The position numbers were made by a program, and so were the translations under genes. A stretch of 63,707 nucleotides of DNA, counting the filler, from Olpidium bornovanus S191 (Eukaryota > Fungi > Olpidiomycota), in assembly GCA_017911155.1 (NCBI GenBank). It is 34 parts of 34 records of this genome, joined end to end, with 100 filler letters (N's around TTAATTAATTAA, not from the genome) between each part and the next. Parts side by side here need not be neighbours in the genome. Positions count along the whole stretch, not along the records: positions 51,580 to 55,607 come from JAEFCI010008314.1; positions 55,708 to 57,693 come from JAEFCI010001337.1; 32 more parts are not named here. The stretch is one strand, 5' to 3'. Positions within the stretch are counted from its first letter, which is position 1, and each line of letters begins with the position of its first letter. Below, in pieces: positions 1 through 63,707 of this stretch. Below the pieces are notes generated by a model. That model made no database searches and was not told where the DNA came from. It was given only the letters and a program-made list of their open reading frames with translations.

Positions 1-214
1 CCCGACGAACCCGTCGGCAGGGTTCGGCGGCGACTGCCGCCGACTTCCCACCGCCCTCCCAAATCGAGAATTACGACGACGACGTACAGCGCCTTTCGGA
101 CAAAAAGGCTCAACAAGTCCGCAAAGTCTGACGCTGGACGGACACCTGCCAACAACACCCGGTCGGCGGTGATCCCGGAGGCAAACTTCCGTCATCGCAC
201 CTTGGCCCCCTTAC

Positions 215-938
215 ATCTCAATTTCTCCTCCTTGTTTCCCTTTGCGCTGAAGGCGGACAGGCCGGCGATGAACTCCTTGAAATCGACGTCCCCGCCGCCG
301 TCCTCGTCGAATATCGCGATCATCCGCGGCGCGAGCGGGTTATTGGCGATTTGGGGGATGGCCAAAAACTCGTCTTTGTCTATGCTGCCGCTGCCGTCCT
401 TGTCCAGCTTCATGAACCGCTTGTATAGCCGCTGGATTTCATCCGCGGTGACTGTTCGTCGACAGGAAGGAGGGAGGGCCAGGCGGCAGCTCCGACGTTA
501 ACAAAACACCACGCACAAACTTTTGCAGTCCGGTCTGACAAATTCAGGATCGAATGGGGCGGGAGTATAGTGATGGTTCGCAGAGGGCAGGGGCCCGAGG
601 GCAGGGGCAAAGGCCAGATCGCCCAACTGGCGGGCGGGGCCTCTTTCCAGGGCGAAACCCGGGCCCGGCTTGCAAGACGCGGAAAGCGGACATATCGAGA
701 TTCCGGCCGGTTCAAACTCAGGGCAGCGCCGGGCCCGGAACGCAGGAGAAGAGCAAGCGTCTGCTCTCCCGCAAAACGCAGGCGCAGGGCCCCGCGCGGG
801 GTGACATGACCACACAGGGAATTTTGGGGTGGCGTGAGGCAGGGCCCGGGCGAAGGAGGGAGGAGGAGCGCCCGGGGACGCACAGTTCGAGAACTGGGCC
901 ATCTCGTCGACACCGGCCTGCGAAGCGGTTTGGCCCAT
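215..938 (-). CDS. CNB1: Calcineurin regulatory subunit B, 5' part (exons 938-884 and 451-215; 3' end off contig)
   Basis: Spliced product MGQTAS...[30 protein letters not shown]...[14 protein letters not shown]: N-myristoylation motif MGxxxS and two EF hands. Frame-preserving GTGCGT..AG and GTAAG intron boundaries. Confidence 0.97.
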
Positions 939-1019
939 GTTCGGTGATTACCCCGGAAAGGGAAGGTGGTGCGGACGAGGGCGCGGGGAAGGGGGGGCGG
1001 CAAGGGAAGTGTGCGGGGA

Positions 1020-1056
<37 letters not shown>

Positions 1057-1459
1057 CCGTTTTCTGTGCGTGCGTGCGAGCGGGGGAATTCCCGGGGGCG
1101 GACCGTCCGTCCAAAAANNNNNNNNNNNNNNNNNNNNNNNNNNNNNNNNNNNNNNNNNNNNTTAATTAATTAANNNNNNNNNNNNNNNNNNNNNNNNNNN
1201 NNNNNNNNNNNNNNNNNATTTGTCGGCGTTGGTCTACAGTGTCGACGGCCCGTTCCGCACGCACCGTACGGGCCGGAGGTTGAGCGCACGGAAACGGGGC
1301 ACACTATTCCCTTCACACCCCCCCCCCCCCCGCCCCCCCCCCCCCCCCGCCCCCTTTTTCCCCGCGCTCCCCCGGACTTCCCCCCCGCCACAAAAAATAA
1401 AAAGGAGGAAAAGAAAAAGTTGAGAGCGTGGAAACAGTAAAGAGAGTGCTGTCTGAACG

Positions 1460-2412
1460 ATGGGCGCCGCTCGCGACCAGCTCCGCTTCGACGGGCGGGT
1501 GGTCATCGTCACTGGGGCGGGAGGAGGCAAGTGCCAAATTCCGCCCGCGTTTCGCGTACCTTTTACTCCCCGCGTCTGCGACCCAAGACCACAGTGTCGC
1601 CGCACCTCACCTCACCTCAAACCGCGGCTGCGTAGGCCTCGGGAAAGTCTACTCTCTCTATTTTGCCCAGCGCGGCGCTTCTGTTGTCGTCAACGACCTT
1701 GGGACTACGGGAACAGGGGAGGGCAAGTCGGGCCGCGCGGCGGACAGTGTGGTCGAGCAGATAAAAGCCGCGGGCGGAAAGGCGGTCGCGAACTATGATT
1801 CAGTCGAGGACGGTGACAAGATTGTCGCCACGGCCATGAAGGCCTTTGGGCGCGTCGACGTAATTGTAAACAATGCCGGGTAAGTTTTGGAGAGCGGCCA
1901 GAAAGTTTATTTTGGGCTTCGTTGGGGAGTCGGCGGGGACTGCAGCTTTTGCAGCTTCAGGCGCCGCCCTTCAATGTCTTCGGGGCGATCTCCCTAGGAT
2001 TCTGCGCGACAAGTCGTTTGCCCGTATGAGTGACGCGGATTGGGATCTGGTACACAAAGTCCACGTTCGTGGTTCGTACAAAGTCACCAAGGCGGCTTGG
2101 GACATCATGCGGAAGCAGAAGTACGGAAGAGTGATCATGACAGCTTCTGCCGCTGGCATCTACGGTAACTATGGGCAAGCCAACTACAGTTCAGGTATGC
2201 TCCAGGTCTCGCTGCAAATCTTCCGTCCCGCACTCTTTCGAGCACTTCCGTGGGTGCCGTGCCTGTTAACACCCGGACCACACTCTGTTGTACAGCGAAG
2301 TTGGCGCTTGCCGGCTTCGGATATAGCTTGGCCCGCGAAGGCGCCAAAGACAATATTCATTGCAACATAATTGCACCCTTGGCGGCGTCAAGGATGACAG
2401 AGACTATCATGC
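1460..2412 (+). CDS. FOX2: Peroxisomal multifunctional beta-oxidation protein, first SDR domain, 5' part (exons 1460-1526, 1636-1879, 1998-2194, 2296-2412)
   Basis: [67 protein letters not shown]. All four exons splice in frame. Confidence 0.96.
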
Positions 2413-2512
2413 NNNNNNNNNNNNNNNNNNNNNNNNNNNNNNNNNNNNNNNNNNNNTTAATTAATTAANNNNNNNNNNNNNNNNNNNNNNNNNNNNNNNN
2501 NNNNNNNNNNNN

Positions 2513-3332
2513 CATGACCCTAAAGTGAGAAGTAGCCGGGCGCGATTCAAGCCAGAGCAATGCGGCCGAGGATAACGCACTAAACCAGCGATCACTGACC
2601 TCCAAAGACTACCCAGCGCTCAACGCCTAGGTGCTGACGGAGTTTTTCCATATCTGCAAAAAACATCAACAACCCCCGCAACGCCGGACGCTCAAATGCA
2701 GCGCGACGGGACATCACCTTGGACCAGATCCCACGTCGTGTTTTCCTCGAGGCACCCGGGGCTGTCACGCAACACGCCAAGTCATCGGCGCATCAGATTG
2801 TTACGTATCCTGCACGTGCACAGGATCGACTTCACGTACGGGGTGGATTTCCCGCTGCCCCGCTGGTCTGTCATTCACCCACGAGAAACCCGTAAGACCG
2901 GTTGACGCGCGCAAAAAAAAAAAAAAAAAAAAAAATAATAATAATAATAATCGAGGAGCGAACAAAAAAAGCCGGGACATAGTGTCCATACCGAACAGGA
3001 TGATGCGGTACGCTTTCGGGTCGAAGTAGCGTCGATCGCGCGCGGACGTGCCGCCGCCCGGGCCTCCGTGGACGTAGACGACTGCGGTTGCGTCGAAAAA
3101 AAAAAACAAAGAGTACCGTCAAACCGCTGCGCGCTAGGAGGAGTAGACAAAGGCCCACGCTGCGCCAGGATCACGAACGCGCCCGCCGCCGCGCACCAGG
3201 GTTTCCGCTGGGATTTCCACTTTCTTCGTAGTACAGCTCGTGCACCGCAGAGACTTTGAGCCGCCCTGAAGAACGCGGCTCCGGGATGGCGGGGTACAGA
3301 AGTTTCTCACGCGCGGCCTCCTTTGCATCCAT
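2513..3332 (-). CDS. Proline iminopeptidase (S33 alpha/beta hydrolase), 5' part, six small exons
   Basis: [70 protein letters not shown] (nucleophile elbow GGSWG). ATG lies in a CCGCCGCCATGG context at 3332. Confidence 0.94.
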
Positions 3333-3780
3333 GGCGGCGGATTTTCGCGCGATTCTCCCGTCGGCGGGCAGAAAAACTCTGGCGCTGGTTGGAGCTGGAC
3401 GTCGGCCTTAGATCGGCCGGTGGCGGGCAGCTGTGAGCTTTGGTGGCCTCACTGACCCGCAATACCAGTGAGATTTTCAACACCAAACTATAGCCACAGG
3501 TGCGACTAAGGTGTTTCGCTTGATGCATCCACTGCGGGACGCTATGGAACGAGGGAACCCGAGGCATCCTGTCGATTCCAAATCGCTGAATGCTGCCTTG
3601 GACAATGACGTCAATATTTACGGCATCGTGGCCTGAATCACCTTGGCGGCGCTGCAATATTGTGTGCAATCGCATCCATGNNNNNNNNNNNNNNNNNNNN
3701 NNNNNNNNNNNNNNNNNNNNNNNNTTAATTAATTAANNNNNNNNNNNNNNNNNNNNNNNNNNNNNNNNNNNNNNNNNNNN

Positions 3781-4636
3781 CATGGCGCGGAAGGCCCAAG
3801 CGCAAGCGGACGCGGTCAAGCAGGTGCGGGAAGGACCCTTTTTTTTGCAACGTATTTTCCCCTTGCCAAGTTTCCGACGTTTTTCGAAAACCGCGTTCTA
3901 ACAGCGCGCGACGTTCACTTTTTTGTTTCTTTGTTTTTTTTTTTGATATATTCCGGGTTTAGCGGGCCTGCATTTTCCGGTGGATGGCCGCAATGGCGAC
4001 CTACATACCGAAAGACGACATTTACCCCTACTTGTTGGCGATGATCGGGCCCCTTCACAGGACGGTAGACGACGAAACCGCGAAGGGCGACGCCATCGGT
4101 CAGTGGACGTTGGGGATCGCCCGCCGACCGCCTGCTAAACTCGCTCTGCTTGCCGACCGTTCCTAAAAGAGCCCGTTTTTTTTTTTTTTTTCTCGCCTCT
4201 CATTTTCATGCGTCACCGCAGTCGACCTCAAGCTGTTGGCGCAGGAGGTGCTGGATCTAATCCAAAAAGCCGCCGGCACGACCGACTTTCTGCACGTTTA
4301 CAACAGCGTCCGCGGCCGCATTTCCCTCGTGCGCGCGCAGAGGCGGCAGAAGCGCGTGGTTCAGGTTCGGGATTTTTTTTTTTTTTTTTTTTTCTGGAAT
4401 CCGCGCGCGCCTCCCGTTTTTGACCGTCGCATTTTTGAGAGAGACGCCCGACTCCCCTTTTTTTTTAACACGCGTTCTTTTGACCAACCGCCGCCCAGGC
4501 GACGACGGACCCCGAAATCCGCGCCAAGCGCAAGCTGGCCCGGAACGCGAGCAAGCGCGGCGCGAGAAAGCGGAAGAACGAGGAGTTCGCCAAGGCGAGG
4601 GAAAAGCTCTCCGTGGTGAAGAAGCGGAGGCACTGA
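3781..4636 (+). CDS. UTP20: U3 snoRNP/SSU processome protein Utp20, C-terminal exons
   Basis: RACIFRWMAAMA..YLLAMIGPLHR..DLKLLAQEVLDLIQKAAGTTDFLHVYNSVR..RRQKRVVQ..DPEIRAKRK matches the Utp20 C-terminal pattern as I recall it. Clean splicing; stop at 4634-4636. Confidence 0.85.
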
Positions 4637-5090
4637 AACGGTCCCCCTTCTTTCTCTTCAAACGATTTGTAAATATATTGTTCATAATTTTCTTCTGCAA
4701 GGAATCTGCAAAATCGGCGGGAGTCTCCGTTACGGCCGCTCTGGCGTTTTCCGCGTTTTCCCCTGCGCGCGCGCCCGTGCGTGCCCCGCCGCAAAAGCAA
4801 CCACGGGCAACGGCCATATCCCACCACTCCCCCCATCTTTCCGGCCGACTGTGCCAGCTGCAAGGCGTCTCCCTCCGCCGACGGTGCGTGGGTACCAGCT
4901 GAGGGCCTCTCCGTCGCCTCCTCCTCGGGCCGGGTGGTGGGAGACAGCCCGCCCCCACTCACGCGCCCAAAGACCTCCGCCCCCGCAACCAGCCCGGGTT
5001 TTTCCTCCTCTTTCCCTCCAATTCCGGACCCTTTTTCTTTTTTTTTTTTTTTTTTTTTTTTTTTCCCCCCCCCCCCCCCCCCCCCGCGCC

Positions 5091-5125
<35 letters not shown>

Positions 5126-5268
5126 CCCCTCACGCCCCTTCCGCTCTCTCCCCGCCCCCCGCCCCGGTCTTCTCCAAACAACCCGCACGTGTAAACAACA
5201 TATATCCTCCCGGCTCCGACCTCGCGTCCCCGACCCCCCCCCTGTTCCGCGCGCGCCTTGCCCAGGTG

Positions 5269-6542
5269 ATGCTGCTTCTTCGGTCCGCGCTCCGCCTGCC
5301 GGCCACGCCGGCGGCGCCCGCCGTTGCGCGGCGCGCCGCCGCCCCCGCCACTGCCGTCCCGGGCGGTGCGTGCGTAAGTCAATCTGTGTGCTCCTTCCCT
5401 CCCCCCACGCCCCACTTCCCGGAGGAAAAAGCGGCGAGGCGGCCGGCGGGGGGCGTGGGCCCCCCCCCCCCCCCGAGCCCCGCCCCGCCGCGTTCCCGAC
5501 TTTCCCCCACCTTCACGTTTCCGCGCGCGCCGGGCCGGGTTCAAAAAACCGCCCCGATCCGGAACGGCCCGACGACCCTCTTTCTTCTTTTTTTTTTTTT
5601 TTTTTTTTCCTGCCCAGCGCCGCCGCTACACCGCCGACGCGGTGCCGCCGAAGTACCCGATCCCTTGGGCCCATGCGGCGGTGGGTGCCGCGTGCTGTGC
5701 CCCGATCATCTATCACATGTTTACGAGGGAAAAAGCGCACCAGGAGCACGTGCCGGCGGCGATGGGCGGACACGCGGCCGCGGAGGCCGACGGCCCGGTC
5801 GAGTGCGCGCTCGATCCGAAGGTAAAAAAAAAAACAAAAACTCGGCCTTTTTTTCCTGCCTCCCACTTCGGCCGGGTTGCCGCGGCTGGCTTTTCCCCCC
5901 TTCCCCCGCACCCCCCCCCCCTCGCCCCCCTCGCGCAGCGGCTTTTTTTTTTGCCTTTTGCGCGCCGACGCGGGCGGCCCCGGGGGAAGGCGTGCCGGGG
6001 GTCACTGAAAAGCGCGTCCGTTGGTCCCCCCCCCCTCCCCGGCTCGTCCAGGAATTCAAGCCGTACGCGCTCAAGTCGGTCCGCGACGTCTCGCACAACA
6101 CGAAGATATTCTCCTTCGCCCTTCCGGACGCCACGAAGAGCCTCGGGTTGCCCGTCGGTGCGTGTGCGGGGAAGTGCCGCCGCGCACCCGGGAGGAGGGG
6201 GGGGGAGGGGGGGCAGAGCGGTGGGCGGCTGAAAAGCTCTTTCCGCTTGCTTTCGCGCTCTCGACAATTTTTGTTTTCCTTTTTTTTTACAGCCTCTTGC
6301 CTCTTGACCAAGTTCGACAAAGACAACGGCGAATCGGTGGTTCGGCCCTGTGCGTTTTCGGTTTGCTTTGGCGTTGTTGTTCGGGAACAAGGGACGCGCC
6401 CGTTCCGCACCGTTGCCCCGAGCGGCTGACGGTTTCCCGTCTGCGCCCCGGCCCGTTTTCCGCAGACACGCCGATTTCCACGGACGCGGACAAGGGCAAG
6501 TTTGATCTCCTCGTCAAGGTCTACGAAAACGGCCCCATGAGC
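5269..6542 (+). CDS. MCR1: Mitochondrial NADH-cytochrome b5 reductase, 5' part
   Basis: Arg/Ala-rich targeting-like N-terminus, hydrophobic anchor, then LDPKEFKPYALKSVRDVSHNTKIFSFALP..GLPVASCLL..VVRPYTPIS..FDLLVKVYENGPMS (FAD-binding RxYTP motif). Confidence 0.92.
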
Positions 6543-6642
6543 NNNNNNNNNNNNNNNNNNNNNNNNNNNNNNNNNNNNNNNNNNNNTTAATTAATTAANN
6601 NNNNNNNNNNNNNNNNNNNNNNNNNNNNNNNNNNNNNNNNNN

Positions 6643-7528
6643 CATGCTTACCGTCGTGTACCGGAGGCCGCCCCAGCTCGCCGCCCACTGGCCGAACGTG
6701 CTCCCGAAAGTGACCACCAGCTCGTCGCTGAGCGACAGCAGCCGCAGGTCGAGCAGGGCGGTCGCGTCGGAGCCGCCGGGGTCCCCGTTCGCTCCCACGT
6801 CGTTCCAGTCGATGTCGGAGTTGTAGCGGACGTTGCCGAGCAACCGCCCCATCTCGCCGCGGACGCCGTCGTCGTCCGCGGCGAGAAAATAGGTGACGTT
6901 GGACGGGTCGCCCGAGGAGAACGCCCCGAGGTTCAGGGCGGCGTTCGCGAACGAGCGGATCGGGGCGGGGTCAAACTTGTGTCTGCGAATTGGCGGGGAG
7001 GAGGAAGAGAGGGGGGGAGGGGAGTGGGGTTTGGTCAGCGGCGAGGCGAGCAGATGCGGCCGGGGTCAGCAGCGAACCGGCGGGGGTTTTTTTAATTTCT
7101 TTTTCTTTTCATTTTTTTTTTCATTTTCTTTTTTTTTTTTTTTACCTTCGCATGTGCAAGCCGACCGTGAAGCCGGGGGGGGTTTTGGCCGCGAAAATCC
7201 TCGCCCTGTCTTCGATGCCACTTTTCATGCGGACGGCGCGCCTCAGGACGCGGTGGGCGACCTGCCCGTCCGGAAACCACCGCCGCAGGGTGTCGCGGTA
7301 GTGCGGGTTGGCCTGCAGGAACGGCACAAAGTAGTCCCAGTGGCCGATGGCCCAGTGGTGCTCCCCGTACGCCCGTTCCAGGTCGTCGAGCGCCAAGGCC
7401 GCGAGCATGTCGTGGAAAACGTGCGTCACCGCGCGGTACTCGTAAGCGGTGCGGGTCTGCACGAACATGGCGGGCATGACGAACTCGACGGGCGTCGCCA
7501 TGTGCGACAGCAAACCCGTCGTGTCGAC
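6643..7528 (-). CDS. Fucosyltransferase-like glycosyltransferase (GT11/GT23/GT37 superfamily), internal exons 7528-7146 and 6982-6643
   Basis: Three GDP-fucose motifs in order: VGLHMRR (I), YFLAADD (II), DLRLLSLSDELVVTFGSTFG (III). Phase-2 GT-AG intron is in frame. Confidence 0.75.
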
Positions 7529-7539
7529 CTGGGTTCCGC

Positions 7540-7653
7540 GGGGAAAGGAAAATAAAATATAAAAAAAAGAAAAAGAAAAAGAACAAGAAAATGACAAAAA
7601 GCAAAGAAAAAGAAAAAGAAAAAGAAAAAGACAAACAGGAAAAGAAAAAAAAG

Positions 7654-7686
<33 letters not shown>

Positions 7687-7816
7687 AAAAAAAAAAAAAA
7701 AAAAAGAAAAAGAAAAGACAAAAAGGAAAAGAAAAGAAAGAAAAAGAAAAAAAAAAGAAAATGACAAAAAGAAAAAAAAAACAAAAAAACAAACAACAAC
7801 AAAAATATTAAAATCA
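7540..7816. repeat. A-rich low-complexity intronic tract
   Basis: Nearly pure A/G runs upstream of the 7528 acceptor (polypyrimidine on the minus strand). Confidence 0.9.
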
Positions 7817-7942
7817 NNNNNNNNNNNNNNNNNNNNNNNNNNNNNNNNNNNNNNNNNNNNTTAATTAATTAANNNNNNNNNNNNNNNNNNNNNNNNNNNN
7901 NNNNNNNNNNNNNNNNCCGTTTCTTGGAAAATTTCTAATTCA

Positions 7943-8988
7943 TACCTCCAAATCGACTGCAATCTCCTTTTCCTGCTCTAATTTCATGATCAATGAACAT
8001 AGATCCTCCTTCGTATCTATCCACGTCGCCGATGTCTCCTCGAAAGGATGGAATTGTATCGGTTCCTGCAATTCTAGGAGGAAATCCGGCGGTGTGTAAT
8101 GGTTGATCTCGTACTCGTATGGGTGAGGTGGAGATGCGATGCTATCAAACTCGATTGGTCCTGCTGCACCCGCCCGCACGTTGCAGAGTAAGCCCTCGCA
8201 AACTAAACGCACGACGGCGATATCGTTTCACTCACGTTTGAACGGCACCATTGCGTGCGGCTTTTCCCTCAGCAACTCTATCCACGGGACGTTAGGTGAG
8301 TTGTTGATTTCGTCCGCAAACAAAAGCTGCGGACGCGGAATGTTGGCCGCGTGTATTAGGCTGTATTCCCGTACTTCTCCTGGTCGCTTTATCTAGCCCG
8401 AGGAGGTATGTAAGCGACGACGTTTGTTGCAGGAAGAAGCGTTTCCGCTTCCGCAACCAACGTGAGCACAGACCGACGCCTGCGCCTTCGTTGCGGTAGG
8501 CGCGAAAACGCTTTTTGAGGCTTTGTTTGACCCCGAGGCCTCGTCAAGATTGCAATCCTAACAGCGCGTTTGGGAGGAAAACACGACCGGCTTAACACCA
8601 CCGGCTTCCAGCCAAAGCCTGTTCAAGTCGGTCCCGGCCTGCGTACCGCTTCCTCCAGGAGGGCGTCGACGGTGTCAACGACGAGGTCGAAGCGGTCGCA
8701 GACGTGGTCAAAATCAGCGAACTCTTCGATTTGGTGCCCCGAGCCGCGACCGGCGGCGTGGGCTATGAGTCGGTTAGCGAGCGCCAGGACCCGCGCAGAC
8801 CCCTCGGCAAGAGCCGCCGCGGCCTGCGGATCTACAGACTTCTCAAAGGCCAGGTCCTCCCCGTCCGGCAGTGCGTTGGAGGTCCTCACGGCCTGCGCGA
8901 GCGCAGCGAACAACTTCGACGAGACGGCGCCAAGGTCGTCCAGCAGCGAGCACGCCGGGCTCCCGGCGGGGATTCTGCAGTCCGCCAT
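7943..8988 (-). CDS. RRP6: Exosome 3'-5' exonuclease Rrp6, 5' part
   Basis: PMC2NT-like N-terminus (AVRTSNALP..DLAF..FDLVVDTVDALLE), RPQLLFADEINN, PHPYEYEI..WIDTKEDL..IAVDLE (start of the exonuclease domain). Confidence 0.93.
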
Positions 8989-9184
8989 CGTTTGCCCTCC
9001 TGGTATCCGCAAGAACGACGGGGAGACGAAACCTGATGACGCCTTGCTGGCTGTCGGACGGCGTGGGACGCAGACGCGGCGCTCCAAAACGACCCGGGCA
9101 GCGCGGCGTGTGCTTTCCGCAACGGTCGGGGAGAAGGTGGTGGGGGGGCGTGGGGGTGGGGGGGGGGGGGGGGGGGAGTTGAAG

Positions 9185-9738
9185 TGTGGTAAAATATGCC
9201 CTCCGGATTAGGAGACCCCCGGGAAATCCAAGGGAGCCGCGCAAGGATTCGAAAGAAGGGGAATACTGTTCTGTTTCTTCGCGGTGTTTTGATTCTGCGG
9301 ATTCCGCGCCTATTTATGTTGGGATTCCGTGCGGATTCTGCAAAAGGGGGAAAGGGGGAAGTAATTCGTGTAGGAGCTGTATCCGTGCTGCCCCCTGGCT
9401 GCGCCCCCCCCTTTTCCTACACCCCACCTCTCCTAACGAATATATCTTCCATGGTCGCGCCAAAAGCTATCTAATTGCGTATTTCTTCCTTTTGTGGTGC
9501 TTCTTCCGGGCGGTTAGGCGTGTAAATGCGCGTGCGCAAATCTCAGCCGTCGACCTTGCCCATTCCAATGGCTTCTTTAAATGAGGCGAACTTCAGCCTT
9601 TCCAAAGGCTTTGTGAGCATGTCCGAGGGGATATCTTTGGGATCGACCCTCTCGACGGCGATGGCTCCGTCCGCAGCGCATTGGCGAAGGTGGTGGTAGC
9701 GTATGTCTATGTGCTTGGATCGCCTGGATGTTTTGACG
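9185..9738 (-). mobile_element. Ty1/copia 3' end: RNase H C-terminus (9738-9543), polypurine tract, putative 3' LTR (~9421-9185)
   Basis: Translates RSKHIDIRYHHLR..DMLTKPL..IGMG*. Purine run GGAGAGGTGGGG is followed by TGT; the candidate LTR ends ACA and contains ATAAATA. LTR limits are inferred. Confidence 0.85.
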
Positions 9739-10965
9739 NNNNNNNNNNNNNNNNNNNNNNNNNNNNNNNNNNNNNNNNNNNNTTAATTAATTAANNNNNN
9801 NNNNNNNNNNNNNNNNNNNNNNNNNNNNNNNNNNNNNNATGATAACCACGGAGATATGATGCCAATGGAGGTCCAACCGGGCTGCGGGTGAATGCTGTAG
9901 GCGATGATAAAATCAGTTTGGGACTACAAGCAGGTGGAGCCGATGGTCACGGCACCATGGCGGTGCTATGACATTGCGGCATGGTGACCGCGGGTGGTCT
10001 CGTAGAGCTAGCGGCCCGGCACGGTGCGGTACACACCTTGTGCCAATAAGAAAACCACGGGTGCAGTCATTGGCACAATAAGCTTCGGCCGCAGGCACGA
10101 ACATCCCGTAATGCATGGCAGGCAAGGTTTGCAGCCCGTGACAGGTGACAGTGTGTGAGAGGCAAATATTGGCGGGGCGGTGCGCGTTGCGAACGTAGCG
10201 GCAACCGCCGGCCGGAACAGCAAGCACGCTTTGCGCACGCGATGCCTGCCGGCCAGGTGGTGCGCGCCGGCGGTTTCGCATTTGCTGCGCGCGGATGTTT
10301 GTTCCGCGCACTCGGCTTTCTTGGCCAAGCTGGCGATTCGATGGTGGATCTTCCGTCGTGTTTTCCGCGGCGGGAAAAGGGGCCGAATTCCCGCGTTTCC
10401 CGCTGCATTACCGTTTCTTTGCCGGGGACGACAATCCGGGATGTCTGACCCTCAGGGGTTGCACTCAGCTACTACCAGTCGCTTTGGTAAATCACAGGCA
10501 AACCCCCCAAGCCGGTTGGCTGCTGACGATGTAATGGGACAGTTATTCCACGTCAGGACCGGCGCGACACGGGGAACCGTTCTTTTCGTGCAGCGCCACG
10601 CCGATGCTCGCCGCGACCCCAGCAGGATCCGCCGCCAGAGGTCGCGGTGGGTGCGCCTGGACGCTCGACGAAAGCTCGCTTTCGGGCTTGGACCGGGAGC
10701 AGGTCACGTGCTCGCCGACGCGGCTTTTCCTCTCTTCCGCCCGCCCCCTTTCGGGCGTTGAACTGGTCCGCTTAAATCTGGCAAGGAACCGACGCCGCGC
10801 ATCCCTGCCCTCGCCGCATCCCCCGCCCTTCCCACTCCCTCCCCTTCCCCGCCCCTCCCGCGTTCCGGGGCGACGGATGGTCTTTGGCCCCGAGCGCCGT
10901 CTGCGCCGTGTGCTGCCCGGATCCCCGCCGGCTCCTTTTGGGATCTGCGGCCATCTGCCTCGACG

Positions 10966-12109
10966 ATGCTTGCTGACGACGCGCCAGAAGCGCAATACGC
11001 GCGAAAGCAGCAGCAGCAGCACGTGCGGAGCGACTCCCCTCCATACGCCGGCGCCGCCCGCACGTACGCTCCCGCGGACGGCGGAGATGTAAACGGCGGG
11101 CGTGTCGCGCGCTCGCGCGAACGGGACCGCTACCGCCCGGCGGACGGGAGCCCCGAAGACCGGCCCCTGTCGCCCCCCGCCGCAACGTCGGGGCGCTACA
11201 ACGGAAACCATGATGAGCGACCCGGCGGCGGTGACCGATTTCATGCGAAGCCGGCTGTGGGCGACCGGTACGCCTACCATCGGGATCACCAACACGGTCA
11301 CCGGGCCGCCGGCTTCTACCGCGCGAACCCTCGCCAGAACAGCGGCAGCGGCGGCAACAACGGGCACGGCAACCACAACAGTTACAGGAGGGATGCTCGG
11401 CCGGCCTACAGCTATGACCACAGGCGGACCCGCGACGCAAACGGCAGCTCGTCATACAGAAATGACGTTGCTGCCCGTCGGCGCTCGCTTTCAACTGGAG
11501 AATCGGATGACGGGGGGACGATCAATTTTCATTCCGACGAGGCTGAGCGCGGGCGCAAGCACTCCCGCCAGAACAGCGAGAGCCAAGAGAGGCCGCACAG
11601 CCAGCACAGCGATGAGCGCGGCCGGAACGCGCGGAACCGCGCGTCCAGTTCGAGTGGAGAGGGCTGGCACAAGATACGGGAGGTCACGGATATCAAGAGT
11701 GGCGACTGGCACCATGGCGACAGCCGTTTCCAGGCCCGACACGTGGGTGACACGCGCTGCCGAACGGGAAAGCATTTGAACGATGACAGGGCCGAAGACC
11801 GTAACGACGGCAGGCAACAACGGAGCACCAGTTGGATACGCCAAGGCCCGTCTCGCACCAGGGAAGTATCCACACAGTGGCACCACCAAAACGGATTGAG
11901 GCGGACGCTGAACTACGATGAGCGAATTCGAGACGAAGAAGGTGGCTCAAAGTATCGTACGAGTAGGGACCACCGAGAGCTGGCAATCACCACTAATTCT
12001 CCCTCGCCACCCAAGGAGAAAAGAGTGAAAAAGTCTACTTTTCCGAGGGTCGGATCCCCTGTTATGGACACCGGAACTGCCCAATATGTCATTGCTCGGA
12101 ACGTTCATG
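10966..12109 (+). CDS. Arg/Ser/Asp-rich low-complexity protein region (partial, family unassigned)
   Basis: Single open frame of >380 codons with RS/RD-rich composition, open to the contig end. No diagnostic motif seen. Confidence 0.55.
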
Positions 12110-12925
12110 NNNNNNNNNNNNNNNNNNNNNNNNNNNNNNNNNNNNNNNNNNNNTTAATTAATTAANNNNNNNNNNNNNNNNNNNNNNNNNNNNNNNNNNN
12201 NNNNNNNNNAGCATCGGGGAGAAAGCCGCACGAGGTGGACTCGCACGCCCGCCGATCTGTACAGGCAAGAAGAGCGAAAGGCGTAGTCAAGCACGGTTCT
12301 ATCTTGGCCTCTTCGCGTCGGAAGCTCATGCGGCAGACTCTCGCCAGCCGCGGCAGAGATCGCGAGACTCTTCTCCGATAGCGGCTGGAGACCGCGCGTC
12401 AGCTGGCGTCGGAGGAGTTGTAAAGGAATAAACATTTTTTTGAGGGGCGCGCAAATCCACCAAGCCGGACAACCATCCTGCTGAAATGGAAGCGTCGCGA
12501 CTATCCGAACCGCACGGGGTGGAGGATGCCAATCTTTGTGCGCGTGCGCCGTGGCGGCGGCGGCAGGGCGGACGCACCCTACCCCAGAAACCGGCGGGGG
12601 TTCGAGTGTTCCACGCCTGCCCTGCTTCCGGCACGTTGACCGGTTGTTCTCAGGCAGCGGACCAAGACGCGACTTGCCGCGTTTTGCCGCGTCTGCGGGG
12701 TCTACGAAAGCGATGAAGCTAAAAAAAAAAAATTGATCCGCATGTTCGGCAAGAGTTTCGAAGTGTGTGCGCCGAGCGAGTCGAAACCACAGTGGAGGGG
12801 GGTTTCCGTCGCCGCGTAGGCCGTGGGCGACCGTGGGAAAACAACAGTCAATCCCGCTCACACCCGCGCTTTGGCCGTCGCTTTTCGTTCCCCGTCGCCC
12901 ACACACACACACACACACGCACACA

Positions 12926-13082
12926 GTGTTTACGTCGGCTTTGATGCAGAACGGCGCGAAGCTGCACATCGCGTCCAGGAAACTGAAGATCGCGGAGGAG
13001 ACGGCGAGGGGGCTGCGACGGGCGTTTTCCGAGGCGGGCGAGGGGACACCGCTGCAAACCGATCTCTGGACAAAACCGCAAG
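12926..13082 (+). CDS. Short-chain dehydrogenase/reductase-like exon fragment
   Basis: FTSALMQNGAKLHIASRKLKIAEETARGL..LQTDL resembles the SDR segment after TGxxxGxG. Flanked by cag acceptor and GT donor; cognate exons not found. Confidence 0.5.
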
Positions 13083-14203
13083 GTCTGTGTGCGAAGAACG
13101 AAAGAAACTGGGGCGAGAAAATTATAATTGATTTCCGGAGATCGTTATTTCAGAGGAGAAGAGGGGGGGGGGTCGCGCCCCCGCCCGCCGCCCTCGCCAT
13201 CGCCGCGGCTCTCGAGCCCGTTTCAAACCGCGGATCCCGCAGACGCCTTCCGGACGGCCAGCAGGGTCATCGCCGCCGACCATCGCCGCCGCCTTCGCCG
13301 CCTTCGCTACAGCTGCCGTCGCCGCCGCGGCTCCCAGCGCCCGCCTCACGCGCTCGCCCTGCCGGCGCCGCATCTCCCGCCGGCCCCGTCTGCTTTGCTG
13401 TCCCTAGTGCTCCCTCTGCCGCCGGCCAGGCAGGCCCTCGCGCCCGCGGGCCCCGGCACAGACGCCGGTCCCAACGCCCCTGCCGCTTTCGGAGTCCCTG
13501 ACGCCCGCGCAGGCACCGCGGGACAACCCCCGGCAGTAATAGGCAGCGAAGCCATCCCTTACCTAAACCCCGATTCCGGTACCCTAGCAAACGAAGCACT
13601 GCACCGGATCGAAGACCGCCTGGAAGCGGCGGAGGGCGACACGTCCTACGTATCATGCTTCCTATTAATTTTCCGCCCACCCTTTCGCTTCCGAATCTCT
13701 TAGAGCAAAGCTGGACTTTTTTACGGCATGCCGGAACCTCCTTTCCGTCCTACGGCTCGTTTTCCTGTCGTCTTCATAGAATTGCGATAACGAAATTGCT
13801 GACTCCTTCTTTTTTCAATCTGCACACGCAGAAGACAATTTTTGTATATCTTTGGTATATCTGCGCTGGTTTTTCTGCGGAAAACGAGAAACGCTTCGTT
13901 GTCCCGTTTTCGGTGCTGCAGGTGGTCCGCGGTCGGCGCGAATGGACAGCCGATGTGCGCGGTGGATACCCCAGATCTTTGAGGCCACCGGATGCACCGT
14001 CACCGGTGAGCGTGCGCGGAGCTCGTTTAGGGCGGGATGTTCCATAATTCTGTTTTGTGTCCTCACGGGGCCGACCTTAAGCTTCATGGCAGCAATCAAC
14101 CCCNNNNNNNNNNNNNNNNNNNNNNNNNNNNNNNNNNNNNNNNNNNNTTAATTAATTAANNNNNNNNNNNNNNNNNNNNNNNNNNNNNNNNNNNNNNNNN
14201 NNN

Positions 14204-14618
14204 CATGAAACACAAAAGGTTGGCACGCGCCTTGCCAAAAATGTGCGGTGGCCCAAAAGCAGCCGGTTCCCAAATCCACTGTACCGCTTCCAGAACGCAA
14301 AGTGGACAAATGTGTCAAACAGGAGATAATCACACTTGTTTCCTTGCGGGAGGCCGTGAACAACTGCAAAAACGAAGAACACTTTATCGCGCTTCAAATG
14401 TGGTAGCAGGTGCAAATAGCTTTGCAGAAGCCAGAAAAGCTTCAGCAAACACAACTGTAGCACTGCCAACTTGTCACTAGAACGTTTCCCGAGTCTTTTG
14501 TCTACCTTGACACATGTGCCAGCCATCATATGAGCCTTGACATCAGGCATTTCACAATCATTGATTGCTCAATGAAGACTCAACTCTTGATACACATACC
14601 CAGACGCCAAGTCGTCTA
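14204..14618 (+). mobile_element. Degenerate Ty1/copia gag-protease remnant
   Basis: One frame reads FVYLDTCASHHMSLDIRHF (copia WxLDSGASxHM protease motif) and has two in-frame TAG stops upstream. Confidence 0.6.
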
Positions 14619-15824
14619 ATACCACTGGCAATGTATCACGTGACCCATGTAGCGTCTAACCCCCCTCGCCGCCCATCTGTTAGCACTTCAGCGGGCGACA
14701 GCTGTTGATTAGTGGTTTTGATATGCAGGGTCTGCAATTCAAATAGCAGCATACGGCCAATTGATTCCTGGATCCACAAAACCAAATGACGGTGAGATGC
14801 TTGCACCATCTTGACCTCAGCGTGCTCCTTCGCGAAAGAAGGCTTCGACGAATTCCGAGATTCTGGGCCTTGATGAGGCATTACAGAAAGCGTGAGCTCA
14901 GATGGGGACCACTGCTTTCGCATAAACGAGCAACCACCGCGCAGGAAACAATTATTTCGCACAGGGAGATGCGGACACAGGCGAGGCGTTGGGTTGTTGG
15001 CTTTGCGAAAACTCGGAAGCCGCCTCGCGACCGCCATTCACAGCCGCCACGGGTTAGCTGCTCGGAAATAAAAAAAAAATACGAGCGGAAGTGCGTGCTA
15101 TATAAACGGTGGGCCCCCGGCCGATCTTCTCCTTCTTCTTCCCGTTTGCAGTGTTTCGGGAAACATCCGGCACTTCTTGCCTGCGGGTAGGAAGACCGCA
15201 AATATTTTTTCGACTGCGGTTTTTCTCCGGAAAAAGACCCGCGGCGGGCTTACCACCGCGCTGGCCCAGGCGGGGGCATCGTACACGCGGCACCACCGCC
15301 GGAGCGCCTAAACAAACAACAACAGCACACAACAACAACGCGGGACGCGCAGCCAGCTCGGCCCACCGAACGTTCGTCATCCCCTGGCAGGCGAACGCTC
15401 GTTCGTGACCAAGCACAACAGACCGATGATGGTAAGAGGAGGCGGCTTCTGGAGCGCCCTGCGATCAAGGACGGCGATTGTCGACGGGAACGACAGCGAC
15501 TGATATGCGCCCCCCCCGCCCCGCCTCCCCAACCGCCGACACGGACCTCAATCCGCTATGGTCGGCTCGACGGTCTGCCCCGTCTATCCCCGGGGAGTAC
15601 TCATACACCCGGGAGTGCGCTGTATGTGGCAGGCCGTGGGCAAACTAGCCCGATCTGCCTGCTCCGTTGTGGCGTTGGATGCCCCCACAGAGGCTTGCGG
15701 ACATATCCGTGCTGCGGCGTTCGTTTTCGATGGGTTTGGATTGCAAATCGTATCGCTCACACGCCGCCTGGTGGACGTGAAATAGCCTTCAGCGCAGCCG
15801 GCGAGTGGTGACCTGCGGCCCGCC

Positions 15825-16600
15825 GTGGTGTCGAGCCACGAGGCGGAGCTGGCGACGATATCCGACTCGCTGGTCGTGCTTGCGAAAACCACTAGGCAGC
15901 TGGGCGAGTTCACTAGGGGGCTCGCGGACCGCATGGGACGGATCGAGACCAAACTGGACGCGCTTGTCGAGACGTTGACCAGGAGGTTGTCAAGCAAAGA
16001 CGATTGTGTTTTTGTTTTTGGAATCTTGCGCGAGTGGCTTTTTTCGCTGCATACTTACGCCAAGGCCCGTCGCCGAAATGATTACTCAGCCCGGCGACGC
16101 AAAGCGTCGCGATGCTTGCTTTGACGTCGTCGCAGAAGCGGGCGCATGTTTGCGAGGACGGCGGAGAGGCTGTCGGAAGGAGTGCGCCAGCGCAGAGGAC
16201 CTCCTTTCCACTGTTCTCGCAGTCCCAGAACTCGGCGTACACAGATCCACCCTCTCCCCTCCTGCAAACGAAGGCCCGCTTGGATACTGCTGGCGAGGCG
16301 GTTTCTTCCAACGCGCCCGATGGCAAGGGCGACGATGTCGTGATGAACGACGCCGCGCATCTAGACGCTGAAGTGTTCGCAAACGTGGATCCCAGCGGCC
16401 AGCAACAGCAGAACCCTGGCGAAGCCGGAGCGGGGTCCCAGGAAGGTGGGGTACAGAACGGAGCCGGCAGGGCTGGCAAATCAAAGAGCGGCGACCGGGA
16501 GGACGAGGAGGACGAGGAGGACGAAGAGGAGGAGGCGCGGGAAGAAGTGGACACCCAGGTTCTCAACGAGACGCAGAGCTTGTTGGCTGAGCTGGAGTGA
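15825..16600 (+). CDS. Hypothetical protein (predicted coiled coil, then acidic low-complexity tail), probably spliced
   Basis: LGEFTRGLADRMGRIETKLDALVETL heptad pattern, then a second frame ending EDEEDEEDEEEE..LLAELE*. Intron position unresolved. Confidence 0.4.
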
Positions 16601-18242
16601 CCAACACTCAGCGGAAGCCGGCTGCGGGTGGGTTCGCCTTCTCCGGTAACCTTGATTTTGCTTTTAACTCCAAAATCAACTCACCGAGAAATCCCCGTTT
16701 GCGCATTTCCTCGAGTTCTGGGACGGTATGTCCTGTTTCACGTACTGTACATGTCATTTCCATCTTCCTTTGTCGCGCATTTCCACATCCCCCAGGCAGG
16801 AAATCAAATATCCGTTCCCTAACCCAACATGCTTGTCCTTCTCCCCCCACTTCTCGCTCCATACCTCAACGGCTGCTGTCTCCCTCTGTTTCGACCATTA
16901 GTACTGTTTAAACCCACTGTGCCAATCGACCTGTGACATCTTAGTAGNNNNNNNNNNNNNNNNNNNNNNNNNNNNNNNNNNNNNNNNNNNNTTAATTAAT
17001 TAANNNNNNNNNNNNNNNNNNNNNNNNNNNNNNNNNNNNNNNNNNNNAGACGCTGGCGCGGGAGGTTAGCAGAGGCCGCCGGAAGTGAAAAGGAGAAGGA
17101 ACACCGGTGCCCCCGTGATACGGAGGTATGCGCCTACCAAAAATACAAAGAAACGGCGGGCCCCCGCCAAGAAATAGTGATAATGCACGCTACTCCGCCG
17201 GCCCCCCCCCGCCCTTCCTTTTTTCTTTACGTTTTTGATAAGACGCCCACAAATTCAGAGGTCCCGACCATCCGCACCTTCAAAATACTCAAGTGCAATG
17301 TGCCGAACCGGTTGCCGTGGCGTGCGGCGTGAACATGGCTGGCATCGGTGCCACGTCGATCTCGGCAAGTAGTAACCAGAACTCATTCCTTATCTACGAA
17401 CGGACTCAAAGGTCAATGAGTTAATGAGCCTTGATCCGGCATGGCCTGTTCTTCCTGTGAGCGGCCGTGAGGGTTCAAAGGGTCCATATGACAGGAAAAA
17501 GGGCTTTCGGGATCCTGGGGAACGTTCGCAAATGTACGCAGCTTTCACAGCGCCGCCATGCGCCGCACCACCCTCCTCCCTTCCTTCCGAAGCCCCCGAA
17601 AATTCAGGTGTTCCGAACCACGCCGCAACTTCCAACGGCGAATCCTTGCCGCGGTGTGCGCGGTGCTAAGGGGCCGTCTGCGGCGCGCGCTGCCATAGAT
17701 TGGAAAAATTGCGGCACGAGAAACAAGCCTCGCCAGCAATCACGCTCCTCTGGGTACATCGAGATGCAGACGGCTTAGAGGGCTCCTGCGAAGGTCAACG
17801 GACGGGGTTCGAGGCCGAGTTTACGCGATTTCCGCGGGTCGTTTGATCAGAGGGTCTCCGCTTGTGAGAACATCTCTCCACAACGACCCGGTTCTTTTTT
17901 TATTTTTTATTTTGCTTTCGGTCTGTGCCGACGTTTCAAGCCTCCCCCAGGCTCGGCGAGTGTTTATACATATATGTGTATATGTATATACATGTGCATA
18001 TTTGTGTATGCATGACTGTCATGTGTATAAATAGCTCTCGTCCTAAATCTAAACGTACCTTGTCCCGTGTGACTCCGCCCTGCAGGCGATTCCGCGGACA
18101 ACGAAAAGTCCTTCCGCCTTCCCCACACAGAGGCAGGCACGGCCCGCTCCTCCTCCCCCCGGTCGCTCCGCCGCAGCCGCCCGGCGGCACCACCCCGGCC
18201 CCACCTCGCCCTAGCCCGCCTCCCAAGATCCCCCCGTTTGCC

Positions 18243-19817
18243 ATGCCGCACGTCGCCCGCAAGCGCGAGGCCCACGCGGTGGTCCTGGCGCCGCCGGCGA
18301 TGGGCCACGCGATCCCCGCGCTGGAGCTCGTCGAGAGGCTGTCTTCCCGCCTCCGCGTAACGCTCATGATCCCGGGGCCCTTTTTCGACACGCTGCTCAA
18401 GCGCGGGATCCTGCAGGAAGAGGGCGGCCGCGCGCCGAAAGGAGCTGCCGGAGGGAGCGGCGCCGTCAACTTCGATCCGGGCCGCGTCCGCCTCGTGCGC
18501 ATCGAGGGGCTGCCGCCGTTCCCCGTCGGCCCCTATGACGGACTCGGCATGGTTATCACCAGCCTCCGAGCTTACCGGCCCGCGCTGGAGAAATGCTTTC
18601 GGGAAGCGTCGGAACAGTTCGGTTGGGCCGCGGAAGCACCGGCGTCGGAGCCCGACGTCGACGCCCGCGCGAAGGCCGCCGGCTGGTGGCCTGAACCCCC
18701 GACGGCTCTCGCGGCAGACTTCCTCTGCGTCGATCCTCTGATCAGGGCCGCGCGCGCCGTTCCGGTCCTGAAGGAGCTGCCGACGTTCACGCTGTTCCCC
18801 GGCAACCGGCGCGCGATCTTCGACTTGTTTAAGGAACATCCAGACGAACTCGACGAAGAGGAGCTTCCGGAGGTTCCGGACGACGGCCCGGTATCAAAAG
18901 ACCAGTGGCGGCGCGAGTTCATCGACGGGACAAATCTGCTCAAACCGGGAGGGCACCCGAAGCTATTCAAGCTGTTGTTTTCGATGGCATCCAGGGGCAT
19001 AAAGCGGAGCAGCGGCTGCCTGGTTGATACGTTCGAAGAACTGGAGCAGGCGGCGGACGCCGACCGCCCCAGGTCGTGCCCGTCTTTCCCCATGCACAGC
19101 GTGGGCCCGCTGTGCGCGTGGAGCATGCGCGAAGAAGGGCAGCCGCTCATCGCCGGATCTGCCGAGTACCAGGCCATCGTGTCCTGGCTGGACGCGCAGC
19201 CGCCGCGCTCTGTCATCTACGTCGCCTTCGGGAGTGTGTTTACCCTTGAAGAGGACCAGATTCGTCAGCTCGAGACGGCCATGTTCTGCTCCGGGCACCC
19301 GTTCCTGTGGTCTCTGCGGCTCGAAAGTCAGCAGCCGCTGCTGTCGCCCGAGACCCTGTCGAACCGCAGGTCCCCGGACGTTTCTTCCATAAAAGTTCCG
19401 GGGACAGCAGGGAAATCGCCGGCGCTGTTCGTCGACTGGTGCCCGCAGCGCGCCGTCCTCGCACACCCCGCCGTCGGCGGCTTCGTTAGCCATTGCGGGT
19501 GGAACAGCTCGATCGAGTCCGTCGCCGCCGGGGTGCCGGTGATTGCCTGGCCCCTCGGCGCCGAACAGCACGTCAACGCGCAGTTCCTGGTGGATCGCAA
19601 GCTTGCCGTGCCGATGCGCCAACCCCAGGTGTTCGGCCGCACGGTCCCCGCCGGCGAAATCGCGTCTGCCGTGCGCGAGCTATTCGAAGGCCGGCCCGAG
19701 GGCGCCGGGTCGAAGACGCGCGGCGACGTGGCCCGGGACTTCGCGGAGAAAGCGAGGCGCGCCGTCGGCCCCGGTGGAAGCAGCTGGGCAAACTTGGAAA
19801 AGTTTCCTTTCTATTGA
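18243..19817 (+). CDS. Intronless family-1 UDP-glycosyltransferase with plant-type PSPG box (524 aa)
   Basis: HAVVLAPPAMGHAIPALELVERL (catalytic His), ADF (partner Asp), SVIYVAFGS, FLWSLR, PSPG WCPQRAVLAHPAVGGFVSHCGWNSSIESVAAGVPVIAWPLGAEQ (19437-19568), C-terminal GGSSWANLEKF. Complete ORF. Confidence 0.97.
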   Translation: MPHVARKREAHAVVLAPPAMGHAIPALELVERLSSRLRVTLMIPGPFFDTLLKRGILQEEGGRAPKGAAGGSGAVNFDPGRVRLVRIEGLPPFPVGPYDGLGMVITSLRAYRPALEKCFREASEQFGWAAEAPASEPDVDARAKAAGWWPEPPTALAADFLCVDPLIRAARAVPVLKELPTFTLFPGNRRAIFDLFKEHPDELDEEELPEVPDDGPVSKDQWRREFIDGTNLLKPGGHPKLFKLLFSMASRGIKRSSGCLVDTFEELEQAADADRPRSCPSFPMHSVGPLCAWSMREEGQPLIAGSAEYQAIVSWLDAQPPRSVIYVAFGSVFTLEEDQIRQLETAMFCSGHPFLWSLRLESQQPLLSPETLSNRRSPDVSSIKVPGTAGKSPALFVDWCPQRAVLAHPAVGGFVSHCGWNSSIESVAAGVPVIAWPLGAEQHVNAQFLVDRKLAVPMRQPQVFGRTVPAGEIASAVRELFEGRPEGAGSKTRGDVARDFAEKARRAVGPGGSSWANLEKFPFY

Positions 19818-19974
19818 GTTCCAATCCCCCTCCGTGCCACCCCATACTGTTGTCACGCGGGTTCGTTTCCATTTTTCCCACTCGGCCCCTACCGGCTGCA
19901 TATTTTTTTTTCACCCCAGTCTGGTGAAAAGTTTCTCGTTGTGCTACGCCGTTTCCCCCGGATCATAATTTTTT

Positions 19975-20013
<39 letters not shown>

Positions 20014-20290
20014 TCGCGTCGACGCCGGCTTTCGCGTCTACTGTAGTTTCTTTTTATTAAATTTTTTTTTCCTGCTTGGGAGCGCCAAGAACGCGGGAGA
20101 AAAAGAGAGATTTTGTCAAGGCGGAGAGCGGGGGTCAGTTGACCGCTGGGGAGGCTTTTGCGCGGTTGTCGAAAAGGGCAAACATCATGGNNNNNNNNNN
20201 NNNNNNNNNNNNNNNNNNNNNNNNNNNNNNNNNNTTAATTAATTAANNNNNNNNNNNNNNNNNNNNNNNNNNNNNNNNNNNNNNNNNNNN

Positions 20291-21583
20291 AAACGTGGAA
20301 TCAACGGGCATCATTCCAGGTGGATGTATACCCATAGGGAACCCGGGCGGCAACGGCAGGCCGAGGCTCATCATCATTTCTGGCGTCATCGAAGGAAAAA
20401 ACGGTGACATGGCCAGCGCCGGCACGCTTGCGGAAATGTTCCACCTCGCTTCCGCCTGATTGCTGCTGGCGCTGCCCGCCGGGCCGACGCTATGCTGCGG
20501 TGGCCGCGAGTAGGGATTCATACGGTCACCGAGACGAGACTGAACCGGGGCCTTCCTCGGACGATTCGCGCTCGGAGCAGGAGGAGTTTGAGACGCACTG
20601 CGCATTCTCTGCTCCGCTTCAGTTCCCCTAAATGTGCGATCCCGTGGAAACCATTGGGTGTTTCTTGGGTTTGCTATAGTGGGCGCAGCCCCGTTTGGCC
20701 GTTGGTCGTCGCTCTCGAGGTAACGACGCAGCTCATCAACAGCTGCAGGCAACCAACCGCCGCAGACGGCGAAAACGTTATTTTCATCTGAGGCGGAAAG
20801 CGAACCAACGCGGGAGCGTTTTTCAGGGCTCACTTTCAGAACTGCCGGCATTAGCCTCGTTCCGCAGGGCACCGCCAATCGCGTTCGTGAATATGCGGGC
20901 GCTGCCTGTCGGATGCCTTGCACCTTCGCGACGAGGAGATCTGACGAGCAAACCAGACGGTCAATACGCTTTGACAGCTTTCTCTGATGCTGGACGCAAA
21001 GTTGTACACTAGTGACCAAATGCCGTGCCTTCTGGTTTCGTGCCGGTGTCCTCGCAACGGCTCGCGGCGCTCCACTGGCGCCGACTGAGCGGGAGAAGTA
21101 GCGGGCCCATCAACATGTTGTTCTGCAACGGGAGAGACTGCAGCTGCTGGTTCTACTGCAGGGTATGCAGTAGTGCGTCGCAAAAGCCGTCAGGCCAGCT
21201 TGGAGCGAGGAAAAACGACGCGAGTCGTACGTACACGATGCAAGCCCCGGTGCTATTTTCCCAAGAGCCTGGAACAAAGACTGGCCGAACGCGGGGTCAT
21301 AATCACCGCCGATGACTAAAGGTAACCCCGGCCGCGGTCGTCAGCCGTGGTTTTTCGCAAAACAGCAAAAAAAAGAGAGGTGAAGGTTTGGAAAAGGACT
21401 GACGTTCCCTAAGCTCGCTGTTAACGGTATGGAGCGACTTATTGTTGATAATCATGACTGTGAAAAACGGGACGCGGCAGCGGCGCGGTGAAAAAAAAAA
21501 AAAACGGGAAACAAGCCGGCAAGGGGAACGCGCGCAAACGGCATAAACCACTCCACCTGTGACATATTCTGCAAGCACTTCGC
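20291..21583 (-). CDS. NAB2: Nuclear polyadenylated RNA-binding protein Nab2/ZC3H14-like, N-terminal PWI-like domain and linker (partial)
   Basis: Spliced small exons give EVLAEYVTVMIINNKSLHTVNSELRELIGGDYDPAFGQSLFQAL, matching the fungal Nab2 N-terminal pattern (AEYITIMIINNK..ELxDLIGxDFDPxF) as I recall it. Confidence 0.8.
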
Positions 21584-21796
21584 CTGTCGCAGAAAGCCAA
21601 AGAAAAGGATAAGCCGTTGCCGCTGCCGCCGCCGCCGGGGAGGGGGGGACGCGGACGCGTTTCCCGGGGGGGGGGGAAGGGGGGGGAGAGAGAGANNNNN
21701 NNNNNNNNNNNNNNNNNNNNNNNNNNNNNNNNNNNNNNNTTAATTAATTAANNNNNNNNNNNNNNNNNNNNNNNNNNNNNNNNNNNNNNNNNNNNC

Positions 21797-23389
21797 ATGA
21801 AGGAAACGGCGCACGGCGCAGAGTCAGGGACCGGGGTTGCGACGCTGCCGGGAGACGGTTCCGGCCCGGCTTCGCCTGTACTTGCCGAAAACCGAAGCAC
21901 CGACGAACAGGGACTCGTGCGAAATACCGAGACGGATCCGCTGCCACCTCAGAACAGTCCGGATGAAATCGGAGAGCCCGTCGAACGGCGTCTGCAATCA
22001 TCGGCACGTGCTCCAAACAACACGAGCGCCTCGGAACGGACTCCCGCGAGGAACGCAGGGCGTGAAAACGGCACATCTAAAGTACGACTACCCAACACCG
22101 CCCAAAAGACGACCGGCCCGTCGTCACACGCGGCGGGGCGGAGTTCGGCTCACAGGAAGTCCACGGCCAGCGTTGCGTTTGGCGACTCGGAAGCTTCCGC
22201 GTCCTTCCCGCTGGCGGGAAGGTCCAGGCCGCCGAGGTCAACGCCGGCAACTTTAACGCCGGCAACTTTGCCGAACGGCCAGATCGGGCCAAAGACCGCG
22301 ACCGCAAAATTGCCGTCGGGTCCGGCTTCGCGCGCGGCCGCGGCACCAATTCGCAGGGCTTCGGCTCCCAGTCTGACCAACAGGCAGAAGCTCAATGCCA
22401 CTCCCCCGTCCGCCGCGCCGGGCGCGGTCGCTCCAGCCGGCTCGCCGTCGACCGGTCCGCACGGAACCGCCGCGTCCGCTCCTGCACGTCGGCGGTCGCC
22501 GGAGACCACGGCAGCAGCTGCCGCAAGTCCGGCAGGCGCGAAGAACAGTTTCGCCCGCTCCTCTTCCCTGCCATCGCTCGCGAGACCAAGCCTCGCCGGC
22601 CTCCCGTCGACCAGCCCGCACGGAACCGCCGCGTCCGCTCCCGCACGTCGGCGGTCGGCGGAGACCACGGCGGTTGCCGCAAGTCCGGCAGGCGCGAAGG
22701 GCGGTTTGACCCGCTCCCCTTCCCTGCCATCGCCCGCGAAACCAAACCTCGCCGGCCTCCCGTCGGCCAGTCCGCGCGGGACCGCCGCGTCCGCTCCTGC
22801 GCGCCAGCGGTCGGCGGGAACGATCGCGGTCGCCGCCAGTACGGGCGGCGCGAGGGGCGGCTTCACCCGCTCACCCTCCTTGCCGTCGCTTGCGAAGCCA
22901 GACTTCGCCGGCGTGCCGTCGACCGGTCCGCGCGTAACTGCCGCGTTCGCTCCTGCACGCCCGCGGTCGGCGGATAAGGCGGCCGCCGCCGTTAGTATGC
23001 CGGGCGCGAGGGGCGGTGTTACCAGCTCCCCTTCCGTGTCGTCGCCCGTAAAACCAAACTTCGCCGGCAGCACCGGAGAATCGGCGGCAGGAGAAGGAGC
23101 CCAACCGCGGTCCGCACCCTTTCTTTCGCCGTCAAAGATACCCATCAAGAAGTCGGCATCATTTCCCTCTCTCAGCGAGGTGGGACGCTGACGAGCGGCG
23201 CACCCGTCTTTTTCTCATCGCCGGGATCGATCGTTAGAAATATAGTCGGGAGCTTACCAAGAGCTTTTTGCCTTTTCTTTTTTTTTTTTTTTGGCAGGGT
23301 TCGCACGCACGGCAAAAGTCCATCGCGGCGGTTGGTTTAGAGAAAGAGAACGAGGAACTGAAAAGGCGCGTGGAGGAACTGGAGGCATG
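21797..23389 (+). CDS. Ser/Pro/Ala-rich protein with internal repeats, followed after an intron by a coiled coil (partial)
   Basis: Open frame of ~460 codons, GT donor near 23180, acceptor ttggcag, then in-frame GSHARQKSIAAVGLEKENEELKRRVEELEA. Confidence 0.7.
22445..23069 (+). repeat. Coding tandem repeat, ~156 bp x4 (52-53 aa units)
   Basis: Units start at CCGTCG at 22445, 22604, 22760, 22916. Consensus PSTGPHGTAASAPARRRS..AASPAGAKGGFTRSPSLPSLAKPxxAG. Confidence 0.93.
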
Positions 23390-25247
23390 NNNNNNNNNNN
23401 NNNNNNNNNNNNNNNNNNNNNNNNNNNNNNNNNTTAATTAATTAANNNNNNNNNNNNNNNNNNNNNNNNNNNNNNNNNNNNNNNNNNNNGCTGGCAGTAA
23501 CAAGCAATCATTTTTTTTTTGCCTTTTCGGTTGACGGGGACGGGCGGCTTTGAGAATGCTCCCCGCTCGCGAAACGTGCGCCTTCCCCAGACACATTCGG
23601 AATTTCATGTTCGGAGTTTCGGTGGGCGAGTCCGGCGTGCGCTTTCGCTTTCTTGCAAAGTCGTGTCCCACCCCCGCCGTCCTTCCGTTTGCATCGGATG
23701 CAGATTTTGCTCCTGTTCTCCTTTTCGGATAGGAGACACGCGCGGGCGCCAAATGGCGCGCGATGTCGCTTTGGGCCGCGCTCCGCCGGATTTTCTGATG
23801 GACTGCGCGGTCGGACAGTTCGCTGTGCACTCCTTTCCGATTTGACGGCAAAATCAAAAAGTAGTTTGTTTTTTCACCGAAGGGTGCGCGAGTTCCCGTC
23901 CTTCACAGAGACCGATGCTCAGTCGGGTTCGCTTCATTCCTTCAGAAAGGTCGAAGTCGGTGCCACGGGTGGTCCGCGAAGAAGGGGGTTGTCAACGGCC
24001 GCTACAGTAAAAGAGCATCTACTCTATTTCGGACAGTTGCATTTCAAGCATAACTTAATCTCCCGCCGACGAAGGGGGTTGTCCCCCTTGGCATTTCTAT
24101 CCGCGTCGCCAAGCTCGCCCGGGTCGCCTTGGCAAATGGGTTGTTCGCCTGTCCACGAAGGGCAGTCGTTACCGAAGAGTGCGTTCGAGGCCCACATGAA
24201 AGAGACTCGGCTTTTCTGTGACGCAAACTCTGCTACGTATTGCTCGGTGTTTCTGTAGGTCCAGCAGCCGGGTTGTGGGTGGGGCCCGGGGAGCAAAGGG
24301 AGGGGGAGGTGCTGTTGACAAGGGGTGCTTGGCGTGTTCTCGCTGATGGCAATGAAGGGCGTTCTGTTTGTTGACGCGCAACACTTCCTCGAGGTACGCC
24401 CTCGGCGACTTCGCCGCCAGCTGTTTTGGTTTCCCCAACGGCGCAATCGGCTGCTGGACGAAAAAAAGCCATTCGGCCGTTGCTCTGCCATTCAGCTGCT
24501 GTCACCTGCTGGCACGTCTGCACGCGACAGGAAACGGCGAGTGGAGGGGAAAGCGGGGGAAAGGGGAAGGAGGTTCCTTCTCAGCGTTTCGACGACGAGC
24601 GGTCGCCCGTGTCTGTCCCGCCGCACGAGTGGCAGAAAAATACCAGGGTGGCCAAAGCGTCACACCTTTCAGCGTGCGTTGCAATGTCAGAACTGCCGAT
24701 GTCATTCCCGGACCGCTAAGTTTGGGTCTTACAGGACTTCTACTTGGGCCTCGCGGCCCGGTGAAACGCGCAAACCTTCGTCCAAAGAAGCAAATTCACG
24801 ATTTTGCTCGTCCAACCTTAATATTACGCGAAAGCTAAACGGGTCGCGGTAGCCATTTATCGACTGCCTTCTGGCCCGCCCGCGTGACGTATATCCCGGA
24901 GCCCCTGGCTTTGCTTGCAAGTGGGGTGGCACGCCTCCGCCTGGGTGGCTTGCTGATAGGGGCGGTGGGCGGTGTTTGGGATCTGCTGAAAAAGTCGCTA
25001 TTCGCTTAATAAAGGGGACTTCTTTTTTTTTTTTTTGTTTTTTTTTTTTGCGCGCGACGGAGCGTTCCCGGCCTTGTTGTTCCGGTCGCGTTGTTAGTTC
25101 GGGGAAGGGGGGGAGGGGGGAAAGGGCCAGAAACATTTTTCTCGTCACCGACCGCCCTTCTTTCCGAGTGCGCGCCATTCGGCGAGGCGACGGTTGAAGG
25201 TTGCGCGGGCGACGGGCGAGTATTTTCTACTTATTTCATTGTTTTTC

Positions 25248-25295
<48 letters not shown>

Positions 25296-26109
25296 GAGGG
25301 CGGTCCCATTTTAAATTTTTCGTGTTTTCCGCCCCGANNNNNNNNNNNNNNNNNNNNNNNNNNNNNNNNNNNNNNNNNNNNTTAATTAATTAANNNNNNN
25401 NNNNNNNNNNNNNNNNNNNNNNNNNNNNNNNNNNNNNGGTTTTTTTTTTTTTTTTTTTTTTTTTTTTGCCGAACAGCTGGGGCCCAAGGGTTGCCACGCG
25501 ACGGCAAAAAACCTTGCTGGCCGGAAATTAATTTTGCCAACCACATGGGGACACAGGCCCCCCCCACCCCATTTCCCCCCCTTCCCCCCCTTCCCCCCCC
25601 CCTGCCACCCCACCTACCCCACACCGACGCGCGCGGTTGCGAACCGACCACGCGGGAGACTGGTCGGGGGGACGGGGGAATAAGGCGGTGGCTGGAGAGA
25701 GAGAGGCAGCGTGCGGTTCAGGTGGTCGTGGGGCGACGCTGCGTTTTGTTCCCACACGTCGGTATGCACGCATGGGCGGTTTGGGCGCGTGGCGAATGGC
25801 GCCTGCCTCGCCCGTTACACCTTTCCCCCCCCTCTCCCCCGGATTCCACGCACACCGTCACCCACGCCGTCGGGCGGAAAAAAAACACGGCGTCTAACTT
25901 TTGGCGGAAAAAAAAACACGGCGTCTTAACTTTTGGCGGAAAGTCGGGCTCGCCAGATCACACATAAATCCCACCCCCTCCCTCTCATCCCCCCAGCCCC
26001 GTTTTACATAGAACACCCTCACGAACTGGCCCGGCTGGCAAACTACACTCCATTTTTCCCCATCAATTTGCACGTCAATCCCCGCACCAGAGTGCATTCC
26101 ACGTGCATC

Positions 26110-26499
26110 ATGAGACTCTCCATCGCAATCGCATCGTCCGCGGTGATGTTCGCCGTCCTGGCGATGGCATCGTCAGCGAACGCCAATGCTTTCGCACAGG
26201 AACAGCCGGACTTCAAGGACGTAGAGAAGAACTTTAGAGCTACCGGGGCGAACGCGGGGAACAGCCGGCCGCCCGTCAGCCTCCGCAAGCGTTTCTTCGG
26301 TGCGGCTTTCTCGAGAGTAATTACGGCCGGGGCTACCGCGGGCCGATCGGCCGGCTCTGTCGTGCGTAAAGTTCCCGTACATGTCAAATCGGTTGGCAGC
26401 TCCGCCGCCAGCAAGGCCTCTTCTGCCGGTGCCACCGCTTTAAACGCCGGTCGCTTGGCCACCGGTGTCGCCAAGACCACCGGGACAAAGGTCATCAAC
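26110..26499 (+). CDS. Secreted preproprotein: signal peptide, propeptide, Kex2 site (LRKR), cationic mature region (3' truncated)
   Basis: MRLSIAIASSAVMFAVLAMASSANA hydrophobic leader; RKR at residues 59-61; the following 69 aa contain 9 K/R and no D/E. Confidence 0.75.
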
Positions 26500-27600
26500 N
26501 NNNNNNNNNNNNNNNNNNNNNNNNNNNNNNNNNNNNNNNNNNNTTAATTAATTAANNNNNNNNNNNNNNNNNNNNNNNNNNNNNNNNNNNNNNNNNNNNC
26601 CCCCCGACTGTTCGACCTACGTCACCGTTTCCCGCTAAGTTTTCTCCCTCGGCGCGTCGCCCCCGAAACGCGTCATAAACCACCCGCATGCGCGGCGCGC
26701 ATCGCCGCCGCCCGCCTGGACCATTTTTATAGCAATGTAAAAGACCCCCCTCCCCGCCCCCGTTGTTTTTTTCGGTAAAAAATAAAAAATAAAAAAGAAA
26801 AACAAAACCAACCGCCCTAATTCCTTAGGCCAGCGAAAAGGGCCGAAGAGAAGTCGGATCCCGACTTTTCCCTGCCCGCCCGTAATATGTTAAGCGACAC
26901 GAAAATCCCCCCCGAGGTTGTTGGTTTTAATTTTTTTTTTTTTTTTTTTTTTTTTTTCAAACGCGCCAAGTGCGGAGGGGAGTCGTCGTCGGGCGCCTTG
27001 CGCCGCCCCGTTGGACATTTGTGCGGCGCGGAACGGCTGGCAATCTGGACGACGGAGTCAGTCGGGGGCCTCCCGCCTTTTAATTCCCTTCCTCTCCCCC
27101 CTCCCTGAAGGACTTTTTACTTCCACGGGCAGTGGCCGAACGAGGACGGGGACGAGAAGACGGGCAGGAAGCTTTCTGTTTTTGAGCTGTTCGCCGAGTT
27201 GTAGAATCTCTACGGAATACAGGCCTATTTGTACCTCAAGGGCGTTGCGAGTTTACGAAAGGAGGAAAGGGGTGAACGGGGGGATTTCTGCCGGAGCCAC
27301 GCGGGCACCGCCCCCCCCCTTTGTTTCAACAGCCCCCGACCCCCCTCCCCCCCCCTGTTGGAAAAAAGGGGGGAGAACGAGGTGCACTGCGCACATCACG
27401 CCCCGACGCCCCTGAATTCACCCCTGGAATCCTCTCCATAAAACCGGGTAGACCAGCGGAATACAGACGCTCTTTGGAGCTCCTTCGAACCCGAATTCAA
27501 CAGGGGGGGGGGTTCGTTTTGTTGGAAAAAAGGGGGGAAGGGGGTCGGACGTAGCCGGTGGCGCAGACTCCTGCGGGAATCATCCCTCCTTTCTTCCCCC

Positions 27601-28025
27601 TGTAAATCCCGCACGCCGACGCCATACAAAAAACAAACCAAAAGCCTGTAGAAACTCTACAGCATTCCGGACTGCGCAGTGCAGTCTCCAGCGTCCCCAC
27701 CGTCCGCCGTCTCCGCCCTCCATCCTTGGTCCCCTCCATTGTGCACCCGTCTTCCTTTGTCTCCTTTGGTTCACGTCTGTCGTTCAGGTTATGAGCCCAA
27801 CCCGCGACTCCCGCGACTTTGAAGAAGAAGAGAACTACCGCCTCCTCTCCGTCCGAAGCAGAACCACTGAAAGGAGAGAAGCAACCATGGAAGGAAGAGC
27901 GGGTGAAAGCACGACGCCACCGTACACCCCTCTAGGCGTACAACGCATGCGGAGCACGACTGCGTCCACAACCTCAAGGCGGTCAAGGACAGTCAAGGAC
28001 TCCGTGAAGGCGCTCAGGGAACGTC
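27601..28025 (+). mobile_element. Ty5/copia-type 5' end: LTR ending CA at 27786, PBS 27787-27798, ORF starting within the PBS
   Basis: ..TTCA|GGTTATGAGCCC is the complement of the tRNAiMet anticodon arm, as used by yeast Ty5. LTR start uncertain (TGT at 27601 or 27647). Confidence 0.8.
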
Positions 28026-28125
28026 NNNNNNNNNNNNNNNNNNNNNNNNNNNNNNNNNNNNNNNNNNNNTTAATTAATTAANNNNNNNNNNNNNNNNNNN
28101 NNNNNNNNNNNNNNNNNNNNNNNNN

Positions 28126-28822
28126 CATGATCAAGAGTTCCTGCCAGCCGGTCGGTATAAAGGGGTATACGTTGTGGGAGAGTTGTTCAGGGCAGGGCAT
28201 ACCATGGGCTGGCCTCAGCCCGCGCTGTACTGTTCTTCATACCATCAAATGATCGTTGACGGAATCAGACCCGGATTGAATTATAAACACGTCGTCGTTG
28301 CGGACCGAAACGCCTGAGCACCCAAAATTGAACGAGTTACAGCTAAGATGGTCGGGATCAAGAAATCGCGAGCGCAGCGAGCCCGCGAAGCGGAAACGAC
28401 GAAGCATGAAGGCACCTAGCTCAACAAGATTCTCCTAGTCACGCAACGAACACGGCACACGCAAAACGCAAACGGTGCCGGCGGCGAATCAGCGTCGAAC
28501 AAGAGTTAAAGAGCCCCAAGCACGCAGGGGGACGAGGGAACTCTTCCGCATTCGATTGAAGCGCGGAAACGGCAACACACCGCACCCTGTTTGCCAACCG
28601 CTTGAGCGTCGACTTTCCCAGCTCCATGCCGAGGCGCCCAACGACCAGATTGGCAAGCTGGGGATGGGAGGAGCCCGCGAAAATCTAGGGGTCGCCCGCC
28701 GGTTACGCGGAGCGCCCAACTCCAAAAGTCAGTGGCGCGTTGGGCACGCGAAGGCCCGGGACCGCGGGCCCCTGGACGTTGTCGCGTGCCCGCGTCCTCA
28801 CGCCAACCTTCATTTTCTTCAT
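28126..28822 (-). CDS. PRS1: Ribose-phosphate pyrophosphokinase, 5' part (five exons)
   Basis: Spliced MKKMK/IFAGSSHPQLANLVVGRLGMELGKSTLKRLANR/ENLVELG/VSVRNDDVFIIQSGSDSVNDHLM/ELLIM. Confidence 0.92.
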
Positions 28823-29003
28823 GTCGCCGTCGCCCGCGCTTCCGTCTGCCGGTGTGGTGCGTCGGTGGGCGACTGCGTCCGGCGTCGGCGTCGGCGGCTG
28901 GGCTAGCAGGGCGGGCAAAGCGCAGCAGGGCTGGAGTGCCGACGCCACTTCCTTTTTTTTTTCTTTCTTTTCTATTCTTTTCTTGAAACCGGTTGCAGCA
29001 GCG

Positions 29004-29395
29004 AGGAGGAGGAGGAGGAGGAGGAGGAGGAGGAGGAGCAGGAGGAGAAGGGAGGCGGCGGAGAGAGGTGCGTGGGTCCTGCGGACGAGAGAGGCGTGGT
29101 GCGTGGATCAGAAAGGTGCCGACCGTCGGCGCGCAGCTGCACTGGCGGGTCGTTGTCCTCCTGCGGGGGAAGGGGGCGGGGCGAAGGAGGTGAGGGGGGG
29201 GGATTGTGGCGCGTGGGGCGCTCGCAGTGCCGAGGACGAGGAGAAGAAGAAGAAGAAGAAGAGAAGAAGAAGAAGAAGAACAAGAGACGGCGAGCGAGGG
29301 AGAGGCAGCGAGCGACGGCGAGAGAGAGAGAGAGAGGACGAGCGACGGCGAGAGAGGGCGAGCGACGGCGAGCGAAGAATGTGTGAGCAAGCTCT
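29004..29395. repeat. Microsatellite cluster (GGA)n, (AAG)n, (GA)n, GGCGAGCGA
   Basis: Direct inspection of the region between PRS1 and VPS2. Confidence 0.9.
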
Positions 29396-29879
29396 CTGCG
29401 ACGGTGGGGGGGCCGGCGGCGGCGGCGTAGCGTGTCCTCACCCGAGAGGTGCGGCTCTCACCCGGGTGCGGCCGTAAAAAAAAAAAAAAAAAGTGAAGTC
29501 TCCCCCGCCCTCCCGCGCCCTCGTGGGCTCCCGCGAGAGAAACGAACCAGACCGCCGCTTTGGCCCACCGGAGCGGACGACGAAGGAGGAAACGGCGGCG
29601 CCGGCGAGGAGGAGGAGGAGGAGGAGGAGGGAGGGCGAAAAAGCGGGTGGCGTGTCAAAGCGAGAGTGCGCCGACGCCCAAAGCGCCGGCCGCGCGTACT
29701 CCCAGCGCCAGATCGACGGGCGCCGCGTGGTGCGGAAGGCGTGACAAGAGGGGGTCTCGGCCGGAGGCGGTGACTGGGGCGTCGGCGTCGTCGTCGCCTC
29801 CGCCCGCCCGACCCCGCGACCCGACCCCGCGGCCCACTAGGTGAAACGGGCGGGATAATTGCCCTTCTTTTTGGCGGCG

Positions 29880-30733
29880 ATGGACTTCCTTTTCGGCGCG
29901 AAGAAGGTAAAGCCCAGAGCGCCTGGGGGGTGGGGGACGGGGAAGAAGGAGTGGGGTCACAGCGCCCCGTCAGTTTGGTCGTCTCGCCGACCCACGCGCT
30001 ATTACGTGTGGCCTTCCGTTCAAGGCCAAGCCGGGGGCTCCGCGGTTCCTCCCTATCCTCCGAAACGAAATCTGCGACGCGCCGGATACCGCGGGTGTTC
30101 ACTGACGAAACGTCTTTCTGGCCTATGGCAGACCCCTGCGGAGCTCCTCCGTCAGCACCAGAGGGCTCTGACGAAAGCTCAGAGGGACCTCGATCGGGAG
30201 CGGGCGAACCTGGAACGACAGGAGAAGAAGGTCATAGCAGATATTAAAAAGGCGGCTAAGGCCGGTCAGATGGTTCGTATCCTTCTTGCATCCAGACTTC
30301 TACGTTACGACTGCGACTCCGACGTGCAGCGGTTACTGACAGACGTATGGTGGCGTTCGCAGAACGCCTGCAAAGTAATGGCGAAGGACCTGGTCCGTTC
30401 GAGGCGCTACATACAGAAGTTTTACAATATGAAGACTCAGCTTCAAGCCGTCTCCTTGCGTATCCAAGTACGGTCCTTCCCCAGGATCGATAAGTCGTTT
30501 CTGAGAGATGCTGGCATCTTCGGTGTCCGGGTCGAGTACTCTTATGCGCGTCGATTGCCTTGATCAACACGTCGCAGACTTTGAGGTCGAACCAGCAGAT
30601 GGCGGAAGCAATGAAGGGTGCGACAAGGGTAATATCGGCGTGGGGTTCATACTTCGTGTGATCGTTAACAAGCATATACTGAAGTGGAAAGGTAAAAAAA
30701 AACTGCATTCGAATAGGCAATGAAGGGCATGAA
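29880..30733 (+). CDS. VPS2: ESCRT-III subunit Vps2/Did4 (CHMP2A), 5' part (exons 29880-29906, 30132-30272, 30363-30467, 30578-30628, 30717-)
   Basis: MDFLFGAKKTPAELLRQHQRAL..DIKKAAKAGQMNACKVMAKDLVRSRRYIQKF..LQAVSLRIQTLRSNQQMAEAMKGATRAM. Confidence 0.97.
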
Positions 30734-30839
30734 NNNNNNNNNNNNNNNNNNNNNNNNNNNNNNNNNNNNNNNNNNNNTTAATTAATTAANNNNNNNNNNN
30801 NNNNNNNNNNNNNNNNNNNNNNNNNNNNNNNNNTATTTT

Positions 30840-30904
<65 letters not shown>

Positions 30905-30934
30905 GCCGACGCCTGACATCCGACGCGCAATCAG

Positions 30935-31359
30935 TTCAAGACTCAGTTCGCCGCGCCAGGGCAACCGGGCGTATACCAGTTCCGCGCGCACTTCAAGTCG
31001 GATTCGTACGCCGGCAGCGACGTCACGCAGGACGTGAAAGTGGGTCCACTGCTCGCCCACGCGCGACCTTTTTGCCCGCGGCGTCTCCAGGGAACTTTCC
31101 GTGCTTGCTCCACCTGACCCCGCGTGTTTCTGTGCCGCAGCTCATCGTCCAGGACCCCTCCGTGCTGCCGGAAGAGCCCGAAGTGGACGATGACATTTCG
31201 GAGCCGGACGAGGACACGATCGCCGGCCAGATGGAGCTGATCCGGAAACAGGGTCTGACCGGCGCAATGACAGGCGGCGCCGGCGGTAAGGGCGGCGAGG
31301 CAGGCGGCGAGGGGAGCAAAGCAGACAGGGACGACGACAGCGAGACCGATAGCGACTGA
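30935..31359 (+). CDS. SEC63: Sec63 translocon subunit, last two exons (30935-31039, 31141-31359)
   Basis: QFAAPGQPGVYQFRAHFKSDSYAGSD..DDDISEPDEDTIAGQM followed by an acidic tail, typical of the fungal Sec63 C-terminus. Confidence 0.92.
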
Positions 31360-31999
31360 GACTTAGTGGCCTGCATGGCGCTTGTGGAGTGTGGTTCTGG
31401 GTGGGGAAGGTGGTATCCGAATCTTTTAATAACGCCTCAAAAGAATAAAACGGCCCGTGCATTCGTGGTTTCTGCTTCACGCGCTAGTGCGGTATGCGTT
31501 ACAGAGCTTCTCGCAGGTCAAAGGGGAGGATACACTGACGCATGTGCAGTCGCCGTGTGCCGATGAGGGGGTCATTCCGCGCCCACCTCGTAAGGGGACG
31601 TTGACAAAGTCGTAGTCAAAAATCTTGTCAAACTCGCCGAGTCAGTGGGGCATGGTGTGGTATAACCGCCTCATCAAGTGCTCTCGATTACACCGGGATT
31701 GGCATCGTTAGGTTTCGAAACACGGGGCGTCGGCCCCGGTTGAGATACCGTAGTAAGGTTGCCTCACCAACCACTCTTCCCGCTCTGCCCGCCCTCAAAA
31801 AAAAACCCCCATCAGATGGCATTTCTTGATTGATAATCTTTGACAAAGGCTCCTTCAGCATGCTTCATTTGCCCCCGCAAAGCATCCCAACGATCGGCCG
31901 GCATTCCGTCACAACTGTCTCGAAAAGATATCGTAAACGCAATCGTCTGCGTAGCGCCGTTCTTATCTTGCTATCGATCTTTGCATTTGACCCTGCTCC

Positions 32000-32133
32000 T
32001 CCGCAGTTGAAGCTGTTTGAGTTTGGTGTTCCGCCGAAGGTTGGGCGGCGTTATATTATACAGGGGTTTACGCGTCATAAGAGGTACAACGGGTGCGGAT
32101 ACATAGGAGAAGAATTTCAACACTCCCCCTCAA
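32000..32133 (-). mobile_element. LTR retrotransposon PPT / 3' LTR junction (LTR extent unknown)
   Basis: Minus strand reads TTGAGGGGGAG|TGTTG at 32133-32118, a typical copia PPT followed by an LTR start. Confidence 0.5.
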
Positions 32134-32414
32134 NNNNNNNNNNNNNNNNNNNNNNNNNNNNNNNNNNNNNNNNNNNNTTAATTAATTAANNNNNNNNNNN
32201 NNNNNNNNNNNNNNNNNNNNNNNNNNNNNNNNNCATGTTTGCTGATCGCCTCTTTTGCCTTCCCCCGCCCTTCCCCTCTCAAACCCCTTCTCGCACCGTA
32301 AAATCCAGATTCGCTTGTCCAATGTAAGGCCCACCGCACCCTTTCTGTCACTCGCTTTTGGTGGTCGATAAAAACCGCTGACACTGTCATACGCGCTATT
32401 ACCTCGTCATAAAG

Positions 32415-33318
32415 ACTTCAACCACTACGCATACAGTAAGCAGTGTATTCCCGGCCGTCCAGATTTTTGGTGCTGCCGTTGGGCTTGCATTTTGATTTTT
32501 TGCTCGTTTGGTCTACAGCGCAGGTGGCCATATATGGCAAGGACTTTCGCACGGCTGCGAAAGACACCTGGACAATGATCAAGGACCGCGGAATCGAAGC
32601 CATCATGTGCGTATGCCTTGGTCTTTTCGTGCCCGACGGCGAGAACTCCTTCGCGAATCCTGGAAGCTAAAAATGATTTCTGACAGAAATGACAACCTGA
32701 TCGACAACGTGTTGACCATCGGCTCTCTCCTCGTCGGTGCTCTGACCGCCGTAAGTTTCTGGCAGACGACTTGTCGAGACGTGTTCTCAATGCCCGAAAC
32801 CTGCCGGACCTTCTGACTCTAACGGCCCTCGTGCGCACCCCACTTTGCGGGATCCCGCCGTCCACAGCTTTTGGTGTACGCTTACATCGCGTTTGCGGGG
32901 CCACCGTTTTCGGCGAATTCCCACACCATCCTCTTGGTCGAAATGGCCGCCTTTTTGTTCGGCTTCACGATGATGAACCTCGTCGGCGAGATTATAACCT
33001 CCGGCACTGCAACTACTTTTGTCGCGCTTGCGGAGGATCCAGAGGCGTGAGTAACCCGAGAGGGGAGGGGAGAAGAAAGGAGAGAGAGGGAGGGGTGTGT
33101 GTGCGGCTGAGGAGGAGGGAACGGCGCTTCCCGCCGCGTAGCTCGTTGTTTTTGCTTGTGTTGGTCACGCCGGACCCCTTGACTCAACAATATTGCTGTT
33201 CGCATCTTTTTTTTTGTTTTTTTTTTTTTTCGCCTTCTCGTTCAGCCTCGCCCGGACGAAGCCGCAGCTGTACGAGAAGATCCGGCAAACTTACCCGGAG
33301 GTCGCCGTTGGCATTTGA
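32415..33318 (+). CDS. PNS1: Choline transporter-like (CTL/SLC44) protein Pns1, C-terminal exons
   Basis: FNHYAYTQVAIYGKDFRTAAKDTW..GIEAIINDNLIDNVL..SGTATTFVALAEDPE..IRQTYPEV. Confidence 0.92.
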
Positions 33319-33537
33319 GCGGCTGGCGGGGCTTGTTGGTTTGTCTGCGTTCGAGTTGTCTGTTGTATCAACAAGAGATGTTCGCGTTTTGCAGCGCGCG
33401 CACAGGCTCCATTTGTTTCGCCACGAATCCTTCTCGAAACATTTTAATACTCCACCAACCCCCCCTCCCCCGCCTTCCCCGGGGTCTTCGGGTGTCTACA
33501 CACCCTCGTCTTCCTCGCTGCCGTGTCATTTCAATTG

Positions 33538-33540
<3 letters not shown>

Positions 33541-33623
<83 letters not shown>
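33541..33623. repeat. Pure poly-C run (~83 nt) at contig end
   Basis: Direct inspection; true length may be an assembly or sequencing artefact. Confidence 0.9.
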
Positions 33624-33723
33624 NNNNNNNNNNNNNNNNNNNNNNNNNNNNNNNNNNNNNNNNNNNNTTAATTAATTAANNNNNNNNNNNNNNNNNNNNN
33701 NNNNNNNNNNNNNNNNNNNNNNN

Positions 33724-36114
33724 CATGGGATTGACGGACCTAGACGATAACCTCCTGCAGCTGAAGCTAATCTCCTGGCTTGATATCACCCACAACTGTA
33801 CGGTCGACGCGGCATCGTGCTTATCACAACCGTGTCGAGAAAACGATTCTATGTGTAACCAAACAATTGTGATCTGCTCGTTTTGGATGCCCCAATTAGC
33901 GCTTCGAGAGCTTCCGCCTCTCATAGGGCAACTGAGAAATCTCCGAAGACTGGCATGGTAATCAAATCAGAGGCAATTATCCGCCTGCAAAGCCGTCAGT
34001 GCTATGTGTCTCCGCGTCTTCATTCGAAATATTCGCCGAAACGAAAACGCCTGCTAAAAGTAAACTCCTTTTTTATCGACTCGCCTCCCGACCCCCCCAC
34101 TTCCTCACCCATTCCACCGGCGTCTCCTGGGCTTTTTTCCCGTACGCTTGTCCTCAGCGGGAATAATCAGATTGGCCGCATTCCGGACGAAATCGGAGAG
34201 CTTACGAACCTGACCTGGATCGACTTCACCCACAACCAGATCTCTGAAGTATCTCCCCGCATCGGCGAGCTCTCGAACCTGGCTGGACTTGGTATCTCCG
34301 ACTGCCGGCTCCAAAGTTTCCCGGTGGGCATTACACGGTTGGGAAAGCTAGTCAAGCTCGGCATTTTCAACAACCTGATCACTTCGCTGCCGCGGGAGAT
34401 CAGAGACTTGACCAGCCTCACAAAACTCGACGTGAGCAACAACCTGCTGACGACGCTGCCAAGGGAGATCGGTTGCCTTTATAACCTAACCTGGTTAAAC
34501 TTGAGGTAATGCGCGCTTTGCGCGAAGGCGGGAATGTTCCTGACGTTCAGCCGCGTGGTCGGCGGCGCGCATTGTCGCTTCCTCTCGCCTTCTTAACTCA
34601 TGTTGTTCCGACCTGGAACTCGCACAGTCACAACCGCCTGACAAGTTTGCCGGATGAACTGGGCAACCTCGTGAACCTACGCGAGCTTGGCCTGGGCGCG
34701 AATCGGCTGAAGCGGTTGCCAAACATGAGCCGGCTTAGCGAAATCGTCATGCTGCCTATTTACAGGTGAGAGCGCTCAAACCCCCTTCCCCCGTATTCGC
34801 CCATGAATTTGCACCGCGGACGGTCCGGCGACCAATCGACGGATTAAAGCTGACGCTCCTTTTCTTCCGCAACCTGCTGCGGCCGCGGATAGCAACCAGC
34901 TGGTGCTTTTGGAACCATGGATCGAATCTCTGGTCCGTCTCGAAAAGTTTGACGTGTCCTGCAACCGCCTCTCGTCCATCCCGGCAGAGGTGTTCTCCAT
35001 CCGGGGCTTGCAATACCTGAACATCAAACGGAACCAGATCTCGCGGCTGGACATGTCGCGGTTGCCGCGGGACGAGGCGACCGGTGAGCCAGTGAGCAAG
35101 CTGCATTACCTGGACGCGTCCGAGAACCGGCTGGCCGTGCTCCCATTCGAGCTTAGCCGGCTGAGGATTGAGGAATTCCGGATGCAGGAGAACCCGCTGC
35201 TGGTCAAGGAGCCGCCCCGGCTTTCGGGGGGGAGCGTGTTTCCCGGGCGCGGGCCCCGGACCTCGACGCTCCAGACGCTGTGCGTCAACGCCCTCCTGCG
35301 CCGGTCCGCGACAGAGATTAGGGCGGAAGCGCAGAGGGCGGCGGGACACTTCGACCCCCGCCGCCGGACGTCGCTGAAGAGGCGGCTGGGGTGCGATTAC
35401 GGAATTTACCGTGAGCAGCTGGAGCAATCGGAAAACCCGCCGCCCTCCGGCGGGCAACTGCAGTTGCCTTCGATCTACCACACCGGCGGGCAGATACCGT
35501 ATCCCAAATTGGCGGAAACCGTGCGCGCGCGGCTGCCGCGGCCGTGCGCCGCCGCGCTCGCTGGCCTGTCCGAATGCCACAGGTGCCACGTCGCGTATGT
35601 CCCGCACAAGCGAAGGCCAGAACGGGGTCTTGCGTCTCCCTTTAGGCCCGCGGTGGAAGCCGGCGAACGCCGCGCGGAGGACGAGGACGGCGGCGAGGAC
35701 GGCGCCTCGAAAGGCGACGAGTTTGAACCGATGGAGGTGGAGGCCGCGTCGGGCGGCGCGCAGGCTGCGGACGAAGACGAGGCTTACCTCCACGTTGACT
35801 TCCTGAATTTCAACCGCTACCACCACCTCCCCTTCCTCCGTTCCTTCTGCTCCGCCCGCTGCCGAGAGGCGCACATTGAGCAGTCGAGCTGGGGCAGCCT
35901 CAGACCGTCCGACGCCTCCTTTATCGCCGTCCCAATCCTCACAGACGAACCCGCCGGTCAGCACTACTTCCGCCTGACAGGCGCCGCCGGCACGGCCGCG
36001 ATGGCGGCCGTCCGCCGGCGATTCCAGCCGCAGGCGCCGACGCCGCCACCTCCGCCGTTGGAAGTGCCGCAAGGTCTCAATTCGCGACCACCGCCGCGCC
36101 TACAAACGTCATGA
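33724..36114 (+). CDS. Leucine-rich repeat protein (SHOC2/RSU1-like typical LRRs), 5' truncated, several introns
   Basis: About ten LxxLxLxxNxLxxLP repeats across in-frame spliced exons, an LRR C-cap (QENPL) and a Cys-containing tail; stop at 36112-36114. Confidence 0.88.
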
Positions 36115-36330
36115 CAACGGAGACCGAATTTTTTTCCGCGCCCCCGACACGGAACAAACCACCCACGGCTTCTCACACACCCCCAACCCCCGACTCCCTC
36201 CCCTCACGTTTGCCCAGGGTTCCTCTTGTANNNNNNNNNNNNNNNNNNNNNNNNNNNNNNNNNNNNNNNNNNNNTTAATTAATTAANNNNNNNNNNNNNN
36301 NNNNNNNNNNNNNNNNNNNNNNNNNNNNNN

Positions 36331-36500
36331 CAGGAGGGGTCCGATGCAACGCCTGACGTATCCCGCCTTGACGCCTCTGTGACCAGTCCGGTCTCATTTG
36401 ACGACAAGGTTGACGCTTCCATTCAAGCGAATGCAAATGTTCTCATCGAGGTTGCCGATGGTGACAAGATTCCAGCCACTGCAGGCGGCACTATGTTTTT
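36331..36500 (+). mobile_element. Possible copia protease-region remnant
   Basis: IEVADGDKIPATAGGT resembles the IxVAxGxxIxAxGxG segment that follows the copia protease motif. Weak evidence. Confidence 0.3.
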
Positions 36501-36919
36501 CGACTCCTCATGGGAAAATTGCTTTGGAAAACACATTGAGTGTTCCATCCTTTACATCCTCTTTGTTTTCTGTCGCCCGCGCCTGCGACCACAATGTCAC
36601 AGCGGACGTTTCTCCTTTTCTCGACTGACGGGCGGGACCGCAAACCAAAGAAAACCCTGGCGGGCTTCCGTCTTCCCCCCCCCCCCTCCCGCTCGACCGG
36701 CGCCTGCCCGAGCACTCTCGACTGAACCTTCCCCGGGGCGTTCGGGAAGGAAGGCAGCGGGAAACGCTTTTTTCGCGCGTGCCGTTTTTTGCTCTGTCGC
36801 CCCGGCGCGGAAGAGGAGCGCCGCGTCATCAGACAAATTTTCTCCGCGCTGCCCAGCTAGATGGACCCGCCCGGGGAAAGCCGGGGTCGGTCGCCCTGGC
36901 CCCCCTAGGAACAGAGAGG

Positions 36920-37522
36920 ATGGCGACTAACCCGCAAGCTGCGGTGCCAAAGCCCCCGCCTCCGCTTCTGCGAAGCGGATCGTTTTCGTCGTCTTTGTCG
37001 TCGTCGTCGTCAGCTCGTCCCGCGGGCTCCGGCGATCCTCCGTCAGACGCGGAAACGCGCCCCGACGTCTCGCGGCGGAGTGGCGGAAGCAGCGGGCACG
37101 CGGGCTAGGAGAGTCGGCCGACGTTCCGGCGGAGAAGCGGAAGCCGCCGCGGGCAGCAACTCCGCCGGGCGGCGGCGGCGCCCGCGCCCGCGCCGTGCCC
37201 CTCCTCCGCCCCCCAGAATTACGCGACGGTCGCGTTCCTCCTTGGCGCCGTTTTCGGCGCGTGCTCCGCCCTGGCCGCCGGCAGGGCGCTGGGCGGCGCC
37301 GGGGCCGCGGCGCCGACGACGGACCACATCTACATATTCGGCGCGGCGCTGGCGGTCTTCCACTTCCTCGAGTTCCTGTGCACCGCCCTGTTCAACGGGC
37401 ACAAGCTACGGCTCTCTTGTGGGTCCTACGGCCTGCATCGCTGCCCTCCCGCGAGATTCCCGGTCGGCTCCCGCGGTTCTCACCGCTCGCGGTCCGGCGA
37501 ATTCCAGCTTTTCTGCTCGACC
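36920..37522 (+). CDS. STE14: Isoprenylcysteine carboxyl methyltransferase, 5' part
   Basis: NYATVAFLLGAVFG..AVFHFLEFLCTALFNGHKLRLS/SFLLD matches ICMT FHxxEFxxTA..SFLLN. First exon boundaries unresolved. Confidence 0.85.
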
Positions 37523-37659
37523 NNNNNNNNNNNNNNNNNNNNNNNNNNNNNNNNNNNNNNNNNNNNTTAATTAATTAANNNNNNNNNNNNNNNNNNNNNN
37601 NNNNNNNNNNNNNNNNNNNNNNCGCGCGGCGGAATGGGCAACGAGAGAAATAACACACA

Positions 37660-37774
37660 TTCGGGTCAATATTTTCTTGCTGCATCAAGCAGGCTTGTTC
37701 CTCTTCGCCTCTCACCTTCGGGTCAATAATTTCTTTCTGCATGGAGCTGCCAGGCTTGTTCCTCTTCGCCTCTC
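37660..37774. repeat. Imperfect tandem duplication, ~57 bp x2
   Basis: TTCGGGTCAATA..CAGGCTTGTTCCTCTTCGCCTCTC starts at 37660 and again at 37717. Confidence 0.9.
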
Positions 37775-37849
37775 TGTCATCAAAGCAAGGTTATTTGAAG
37801 ACAAATAAGAATAAAATAATAAAAAACATCGCCAAAGCCAGGACATCCA

Positions 37850-38690
37850 CCTGAATCTGTCGGGGGTCAATGGCCTCTTGAGATCGCTTGCTAGATCAAC
37901 ACTAGCATCAAAGTAGATTTTCTTGCATTTGACACCAGCTTCCACCGCGTTTCGTAAATCCTTTTGTTTAAGGACGTCGATCTCCGCCGAAACGGCCGCC
38001 ATTGCCGCAGCCGCCTGTTCTGCGCGTTGTTTGTCCCACTGGAGAACCAGATCACGCCAGAGTTTGGACTCTTCCTCACTTCTCGGCTGAAGTCATCGAT
38101 GCGAGAAAAGCCGAAGAGAAATTGGTGTCAGCCATATTTCCTGAGTTCTAAAAAGTCGGCCGCATAAATTGAGGCTGTGGAACAGGCTTTGCACCACAAA
38201 ATCAACCGCAGTCGATCATGAAATGGGATACCGTCAACCGCAGTCAACGGGCCTCCGTGGACCCCAGGTAGGAGCTCAAGAATCCGAAAAGTCCATCGTC
38301 GCCCCTCCCAGCATACTCAGGGAATCCCGGAAACCGCAGTCCCCGTTTTACAAACCCCACCGAACCTCGGTCCGTAAAGTGAGATCCTGGCCCCCTAGTG
38401 CAGCGGCAGCCAAAAACGAAGCGAAGGAGAGACGGAGGGCTATACTCGCCTTAAAGTTCTCCAAAAGTTTCTTTGCGACGCAGGACTGATGCTTCGACAG
38501 GTGCGTGGCAAACGCGTTGTTGACAGCAGCCCGAGAGGCTATGTGATCACCGGGAGGAAGTGAACCACAAACATGCCGGGCGAATGTCTCGTATACCCAG
38601 TACTTTGGTGCTGTACTGTCAAAGTAATCGACCGCGGCTTCGCGAACAAGCCGGTACTTGACTGACCCCATGTTGGAAAAGCACTCCTTC
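37850..38690 (-). pseudogene. Unassigned, interrupted reading frames of a probably multicopy orphan gene
   Basis: MGSVKYRLVREAAVDYFDSTAPKYWVYETF.. and EESKLWRDLVLQWDKQR..KRPLTPD are protein-like, but separated by stops or unresolved introns. Confidence 0.35.
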
Positions 38691-38841
38691 AGCAGGCGCG
38701 CAACGCGGGCCACCCGCAGCCGCAAACCAAAGACCCTAAAGAAGAGAGAAAGCGAAGAGAAGAGAGAGAGTGTGAGAGGGGGAGAGAGAGAGAGAGCGAC
38801 AGAAAGAGAGAGAGAGGGAAAGCGACAGAGAGAGAAAGGGC

Positions 38842-38874
<33 letters not shown>

Positions 38875-39675
38875 TAGGGGCAGAGTGGGACCGTCGAAAT
38901 GCGCTCCCAGAACGCGTCATCCGCTTACCCCAACGAACGGACAGTGTGCTTGCTGGAGAGTTCCCCGGGCGGTGGGGAAGGTCGTAGAACCCGGTTCAGC
39001 GCGACCCTGCATGTGACTAAACAGTCACGTGACATGGTACTGGAAATTTTGAAGGGCCCGAGAGCTGTGACACACCACTTTTAAATGCATGTTTTGTTAA
39101 AGTCACATCCACAGTTTGCATAGAAGCAAATACCGGCAACAGGGTGGCAACGTCGCCAGCATCCTCATCTCGCCCGCCAATGACGCGGCCATTGGACATA
39201 CCTCTGCCCTCAGCCAACTTCCGGGGATTGTTCTGAACACTGGACACGATTGCCACTGAGATCCGCATAGGTGTGAGAGGCCACATTGGTANNNNNNNNN
39301 NNNNNNNNNNNNNNNNNNNNNNNNNNNNNNNNNNNTTAATTAATTAANNNNNNNNNNNNNNNNNNNNNNNNNNNNNNNNNNNNNNNNNNNNCACTTCGAA
39401 TTGCGCGTCGGTACGGCGTTTGCGCTCTTTTTTTTTCCGACTCGGATGGAAGGACCGGCTTCCACAAATTTCACCGGAGATGGTGCGAGACACCCTCCGT
39501 GACATCCCATGCCCCCGATGTCAGCTGCGCGAAAAGGAGCAGGCCAGTTAGCCGGGTCGCCCTCCGTTCATTCCCCCCCCCCCCCCCCCCCCCCCCCCAC
39601 ACCGCGTTGCCGCACGTTTGCGATTTGCTGAGAGGCGACGACGTCGGAATCGCGCGCGCTCGTGACTCACGCCAG

Positions 39676-40746
39676 ATCGCTCGAGCTTCTCGCGCACCAT
39701 CCCGGGCTAATCGACGAATACATGCGTCACGGCGCTGTCATCAAGGGGTTCAAGTTTTGCTTGGCTGACGGTTCATCCATCGCGAACGTAAGCAGGTCGG
39801 AGGGTCCCACTTCACCGGCCCCGTCTCCCCAACCCCACCCCCGCTCATTTGTGCCGTCGAGGGGCCTTGAAACGTGCCCGGCCTCCCGTCTTTCCAAAAA
39901 AAAAGTTTAGTCTCCTCGACGCGGACCTTGACACGAAGTACGCGCTCGCCGCGGGAGTGCCTCAGCCGGAAGTCGAGCGCGTCCTGGAGCGATACCTGCG
40001 CGAAAAGTACGGCGTCGCGGTCGAGTACGGCGTCGAGTTCGTCTCGGTGGCCACGAGGGACGACGAGGTCGAAGTCGCGGTGCGGGACACGGCGTCCGGC
40101 GCGACGGAGGCGATCCGGGCGTCGTTCCTCATCGCCTGCGACGGCGGGCAATCCCCCGTGCGCCACGCCCTGGGGCTGCAGTTCAAAGGCCACCCCGTGC
40201 CGGCGGTCTTCCTCAACGTTGACGTGCACGTCAGGACGCAGCACCCGGGGTTCGCCCGGGGAGACCAGGCCCTCGCGGTGATAGCGAGGAAACACGGCCT
40301 TTTCATCATCCCCAGCGGCGGCGGCGGCGGCGGCGGCGGCCGCGCGAGGATCGTCGGCCCCGCGGAGGTACCGCCGCCGGGGCGCGGGGTGGCTATCCCG
40401 GCGCCGACGCTGCGCGACGTCCAGGCGATCGCGGATTCCCGGGCGCCGTTCTTGAAGGCGACGCTGCACAGTCCCGTCTGGCTCAGCTACTTCTGCTCGC
40501 AGCAGAGGAAGCTCGAAGAGCACGACTACCGCCCGCACCCCCGAGTTTTCATGGCCGGCGATGCCGCTCACGTGCGTTTTTAGAATCCGATTTATTTTCC
40601 CGGGGCAGGGGGGGGGGGGGGGGGGGGGGGGCGTCATTACGGGACTAAAAAAAATACTCCGCAAAGGTTCACCTTCCGGTGGGCGGATGGGGCATGAACC
40701 TGGGATACCAAGACATCAATAACCTCTGCTGGAAGCTGGCTGTCCA
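39676..40746 (+). CDS. FAD-dependent aromatic monooxygenase (PheA/TfdB-type, FAD_binding_3), internal part
   Basis: [28 protein letters not shown] (DG motif), [35 protein letters not shown] (GD motif). Confidence 0.93.
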
Positions 40747-40846
40747 NNNNNNNNNNNNNNNNNNNNNNNNNNNNNNNNNNNNNNNNNNNNTTAATTAATT
40801 AANNNNNNNNNNNNNNNNNNNNNNNNNNNNNNNNNNNNNNNNNNNN

Positions 40847-41975
40847 CATTCGTGTTGACCCGTTGATCACGGAGCTCATCGCCGGAATCAAGTCAACCGA
40901 GAGCGAGGTCAAAGAGACTGTTTTTAGGGCTCTGGAGTCCGTTTTGAGGAAGGCAGGAAGCGTCATGACAGAAACGACGAAACCGGCCGTCGAAAGAGCC
41001 GTAAACGACGGGTTCATGGACTCGAACGGTACGCGGGAAGCGAGCAACTCCGGCGAAACGGATTGGTCGTCGGGGCCGTTGGTTTCTTTTTTCTTATTTT
41101 TTGACCCCCCAGAATCGGTTCAAAAGGCGTCAGCGAGGTGCCTAGGATCGTACCTTCAGCACGTCAGTGCCAAAGACGCGGCTCCTCTCCTGACGTGAGT
41201 GGCACAAACGGCCGCGCGGGGGGATCAGTTTTTTCGACGCCCGGACGCTCAGACCCCCCCCCCTTCACACCCCCCCGGCAAAAAAAAAAAATAAAATACA
41301 CGGCCAGCACAATCGTTTTCACGCCGTGGCACGCGCTCGCCGCTCAGCAGGAAGCTTCTCTCGTCGCGCTGCAATCGATCCTGGCCGAATCGCCCGACGT
41401 GTTCGCCGAAACGGGCAAGTTGGACGACGTGGTCGAGAAACTGGCCTGGGCGCTGGCCGACCCCGAGGTTCGGCGGCGGGAGCGCAAACGCATTTTTTTT
41501 GTTTATTTTATTTTATTTTATTTTATTTTTTTGCCCGGGGCGGCGAGCCGCGCGCGCGCGCGCGAAACGCGACACCTGAGACGCGTCCTTGTCGGCCGGG
41601 CCCAAAAAAAAAAAAAAAAAAAAAAACACAGCTCTGCAAGCTCGCCGCGGTGTCGGCGGGCCGCGTGCTGCTGTCTCCGGCGTACCGGTCTCCCAAACGC
41701 GTCGCGGAGCTGGTCGAGAAATTATCTGCGTGTCTGAAAGACAAGCACACCGGCCCGGAGGCCAAACGGACTGTTCTCATCGTGCTCAAACAAGTGGCAA
41801 AGAACTCAAACGTACGCTTCTTATCGAACACGGGGGCGGGAAGGGGAGGAGGAGAGGGGGGGGGACTTTTTTTTTCTATCGTGCGCATCGTCGGACGTTC
41901 GCGGTGCCCGACGGGCCATCCTATTAGTTTTTTTTGACTCTGTTCTGTTCGGTCCGGCTCGGTGTTTTTTTTTTT

Positions 41976-42013
<38 letters not shown>

Positions 42014-42509
42014 GTTTTGTTTTTTGGTTTTCGCACGGCAGCTGCTCGTGAGCCACCTCCCAAGCCTGGCGCCGCCGATCCTCGCGCTCGTGCGCGACCG
42101 GAACGTGTCCGTCAAGCTCGCCGGCGAAAGGTGCCTGCTTCACCTGTTCGCCGTCCGGGAAGGGGACGCCGTGTTCCGGGTACGTTCGTCCGCCGGGGAC
42201 GCCAGCACCCACCACCGTCCTTTTTTTTTTACCCCCTTCCTGTTTTCCGTCGTCGATTTCTTACGCTTTCTGACACCCCCATTCCCCCTCCCCTCCCCCT
42301 TCTTCCCCTCTCTTCCCCCCCGCCCCCCCGCACTGCCGGCTTCCGCCAAAAAAAAGGAGTATATGGAGACGCTGGACCCGTCCGCCGCGAAGACGTACGC
42401 CGATTACCACAGGCGCGTGCTGTCCAAGCTGGCGGCCGCCGACGCGGACAGCGACGACGAAGGGCTCGATTCGCTCGCCGAAGGGATCGAAGGCGTCGTT
42501 GTAGACTAG
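40847..42509 (+). CDS. GCN1: eIF2-alpha kinase activator Gcn1, C-terminal HEAT repeats
   Basis: RVDPLITELIAGIK..ETVFRALESVLRKAG..VRDRNVSVKLAGERCLLHLF..YADYHRRVLSKL; stop TAG at 42507-42509. Confidence 0.9.
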
Positions 42510-42535
42510 AGCGCGAACGTCCCCGCGTTATTTTT

Positions 42536-42632
<97 letters not shown>

Positions 42633-42634
42633 AA

Positions 42635-42668
<34 letters not shown>

Positions 42669-42924
42669 NNNNNNNNNNNNNNNNNNNNNNNNNNNNNNNN
42701 NNNNNNNNNNNNTTAATTAATTAANNNNNNNNNNNNNNNNNNNNNNNNNNNNNNNNNNNNNNNNNNNNAGAGTGCTTAAAGAGGTTTGTCTGGCGTATTC
42801 TGTATTTCGCGTTTCATTACGCATATATATCGCGCTTCGTTTGGCACTTCCAGGTGCACCCGGATGCCGGCGTTACCAATAGGACCATGTCAATCATGAA
42901 CTCATTCGTTAACGGCAAGTACAA

Positions 42925-43270
42925 ACTGGACGACAATGGAGTGACCGGCGACCTGGTCTTGATCTCCTGATGCAGGTGTTGACCTCTTGATGGATCGCCG
43001 GCCGGACTAAACGCCTGCTCCGTTTTCCTGATGGCCAGACATGTTTGACCGGATTGTGACAGAGGCGTCCAGGCTCGCAATGTACAACAAACGCGCCACC
43101 CTTAGTTCCCGCGAGATACACTCTGCCGTGAGCATGCCCTTAATATTCCCTTAAGCTTCCTCAGGATCGGCGAACTCGATCGTCGCAATTTTGCTCAACG
43201 TTCGTTTTTTGACAAAAGAAAATAATTTTTGGACGGATGTTTCGTAAATCTTAGGTTCGTCTGATACTTC
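42925..43270 (-). pseudogene. Degenerate tandem-RRM gene remnant
   Basis: [37 protein letters not shown]..(frameshift) GHSIVVQF: RNP-like motifs with a premature stop, no introns. Confidence 0.4.
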
Positions 43271-44133
43271 CAGGGGAGCTCTGCAAACATGCCGTTTCAG
43301 CGGGAACGAAGGCGGTGGTGTTGGCGCTTGCAAAGGACAAGTGAACTAGGGTATTCGAGGTTCTGAGCGCCCGACGTAGTTTCTCTCTGGACGTCTTTCC
43401 CCGCCCTCTCTCGCTCTCGCGGTGAATGTTTTTTTTTTCCGTTCACTGCCTGTTTGCCCGTTTTTTTGTTTTTTTTTTTTTTTTTTTTTTTTTGCTGCCC
43501 ACGTTTTGCTCGATCTACATACTGCCGTATATCAGTGCAGATCATTTTAGTGCTGCAAACACCGAAGTTATATGTTGATTGGGGGGACGTCCTTTTTTTA
43601 AAATGGCAAGTTGCGCCCGACACTTTCTTCATCTAACGCGCGCGCGGATATCGCACTGCCAAACGCATTTCGAAATCGTACGTCGGCCTGTTCGACGTCA
43701 AGCCCGAGGGGAGGGGGGGGGGGGGGGGGGGGCTGAGCCGGCGTTGCGTCGACGAGAAGTCCCTGCACCCGATAACTGGAATCAGAAGCTCGGCGAGGAA
43801 TAAAAAACGCAGGCGGACTTTCCACCGGCGTTTTCCCGCCACCGCGGCGCTCCACCACAAGCGCAAACCCAAACTTACACGAAGTGATCGCTCTAGCCCT
43901 GACCGCAGCTTCCCCCGGCGCGGCCTGCTTTCTTCGCCGTGAGAAAAAGAAACAGGCAAAATTCTACCGATTATATCGCTCACCCGGTTCATTAACGCTG
44001 GATTTTTACAACATTCCTTACCCCCCCTCCTAACCCCCCTCCCTTTCTCTCCTTCCTCCCCCTCCCCCCCAACCCCCCCAGGCAACACAAAGGAAACCCC
44101 GCTCGTCTTTCAGGGGGTGTTGCCTCCGAAACC

Positions 44134-44434
44134 ATGAGGATCGCCGCCATCGCCATCGCTGTCCTCCTCGCGCTTGCGCAGGTAGTGTCTGCTGTCGAAA
44201 CGCCGTAGGAGTCTGTATTTACCAAAGGTGGGGGGCTGCGGTGTCTATGAAGGGACGGAAGGCGAAGGTCACGTGATGGTACAGTACTACAGTACTACGG
44301 GACGACGGTACTCCAACACCCCCCCGCGCTCGATGGCCTCGTCGGCGCAGCGTTTTCTCCGCCTTCCTTCCATCACATCGCCCACATTCCTTCACATCGC
44401 TCTCAATCCTTCACGCGGAGGCCGAGGGCAGTAG
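44134..44434 (+). CDS. Possible small secreted protein (needs a 46-nt intron 44182-44227), or a pseudogene
   Basis: MRIAAIAIAVLLALAQ leader; CAG|GTAGTG..AAG| joins in phase 0 to VGGCGVYEGTEGEGHVMVQYY. Confidence 0.3.
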
Positions 44435-44643
44435 TGTGCGTGACGTGTTTGATCTTGCCCAGGGCTTTAGTAAAGAGATCCGCGGTTTGTTTGTCGGTGG
44501 TGACGTGGTTGAGGGTGATCTCCTTCATTTTGACGCGCTCATGNNNNNNNNNNNNNNNNNNNNNNNNNNNNNNNNNNNNNNNNNNNNTTAATTAATTAAN
44601 NNNNNNNNNNNNNNNNNNNNNNNNNNNNNNNNNNNNNNNNNNN

Positions 44644-44708
<65 letters not shown>

Positions 44709-44813
44709 AAAAAAAATAAAACGCGCGGCGGCCTCAGGCGTCAGCGCGTGCGCGCCATTCCTCCCCCTTCCCCTCCTCTCCCTTCCCCCGGCCCGAAAAA
44801 GAAAAAGAGAAGC

Positions 44814-46506
44814 ATGCCGCCGCCGCCCCCGTCGAGCCGCGACGACGTTCTTTCGTTCCTCGAGTCGCTCGAGAACCCGCCGCAGCCCGCGTCGCCGTCG
44901 TCCGCCGCCGGCGGCGGGCCGGCCGCGGCGCCGTCGAGAGCGCCCGCGGGTGGTAAGCCGTCGCCGACGCGGGCGGGCCCCGTGTCGCCGGGTCGGCGCG
45001 GCGTCGGCGCGCCCGGCGGACCGCCCCCCGCCCTGCACGTGACGTCCACGGACACCCAAGCGGTGCTGGACTTCCTGGACGAGATCGGGGCGTCCACTCC
45101 GGGAGCCGCTTCCGCTTCCGCGGCCTCGGCCTCGCGCGACGCCGCGCCCGAGACGCCTCTGCCCCACAGCGAAGTCGACGTGTCGGCGGCGGCGGACCGC
45201 GCCACCCCCCAGCCCCGCGCCTCGACGTCCCCCACGGCGCCGCGGTTCAACACCGGCAGCCCACGGGCCTCCCACGCCGTCTTCGAAACCTTCCGGGCGG
45301 CGCAGGCGCCCGCTCAGGCTTCTTCGTCTCCTCTTGCCGCGAAACCTCCCGCGGACGCGGCGGGCGCCGGCGCCGGTACGGAAGGGGGGGGCGGCTGGTC
45401 GTGGGGCGGACTCCTCGCAGCCGGCGCCAAGGTGGTGAAGTCCTCGGAGGAAGCGCTGAAGAAGACGTCGGAGGTGGCCTTCAGGAATGTCGCCGCCGAA
45501 AGCGATAAAGTCAGAGGATACGTCAGCTCCGACGCGTTAGGCAAGCTCGGTACGCCCCGCTCGCTTTTGTGCGGTCCGCCCCTTCGCGGTCGTTGGGCCC
45601 GGCCGGTGCGCCGCGTGCTTCCCCTTAATTTCCGTCCGCAATTCTGTCCGAGGTACGCCAGGCGGAGACCTCCGGAAGATGACCATCGATTCGGTTGCCT
45701 CTGTCGTGAACACGATCGCGCCGCCGATCCCGAGCGCACACCTGCGCAACCAGCATCCCGAGAGGCTGGGGTGTTACGTGACCCCGTCGGCGTTTCTTAC
45801 GCCTGGCGACGAAGAATGGATGGACGCGTGCGTCTTCAGGATGTTCCACGCTGCGCTCGAGGAATGCTCCCCGGCAACCAGGCGAAGAATCTGCTACGCG
45901 GACGTCGACGCGCTGCCTGTGGCGCCACCGCGCGAGAGTACAAGGATTGCAGAAGGTCATGACGCCGGGGCGGATGCCGCGAAGGTGCGGCCTTCCCTGC
46001 TGGGTTTTTTTTTTTTTTCTGGCAGCTTATTTCATTTACGGTCGATCAAAACGGCGGCCAAAAAAAGTATGTCTGAATTTCTTCACTGTGTCGGTTCTCA
46101 GGCGTCGTTAGATAGGCTTATGAGGAAGCAGCCGCCGTCGACCGGGCGCGCGGCGAAGGATGGAGAAGAAGAGGTGTCGGGAGGGTCCGCGACCTTCCCC
46201 CGCGTCCGCGAGCTTTACGTTTCCGTGGAAGCCTTCCGGTTCGCGGCGAGAGGAACGCCCGCCTTCACCGCGTACGCCGTCTCGCTGAGCGACCCGGCGC
46301 GCTCGCTGCAGCTTCTGAATTTCTCCCAGGCGACGCCGACCCGTCTGCTGGAACGCCTCGGCGAGACCGAGCGCAGGGATACGGCCGTCGAGAGCGTCGA
46401 GGGTGCGGTGAAGACGATGTGGAGAGAATGGTTTGACGACGTCCTTAAGGCGAGCGCTGCGAGTGAGCAGCAGGAGCAACCGCAAACACAGCAGCAGGCC
46501 AAATAG
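44814..46506 (+). CDS. MTC1: Maintenance of telomere capping protein 1-like (complete, three exons)
   Basis: DDVLSFLESLE N-terminus, WSWGGLL, LGKLGGDLRKMTIDSVASVVNTIAPPI; stop TAG at 46504-46506. Confidence 0.85.
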
Positions 46507-46954
46507 AAGCATAACCCGAGTCCACCCAGCTGGAGGAAGAAAAAATCCTACCTTACCCCCGCCCCCCGCACCCCCCACAACATCAACAAACGGAAACTGG
46601 TCCCGGAACCTCTGCCTGCACTGTGTGTGACGTGCAAAAGTCCCGCTCAGGCAGATTGTTGTGCTCCAGTAAAAGATATGCTACAAATTTTTTTGGCTTA
46701 CAGCGCGGGCGCGCTACGAAAAAAAGGAAGGAACATGGAATATTGATCGTGAAAAGAATGTTTGCCCTGCTTTTGCCTATCGTTTTCTAAAAGTTGCAAA
46801 CAAAAAAGAAGGAAAATGAAAGCTCGGCGCCCACCCCTCCCCAGCCCGGGCGCANNNNNNNNNNNNNNNNNNNNNNNNNNNNNNNNNNNNNNNNNNNNTT
46901 AATTAATTAANNNNNNNNNNNNNNNNNNNNNNNNNNNNNNNNNNNNNNNNNNNN

Positions 46955-47219
46955 AGATTGTGAACGGGCGGACCGACGAGATGGTGGCGGACGCGTTGAC
47001 AAAGGCACTCGCACGCGTGAAGCATGAGCGCCATCAGAAGGACATGGGCCTTTTAGATCGTATCTGCCTATCATAACGTCCAGTTCCCCTTGTGTGTGCG
47101 GGGGGGTGTTGTGTTCCATTGCCCCGTAGTTCACCCACTAGTTGACCTGTATCTCTCCGCCACTTTTCCTTCCCCGCCCCCCCCTCTCGTCCACAATAAA
47201 ACAACGCGGTTCTACAACA
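46955..47219 (+). mobile_element. Copia element A, 3' end: RNase H end (stop at 47076), PPT 47098-47106, 113-bp LTR 47107-47219
   Basis: TDEMVADALTKAL..KHE..MGL; GCGGGGGGG|TGTTG..AATAAA..CAACA. Confidence 0.88.
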
Positions 47220-47950
47220 CGCTCGGCTTGTCCTTGTCCACATTCGTGAAGCGCGTACACCGAGTCGTGGTGGCGCGGTTCTTGGTAGGCAGGAAAGGCA
47301 GCGAAGGCGTTGAAGTTGCTGACGTTGCGTGCCGGGGTGTTGCCAGTGGGCAGGCGCCCCGGAAGATGCTCCTCGGCATGCGCGGACGTCGCGGGTGCCG
47401 TAGGTGCAGTCGTAGAGACGGCGGCTGTCTGCTCTGTCGAGGTTGGAGGCGCCGCAGTCATTGTCGTCCCAAATGAGATCGGGACGGAGGGAACCACGTC
47501 GGAGATCGAAACCTTGGCAAGGTGCTCGGTAATGGCGGCAGCGGCAGGAGCCGAAGCCAGAGCTGCAGCAGAGGAAGCCGCCCTCTGCTTGAAGCCCTTT
47601 GTCTTCAAACGCGTCATTCTCTTGAGGTCAGAGGTCGAGGTCGGCAGCGAAGAGACGCCGCCAGTGACAGGCGCGTTGACATGCCGAATCCGACTGCCTT
47701 TGCTCATTTCTGTGTTCGCAGACGTCGACTTAGTCCTCCTTGGGCTCATAACCTGCCGGAAAACAGGTTCTGGTTGGTATTGGACAGGGTAGCCGACAGG
47801 GAGCAAGGTGTACAGAGAACATGAAGTGCCTATGGTTCCCTTTTACGTGCATTTTATTGTGTGGTGTACGTTACCGTGTGGAGCAGGGGAAAGTGTTGTT
47901 GTTGTAGGTCACGTGACTCAATAGGTGTGCGGGTCGCATGCACTACAACA
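47220..47950 (-). mobile_element. Copia element B, 5' end: LTR 47950-47754, PBS 47753-47742, gag-like ORF from 47749 cut by element A
   Basis: TGTTG..CA|GGTTATGAGCCC; the ORF MSPRRTKS.. runs into the LTR of A. Confidence 0.8.
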
Positions 47951-48057
47951 GGTTGATGATCTTGAAGGTACCCAAGACAAGGAGAGAGGCGTATTCTGCG
48001 GCCATAGCCTTGCGCCATTGATGCACCTCCGGTCTGTTGACTGCCTCGTTGTACGTG
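47951..48057 (-). mobile_element. Copia element C, start of reverse transcriptase, cut by element B
   Basis: TYNEAVNRPEVHQWRKAMAAEYASLLVLGTF matches copia TYxEA..WxxAMxxExxSL..TW. Confidence 0.8.
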
Positions 48058-48157
48058 NNNNNNNNNNNNNNNNNNNNNNNNNNNNNNNNNNNNNNNNNNN
48101 NTTAATTAATTAANNNNNNNNNNNNNNNNNNNNNNNNNNNNNNNNNNNNNNNNNNNN

Positions 48158-49190
48158 AGAGCCCAATTACTTGGGTCGCCGCGTCCACTATGGCAAGGAC
48201 CGATGCGCCGTGTACCAGCTCGGCAAGACCCCGACCGCCAGGCCAACGTTCGGGCCGACCGCATTTCAGAACCCCATGGGCTTCCCCGAGACGTTTGCTC
48301 CAGGCCAGGATTTCCAGATGCCTGATACGACAGGTGCCATGCCGAGCTTTCCGGTATCGGTGCTCGACATGACAGCTGGGGGCAACCGCAGCGTGTACTT
48401 GGGGGGCATTCATCCGGACGCGACTTGCGAGGACATCTGCAATGCCATCCGCGGCGGGATTCTGAACCAGATTCGATACTTATCTGACAAGCACATAGCC
48501 TTTGTCACGTTCGTGGACCCTTCGGCCGCGGTCGGTTTCTACAACACTTGTGCCTTCCAGGGCCTCGTCGTCAAAAGCCGTCGGGTCCGCGTGGGATGGG
48601 GCAAGCCTGCGGTCGTGCCGCGGGACGTACTGGCTGCGGTGCAGGTGGGCGCTTCGCGGAACGTTTACCTCGGCGGCATCGAGGACAACGTGAACGAGGA
48701 CCAACTGCGGGCCGACTTTTCGGCGTTCGGCGAGATCGAGCTCGTTAACATCCTCCGCGAGAAGAGCTGCGGCTTCGTCAACTTTACGACCGTCTCGGCG
48801 GCGATGAAAGCTGTCGAGGGCATGCGCGCCAGCCCCGGCTACGCGGGCGTGAAGATCAACTTCGGCAAGGACCGGTGCGGCAACCCGCCGCGCCCACCCC
48901 GCGCCCGCGACGGCGAGGTGTTTGCGGCGGGCGGCCTAAGCGCGCCCGGAACAGCGGTCACCACGACCGGCATGCTTGGGTTTGGCGTGTTCCCCAGCCC
49001 CGCCGCGCCCCCGCCTTCGGGAGTGCTGTCACCGCCAGCCGGCCCTCCCGGCGTCGAGGTCGCCGCGCCCGGGACGCTGGGTGTCGCGGGGTCAAGTGCC
49101 GGGGGGGGAATATCCGGCCAGATGTCTGCGCTGGCGGGGCCACGGTCGGCGGGCATCCGGGTCACGTCGCCGGTCTCGTTTTTCGCCTGA
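48158..49190 (+). CDS. MRN1: Multi-RRM protein Mrn1 / S. pombe Nrd1-like, 3' part
   Basis: YGKDRC, GNRSVYLGGIHP..CNAIRGG..KHIAFVTFVDP, RVGWGK, GASRNVYLGG..FGEIELVNILREKSCGFVNF..INFGKDRCGNPPR. Confidence 0.92.
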
Positions 49191-49440
49191 TTTTCGTTTA
49201 TATTTTTTTTTTTCCACCTTTCTTTTTTTTCCTTCTTTTTTTCCTTTTCTCATTTTTCTTCCTTTTTTTTTCCTTTTTTCTTTTTCCTCGTCAAACCTGT
49301 TTTCCGCTTCCCGGAAGGCGTTTCGCTTTTCAAAGGATTGCAAGTTCCCCAGCGATTGTCGTATCAGCTCAACCTCGTCCTCCACGTCGTCGGCTGCTTT
49401 CGGACCAGCACCAACTCGTTCCTTCCGCCTCTGCGTTATC

Positions 49441-49486
<46 letters not shown>

Positions 49487-49521
49487 CCCCCCCCCCTTTT
49501 CCCCCCCCCCCCCCTTTTTCC

Positions 49522-49561
<40 letters not shown>

Positions 49562-49841
49562 CTCGCAGCCGACTTGTTTGCAGGTTCCTTGCTTCTTCCC
49601 CCTCCCCGTCTCCCCCCCTCTTCCCTCCCCTTCTCCTCTCCCCACCCACTCCTCCTCCCTCCCCCGTCCCCCACCCCCGTTTGCTGGCAACTCCGTTCGC
49701 GTTTTTCCCGGCATCCCTCCATAGAGGCATACGAACGTGTCGCGCACGCATTTTCGTGTAAAAAGGAGTCCAGGAGGGGGAAAAAAAAACGGACGATCTC
49801 CGCGTTTTGGTTCGACCCCGCCGGAAAAAGAAAAGAAAAGA

Positions 49842-49992
49842 TGTTGTGAACGAAGAAGAACTTTGTTGATCTGATTGAGGAGAAGAACAACCCAGGACCT
49901 GACGGGGATAGCCCTCTACTTATAGCCATTGGAGGCCGCTAACTATGGTAGGAGTAACGGTCTCAAGGGGATGACATTTTGCAGGTAGCATG
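49842..49992 (-). mobile_element. Possible LTR 3' terminus
   Basis: Minus strand has TATAAGTA and ends ..CACAACA against a T-rich flank. No internal domain to confirm. Confidence 0.3.
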
Positions 49993-50092
49993 NNNNNNNN
50001 NNNNNNNNNNNNNNNNNNNNNNNNNNNNNNNNNNNNTTAATTAATTAANNNNNNNNNNNNNNNNNNNNNNNNNNNNNNNNNNNNNNNNNNNN

Positions 50093-50864
50093 AACCATCG
50101 CATTGTTGTTCGACTTAAAATTGTTGGCGACGGACAAAAACCAAGCGTCGGAAGGATTGCACTGTTGACATGATTAGTGAGCTTTGTGACATCCACCCGA
50201 AATTTGTTCTCTCAAAGATACAAGGTAAGCAGCATGACAATGTCCTCATCCCACATAAAGCTCCATCGTTTTGCATGCCTTCCACGGCGCGAAGTGGGTA
50301 ATTTTCGGTCCTGAAGATAGCTTTGTGCCCAAACCCGCAAGGTGCGTGCAAAGTATGGCCTCTTGCCGGAAGCTTCGGCAACAAAGCTACTGGCAAACAT
50401 GCGCGTTTTCCCATTTTTCACCAGCCTAAAATACGAGAGAAGCGCTGCGACATGGACGTGGTTTACAACGACAGGCTTTTTTGTTGCTTTCCGCACCGTC
50501 TCTTGCAGTGCACGTACTGCCATCTCAAGCTGTTCGTCATCGTCTTCACTGTTGGTGTCTGCAGAAGAATCAGAAACTTCTTCGTGTTCAGCAGCTCTAC
50601 TGACGGGCGCCCAATACTCCGTGAGTTGCTTTGTTCCACTGCTTGCTCCGCTTTCTGTCGTCGTTTTGTGCGCTCAGAGTTTCCGACATAACGCAACGGC
50701 CGCCGTGAACTTTCAACATCTGACAAGTGCTGAAGTCTCTCCATGACAGCATCAAGCTCAGTTGCACTGCTGTTTTCGTTGACCTCCTCGGCTGCGTCGT
50801 CTTTGTTCTCTAAAAAATTATGTTCTTCCTCTTCCTCTTCCTCTTCCTCTTCCTCTTCGTCCAC
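50093..50864 (-). mobile_element. Degenerate fungal DNA transposase N-terminus (probably DDE / Tc1-mariner-related)
   Basis: Acidic run, RYVGNSERTKRR, then after a frameshift GKRPYFARTLRVWAQSYL..LPTSRRGRHAK..DEDI..YL*ENKFRVD..SRTTMRW. The TGA is plausibly a CGA deamination. Catalytic domain is off contig. Confidence 0.6.
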
Positions 50865-51579
50865 TGGTAGCCAGGTTGCAGGAGACTCACTACTGGAAAT
50901 CAGCGTGCCATTTCGCGTTTTTTTGCTTGTCGAGCGCGTTCAAGGTGCCTTGCTTGCCTCTTTGGAGGAGGCATGGTTACTGGACGGGTTCTACGGGAGT
51001 CTTCTAGCTTTTTTTTTGAAATTTTTTTTTTTTTTTTTTTTTTTAAATTTGGCCGTTTTTTTGGGGGGGGGGTTGGCTTTAAGGTTCGGGCCCCGTTTCT
51101 TTTCCCCCCGCCTCCGAACCCCCCCTCCCCCCCCCCCCCACCCGCCCCGGCCTCCCGTGAAAAAATTTCATTTCTTTTTTATCTTCACAAAAAAGGGAAA
51201 AAACCATAACGCCGAACCCCAGGAGGATAAAAAAATCAAAGAGAATCCGACGGTCATGTCCGAAAACACCCCCATGTTTATTTGCGCGTGCGTAAAACTG
51301 TGGTTAAAAAAGTGGCTGGAGGGGGGGGGGGGCGGGGGGACGCGGGGGGGGGGGGGGGGGGGCGGGGGGGGGGGGGGGCGGGGGGGTGGGGGGGGGGGGG
51401 GGGGAAGGGTGCGAAATAAAGTTATAAAGTGAAATGGGCGTAAACAGAGAAACTACCTTCGGAGGGTTATACCAGGGTANNNNNNNNNNNNNNNNNNNNN
51501 NNNNNNNNNNNNNNNNNNNNNNNTTAATTAATTAANNNNNNNNNNNNNNNNNNNNNNNNNNNNNNNNNNNNNNNNNNNN

Positions 51580-53476
51580 CATGCTGGCCCGAGATTTCAC
51601 TCAAAAAAAAACGCAACTTTTGGAACCGCTGAAGGGCCACACGCTGAATACGGATGAGCCCTTCGTGTTGACTTTCGGGTATCTTTGGCGCAATGCACAT
51701 CAAGCCTGGTGGATCTCCTACTCGGAGAAGCTGCGACAAAATTTGAACGCCGGACTGCAAATTCCGACCATCAGCGGCAGCTTCGGTGAACATCACACTC
51801 AACATAAGAATGGTGCGATTTCGACGCTCGTTTTCTCGGCGACCGCGCGGCGTAATCGCCCGGTCTTATCTGACCTTTTGTGTTCTGTGTGTTCTTAGCG
51901 CCCCTTCCAATTCCACAGCAACACCACCAGCAGGCGGTATTCGACCGCGGCCGCTTCGACCTTGCCCAGTACCACCGCGCGGTGATCGCCCGGCTGCGGG
52001 TGCTGTTTCCGCGGCGGCGGTACAACTCGGTGTTCCTCGACGAGCAAAACTACCTCCGGCTCGGCGCCTCACTCATCCAGCGTCTCCCGTTTCCCGCCAG
52101 CGGCGCGGACGCGAGGGAGATCGCGGCGCGGGCTGTGGCGAACATCGTGGTGCGGCCGTACAGCCTCGGGCCGTCGGAGAAAACGCAGATCCTAAGGCAC
52201 CTCAGCAGCAACGAGGGCGCCCGGCCGGCGCTGACGGCGACGGGAAGCGCCTGGGTCCGAGGGTGGAGTGGGTCGGTCCCTGCCCTCTCTGTCGGCGAGG
52301 TTGGCCCGGTCGCCAGCCCGTCTACCGTCATAGCGCGCGGCTGGGCCACGCTGGTGGAGAAAGCAATGATGCTCTGCGGAATATTCCTGGGACTTGACGT
52401 GGACGCGTACGTGGCCTTTGGGAGGGGTAAGCGCTTTCTTGGGCAGGCTGTTGCCTATCCTCGCTGCTTCTTGACCCCCCCCCCCCCCCCCTTCCCCCCC
52501 CTTTCCATTCCGATCCCGTTTCCAAATCGGACGGTCGTCTGGGACGAAAAGGCGGGGAAAGTGGGAAATTCCCGCTCCCCGTTTTTCCTCTCTGGTCTTT
52601 TGAGTGGTAATGGGACGCGTATTCGGTAACCTGCTCGCTCGCCAACGCCGCATCCTCCGCTCTTCCGTCCTTTTCGGCCCAAATTGGATTGCAGCGTCCT
52701 CTCGCGCCAGCGTATTTGTCGTGACGTTGGACGGCGCCAAACGCGGCGGCGCCAACAAAGAGAACCAGAACTCGTCCAACCAAAACCCCCCGCCTGTCGT
52801 GATCCGCGAGCTTGCCAGCAGGACCATTCCGGAGAAATTCAAGCAGTACGCCGAGCTTTCGGCCGTGCACAATTCCAACAGCCGCGTTACCGTCAGGGTG
52901 TGGGACCCGTTTACAGGTGGAGGACCCTTTTTTTCCGGGTTTTGTGGCTTTTCGCCGGACGCCCGGCCCGGACTTTTTCGGCGCCCTTGACAGAACTGCG
53001 ATTCTCCAGGAAAATCGTTTGAGCTGACGGACCCCAGCATACCCTTCACGGTCGTCCGGACGATGATGAACGACGAGAACGTTTTTTTCTGCATCCAAAA
53101 GTCCGACGTGTTCACGAGGTGGGGGGGAAAAGTCTTCGGTTTTTTTTCTTTTTTTTTTTCATTCCGGTTTCGGTCGACGCGCAGCATGGATTGACGATCG
53201 GTAAACCGCAACGTTTTTTTTTTCCCTCAGAACGGCTTTCTCATGGGATATGCATGACGCCAAACGATGGCTCCCGCTCCTCACGCCGTCGTCGCTCAGG
53301 AATTTCGGGCGCCTTAGGAAGGCGTACCCGACTTGCGAAGCGCTTAAGGCGTACAGCGTGACGCCTACGGTTGATGAGAAGTAAGTGAGCTCGGTTCATG
53401 CCCGCCACGCTCCCGGAAAAGTTCCTTCCGCGTCCGAAAAATCGATTGTTCGAGGTCTCACGGAGCGCGCATCCCT

Positions 53477-53559
<83 letters not shown>

Positions 53560-54355
53560 CAACCACCCCCCGGGTGCAGGGCGCTGGTTTCCGCCCTGGC
53601 GCAGGCGATCCGGCATTACCGGCACCACGTGGTAATGCGCCCGGACACGCATTTCCACCGGACGGCGTCGCTGGCGATGCAGTCGATGATCCCGCTTTTC
53701 GAGGCGCGGTGGCGGGAGGAGCGCGGCGAGGTGGTCAGGCGCAAGGGCGACAAGTACCTCTTCGACGGCCGGTGGCTGCCGGAGGTCGGCAAGGCCGGCG
53801 ACGGGGAGCCGGCCTGGAGGCGGGACCTGCACGCCGAGCTCCAGGACGCCGTGACGACCACGTTGCCGGACGGAACGATTTTTTTCGGCAGAATGTACAG
53901 GTTTGTCGACGACCACCCGCTGAGAATCGTCGAACAGCTAGGTAGGGGGACGACGACGACGGCCGCTGCGAAAGGGGGGGATTGGGGGGGGGTTCACCGC
54001 AAGCCGAACCCGCGCGAAGCCGCTAAAAAGAAAACGGGCGGGTTCACGAGCTCGCTTCTGGTTTTTCTCGTCTTTTTTGACTTTGTTCCGCTCCTTTTTC
54101 TTTTCCCTTTTTTTTGTTTTTTTTTTCCCCCTTCTGTTTCCATCCTGCCCTTCCCCGTTCTCTCAAGCGACCCTCGGAGCCCTCAACTGCGCGTCCGCGG
54201 ACGCCCTGTTCGCCGTCGCCGGCAAAGTTTTCCACAAGCCTTTGGCGTCGAAGACCGCCTGGGTCGGCGTCGGGCACATCACGCGCCTCGTCGAGGGGGA
54301 AGGGTCGGGTCTGGGCATCGGCGTCATCACGAAGGCGAAGGCCAAAAAGTGGTGA
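51580..54355 (+). CDS. CC2D2A(MKS6)/CEP76-family centriole/transition-zone protein, C-terminal transglutaminase-like region
   Basis: LFPRRRYNSVFLDEQ, EIAARAVANI, AMMLCGIFLGLDVDAYVAFG, VWDPFTG..P..V..MNDENVFFCIQ, THFHRTASLAMQSMIPLFE, ELQDAV..LPDGTIFFG, FAVAGKVFHKP..AWVGV align by eye to recalled CC2D2A/CEP76 blocks. Confidence 0.72.
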
Positions 54356-55759
54356 AATCTTTTTTTTTTTCCTCCCTCTGTCTCTCTCTCTTTCTCTTTC
54401 TCTCCACTGTTAATTTGCGCTTTTGTTTCGAGTAGACCCAAAAAAAATATTAAAATCCCCGTCCTCCCCCCCCTTCCCCGGGAAAGGAACGGTGTTGTCA
54501 GACTGGCGGCAGATTTACGACGCCGACCTGCCGGCGAAAAGTTTGAGAACTCTATACGCGCCCGCCGGCAGGAGGGTTGGGTTTTCTAGACCCTGAGTGT
54601 CGGCGCGGCGGGCGGCGTTTCCGCCCCTCCTGTGTTCTCTCTCTTGTCTCTCTCTTTCTCTTTCTTCCGCTCTCTCTCCCGCACCCCTTGCCACCACCCC
54701 CCACCCGCGAGTCTCAAAACGTGGAGAAATTCTCGTTTGCCACCGCTGGTCGTTTGGATGCGGGGAAGGCCGAGGGAGGGGCGCGGGGGGGTGTTCGGCG
54801 GGACTCCAGCGAACGGGTTGCCGCGCTGAGGGAAACCAGAGAAACGAGAGCCTCCGCCGAAAAAAAAAACTCTTCAGGAGTGTTTCAGAAGTGTTCAGAG
54901 GGGGGAGTTTCTGCTTGGCCGTGTATGTGGTTTACTTTTGCAACCGATTGGCCGCCATAGAATTCCCGGCTTTTTCTCTTTTTTCTTTTGTCTTCACAGT
55001 CGAGTTCTGAGAACCATTCGGCACACGGGACTGTTTATATAATTGCGTGCGCAGTCCCAGAAGTCAACGACGAAAGAAAAAAAAAGATCTTAGTGTGTCT
55101 TTCTGATCGCCGTGGGCTGTGGCGGTCCTCGTCGTTACAACCACAGGTGGAAACATAAGTAAAGAACGTGTCGTGTCTTTCGAGGTGCCTCTTTTTCCGT
55201 CCGTGCCGCTTCCTGCTGAATGTCCTGTTTTGTTCAGACATGCCTATCGGCCCTTCAGGCGCTCCCCTGCTCACTCTCATCGAGGACAACCCCGCTGAAC
55301 CTATTACGCGGCCTGGGCCGCACACCCAACCTCCAAGTCGCCGTACGCAGCGTAGGCAGAACCCCGGCATCCTTTACCCGTACCACTGTACCCCCCGAAA
55401 AGACGCCCGCGCAATTGCTATTTGCTTTTCGACCTGCTGCATTCCTGCGACTTAGCCGTTGGACCCGGCATAATATGTGGTGTGGCGCATGTGCTTGCGC
55501 CGTCTAAAACTGTGCTGCAATTCTCCGCCGTATATGAAAAGGAGTATCTTCAGAAGGATTGGCGAACATAAGGTGTTTACTGTTGCTTGCACTCAGGAGG
55601 CTTGTCGNNNNNNNNNNNNNNNNNNNNNNNNNNNNNNNNNNNNNNNNNNNNTTAATTAATTAANNNNNNNNNNNNNNNNNNNNNNNNNNNNNNNNNNNNN
55701 NNNNNNNGTTCTTTACTCGCACATATCTATCCGGTCTCCCCAGCGTACCGACCCCGCAC

Positions 55760-57452
55760 ATGTTGTACGCCGGTAATCCCCTTCGCACAGGGCCTCCGGC
55801 GGGGGGCCTTCGGCCCCCCTAGATACTCAGCGTTGTCCGCGCCAGGCGGCCTTCGGCCGCCGGCGCTAAATACAGTCGAGTTCAACCCTAACCCTAACCC
55901 GCAACCTTCGACGACCAATAAAGCACCGCAAAGGCCACCCACGTCATCTCTCCAGGCAATCCAATTCGGCCGCCAGGTCGGCACCTCGAAACTTGTCGTG
56001 TCGCAATTAAAGCAAAATACCGCCCTCCCCCCGTCTTTCGTCCGCCTCACCAACGCCGACGGCGCCCCGTCGGTTCCCTCGCACGCCTCGTGAAACACGA
56101 CTTCGCCCCCCCGGAGCTCGTGCATCTGCTTTCCGACACGATCTTCCGTGTACCAGATTTTGTCGTCTTCACAGATGACGGTGCTCCCCCGGCCGGCGCT
56201 CGCTCGGCGAGCCATCCTGTTTGCAAACTCGGCGGCCGCGCAAGCGACGACCGTCGGAGGCGCGCGCGGCCCCGCAAACGCGCACGCCGGCTCGGCGGTC
56301 GGATTGGGCCACAACTCAAAGTGGTGTTTTAGGGCCGAGGCCTTCGTGCAGTTCCCAGGCGAGACGTGGAGCAGGGCGGCCTCGTCATAGTCAAGAGGCC
56401 GCACGAGAGTATCTGCGACGCAGACGTCTAACAAGAAAGCACGTGGGTTGGGGTTAGGGCGGAGTGTTAAAGGCCGGGTGTCAATACAACGACGCAACGC
56501 GTGGTATCGAAACCCCCGCACTATCCACCCCAATAATCAACCGAAGGTGTTACCTCGGGTGATCGCTGCAAAGTCCCACGCTTCGCCATCCCGCAGCAGT
56601 CGCCCACGCGGCGTCCAGTCGTCGTCGACGGCGACGGCGCGGAGCGGGCACTTGCCACGCTTTCCGCACCCGATCATCCGGAACTGCTGGGACACGCAGT
56701 ACGGGGCCAGATCCACAAGTGAGGTCCCCGTTAACCCCGAACACCAGACGACAGCGGTGCGGTGTACCCCGTCGCTCACTTGTCTATACAACATACTGCA
56801 AACCTGAAAGGATCTTTTTTGTCAGAACTGCTTACTCTTCTTTGATTGTGCACGCGGTATCGATACCCCCGTACATACCTTCCGAAGAAACACTGAAAAC
56901 TCAAAAACGGTAAATAACATCGAAGTATGGTGATGATCGAAGATGAAGTCACCAAAGATTATGTGCAGGGAGAACTTGTCTCTCCTGCATGCGGTGAGGA
57001 CGGTCGGCGGCTTCGCGTCCGCGACCGTCGGGAACGCCCGCGACAAGAACTTCCGGAGCGCTTTTAAGAAAATGCGTGCGATCTGCAGCGCGACCTCCTC
57101 CGTCATCTCCTTCCCGACCTCCCTTCTAAACTCCTCCTCCGCCGCTCCCTGCTTCACAACATCCCCCGGGTACACCTCCTCCAGCGACCTCCGCAGACGT
57201 GTCTCATCGACGTTCGGAAAGGCGAGCTCCACGTCAAAGTACAACCGCGCGGGCGCTTCCCCGAAAACCACTTCGTAGGCGGACGGCGTCCTCGTAAGCC
57301 AGCAGCGCCGCAGGAACGAAGCGGCCGTCGCCACGACGAACCGCGAACCGCTTCTTCCCGCGCTCCGTATCCTCGGCCCACACGAAAGACCCATGCCGCC
57401 CCGCCATTGCCTGCTTCGCGATTTCCAGTTTGTAGAAGACGTTGGTGTTCAT
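55760..57452 (-). pseudogene. Archaeo-eukaryotic primase (PrimPol-like) plus Zn-finger gene, spliced, with one frameshift (exons 57452-56879, 56803-56554, 56427-?)
   Basis: AEP motifs AYEVV..RLYFDVE (I), KFSLHIIF (II), VDLAPYCVSQQFRMIGCGKRGK (III); HEACEG..PSA..FCFNC. Two frame-preserving GT-AG introns; 7-bp duplication frameshift at 57338-57351. 3' end unresolved. Confidence 0.82.
55801..55861. repeat. Two perfect GC-rich hairpins with a 3-nt loop (GAA on minus strand)
   Basis: GGGGGGCC-TTC-GGCCCCCC at 55801-55819; GGCGGCC-TTC-GGCCGCC at 55845-55861. Confidence 0.95.
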
Positions 57453-57652
57453 CTTCGGTGGTTTGTAGCGTAGTACCGGTGGTTTGTAGCGTGGTATCGA
57501 TACTCCTGCCAGTGGGGGAAAAGGGGGGGAGGTTCGACGGAGGGGAGCCCTTTTTATCCCCCCCCCCCCCCCAAAAAAAAAAAAAAACAAACAAACACCC
57601 CCCTACCCCACTTCCCTTTCAGAGGGTTTTCTGGTATTTGGGTATCGATACT
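56503..57652. repeat. Dispersed palindrome GGTATCGATAC(C/T), four copies
   Basis: 56503-56514 (one mismatch), 56856-56867, 57493-57504, 57641-57652. Confidence 0.93.
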
Positions 57653-58024
57653 TCGTATACATTCAAAAAAGGAGGGAGCCAAGTTCTTTAATANNNNNNN
57701 NNNNNNNNNNNNNNNNNNNNNNNNNNNNNNNNNNNNNTTAATTAATTAANNNNNNNNNNNNNNNNNNNNNNNNNNNNNNNNNNNNNNNNNNNNCACCATG
57801 GTCTCCTGTTTTCTTTCCTTTTTCCTTCTTTCCTTCTTTCTTTTCTCTTTTCTTCCGGGGCGGAAGAAGCGGGCGCGGCACGCGCCGCGCCCCCTTTTAT
57901 ACCCGGGGATCGCGCCTTTTTTTTTCCTCGCCGTTTGTTTTGGCTTTTTTTTTTACCCCCCCCCCCCCCGCCCCCCCCCCCCCCCCTCCCCTAAACGCGG
58001 GGGGGCCCCAATTTTGGGACCCCC

Positions 58025-58056
<32 letters not shown>

Positions 58057-58805
58057 AGTTTTCGGCCTCTCATTTTTCTGTCGTCCTTGGGATTCGATTG
58101 GTGGGGATTGGGGCGCGTGGTTGTGGCCGCTCCGCCGTTCCCCGCGTCGTCGCCCCCGTTCCCCCACCTTCCACGCCCGCTCTCGTCTGCCGCTCGCGGC
58201 CGGTCAAGTTCTTCCGTCCGCACTCTCTTTCTCTCTCAATTTCTCGGTCCGGCTCCTCTCGCTTCTCGCCTTTCGCGCTCCTCTCCATCTCTCTTCCCAT
58301 CGTTCCCTCTGCCCTCTGCTTTTTCTCCTCTCTTCTCGTTTTCTCTCTCTCTCTTCTCTCTCTCTCTCTCTCGCGGACCTCGCGCGATCAGCCTCGCCCG
58401 TCGCGATCGCGCGCAAACTCAGCCGGAAAAACGTACAATGCGGGAAGCGCCCGCCGACCGTTTTCCCTGTTAACGCCGAACAAAACGCCTTCGGGAAACG
58501 CGTGAGAACGCCGGATTAGTCTTGGCGGGCGCCCCCCCCCCCCCCTTCCCCCTCCCTCGAGAGCTCGACGACCTGGCCCCCTCTCCCCCGTTCCTCGGGA
58601 CTCCGTCCTGCCCGCGGTTACCGTCCCGAACCCGGCGTCCCCCACTCCCCTCCTCGGCCTGCGCCTGGCGACCCTTGTCCGACGCGGACGGACACGCTCC
58701 TTCCGGAGCGCCGTTGCGGCGTCGGCGGCGCTTCCAAGACGGCGGGTCGCGGTAACCGGGGTCCACCGTGGAAGGAGGAGAGTTGAATTCCGTGTCTGTC
58801 GGGCC

Positions 58806-59336
58806 ATGCGCGTTGTCGTCGCGTTCCTCGTCGCGCTCGCCGCGAGCGGCGCCGGCGCGGCAGCCGCCGCCGGCCCTTCTGCCTGCAACGGTTTCGCCGA
58901 GCTCTGCCCCATGCCCTACAGCTCCGTTGCAACTGCGACAACGCACAACGCCTACGCTGTGGGGCCCTACCCGGCAGCGAACCAGAATAACCCTGTTGCC
59001 CGGCAGCTGGAGGACGGCATCCGCGGACTCTCGCTCGACATCATGTACCCCTCCGCCACGAACCAGTCGGCGATTTACCTGTGCCACACCGACTGCTCTT
59101 TGCTCAGTGCCGGAAGCCTTGTCGACACGCTGAAGGTCATCGCTTACTTTCTACACGCGAACCCAAACGAGGTCGTCACAATTTTTTTCGAGAACGACAA
59201 CATACCGCCCGACAAGATCAGGGAACCCTTTGTCGACGCCGGACTAGACTCGCTCGCTTTTGTCCCGTCGTCGCAAACCGCGTGGCCGACCCTCGGGGAA
59301 ATGATAAGTCAAAACAAGCGCTTGGTCGTTTTCATG
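58806..59336 (+). CDS. Secreted PI-PLC X-domain-like phosphodiesterase, 5' part
   Basis: Signal peptide, then CNGFAELC..YS..THNAYA..NQ..QLEDGIRGLSLD..LCHTDC..FLHANPNEVVTIFFEN..WPTLGEMISQNKRLVVF. Confidence 0.92.
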
Positions 59337-59436
59337 NNNNNNNNNNNNNNNNNNNNNNNNNNNNNNNNNNNNNNNNNNNNTTAATTAATTAANNNNNNNN
59401 NNNNNNNNNNNNNNNNNNNNNNNNNNNNNNNNNNNN

Positions 59437-59760
59437 CACCGTGCAGTCGAAGACGAGGTGAGTGAGCTCGCGCGGCAAATGAGTGCGTTGCGTTTGGATT
59501 TGAATCGCGTGCTTGTAAACGGGGGTGCAATCGAGCGGGCAAGGGCTGGCCCGACTGCCCACGCAAGATTTATGCATCTGGTGTGACGTGACTGGGCACC
59601 GCCGCCACCAGTGCCAAAACTTTGAGGCGGGGATACACGCTGGCGCAGTTAAGCTCGTCGATGGGAGGATCTGCCAATGGGAGCGTCCTTGGAACCCGGT
59701 TCGGGCGAGGAGGGATCCGAGAGACAGTGCGTGAGGAGCAAGGCTACGCGTCCCTAGGGC
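59437..59760 (+). mobile_element. Ty3/gypsy-like gag C-terminal remnant with Zn knuckle, two frameshifts
   Basis: VEDEVSELARQMSALRL / CIWCDVTGHRRHQC..GAVKLVDGRI / NGSVLGTRFGRGGIRETV. Confidence 0.65.
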
Positions 59761-61296
59761 CCCGGGGCTCGGGGTCGACGAATCCCCCTGCTGTCCGTGG
59801 ATTCGTGATGCGGGCCCACCATGACTGGCACGACAATCAATTACCGGGGAATGGTCTGAGAAACTCTTCGAGAGGTTCTTCAAGCTCGTCTTCGAATGTG
59901 TGTGATTGGTGGCTCGCAGAGTCGCGGTCTGAGGCCTGGGACGCCTCGGCTTGGACGCCCGCAAACACTGCGTGCATCGCCGGATGTCGGGTCACCTGCG
60001 CGCACATGGACGCGAGCTTTTGGGGAAATAGGTGGGCAGTTGGGAACAGGTGGTGCCGGGCCTTGTGGAAAGTTGTTGTTCCAGCTTTCGCACTCGAAAC
60101 TCCAAAACTCAGCCTCTAAATTCCAATTCTCCCGAGCGTCCTCTTTGTCTTTTTTTCTCTTCCTCTCTCCTACTCATTCTGGGGTTCGTTCGCTCTACAA
60201 CTCTAACGTTACTCGAGGACGCGTTCGTTCTATTCTGCGAGAATTTTTGCCGCGCGTGGGCGTTCAGGGGGGGGTCGTTCCAGAAATTTTTGGAGGGCGG
60301 GGCGGAAGAAAGAAATTCTTTTTGGGGGGGACCATACGCGTCTTGAGTCATAACACGTAATCCTTCTTTTTCCGCAGCCTTGCTACCAGCCCAATCTTTT
60401 ATCGGTAGTCTCCTTGAGCTTTTCGCTTCACAACAGCCGCCCCCCCGGGACTGACGAGCTTGTTTCGCCAGTCACGGTGCATCACGTGGCTGACAGCTCT
60501 TTTGGTTTTTAACGAGTCGGATCTGGCTCCACCAACGCCACTCGCCCCACGCCGTTACCACACCACACTTCAGTTTCCCCCGCGTCCACCCGTCCACCCA
60601 GCCACGATGTCGCCCTCTGCGTCCGCTGCTCCTGCGTCCGCCCCGGTCCTGTTTGGCGGGAGTCGTCTCGACGCCAGCACCCGTCGGATCTACACGGCTA
60701 TCTGGGCGCACCGGTTGCGCGATTCCCGCAGCTTGCTTGCTGCCGCGGCTGCATGCGTCGCCGATCGGCCAACACCGAAACGCCAATGCACTTTACGTGG
60801 ACGCATGATTCGCTTTATCCATTACGCGTGGAGGTTTCGCGCCGTCCATGAGGACGGAAGCACCTAAGCATGCGTTGCCCTTCTCCAGTCAGTCCCGATC
60901 CTTCCTTCGTAATGCAACCCCACTTTGGCAAATAACCTCGCGTTTGATTTCTTGCAGACTTCGCCGTTCCATGATCGAGGCGTTCCTTCAGGTCATGAAT
61001 TGGCCAGCCACCTTTTGGCTGCCCGCGGATCCCCGCGACCTGGAATTCCTGTTCCTGCCGTCAGACACGCAATACTGTGGTCCTGGTGGCCCTGAGGATT
61101 GCGACTATGATCCGCGTCCCGCCCCCATCGCCGATGACAGTTATATTCAGGTCCGCGTTCTCATGCGCCCGGTTTCCCTGCCACAACCAGACGCCGNNNN
61201 NNNNNNNNNNNNNNNNNNNNNNNNNNNNNNNNNNNNNNNNTTAATTAATTAANNNNNNNNNNNNNNNNNNNNNNNNNNNNNNNNNNNNNNNNNNNN

Positions 61297-62531
61297 AGTC
61301 CGGGAGAGGTTGTGGTTTGGCGGGTAGTTCTTCGGCACGCTTTTTCCCTCGTCGCTGACATACATCACAAGTACGAACGTAATTTCGGACGTCCTCTTCG
61401 ACGCCCGGCCAGAAGTAACGAGCACGAACACGGATAAGGGACGTCTCGTTGGCGTAGTGTCTATGTCGGTCATGGAGTTCTTCGAGAATAGCTTCTTTCT
61501 TGCGATCATCGCATCCGAGGAGCACGCGGCGCGGCCAGTCCGGCGCGCGCTTGTGTAGCAGGCCGCCTACGAGGAGAAAACGCGCAAGTTGCCAACGCAA
61601 ATGCGGGGAAAGAGAGGAGGGGTCCTCGTGCTCGAGAGCGTGACCGATGGTGACTAGATTGGCGTCCGCGGGGTGAAACTTTGGTGAGATCCGATGCGGG
61701 GACACTCGTCCGGGCGGCAACGTCCCTCGCGCGGCAACTCGGACCGCAAGTACCGGCCAACGAGGGCTCCCGACAGCAACACGATTGTCTGTGTATCCAG
61801 GTAGAAACAAATCAAAATCCCGCGGCAAGGCGACGGGGTGGTCAATAGCATGGGCCGCCATGGCGGGAAACCAGTCTGCCGTCGTCCAGACGGGAATCAG
61901 GAGCGTGATCCTTGCGTCGTCAGACTTGACCTTGTTCAGGATGCGCCAGAACGTGGCGGACTCGAAAGAAGGGTTGGCCCATCCGTTTTCACCAGTTGAG
62001 AGAGAAGGCGTCTGTAGCGACGGCGTCGGCCTCCGGCTTGAGCGAGGCGTACCGGGGAAGCTGGTAGTTACGGGCAGACGCGAAAAAGTCGATAGTATGT
62101 GGACCCCAACGGGCATCCAAAGCTGCGAACCAGGCGGGGTGCAGCTTCCAATTTGTAGTGTGCAAACGTGAAGCGAGGAACGACGAAGCGTCGTCAGGGA
62201 GAGGGGGGCGATAGGCCACTGAAGAGACAAGAGGCTCCGGCATTGGAACAACACCTCCATCAGGGGGGCGAGGCCCGCCCCCGATGTCATCACTTAGCGG
62301 CAAAAGAACTTTGTCCTTGACTCGTTTCCGTGTCCTTCTTCGGAGGCGTCGTCGAGCGAGCGATCCGACATAAAACGATATGCCAAATGATATGACAACG
62401 CGGGCAAACGATCCAACGCGGCGCTGTTGTTGTTGAGGCCGCAAAGAACCTTGTCCTCGACGCCGTTGTCGAGCAAACGATCCAAACGATCCAACGCGGC
62501 GGCATCCAAATGATCCGACGCGGCGGCATGC
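61297..62531 (-). mobile_element. Retroelement pol fragment: DIRS-type methyltransferase-like domain fused to gypsy-type integrase Zn-binding domain
   Basis: WKLHPAWF..WGPHTIDFFASARNYQLPRY..DAFSLNW /frameshift near 61990/ GWANPSF..ILNKV..TLLIPVW..WFP, then in the same frame ILEELHD..H..RARYFWPGVEEDVRNYVRTCDVCQR. Confidence 0.85.
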
Positions 62532-62631
62532 NNNNNNNNNNNNNNNNNNNNNNNNNNNNNNNNNNNNNNNNNNNNTTAATTAATTAANNNNNNNNNNNNN
62601 NNNNNNNNNNNNNNNNNNNNNNNNNNNNNNN

Positions 62632-63641
62632 CCCTCGCGGTTCTAAGCTGGACCACGTACGGTCTGCCGCTGAGACGTACGTAGCCCCTGGTCAAACCGA
62701 AGGCCTCGCAGATTTGCCAAAAGGAGGGGGGCTGGCGGCCTCCCTCATCATGGACTTTGCTGCAACTCACAAACGACTCTCAAAGCGTTTGGATTTTCTC
62801 GTAACGTGCTTATACCGTTGTCCTCGGTATCCGGCGACTATCCGGCAACAGCTCAAAATGATGGGAAAACGCGCGTAGCAGGCCGGGAAAGTTTTGATCG
62901 TCGAGCCTTTCGACGACCGTCGCCGGTGGCGGACGTTGAGGGACGTACGTAGCACCTGACGCGTTCGAGTTTCCAGGCTACAGGCTACTGTGCATCGACT
63001 GCCTGACCCTTGGAGTCACGAGAGGTTTGCCAGGTTTGTAATCGGCTCCTCCTGAGACGAACGTAGCTCAACCTGTCGCCACAATCCACTTAAAACTGGC
63101 GGTGATCAAAGTGGGTATATTCCAAATGGAGTATGGCGCTTTTTAAGGAGATTACATTTACGAGGTGAAGTGCGGACGGCAGTCTATTGTCTCGTGCCGG
63201 GGTGCGGTTGAGGGCAGCCGCGGGGGAGCGGGGGAAGGGGGGAAAATGGCGGATAATTTGTGCAGAACGGTCGCCGGTGCTCCAAGGCTCCAAAGCTCCT
63301 GCGCTCAAACATCGCGAAGCAGATCACAGGCTCCTGCGCGCAAGAATCGCGAAACAGACAGGAGACGTTGTTTAGCCGAGAATACCTCCGATCTGGCGGG
63401 TAAATTAACCAGAACGACATCTGCCGCGAGCAACGGCGTCCCTCCCCACCTCGCCATTATGTCCTGTAAGCTCATCTTGGCCAGGGAATCCGCGTACTCC
63501 GCCACAGACATTTGCACCTGTATCTCGCCGGTCACGTCAGCAAACAGCTTCTCGTACGTGACCTCCGTTTCTTGCGACTATGCCGGTCGTTCGTTGGGGC
63601 GGAGAGCGCGGGAATCGACATTCACTTCCGGTTCTCTCTAA
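62632..63641 (-). CDS. Unassigned spliced hypothetical gene fragment
   Basis: Protein-like blocks (VTYEKLFADVTGEIQ..LQDIMARWGG; VVERLDDQNFPGLLRAFSHHF; FWQICEAFGLTRGYV) with plausible splice sites. Family not recognised. Confidence 0.3.
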
Positions 63642-63707
63642 ACACCAGCGTGGACACGAGAAACAAACATCTCCCAGTGTCTCGCCACTCGCGACTGCGA
63701 GGAAACC

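Follow-up and report, generated by a model that had tools for sequence, protein, structure and literature searches.

On the plus strand of the window (the whole stretch of Olpidium bornovanus DNA analysed, 63,707 nucleotides) lies an intact gene for a PSPG-type family-1 UDP-glycosyltransferase (UGT), which on sequence comparison we read as a member of an old, patchily distributed non-plant lineage standing beside, not inside, the land-plant UGTs. The data as a whole are probably best explained by a cytosolic PSPG glycosyltransferase that is resident in Olpidium, is expressed, belongs to a non-plant clade and was not derived from the host.

Gene structure and transcript

The open reading frame runs from an ATG at 18243 to a TGA ending at 19817 without interruption. 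A 1860-nt contig assembled from an RNA library (run X3; the library type, "RNA?", is a guess) covers 18102-19960 gap-free with 0 joints, and its first AUG is the one at 18243, ATG being absent from 18102-18242. Because RNA contigs from independent public runs cover the reading frame gap-free, the gene is without intron, which bears out the complete, intronless 524-aa GT1 described in the initial annotation. The features of the locus are as follows, the ends of the RNA contigs being rough markers only of the transcript ends:

18026..18033, + strand: possible TATA element TATAAATA, some 70 nt before the RNA contig begins, proposed from sequence alone
18102..18242, + strand: probable 5' untranslated leader, rich in C and lacking ATG; RNA contigs start at 18102 (X3) and 18182 (X1)
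18243..19817, + strand: GT1 PSPG-type UDP-glycosyltransferase coding sequence, complete, 524 aa, stop codon TGA included, no intron (open reading frame and translation)
19818..19960, + strand: start of the 3' untranslated region; the X1 and X3 RNA-library contigs reach at least 19960
19969..20012, + strand: 44-T tract downstream of the gene (Tandem Repeats Finder: period 1, 44 copies, 95% matches)

TATAAATA may have a promoter role, and Tandem Repeats Finder confirmed the T tract that had been reported 3' of the gene. No tRNA was found in the piece, and Rfam returned only mir-297 and mir-3149 at 17960-18012, far under the gathering score and on a TG/TA microsatellite. Open reading frames of the 5' flank gave no Pfam match, and no other recognisable gene was found on the 3.1-kb contig.

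Protein family, motifs and predicted fold

Pfam assigned the protein to the GT1/UDPGT family (UDPGT, PF00201; 70.1 bits, E 2.3e-19, cut-off 19.5), and all of the motifs named in the initial annotation (the N-terminal motif, SVIYVAFGS, HCGWNS, WPLGAEQ and the GGSS tail) were found in it. These and the presumed catalytic residues are located as follows:

18300..18317, + strand: MGHAIP, aa 20-25, N-terminal, containing the presumed catalytic base His22 (18306-18308)
18717..18719, + strand: Asp159 in AADFLC, which falls, in alignment A1, in the column of the Asp in plant IIDFF, ATDFF and ISDFY
19209..19235, + strand: SVIYVAFGS, aa 323-331, strand and loop opening the C-terminal nucleotide-sugar-binding domain
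19437..19568, + strand: 44-aa PSPG box (WCPQ...HCGWNS...WPLGAEQ), aa 399-442, UDP-sugar binding site by homology, ending in Glu441-Gln442
19773..19796, + strand: GGSSWANL, aa 511-518, C-terminal helix, with G512 invariant in alignments A1/A2

G21, H22 and P25 are invariant when the protein is aligned with UGTs of plants, tardigrades and Sorochytrium, as are V324, Y326 and G330 in A1/A2. By analogy with solved plant enzymes, among them UGT72B1 (2vce) and UGT71G1 (2acv), His22 is presumed to be the catalytic base, and the shared alignment column suggests that Asp159 may activate it as the corresponding Asp does in plant UGTs. The PSPG box, in which HCGWNS occupies aa 417-422 and WPLGAEQ aa 436-442, agrees at 33/44 positions with a consensus that we derived from 279 plant homologues (the plants' own median is 31/44) and keeps 18/18 of the positions whose conservation in plants is 90% or more. 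The earlier estimate of about 30/44 was therefore right, and the designation "plant-type PSPG UGT" holds; the only large and well-known relatives are plant UGTs.

The AF2 model predicts a two-domain GT-B fold (pLDDT 77, pTM 0.84). When it was compared with the PDB by Foldseek, the top 50 matches were all plant UGT chains aligned over the full length (TM 0.58-0.79, probability 1.00), and the best PDB sequence matches were likewise plant UGTs, UGT72B1 and UGT71G1 among them. Like the plant enzymes (UGT72B1 2vce, UGT71G1 2acv, UGT85B1 7zer, UGT74AN2 7w0k), the protein combines a UDPGT domain and a full-length GT-B fold with an N-terminal His and its Asp partner, a PSPG box with terminal Gln and a soluble form lacking a membrane anchor. 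Unlike them, it is only 20-25% identical to plant UGTs over the full length (30-39% in the C-terminal half), carries about 50 extra N-domain residues and falls outside the sampled land-plant clade. Both the alignment and the AF2 model display the extra residues, which are common to the related proteins P0240 and P0241 and not to plants; the insertions at aa 62-72, 129-155 and 230-237 are probably lineage-specific and disordered. No membrane segment or signal peptide was detected, no 19-residue stretch exceeding a Kyte-Doolittle value of 1.45. With a charged N-terminus and a C-terminus that reads ...LEKFPFY, the protein lacks the features of an animal ER-membrane UGT of the UGT1/UGT2 type.

Proposed function

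These features suggest that the gene product would act as a soluble, inverting family-1 glycosyltransferase of the PSPG type, presumably located in the cytosol. As in solved plant UGTs, the C-terminal domain would bind the UDP-sugar through the PSPG box, UDP-glucose being the most likely donor given the Glu441-Gln442 ending; His22 together with Asp159 would take a proton from a small lipophilic acceptor seated in the N-terminal domain, at a hydroxyl, amine or carboxyl group. By the same analogy, the enzyme is probably a cytosolic small-molecule glycosyltransferase dependent on UDP-glucose, with a putative role in detoxification or metabolite glycosylation. Since signal peptide and membrane segment are both lacking, it would act inside the parasite and not as a secreted effector.

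Nearest relatives

An exhaustive search was run on 1.84 billion representatives, and the best 150 were inspected. The top relative was P0001, a paralogue from Olpidium bornovanus matching end to end (72% identity, 683 bits); P0240 and P0241, which come from public assemblies of runs SRR31067991 and SRR31068026 and are environmental or host-associated, scored 298 and 297 bits with 36-38% identity over aa 18-524. Among these 150, single-domain plant UGTs reached at most about 171 bits, over the C-terminal half only, slightly less than the 176 bits of a tardigrade protein, P0265 of Hypsibius; identity to plant UGTs was 30-39% and mostly confined to the C-terminal half. A profile search with the non-plant alignment, with a word pre-filter in place, returned the same plant matches. 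Only Olpidium and Sorochytrium appeared as named fungal holders among the matches listed, and weaker fungal homologues may exist beyond the best 150 representatives. The exact protein is absent from the annotated collection.

Mucoromycota and Ascomycota possess GT1s that glycosylate small phenolics, such as Mucor MhGT1, UGT58A1/UGT59A1 and Beauveria BbGT86. None of these came up in the best 150 representatives or under the named matches, which suggests that they are more distant than the plant UGTs. A pattern scan (HCGWN plus GVPxxxWP) of 185,579 bacterial and archaeal species genomes revealed no prokaryote relative, and tblastn against plasmids recovered distant actinomycete GT1s only (best E 3e-8). 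Bacterial macrolide-family GT1s, here Streptomyces and Pseudonocardia plasmid genes that serve as the outgroup of the trees below, share the superfamily and the homologous motif WxPQ...H.G...E...G.P...P...Q with the window protein; they differ in matching only 18-21/44 in the PSPG region, in lacking HCGWNS and in their length of about 400 aa. A scan of JGI metagenomes gave no close relative, its matches being plant-like and either limited to the C-terminal half or, at full length, at most 30% identical. The gene next to P0240 (L002 1953-3095, minus strand) belongs to no Pfam family, and its Atlas matches were weak (score at most 0.71). In the literature searched, no paper tied PSPG UGTs to Olpidium, chytrids or Blastocladiomycota.

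Phylogenetic position and deep origin

In a FastTree analysis of 311 rows, a 28-row non-plant clade (SH 97) was the immediate sister of the 279 plant rows (SH 95). We then inferred a maximum-likelihood tree under the site-heterogeneous model LG+C20+F+G4 (support as UFBoot/SH-aLRT), rooted with four actinomycete GT1s only and containing 51 land-plant UGTs from moss to angiosperm, in which sampling by name did not extend to plant groups A, F, H, J and K and no green-algal UGT was knowingly included. All 51 land-plant UGTs fell into one clade (97/97) that excluded the Olpidium-type clade, itself composed of the window protein, its paralogue, P0240 and P0241 (100/100). Branching beside the land-plant UGT radiation in this way argues that the gene was not picked up from the host plant. 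The bacterial rows attached on the non-plant side, and long-branch attraction of the outgroup toward the non-plant rows is possible; in a reduced set from which the tardigrade, Sorochytrium and longest bacterial rows had been removed, the plant clade survived (SH-aLRT 94).

Sorochytrium and tardigrade UGTs grouped together (98/92), and their union with the Olpidium-type clade was weak (86/53). The blastocladiomycete Sorochytrium milnesiophthora, a parasite of tardigrades, has at least 15 UGT paralogues annotated as hypothetical or UDP-glycosyltransferase-like; because their contigs measure 200-770 kb, these genes are resident in that genome. The Sorochytrium proteins share the GHAIPAL N-terminal motif and HCGWNS with the window protein and differ in being only 25-27% identical to it; Sorochytrium is not its nearest relative. 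Tardigrade UGTs, proposed in 2017 as horizontally acquired (PMC5531438), are likewise PSPG-type with HCGWNS and lie on the non-plant side of the trees. They differ in forming a separate clade (99/95) that is sister to Sorochytrium and not to Olpidium, and in being shorter (447-485 aa) and devoid of the Olpidium-type insertions. Among hypotheses set after inspection of the tree, forcing Olpidium and Sorochytrium into one clade cost 7.5 lnL (p-AU 0.049, a borderline rejection), and forcing tardigrades together with plants gave p-AU 0.058. According to the initial annotation, nesting within a vertically inherited fungal GT1 clade would have spoken against a transfer; the clade recovered bears this out by half: it is non-plant and counts a second zoosporic fungus among its members, with vertical inheritance in fungi no more than a possibility.

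With such a clade an exchange involving the green lineage in ancient times is possible, and we give somewhat less than an even chance to an inter-kingdom exchange, in either direction, in which an early zoosporic fungus (or another opisthokont) and the green lineage were the partners and after which the gene spread among zoosporic fungi and tardigrades. The distribution is very patchy, the only close holders among the best 150 representatives being Olpidium, P0240 and P0241, and it is accompanied by the lack of a prokaryote relative in the pattern scan; Sorochytrium and tardigrade proteins lie in the same wider non-plant clade, this clade is directly sister to the plants, and horizontal acquisition has already been proposed for the tardigrade genes. 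However, the topology is matched equally by vertical descent from an old GT1 of eukaryotes that was lost many times over, no algal sequences were identified that would show nesting, and the patchiness could lessen with fungal homologues weaker than those inspected. Such an exchange would be placed before the diversification of land-plant UGTs, with an alga or stem streptophyte as the green partner. It concerns the deep origin of the gene and is compatible with the glycosyltransferase function proposed above.

Ownership of the contig and expression

The assembly in the public record was binned by tetranucleotide composition from a metagenome of non-axenic zoospores washed from cucumber roots (PMC7865070). 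The contig might accordingly belong to another root- or zoospore-associated eukaryote (a zoosporic fungus, micro-invertebrate or protist) that was binned by composition, which we regard as unlikely. In its favour, the contig is short and bears no marker gene, allied families occur in tardigrades and in a parasite of tardigrades, and the annotated collection lacks the exact protein. Against it, the 72%-identical second copy lies on a different contig of the same MAG, and at least four studies of "organism A" (probably a host) yielded near-identical sequence, the contigs being about 99.8% identical, with high depth in both RNA-labelled and DNA libraries; a 2026 run of "organism A" had 0 reads, a pattern in keeping with a common parasite specific to that host. 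Within the MAG, a diverged paralogue carries an intron that is probably spliceosomal. We infer that the gene is resident in Olpidium bornovanus or a very close relative. It also appears to be expressed: the RNA-labelled ("RNA?") runs contain 0.49-0.71 of the words of the piece at a depth of 43-131, and this partial coverage at such depth fits a transcript of about 2.1 kb rather than DNA carry-over.

Proposed transfer from the host plant

The best plant identity, only 39% and over about half of the protein, led us to reject contamination by host DNA, as the initial annotation had also argued.

That annotation further proposed that the gene had been taken from a land plant, plausibly the host, and is used on host defence compounds or hormones, a scenario we now find very improbable: although the named close matches outside the small Olpidium-type clade are all plant UGTs, the PSPG box resembles plants as closely as that of the median plant UGT does and Olpidium lives within root cells (PMC7865070), the similarity to plants is low and mostly C-terminal, the plants are monophyletic without the protein, its relatives in Sorochytrium and tardigrades are not from plant parasites, and the grass matches at the top may partly mirror shared GC-rich composition (GC3 of the gene is 0.82). 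Nested placements, likewise defined once the tree was known, were each rejected at a cost of about 33 lnL when the Olpidium clade was forced with group E (UGT71/72/88; p-AU 0.0013), with the UGT85/84/83 clade (p-AU 0.0009) or with the 43 remaining plant rows (p-AU 0.0004). The protein thus lies outside the land-plant UGT radiation, and of the proposed plant-to-fungus transfer a weak form stands, whereas recent acquisition from a plant does not, given the tree and these three AU rejections.

Significance

PSPG UGTs are normally taken to mark plant specialised metabolism and detoxification, and Olpidium is an obligate root endoparasite and a vector of plant viruses. A conserved and apparently expressed PSPG UGT in such an endoparasite is a candidate handler of host phenolics or hormones within the parasite. 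The evolutionary result carries more weight: best matches that are all plants can mimic a host-to-parasite transfer that is contrary to the tree. Preferring an old non-plant lineage, we see in this gene a small sister group made up of two zoosporic fungal lineages and tardigrades. It is a tentative idea, somewhat doubtful at present, that PSPG UGTs are not purely green, that an old zoosporic-fungal lineage is sister to all land-plant UGTs, and that the "plant-derived" clusters of tardigrades were instead exchanged with their fungal parasites. Denser sampling of the non-plant lineage could help to root the plant UGT superfamily and to re-date or re-source the "plant" transfers of tardigrades.

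A plant-type UDP-glycosyltransferase gene without introns

The piece at 17048-20190 (61% GC) contains a single long ORF on the plus strand, in which GC is 0.62-0.73 versus 0.46-0.57 in the flanks (GC3 of the gene, 0.82). The initial annotation had described its product, hereafter the window protein, as a plant-type PSPG UDP-glycosyltransferase (UGT), and this was confirmed by the ORF, by Pfam (UDPGT PF00201, 70.1 bits versus a cut-off of 19.5), by the motifs, all of which were found in the translation, and by PSPG comparison. Against a consensus computed from 279 plant homologues, the PSPG box matched at 33/44 positions (the plants' own median is 31/44) and retained every one of the 18 positions with 90% or higher conservation among plants; the PSPG region of four bacterial GT1 outgroups matched at 18-21/44.

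Features of the piece and of the window protein
18243-19817, plus strand: GT1/UDPGT coding sequence, ATG to TGA, 524 aa (ORF and translation)
aa 20-25, plus strand: MGHAIP (motif in translation)
aa 323-331, plus strand: SVIYVAFGS (motif in translation)
aa 399-442, nt 19437-19568, plus strand: PSPG box (comparison with plant consensus)
aa 417-422, plus strand: HCGWNS (motif in translation)
aa 436-442, plus strand: WPLGAEQ (motif in translation)
aa 511-518, plus strand: GGSSWANL (motif in translation)
18026-18033, plus strand: TATAAATA (sequence)
19969-20012, plus strand: T tract, 44 nt (repeat search)

Public runs that share one coded label ('organism A'), drawn from four or more studies, contained the piece, with 0.49-0.71 of its words in presumed RNA libraries, whose RNA nature is a guess, and 0.30-0.40 in DNA-type libraries; word depth was 43 and 131 in RNA-type runs, against about 4 for the DNA-type run. 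Contigs on 18100-19960 were about 99.8% identical, without gaps or joints, a single contig of run X3 spanning 18102-19960 and one of run X1 spanning 18182-19622. The gene therefore has no intron, as initially proposed. About 30% of the piece was missing from the high-depth RNA runs, which fits a transcript of about 2.1 kb rather than DNA carry-over, if the libraries are RNA as guessed. No reads for the piece came from a large RNA run of 2026 that carries this label, so 'organism A' is probably a host, with the owner of the gene in some samples only.

X1 and X3 agree in four single-base differences from the window (18384 T>C, 19073 G>T, 19623 C>A and 19876 T>C), and run X10 showed the two within reach of its contigs; each of the three in the gene changes an amino acid (F48L, R277S and P461T). 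Since independent runs share them, the four sites are either assembly errors or places where the window strain departs from the strain usually sampled.

Upstream, the UGT frame is open for 106 codons 5' of the ATG (GTG at 17925; 17925-18242) as a Pro-rich, C-rich leader. This extension is probably not translated, because the RNA contigs begin only at 18102-18182, with no ATG in between, the first ATG downstream of 18102 being 18243. ORFs of the 5' flank had no Pfam match, and a tRNA search of 17048-20190 found none. An imperfect TG/TA microsatellite lies at 17960-18012, some 230 nt 5' of the ATG; the mir-297 and mir-3149 Rfam matches there were rejected as low-complexity artefacts (31-37 bits versus gathering scores of 90-100).

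Ownership of the gene and its Olpidium paralogue

P0001, from the MAG of Olpidium bornovanus, was the top database match (69-72% aa identity); it is encoded on the 3255-bp contig L001 (JAEFCI010001105.1), which shares 80-85% nucleotide identity with the piece in the coding region only. Presumably the piece, too, is one of the short contigs of this genome or of a closely related one. That MAG (13,695 contigs, 29 Mb) comes from tetranucleotide-based binning of a metagenome of non-axenic zoospores rinsed from cucumber roots (PMC7865070), and the window protein itself is absent from the recorded annotated proteins; that Olpidium owns the gene is therefore plausible rather than proven, and another co-travelling eukaryote is an unlikely owner.

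At 2255-2425 of L001, the paralogue's PSPG box is split precisely between HCG and WNS by a 171-nt insert. Its borders (GTACGT...CGCAG) and the restoration of H-C-G-W-N on its removal point most likely to a spliceosomal intron with no counterpart in the window copy; an in-frame insertion is possible, the length being a multiple of three without a stop codon. The NCBI model of P0001 is mis-spliced here and has lost the HCGWN motif. The 5' end of the paralogue (L001 950-1260, P0001 residues 1-103) has given way to about 95 nt of poly-C, immediately before the MGHAIP codons, and the frame shifts near 1175-1190, so this copy may be a pseudogene or mis-assembled. As annotated, P0001 joins the UGT to a true fragment of a chromodomain (Pfam Chromo, E 3.4e-11), probably the tail of an adjoining chromovirus-type retroelement.

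Relatives and tree position

Word-indexed searches returned almost exclusively plant UGTs (30-39% identity, about half of the query covered), the sole exception being one protein of the blastocladiomycete Sorochytrium milnesiophthora, which has at least 15 UGT paralogues on contigs of 200-770 kb. In an exhaustive HMMER search of 1.84 billion representatives (best 150 inspected), P0001 was followed by P0240 (525 aa, 298 bits) and P0241 (512 aa, 297 bits), aligned over residues 18 to 524; among these 150, single-domain plant proteins reached at most about 170 bits in the C-terminal half only, and higher-scoring plant rows were tandem fusions. The Logan assemblies SRR31067991 and SRR31068026 are the sources of P0240 and P0241, both of which share N-domain insertions, an MPH start and a C-terminal FPxY ending with the window protein. 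Their mutual identity is only 36%, so this small Olpidium-type clade is old. Ten more representatives of the non-plant clade came from Paramacrobiotus (3), Hypsibius (2), Ramazzottius (1) and environmental sources (4), the tardigrade ones on contigs of up to 3 Mb; a further Hypsibius protein, P0265, groups with these mostly tardigrade sequences. Tardigrade UGTs were proposed in 2017 to have been acquired horizontally (PMC5531438), and have been published as plant-derived. The P0240 contig (Logan SRR31067991_17195) also carries a 380-aa ORF (1953-3095, minus strand) convergent with the UGT gene, whose product would be Gln-rich and of low complexity in its N-terminal part and looks conserved in its C-terminal part; this ORF had no Pfam family and only weak Atlas matches (score ≤ 0.71), for which no taxa were recorded.

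Trees, with no algal UGTs knowingly included, were rooted with a narrow, long-branched outgroup of four actinomycete GT1/macrolide glycosyltransferase genes from plasmids (tblastn). FastTree (311 rows) placed a non-plant clade of 28 rows (SH 97; 4 Olpidium-type, 11 tardigrade-type and 13 Sorochytrium) as sister to all 279/279 plant rows (SH 95). IQ-TREE (LG+C20+F+G4 by PMSF, 75 rows x 469 columns) included 51 plant rows from Sphagnum, Diphasiastrum, Selaginella, Ginkgo, Wollemia, Cryptomeria, Amborella and angiosperms (UGT71/72/73/83/84/85/89/90/92 and zeatin-OGT types), and the bacterial rows joined on the non-plant side.

Branch support (UFBoot/SH-aLRT) and AU tests, the AU groups being defined post hoc on a tree already seen
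51/51 plants split from all other rows: 97/97
Olpidium-type clade: 100/100
Sorochytrium + tardigrades: 98/92
Three non-plant groups united: 86/53
Olpidium clade + group E (plant UGT71/72/88; 24 rows, best BLAST matches): lnL cost 32.9, p-AU 0.0013
Olpidium clade + UGT85/84/83/Selaginella clade (8 rows): lnL cost 33.3, p-AU 0.0009
Olpidium clade + other 43 plant rows: lnL cost 33.2, p-AU 0.0004

When the tardigrade and Sorochytrium rows were dropped together with the longest bacterial row, the plants were still set apart by one branch (SH-aLRT 94). The initial annotation had proposed a candidate plant-to-fungus transfer; its plant-type UGT on a probably fungal contig, not host DNA, held up, and a recent gain from plants did not, being excluded as judged from these trees (plants 97/97 apart; AU p ≤ 0.0013). 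On these trees the window gene falls instead in a non-plant lineage, sister to land-plant UGTs, that is small, old and patchy in its distribution. That lineage may reflect ancient exchange with the green lineage, at somewhat less than an even chance; the alternative is vertical descent with many losses. In the literature searched, no paper was found that describes PSPG UGTs in zoosporic fungi.

Relations between the non-plant lineages are soft (p-AU 0.049 for Olpidium + Sorochytrium as one clade). Tardigrade P0265, P0270, P0279, P0294, P0298, P0310 and P0315 grouped with P0073 and P0121-P0134 of Sorochytrium (98/92), outside plants. This hints at UGT exchange between a tardigrade host and S. 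milnesiophthora, a fungal parasite of tardigrades; tardigrades + plants as one clade were not rejected (p-AU 0.058).

Structure and proposed function

An AF2 model built from an 18-row non-plant alignment (pLDDT 77, pTM 0.84) had two Rossmann-like domains, with lineage-specific insertions as low-confidence loops (62-72, 129-155 and 230-237). The best 50 Foldseek PDB matches were all plant UGTs, at full length (TM 0.58-0.79), including UGT85B1 (7zer), UGT72AY1, UGT74AN2, UGT71G1 and UGT72B1, and the AFDB cluster matches were UGT-type proteins by name. In alignments, His22 and Asp159 fall in the columns of the plant UGT catalytic dyad, and the PSPG box ends in Glu-Gln, an ending associated with UDP-glucose use in plant UGTs; no signal peptide or membrane segment was found in the protein sequence. 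Together these features point to a cytosolic, inverting glycosyltransferase that would act on small lipophilic acceptors, with UDP-glucose as the probable donor.

The window protein could possibly act on host phenolics or hormones within the endobiotic thallus. The allied families in tardigrades and a tardigrade parasite argue for a general xenobiotic or metabolite role over plant-specific adaptation.

Follow-up and report, generated by a model that had tools for sequence, protein, structure and literature searches.

Does the sole gene on a short contig of Olpidium bornovanus S191 encode the housekeeping primase-polymerase PrimPol, or a primase of viral or mobile origin, and if the latter, is it still a working replicase? 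The gene occupies contig 55708-57693 (1,986 bp, GC 0.59), one part of what we call the window, that is, the whole stretch of 63,707 nucleotides analysed (positions 1-63707). The window is made up of 34 contigs of 1 to 4 kb joined by 33 identical spacers, N44-TTAATTAATTAA-N44, which are artificial linkers. The neighbours of 55708-57693 are therefore unrelated contigs, and gene order across the window is without meaning. The GC of the contig matches that of the other contigs, and its GC and CpG match the rest of the window. Contig 51580-55607, which carries multi-exon host-like genes, served as the control contig for the sequencing runs. Elsewhere, minus-strand frames at 61297-62531 hold what we take to be methylase-like and integrase zinc-binding motifs, presumably signs of a retroelement pol as in DIRS/Ty3-type elements; further frames resembling retroelement remnants lie at 59437-61196 and 62632-63707.

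The gene runs on the minus strand, with the following parts.

55708-57693, no strand: whole contig, with linker joins on either side
56879-57491, minus strand: exon 1, which carries the conserved N-terminus, then the frameshift, then motifs I and II of the AEP; the spliced contig starts at 57491 and the first ATG is at 57452
57337-57350, minus strand: 7-bp tandem repeat where the frame shifts, the conserved N-terminus lying on one side and the catalytic part on the other
57227-57241, minus strand: AEP motif I, YFDVE, of the DxE type (sequence motif)
56963-56971, minus strand: AEP motif II, SLH (SxH; sequence motif)
56804-56878, minus strand: intron 1, 75 nt, GT..AG, with one palindrome copy inside; skipped in the spliced contig
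56554-56803, minus strand: exon 2, with AEP motif III (spliced contig, alignment to relatives)
56699-56713, minus strand: AEP motif III, DLAPY (DLAPY..QQFR spans 56713-56675)
56428-56553, minus strand: intron 2, 126 nt, GT..AG, with a one-mismatch palindrome copy inside; skipped in the spliced contig
55943-56427, minus strand: exon 3, homologous part (alignment to relatives)
56003-56092, minus strand: predicted zinc finger, H-x2-C..PSA..C-x2-C, conserved across relatives
56092-56081, 56062-56054 and 56014-56003, minus strand: finger pieces HEAC, PSA and CFNC (sequence motif)
55727-55942, minus strand: read-through tail without homology, stop at 55729-55727, overlapping multicopy sequence

As a sequence-only reading of this DNA had claimed, AEP motifs I (57241-57227), II (56971-56963) and III (56713-56699) occur in order. 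Motifs I (DxD/E), II (SxH) and III (D) in this order, together with relatives that match the AEP fold, place the gene in the AEP superfamily. The same reading proposed two clean introns, 56878-56804 and 56553-56428, and both are borne out by a 1,420-nt contig from sequencing run X1, which spans 57491-55871, skips the two introns exactly and otherwise differs in one letter with no gaps. In run X2 the intron 2 junction is spliced as well (depth 2.9). Each intron has a CTRAC branch-type site, a length divisible by three and the only in-frame stop (TGA) of its stretch, and both are insertions when aligned with intronless relatives. A code in which TGA means Trp is ruled out, as both TGA codons lie within introns that the contigs skip. 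The finger was correctly recognized as H..PSA..C..C, while its first spacer is four residues, not the five first given (HEACEG-x4-PSA-x12-FCFNC). In the public gene model, P0002, motifs I and II fall in a stretch called as an intron, by which the model avoids the frameshift; this call is at odds with the spliced X1 contig, which contains that stretch.

The frameshift separates two conserved parts. Read from ATG 57452, the frame stops at 57236-57234 after 72 codons, and its N-terminal portion corresponds to residues 2-36 of the relative P0010 (53% identity over 36 residues); the catalytic frame picks up again at P0010 residue 37. The spliced X1 contig carries the 7-bp tandem repeat (57350-57337) with no gap, and an assembly error is disfavoured since that contig has the same shift. 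From a third AUG, at 57394, runs a spliced frame of 488 codons that includes every AEP and finger motif but lacks the conserved start; the two AUGs upstream of it sit in the old frame and reach stops after 72 and 57 codons. That the motifs and finger are intact in a 488-codon frame argues against long decay. Just 5' of the first ATG, a 21-bp tandem repeat (57456-57497) overlaps one palindrome copy.

Pieces of the gene also occur in runs X2 and X3. On control contig 51580-55607, the two runs together show at least five spliced GT..AG joints with almost no differences and thus behave as RNA from the same or a near-identical organism. Run X1 has only short unspliced pieces there, at depth 3-9, while its depth is 37 on the intronless AEP gene and 59 and 228 on two repeat-bearing contigs, depth being a poor measure here. 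X1 is RNA with an admixture of DNA or pre-mRNA, or else DNA that includes an intronless copy; we favour the former because its spliced contig begins 39 nt before ATG 57452. Stretches lacking coverage in runs X1-X3 prove nothing.

The gene's own exons and the 538-residue read-through have no match in Pfam or the PDB, and the single-sequence fold of P0002 reached a pLDDT of 32. A word-indexed protein search, which misses known relatives, returned only P0002 and two of the alignment's own members, with none among shorter proteins. A phmmer search with P0002 (E<=0.001, 1.84 billion representatives) gave 22 relatives. As the query in this 50% search is without motifs I and II, its sample covers relatives that resemble the gene outside that part. 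All 22 share the finger region. In 11 of them a Walker A motif follows shortly after the finger, while the remaining 11 stop a short way past the finger; seven of the 22 are 935-1,118 aa long. The herpes origin-binding family PF02399 is above cut-off in P0006 and P0021, and PF23162 (C962R AEP) matches two proteins weakly. The UL52 family PF03121 is found in none of 23 proteins at E<=0.1, nor in the 538-residue read-through at E<=10. A profile of 10 relatives matches herpes origin-binding protein (E 5.6e-14) and, over the AEP core only, human PrimPol (E 1.3e-12); eight of ten members match phage family phrog_4913.

Structure agrees with the profiles. A model of P0013 (mean pLDDT 63) aligns with HSV-1 origin-binding protein over 517 residues (Z 21.7, rmsd 10.1) and with PrimPol over 217 (Z 14.9, rmsd 3.9). 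In a viral library its best named matches, at 10-16% identity, fall among SF2 helicases and the replication origin-binding proteins of giant viruses; ASFV F1055L ranks 50th. Atlas features, a lead only for P0002 given the low shared counts, point to NCLDV and herpes primase clusters (0.91) for that protein and to Herpes_ori_bp clusters (0.98-0.99), commonest in Mucoromycota or viruses, for P0013. The fold and profile comparison proposed in the sequence-only reading, done here on the relatives, matches the AEP core with PrimPol and the helicase half with HSV-1 UL9. That reading had raised the possibility of an SF3 (D5) or UL9-like helicase: the relatives have the UL9-like SF2 type, fused after the finger, and not SF3, so they do not belong with the D5-like AEP-SF3 proteins.

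The His, Cys, Glu, Gly, Ser and Phe of the finger do not vary across 12 finger-bearing sequences, and the last two Cys hardly vary. In P0010 and P0021 a Cys replaces the His, as a metal site would lead one to expect. The finger matches no Pfam family in these 12 sequences, and a finger profile has no sequence match in the PDB. Its PS[AF]..CFxC pattern may resemble the finger of CHC2 (DnaG-type) primases.

Five of the 20 relatives looked up (all but P0017 and P0022) have a species name, and all five are chytrid: three from Blyttiomyces helicus, one from Phlyctochytrium bullatum and one from Chytriomyces sp. MP71 (accessions RKO90975, RKO93048, RKO83382, KAJ3093699 and KAI8612591). The remainder trace to contigs 1-8 kb long in JGI/IMG, Logan or ENA. 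None of the 20 is named as viral, though one is labelled 'uncharacterized phage-associated protein' in IMG. The three Blyttiomyces paralogs are 63-74% identical and form a clade (support 100/99), and each is without one motif (Walker B, a finger Cys or motif III), which may reflect gene-model errors. A family tree of 15 rows, restricted to family members with short fragments left out and no outgroup, leaves the window copy unplaced. Searches for the relatives' loci found none from viral contigs (protein scans, DNA pattern), metagenome contigs, prokaryote genomes or phages (tblastn).

The window copy ceases to resemble its relatives at 55943, some 25-45 residues short of their helicase Walker A. 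When the family profile was run against the window, cut into 1,857 six-frame fragments, three strong segments and a weak N-terminal piece were recovered, and no helicase remnant. The earlier suggestion of a working replicase continued off-contig is not supported, given the frameshift, the end of similarity at 55943 and this absence of a helicase remnant in the window. Beyond 55943 lie the following features.

55711-55900, no strand: multicopy sequence, shared with X1 contigs, in which two perfect hairpins with GAA loops lie
55845-55861 and 55801-55819, no strand: the GAA-loop hairpins (z -3.7, 0 of 200 shuffles)
55884-55900, minus strand: short telomere-type (GGGTTA) repeat (sequence)

The 190-nt multicopy stretch also opens a 4,371-nt X1 contig, with 10 differences in 190, and that contig continues past 55708; a TATA-like string follows the shared stretch there. 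A 2,848-nt X1 contig contains 42 nt of this stretch, adjoining telomere-type repeats. As 55711-55900 recurs in other X1 contigs, contig 55708-57693 ends inside multicopy sequence. Possible identities of this stretch are a retroelement attached to a telomere, an end of Helitron type, or the remainder of the element. Rfam gave only six matches, all sub-threshold. Telomere-attached Penelope-like elements bear reverse-complement telomeric repeats, according to the available part of PMC8557442, and the orientation of the GGGTTA repeat would fit such an element, a likeness we treat as a lead only.

A palindrome, GTATCGATAC, recurs in the non-coding parts of the contig.

57642-57651, no strand: upstream copy 1
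57494-57503, no strand: upstream copy 2, adjoining the start of the spliced contig
56857-56866, no strand: copy in intron 1
56504-56513, no strand: copy with one mismatch, in intron 2

At up to one mismatch there are four copies in the window against 0.34 expected (0 of 100 shuffles), statistics that are overstated because the motif was picked after looking. All four fall in the 680 non-coding bases of the contig, with none in its 1,311 coding bases and none in the 58,817 other bases of the window. The two introns have in common a 20-mer with three mismatches (0 of 300 shuffles). The palindrome may be a binding site for the element's protein, the trace of a small intron-making transposon or a host element; its core is presumably that of the Drosophila DRE. 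Among the titles listed in a literature search for the palindrome, none concerns such an element.

How does this family compare with known systems? The closest architecture is that of viral AEP-UL9 proteins, which the available text of PMC11253617 places in mimivirus R8, ASFV pF1055L, Ostreid herpesvirus 1 AAS00940 and, as SF2_hel, a subset of Yaraviridae, and that of PMC5862659 also in some phage and plasmid AEPs. As far as these sources describe R8, pF1055L, AAS00940 and SF2_hel, they share with the relatives an intact AEP at the N-terminus and a UL9-related SF2 helicase at the C-terminus in a chain of about 1,000-1,200 aa. The relatives have this helicase fusion, whereas the window copy does not. 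The relatives also have a conserved H/C-x2-C..PSA..CFxC finger between the two domains, which may set them apart (several viral-library matches are instead labelled PriCT-2), and they differ in their identity of only 10-16% to viral-library matches and in having named members in fungal genomes; the window copy is, in addition, spliced, frameshifted and without the helicase. HSV-1 UL9 (PDB 9hgi), the top structural and profile match of the relatives' helicase half, belongs to the orthoherpesvirus UL9 proteins, which are without an AEP domain (PMC11253617, in the portion available), while the window copy is without any helicase. With eukaryotic PrimPol (PDB 7jk1, 5l2x) the gene shares the AEP fold and motifs I (DxE), II and III, but the finger is different, with no match to the UL52-like finger that assists in PrimPol (PMC4905188, available text), and the relatives are fused to a helicase. 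A chytrid PrimPol is noted in the available text of PMC8373064.

Endogenous viruses of early-diverging fungi likewise carry viral replication genes, as described in the accessible parts of reports on Mycodnaviridae (PMC13533422), a Rhizophagus GEVE (PMC10640383) and chytrid PLVs (10.64898/2026.06.19.733378), and genes of viral origin in the Rhizophagus region have introns (PMC10640383, same limit). The replication genes in these descriptions are instead D5/SF3 primase-helicases and PolB or pPolB, along with capsid genes, and the accessible text of these three sources, PMC11296320 and PMC11161782 describes no AEP-UL9 fusion in fungi. A search by title or abstract start found no literature on this AEP-UL9 family, which subscription papers and supplements may cover.

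We conclude that the gene is not PrimPol, as the sequence-only reading had held: none of the 23 proteins matches PF03121, the PrimPol match is confined to the AEP core and relatives are fused to a UL9-like helicase. The DxE motif I, SxH and motif III are alike, and both the AEP profile and the fold match human PrimPol, so a divergent cellular ortholog was considered; with no PF03121 even in the 538-residue read-through, and several paralogs in one chytrid, this is scarcely credible. A eukaryotic PrimPol would be expected to stand alone as a single-copy gene without a helicase, while 11 of 22 relatives have a helicase motif and Blyttiomyces has three paralogs. Very improbable, too, is an origin of the contig in another eukaryote or a virus in the sample. 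The assembly was binned from non-axenic zoospores (available text of PMC7865070) and the contig has no host gene, but its GC matches the other contigs, the named relatives are in other zoosporic fungi, and X2 and X3 hold pieces of the gene alongside near-identical spliced contigs of the neighbouring host-like gene.

Two further explanations grant the family assignment and differ over what the window copy does; we regard both as unlikely. In one, the host has domesticated the gene, and the third AUG, 57394, yields an N-terminally altered, helicase-less AEP with its finger, a stand-alone repriming enzyme that replaces PrimPol. In its favour are splicing that is exact in two runs, the integrity of motifs I-III and the finger, the 488-codon frame, host-like GC and the presence of gene pieces in X2 and X3, runs that also contain spliced contigs of the neighbouring host-like gene. 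However, the first two AUGs, both in the old frame, reach stops at 72 and 57 codons, the lost N-terminus is a conserved one (the 53% match to P0010), and the C-terminal tail passes through a multicopy repeat. In the other, a multi-gene element is active, with its helicase past a long third intron or in a separate gene, the hairpin repeat and the 4.4-kb contig as parts of it, and the X1 intronless molecule perhaps a DNA copy. A possible donor site at 55942, the clustering of palindromes and hairpins resembling replicon signals, and X1 depths of 37, 59 and 228 against 3-9 on the control, poor measure as depth is, point this way. Against it, the X1 contig passes the site at 55942 unspliced and reaches 55871, shows the frameshift too and has an mRNA-like start 39 nt before the ATG, and at 80% likeness the 4,371-nt contig does not match the AEP exons.

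The gene is probably, in our view, the relic of a viral-type primase-helicase of AEP, predicted finger and UL9-like helicase, one that stems from a DNA virus, or a mobile element, of zoosporic fungi. Such an origin had been proposed from the sequence alone, and it fits both the closest known architectures and the multiple, damaged-looking Blyttiomyces copies. 'Virus or mobile element' is drawn from architecture and copy pattern, as no capsid, integrase, transposase or terminal repeat is tied to members. GC and CpG values like those of the remaining window, and the lack of any relative named as viral among the 20 looked up, also weigh against this reading. By its motifs and domain order, the family would work like the viral AEP-UL9 primase-helicases. 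In intact members, the UL9-like half of one protein would bind and unwind the origin, the PrimPol-like half would lay primers with the finger assisting, and bulk synthesis would fall to a nuclear polymerase, either the host's or a viral one. The window copy would have gained or kept spliceosomal introns and lost its helicase at the junction with the telomere-type repeat and multicopy hairpin sequence; now nuclear, it would still be transcribed, with only a 72-residue peptide from its first start codon. More tentatively, and with considerable doubt, the family may represent an undescribed class of nuclear DNA virus or self-replicating transposon of zoosporic fungi served by one origin-binding helicase-primase that has a zinc finger of its own, with the palindrome in the promoter and both introns as the protein's binding site (intron iterons) and the GAA hairpins and telomere-type repeats as an element end or priming site.

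The window copy is probably dead, which limits its own interest. Fungal DNA viruses are only now being described, and the replication modules met in the published text available are D5/SF3- or PolB-based. A chytrid- and Olpidium-associated AEP-UL9 family with an unclassified finger offers a probe for missing fungal DNA elements, and the five named accessions make the carrier of the AEP-UL9 gene directly testable.
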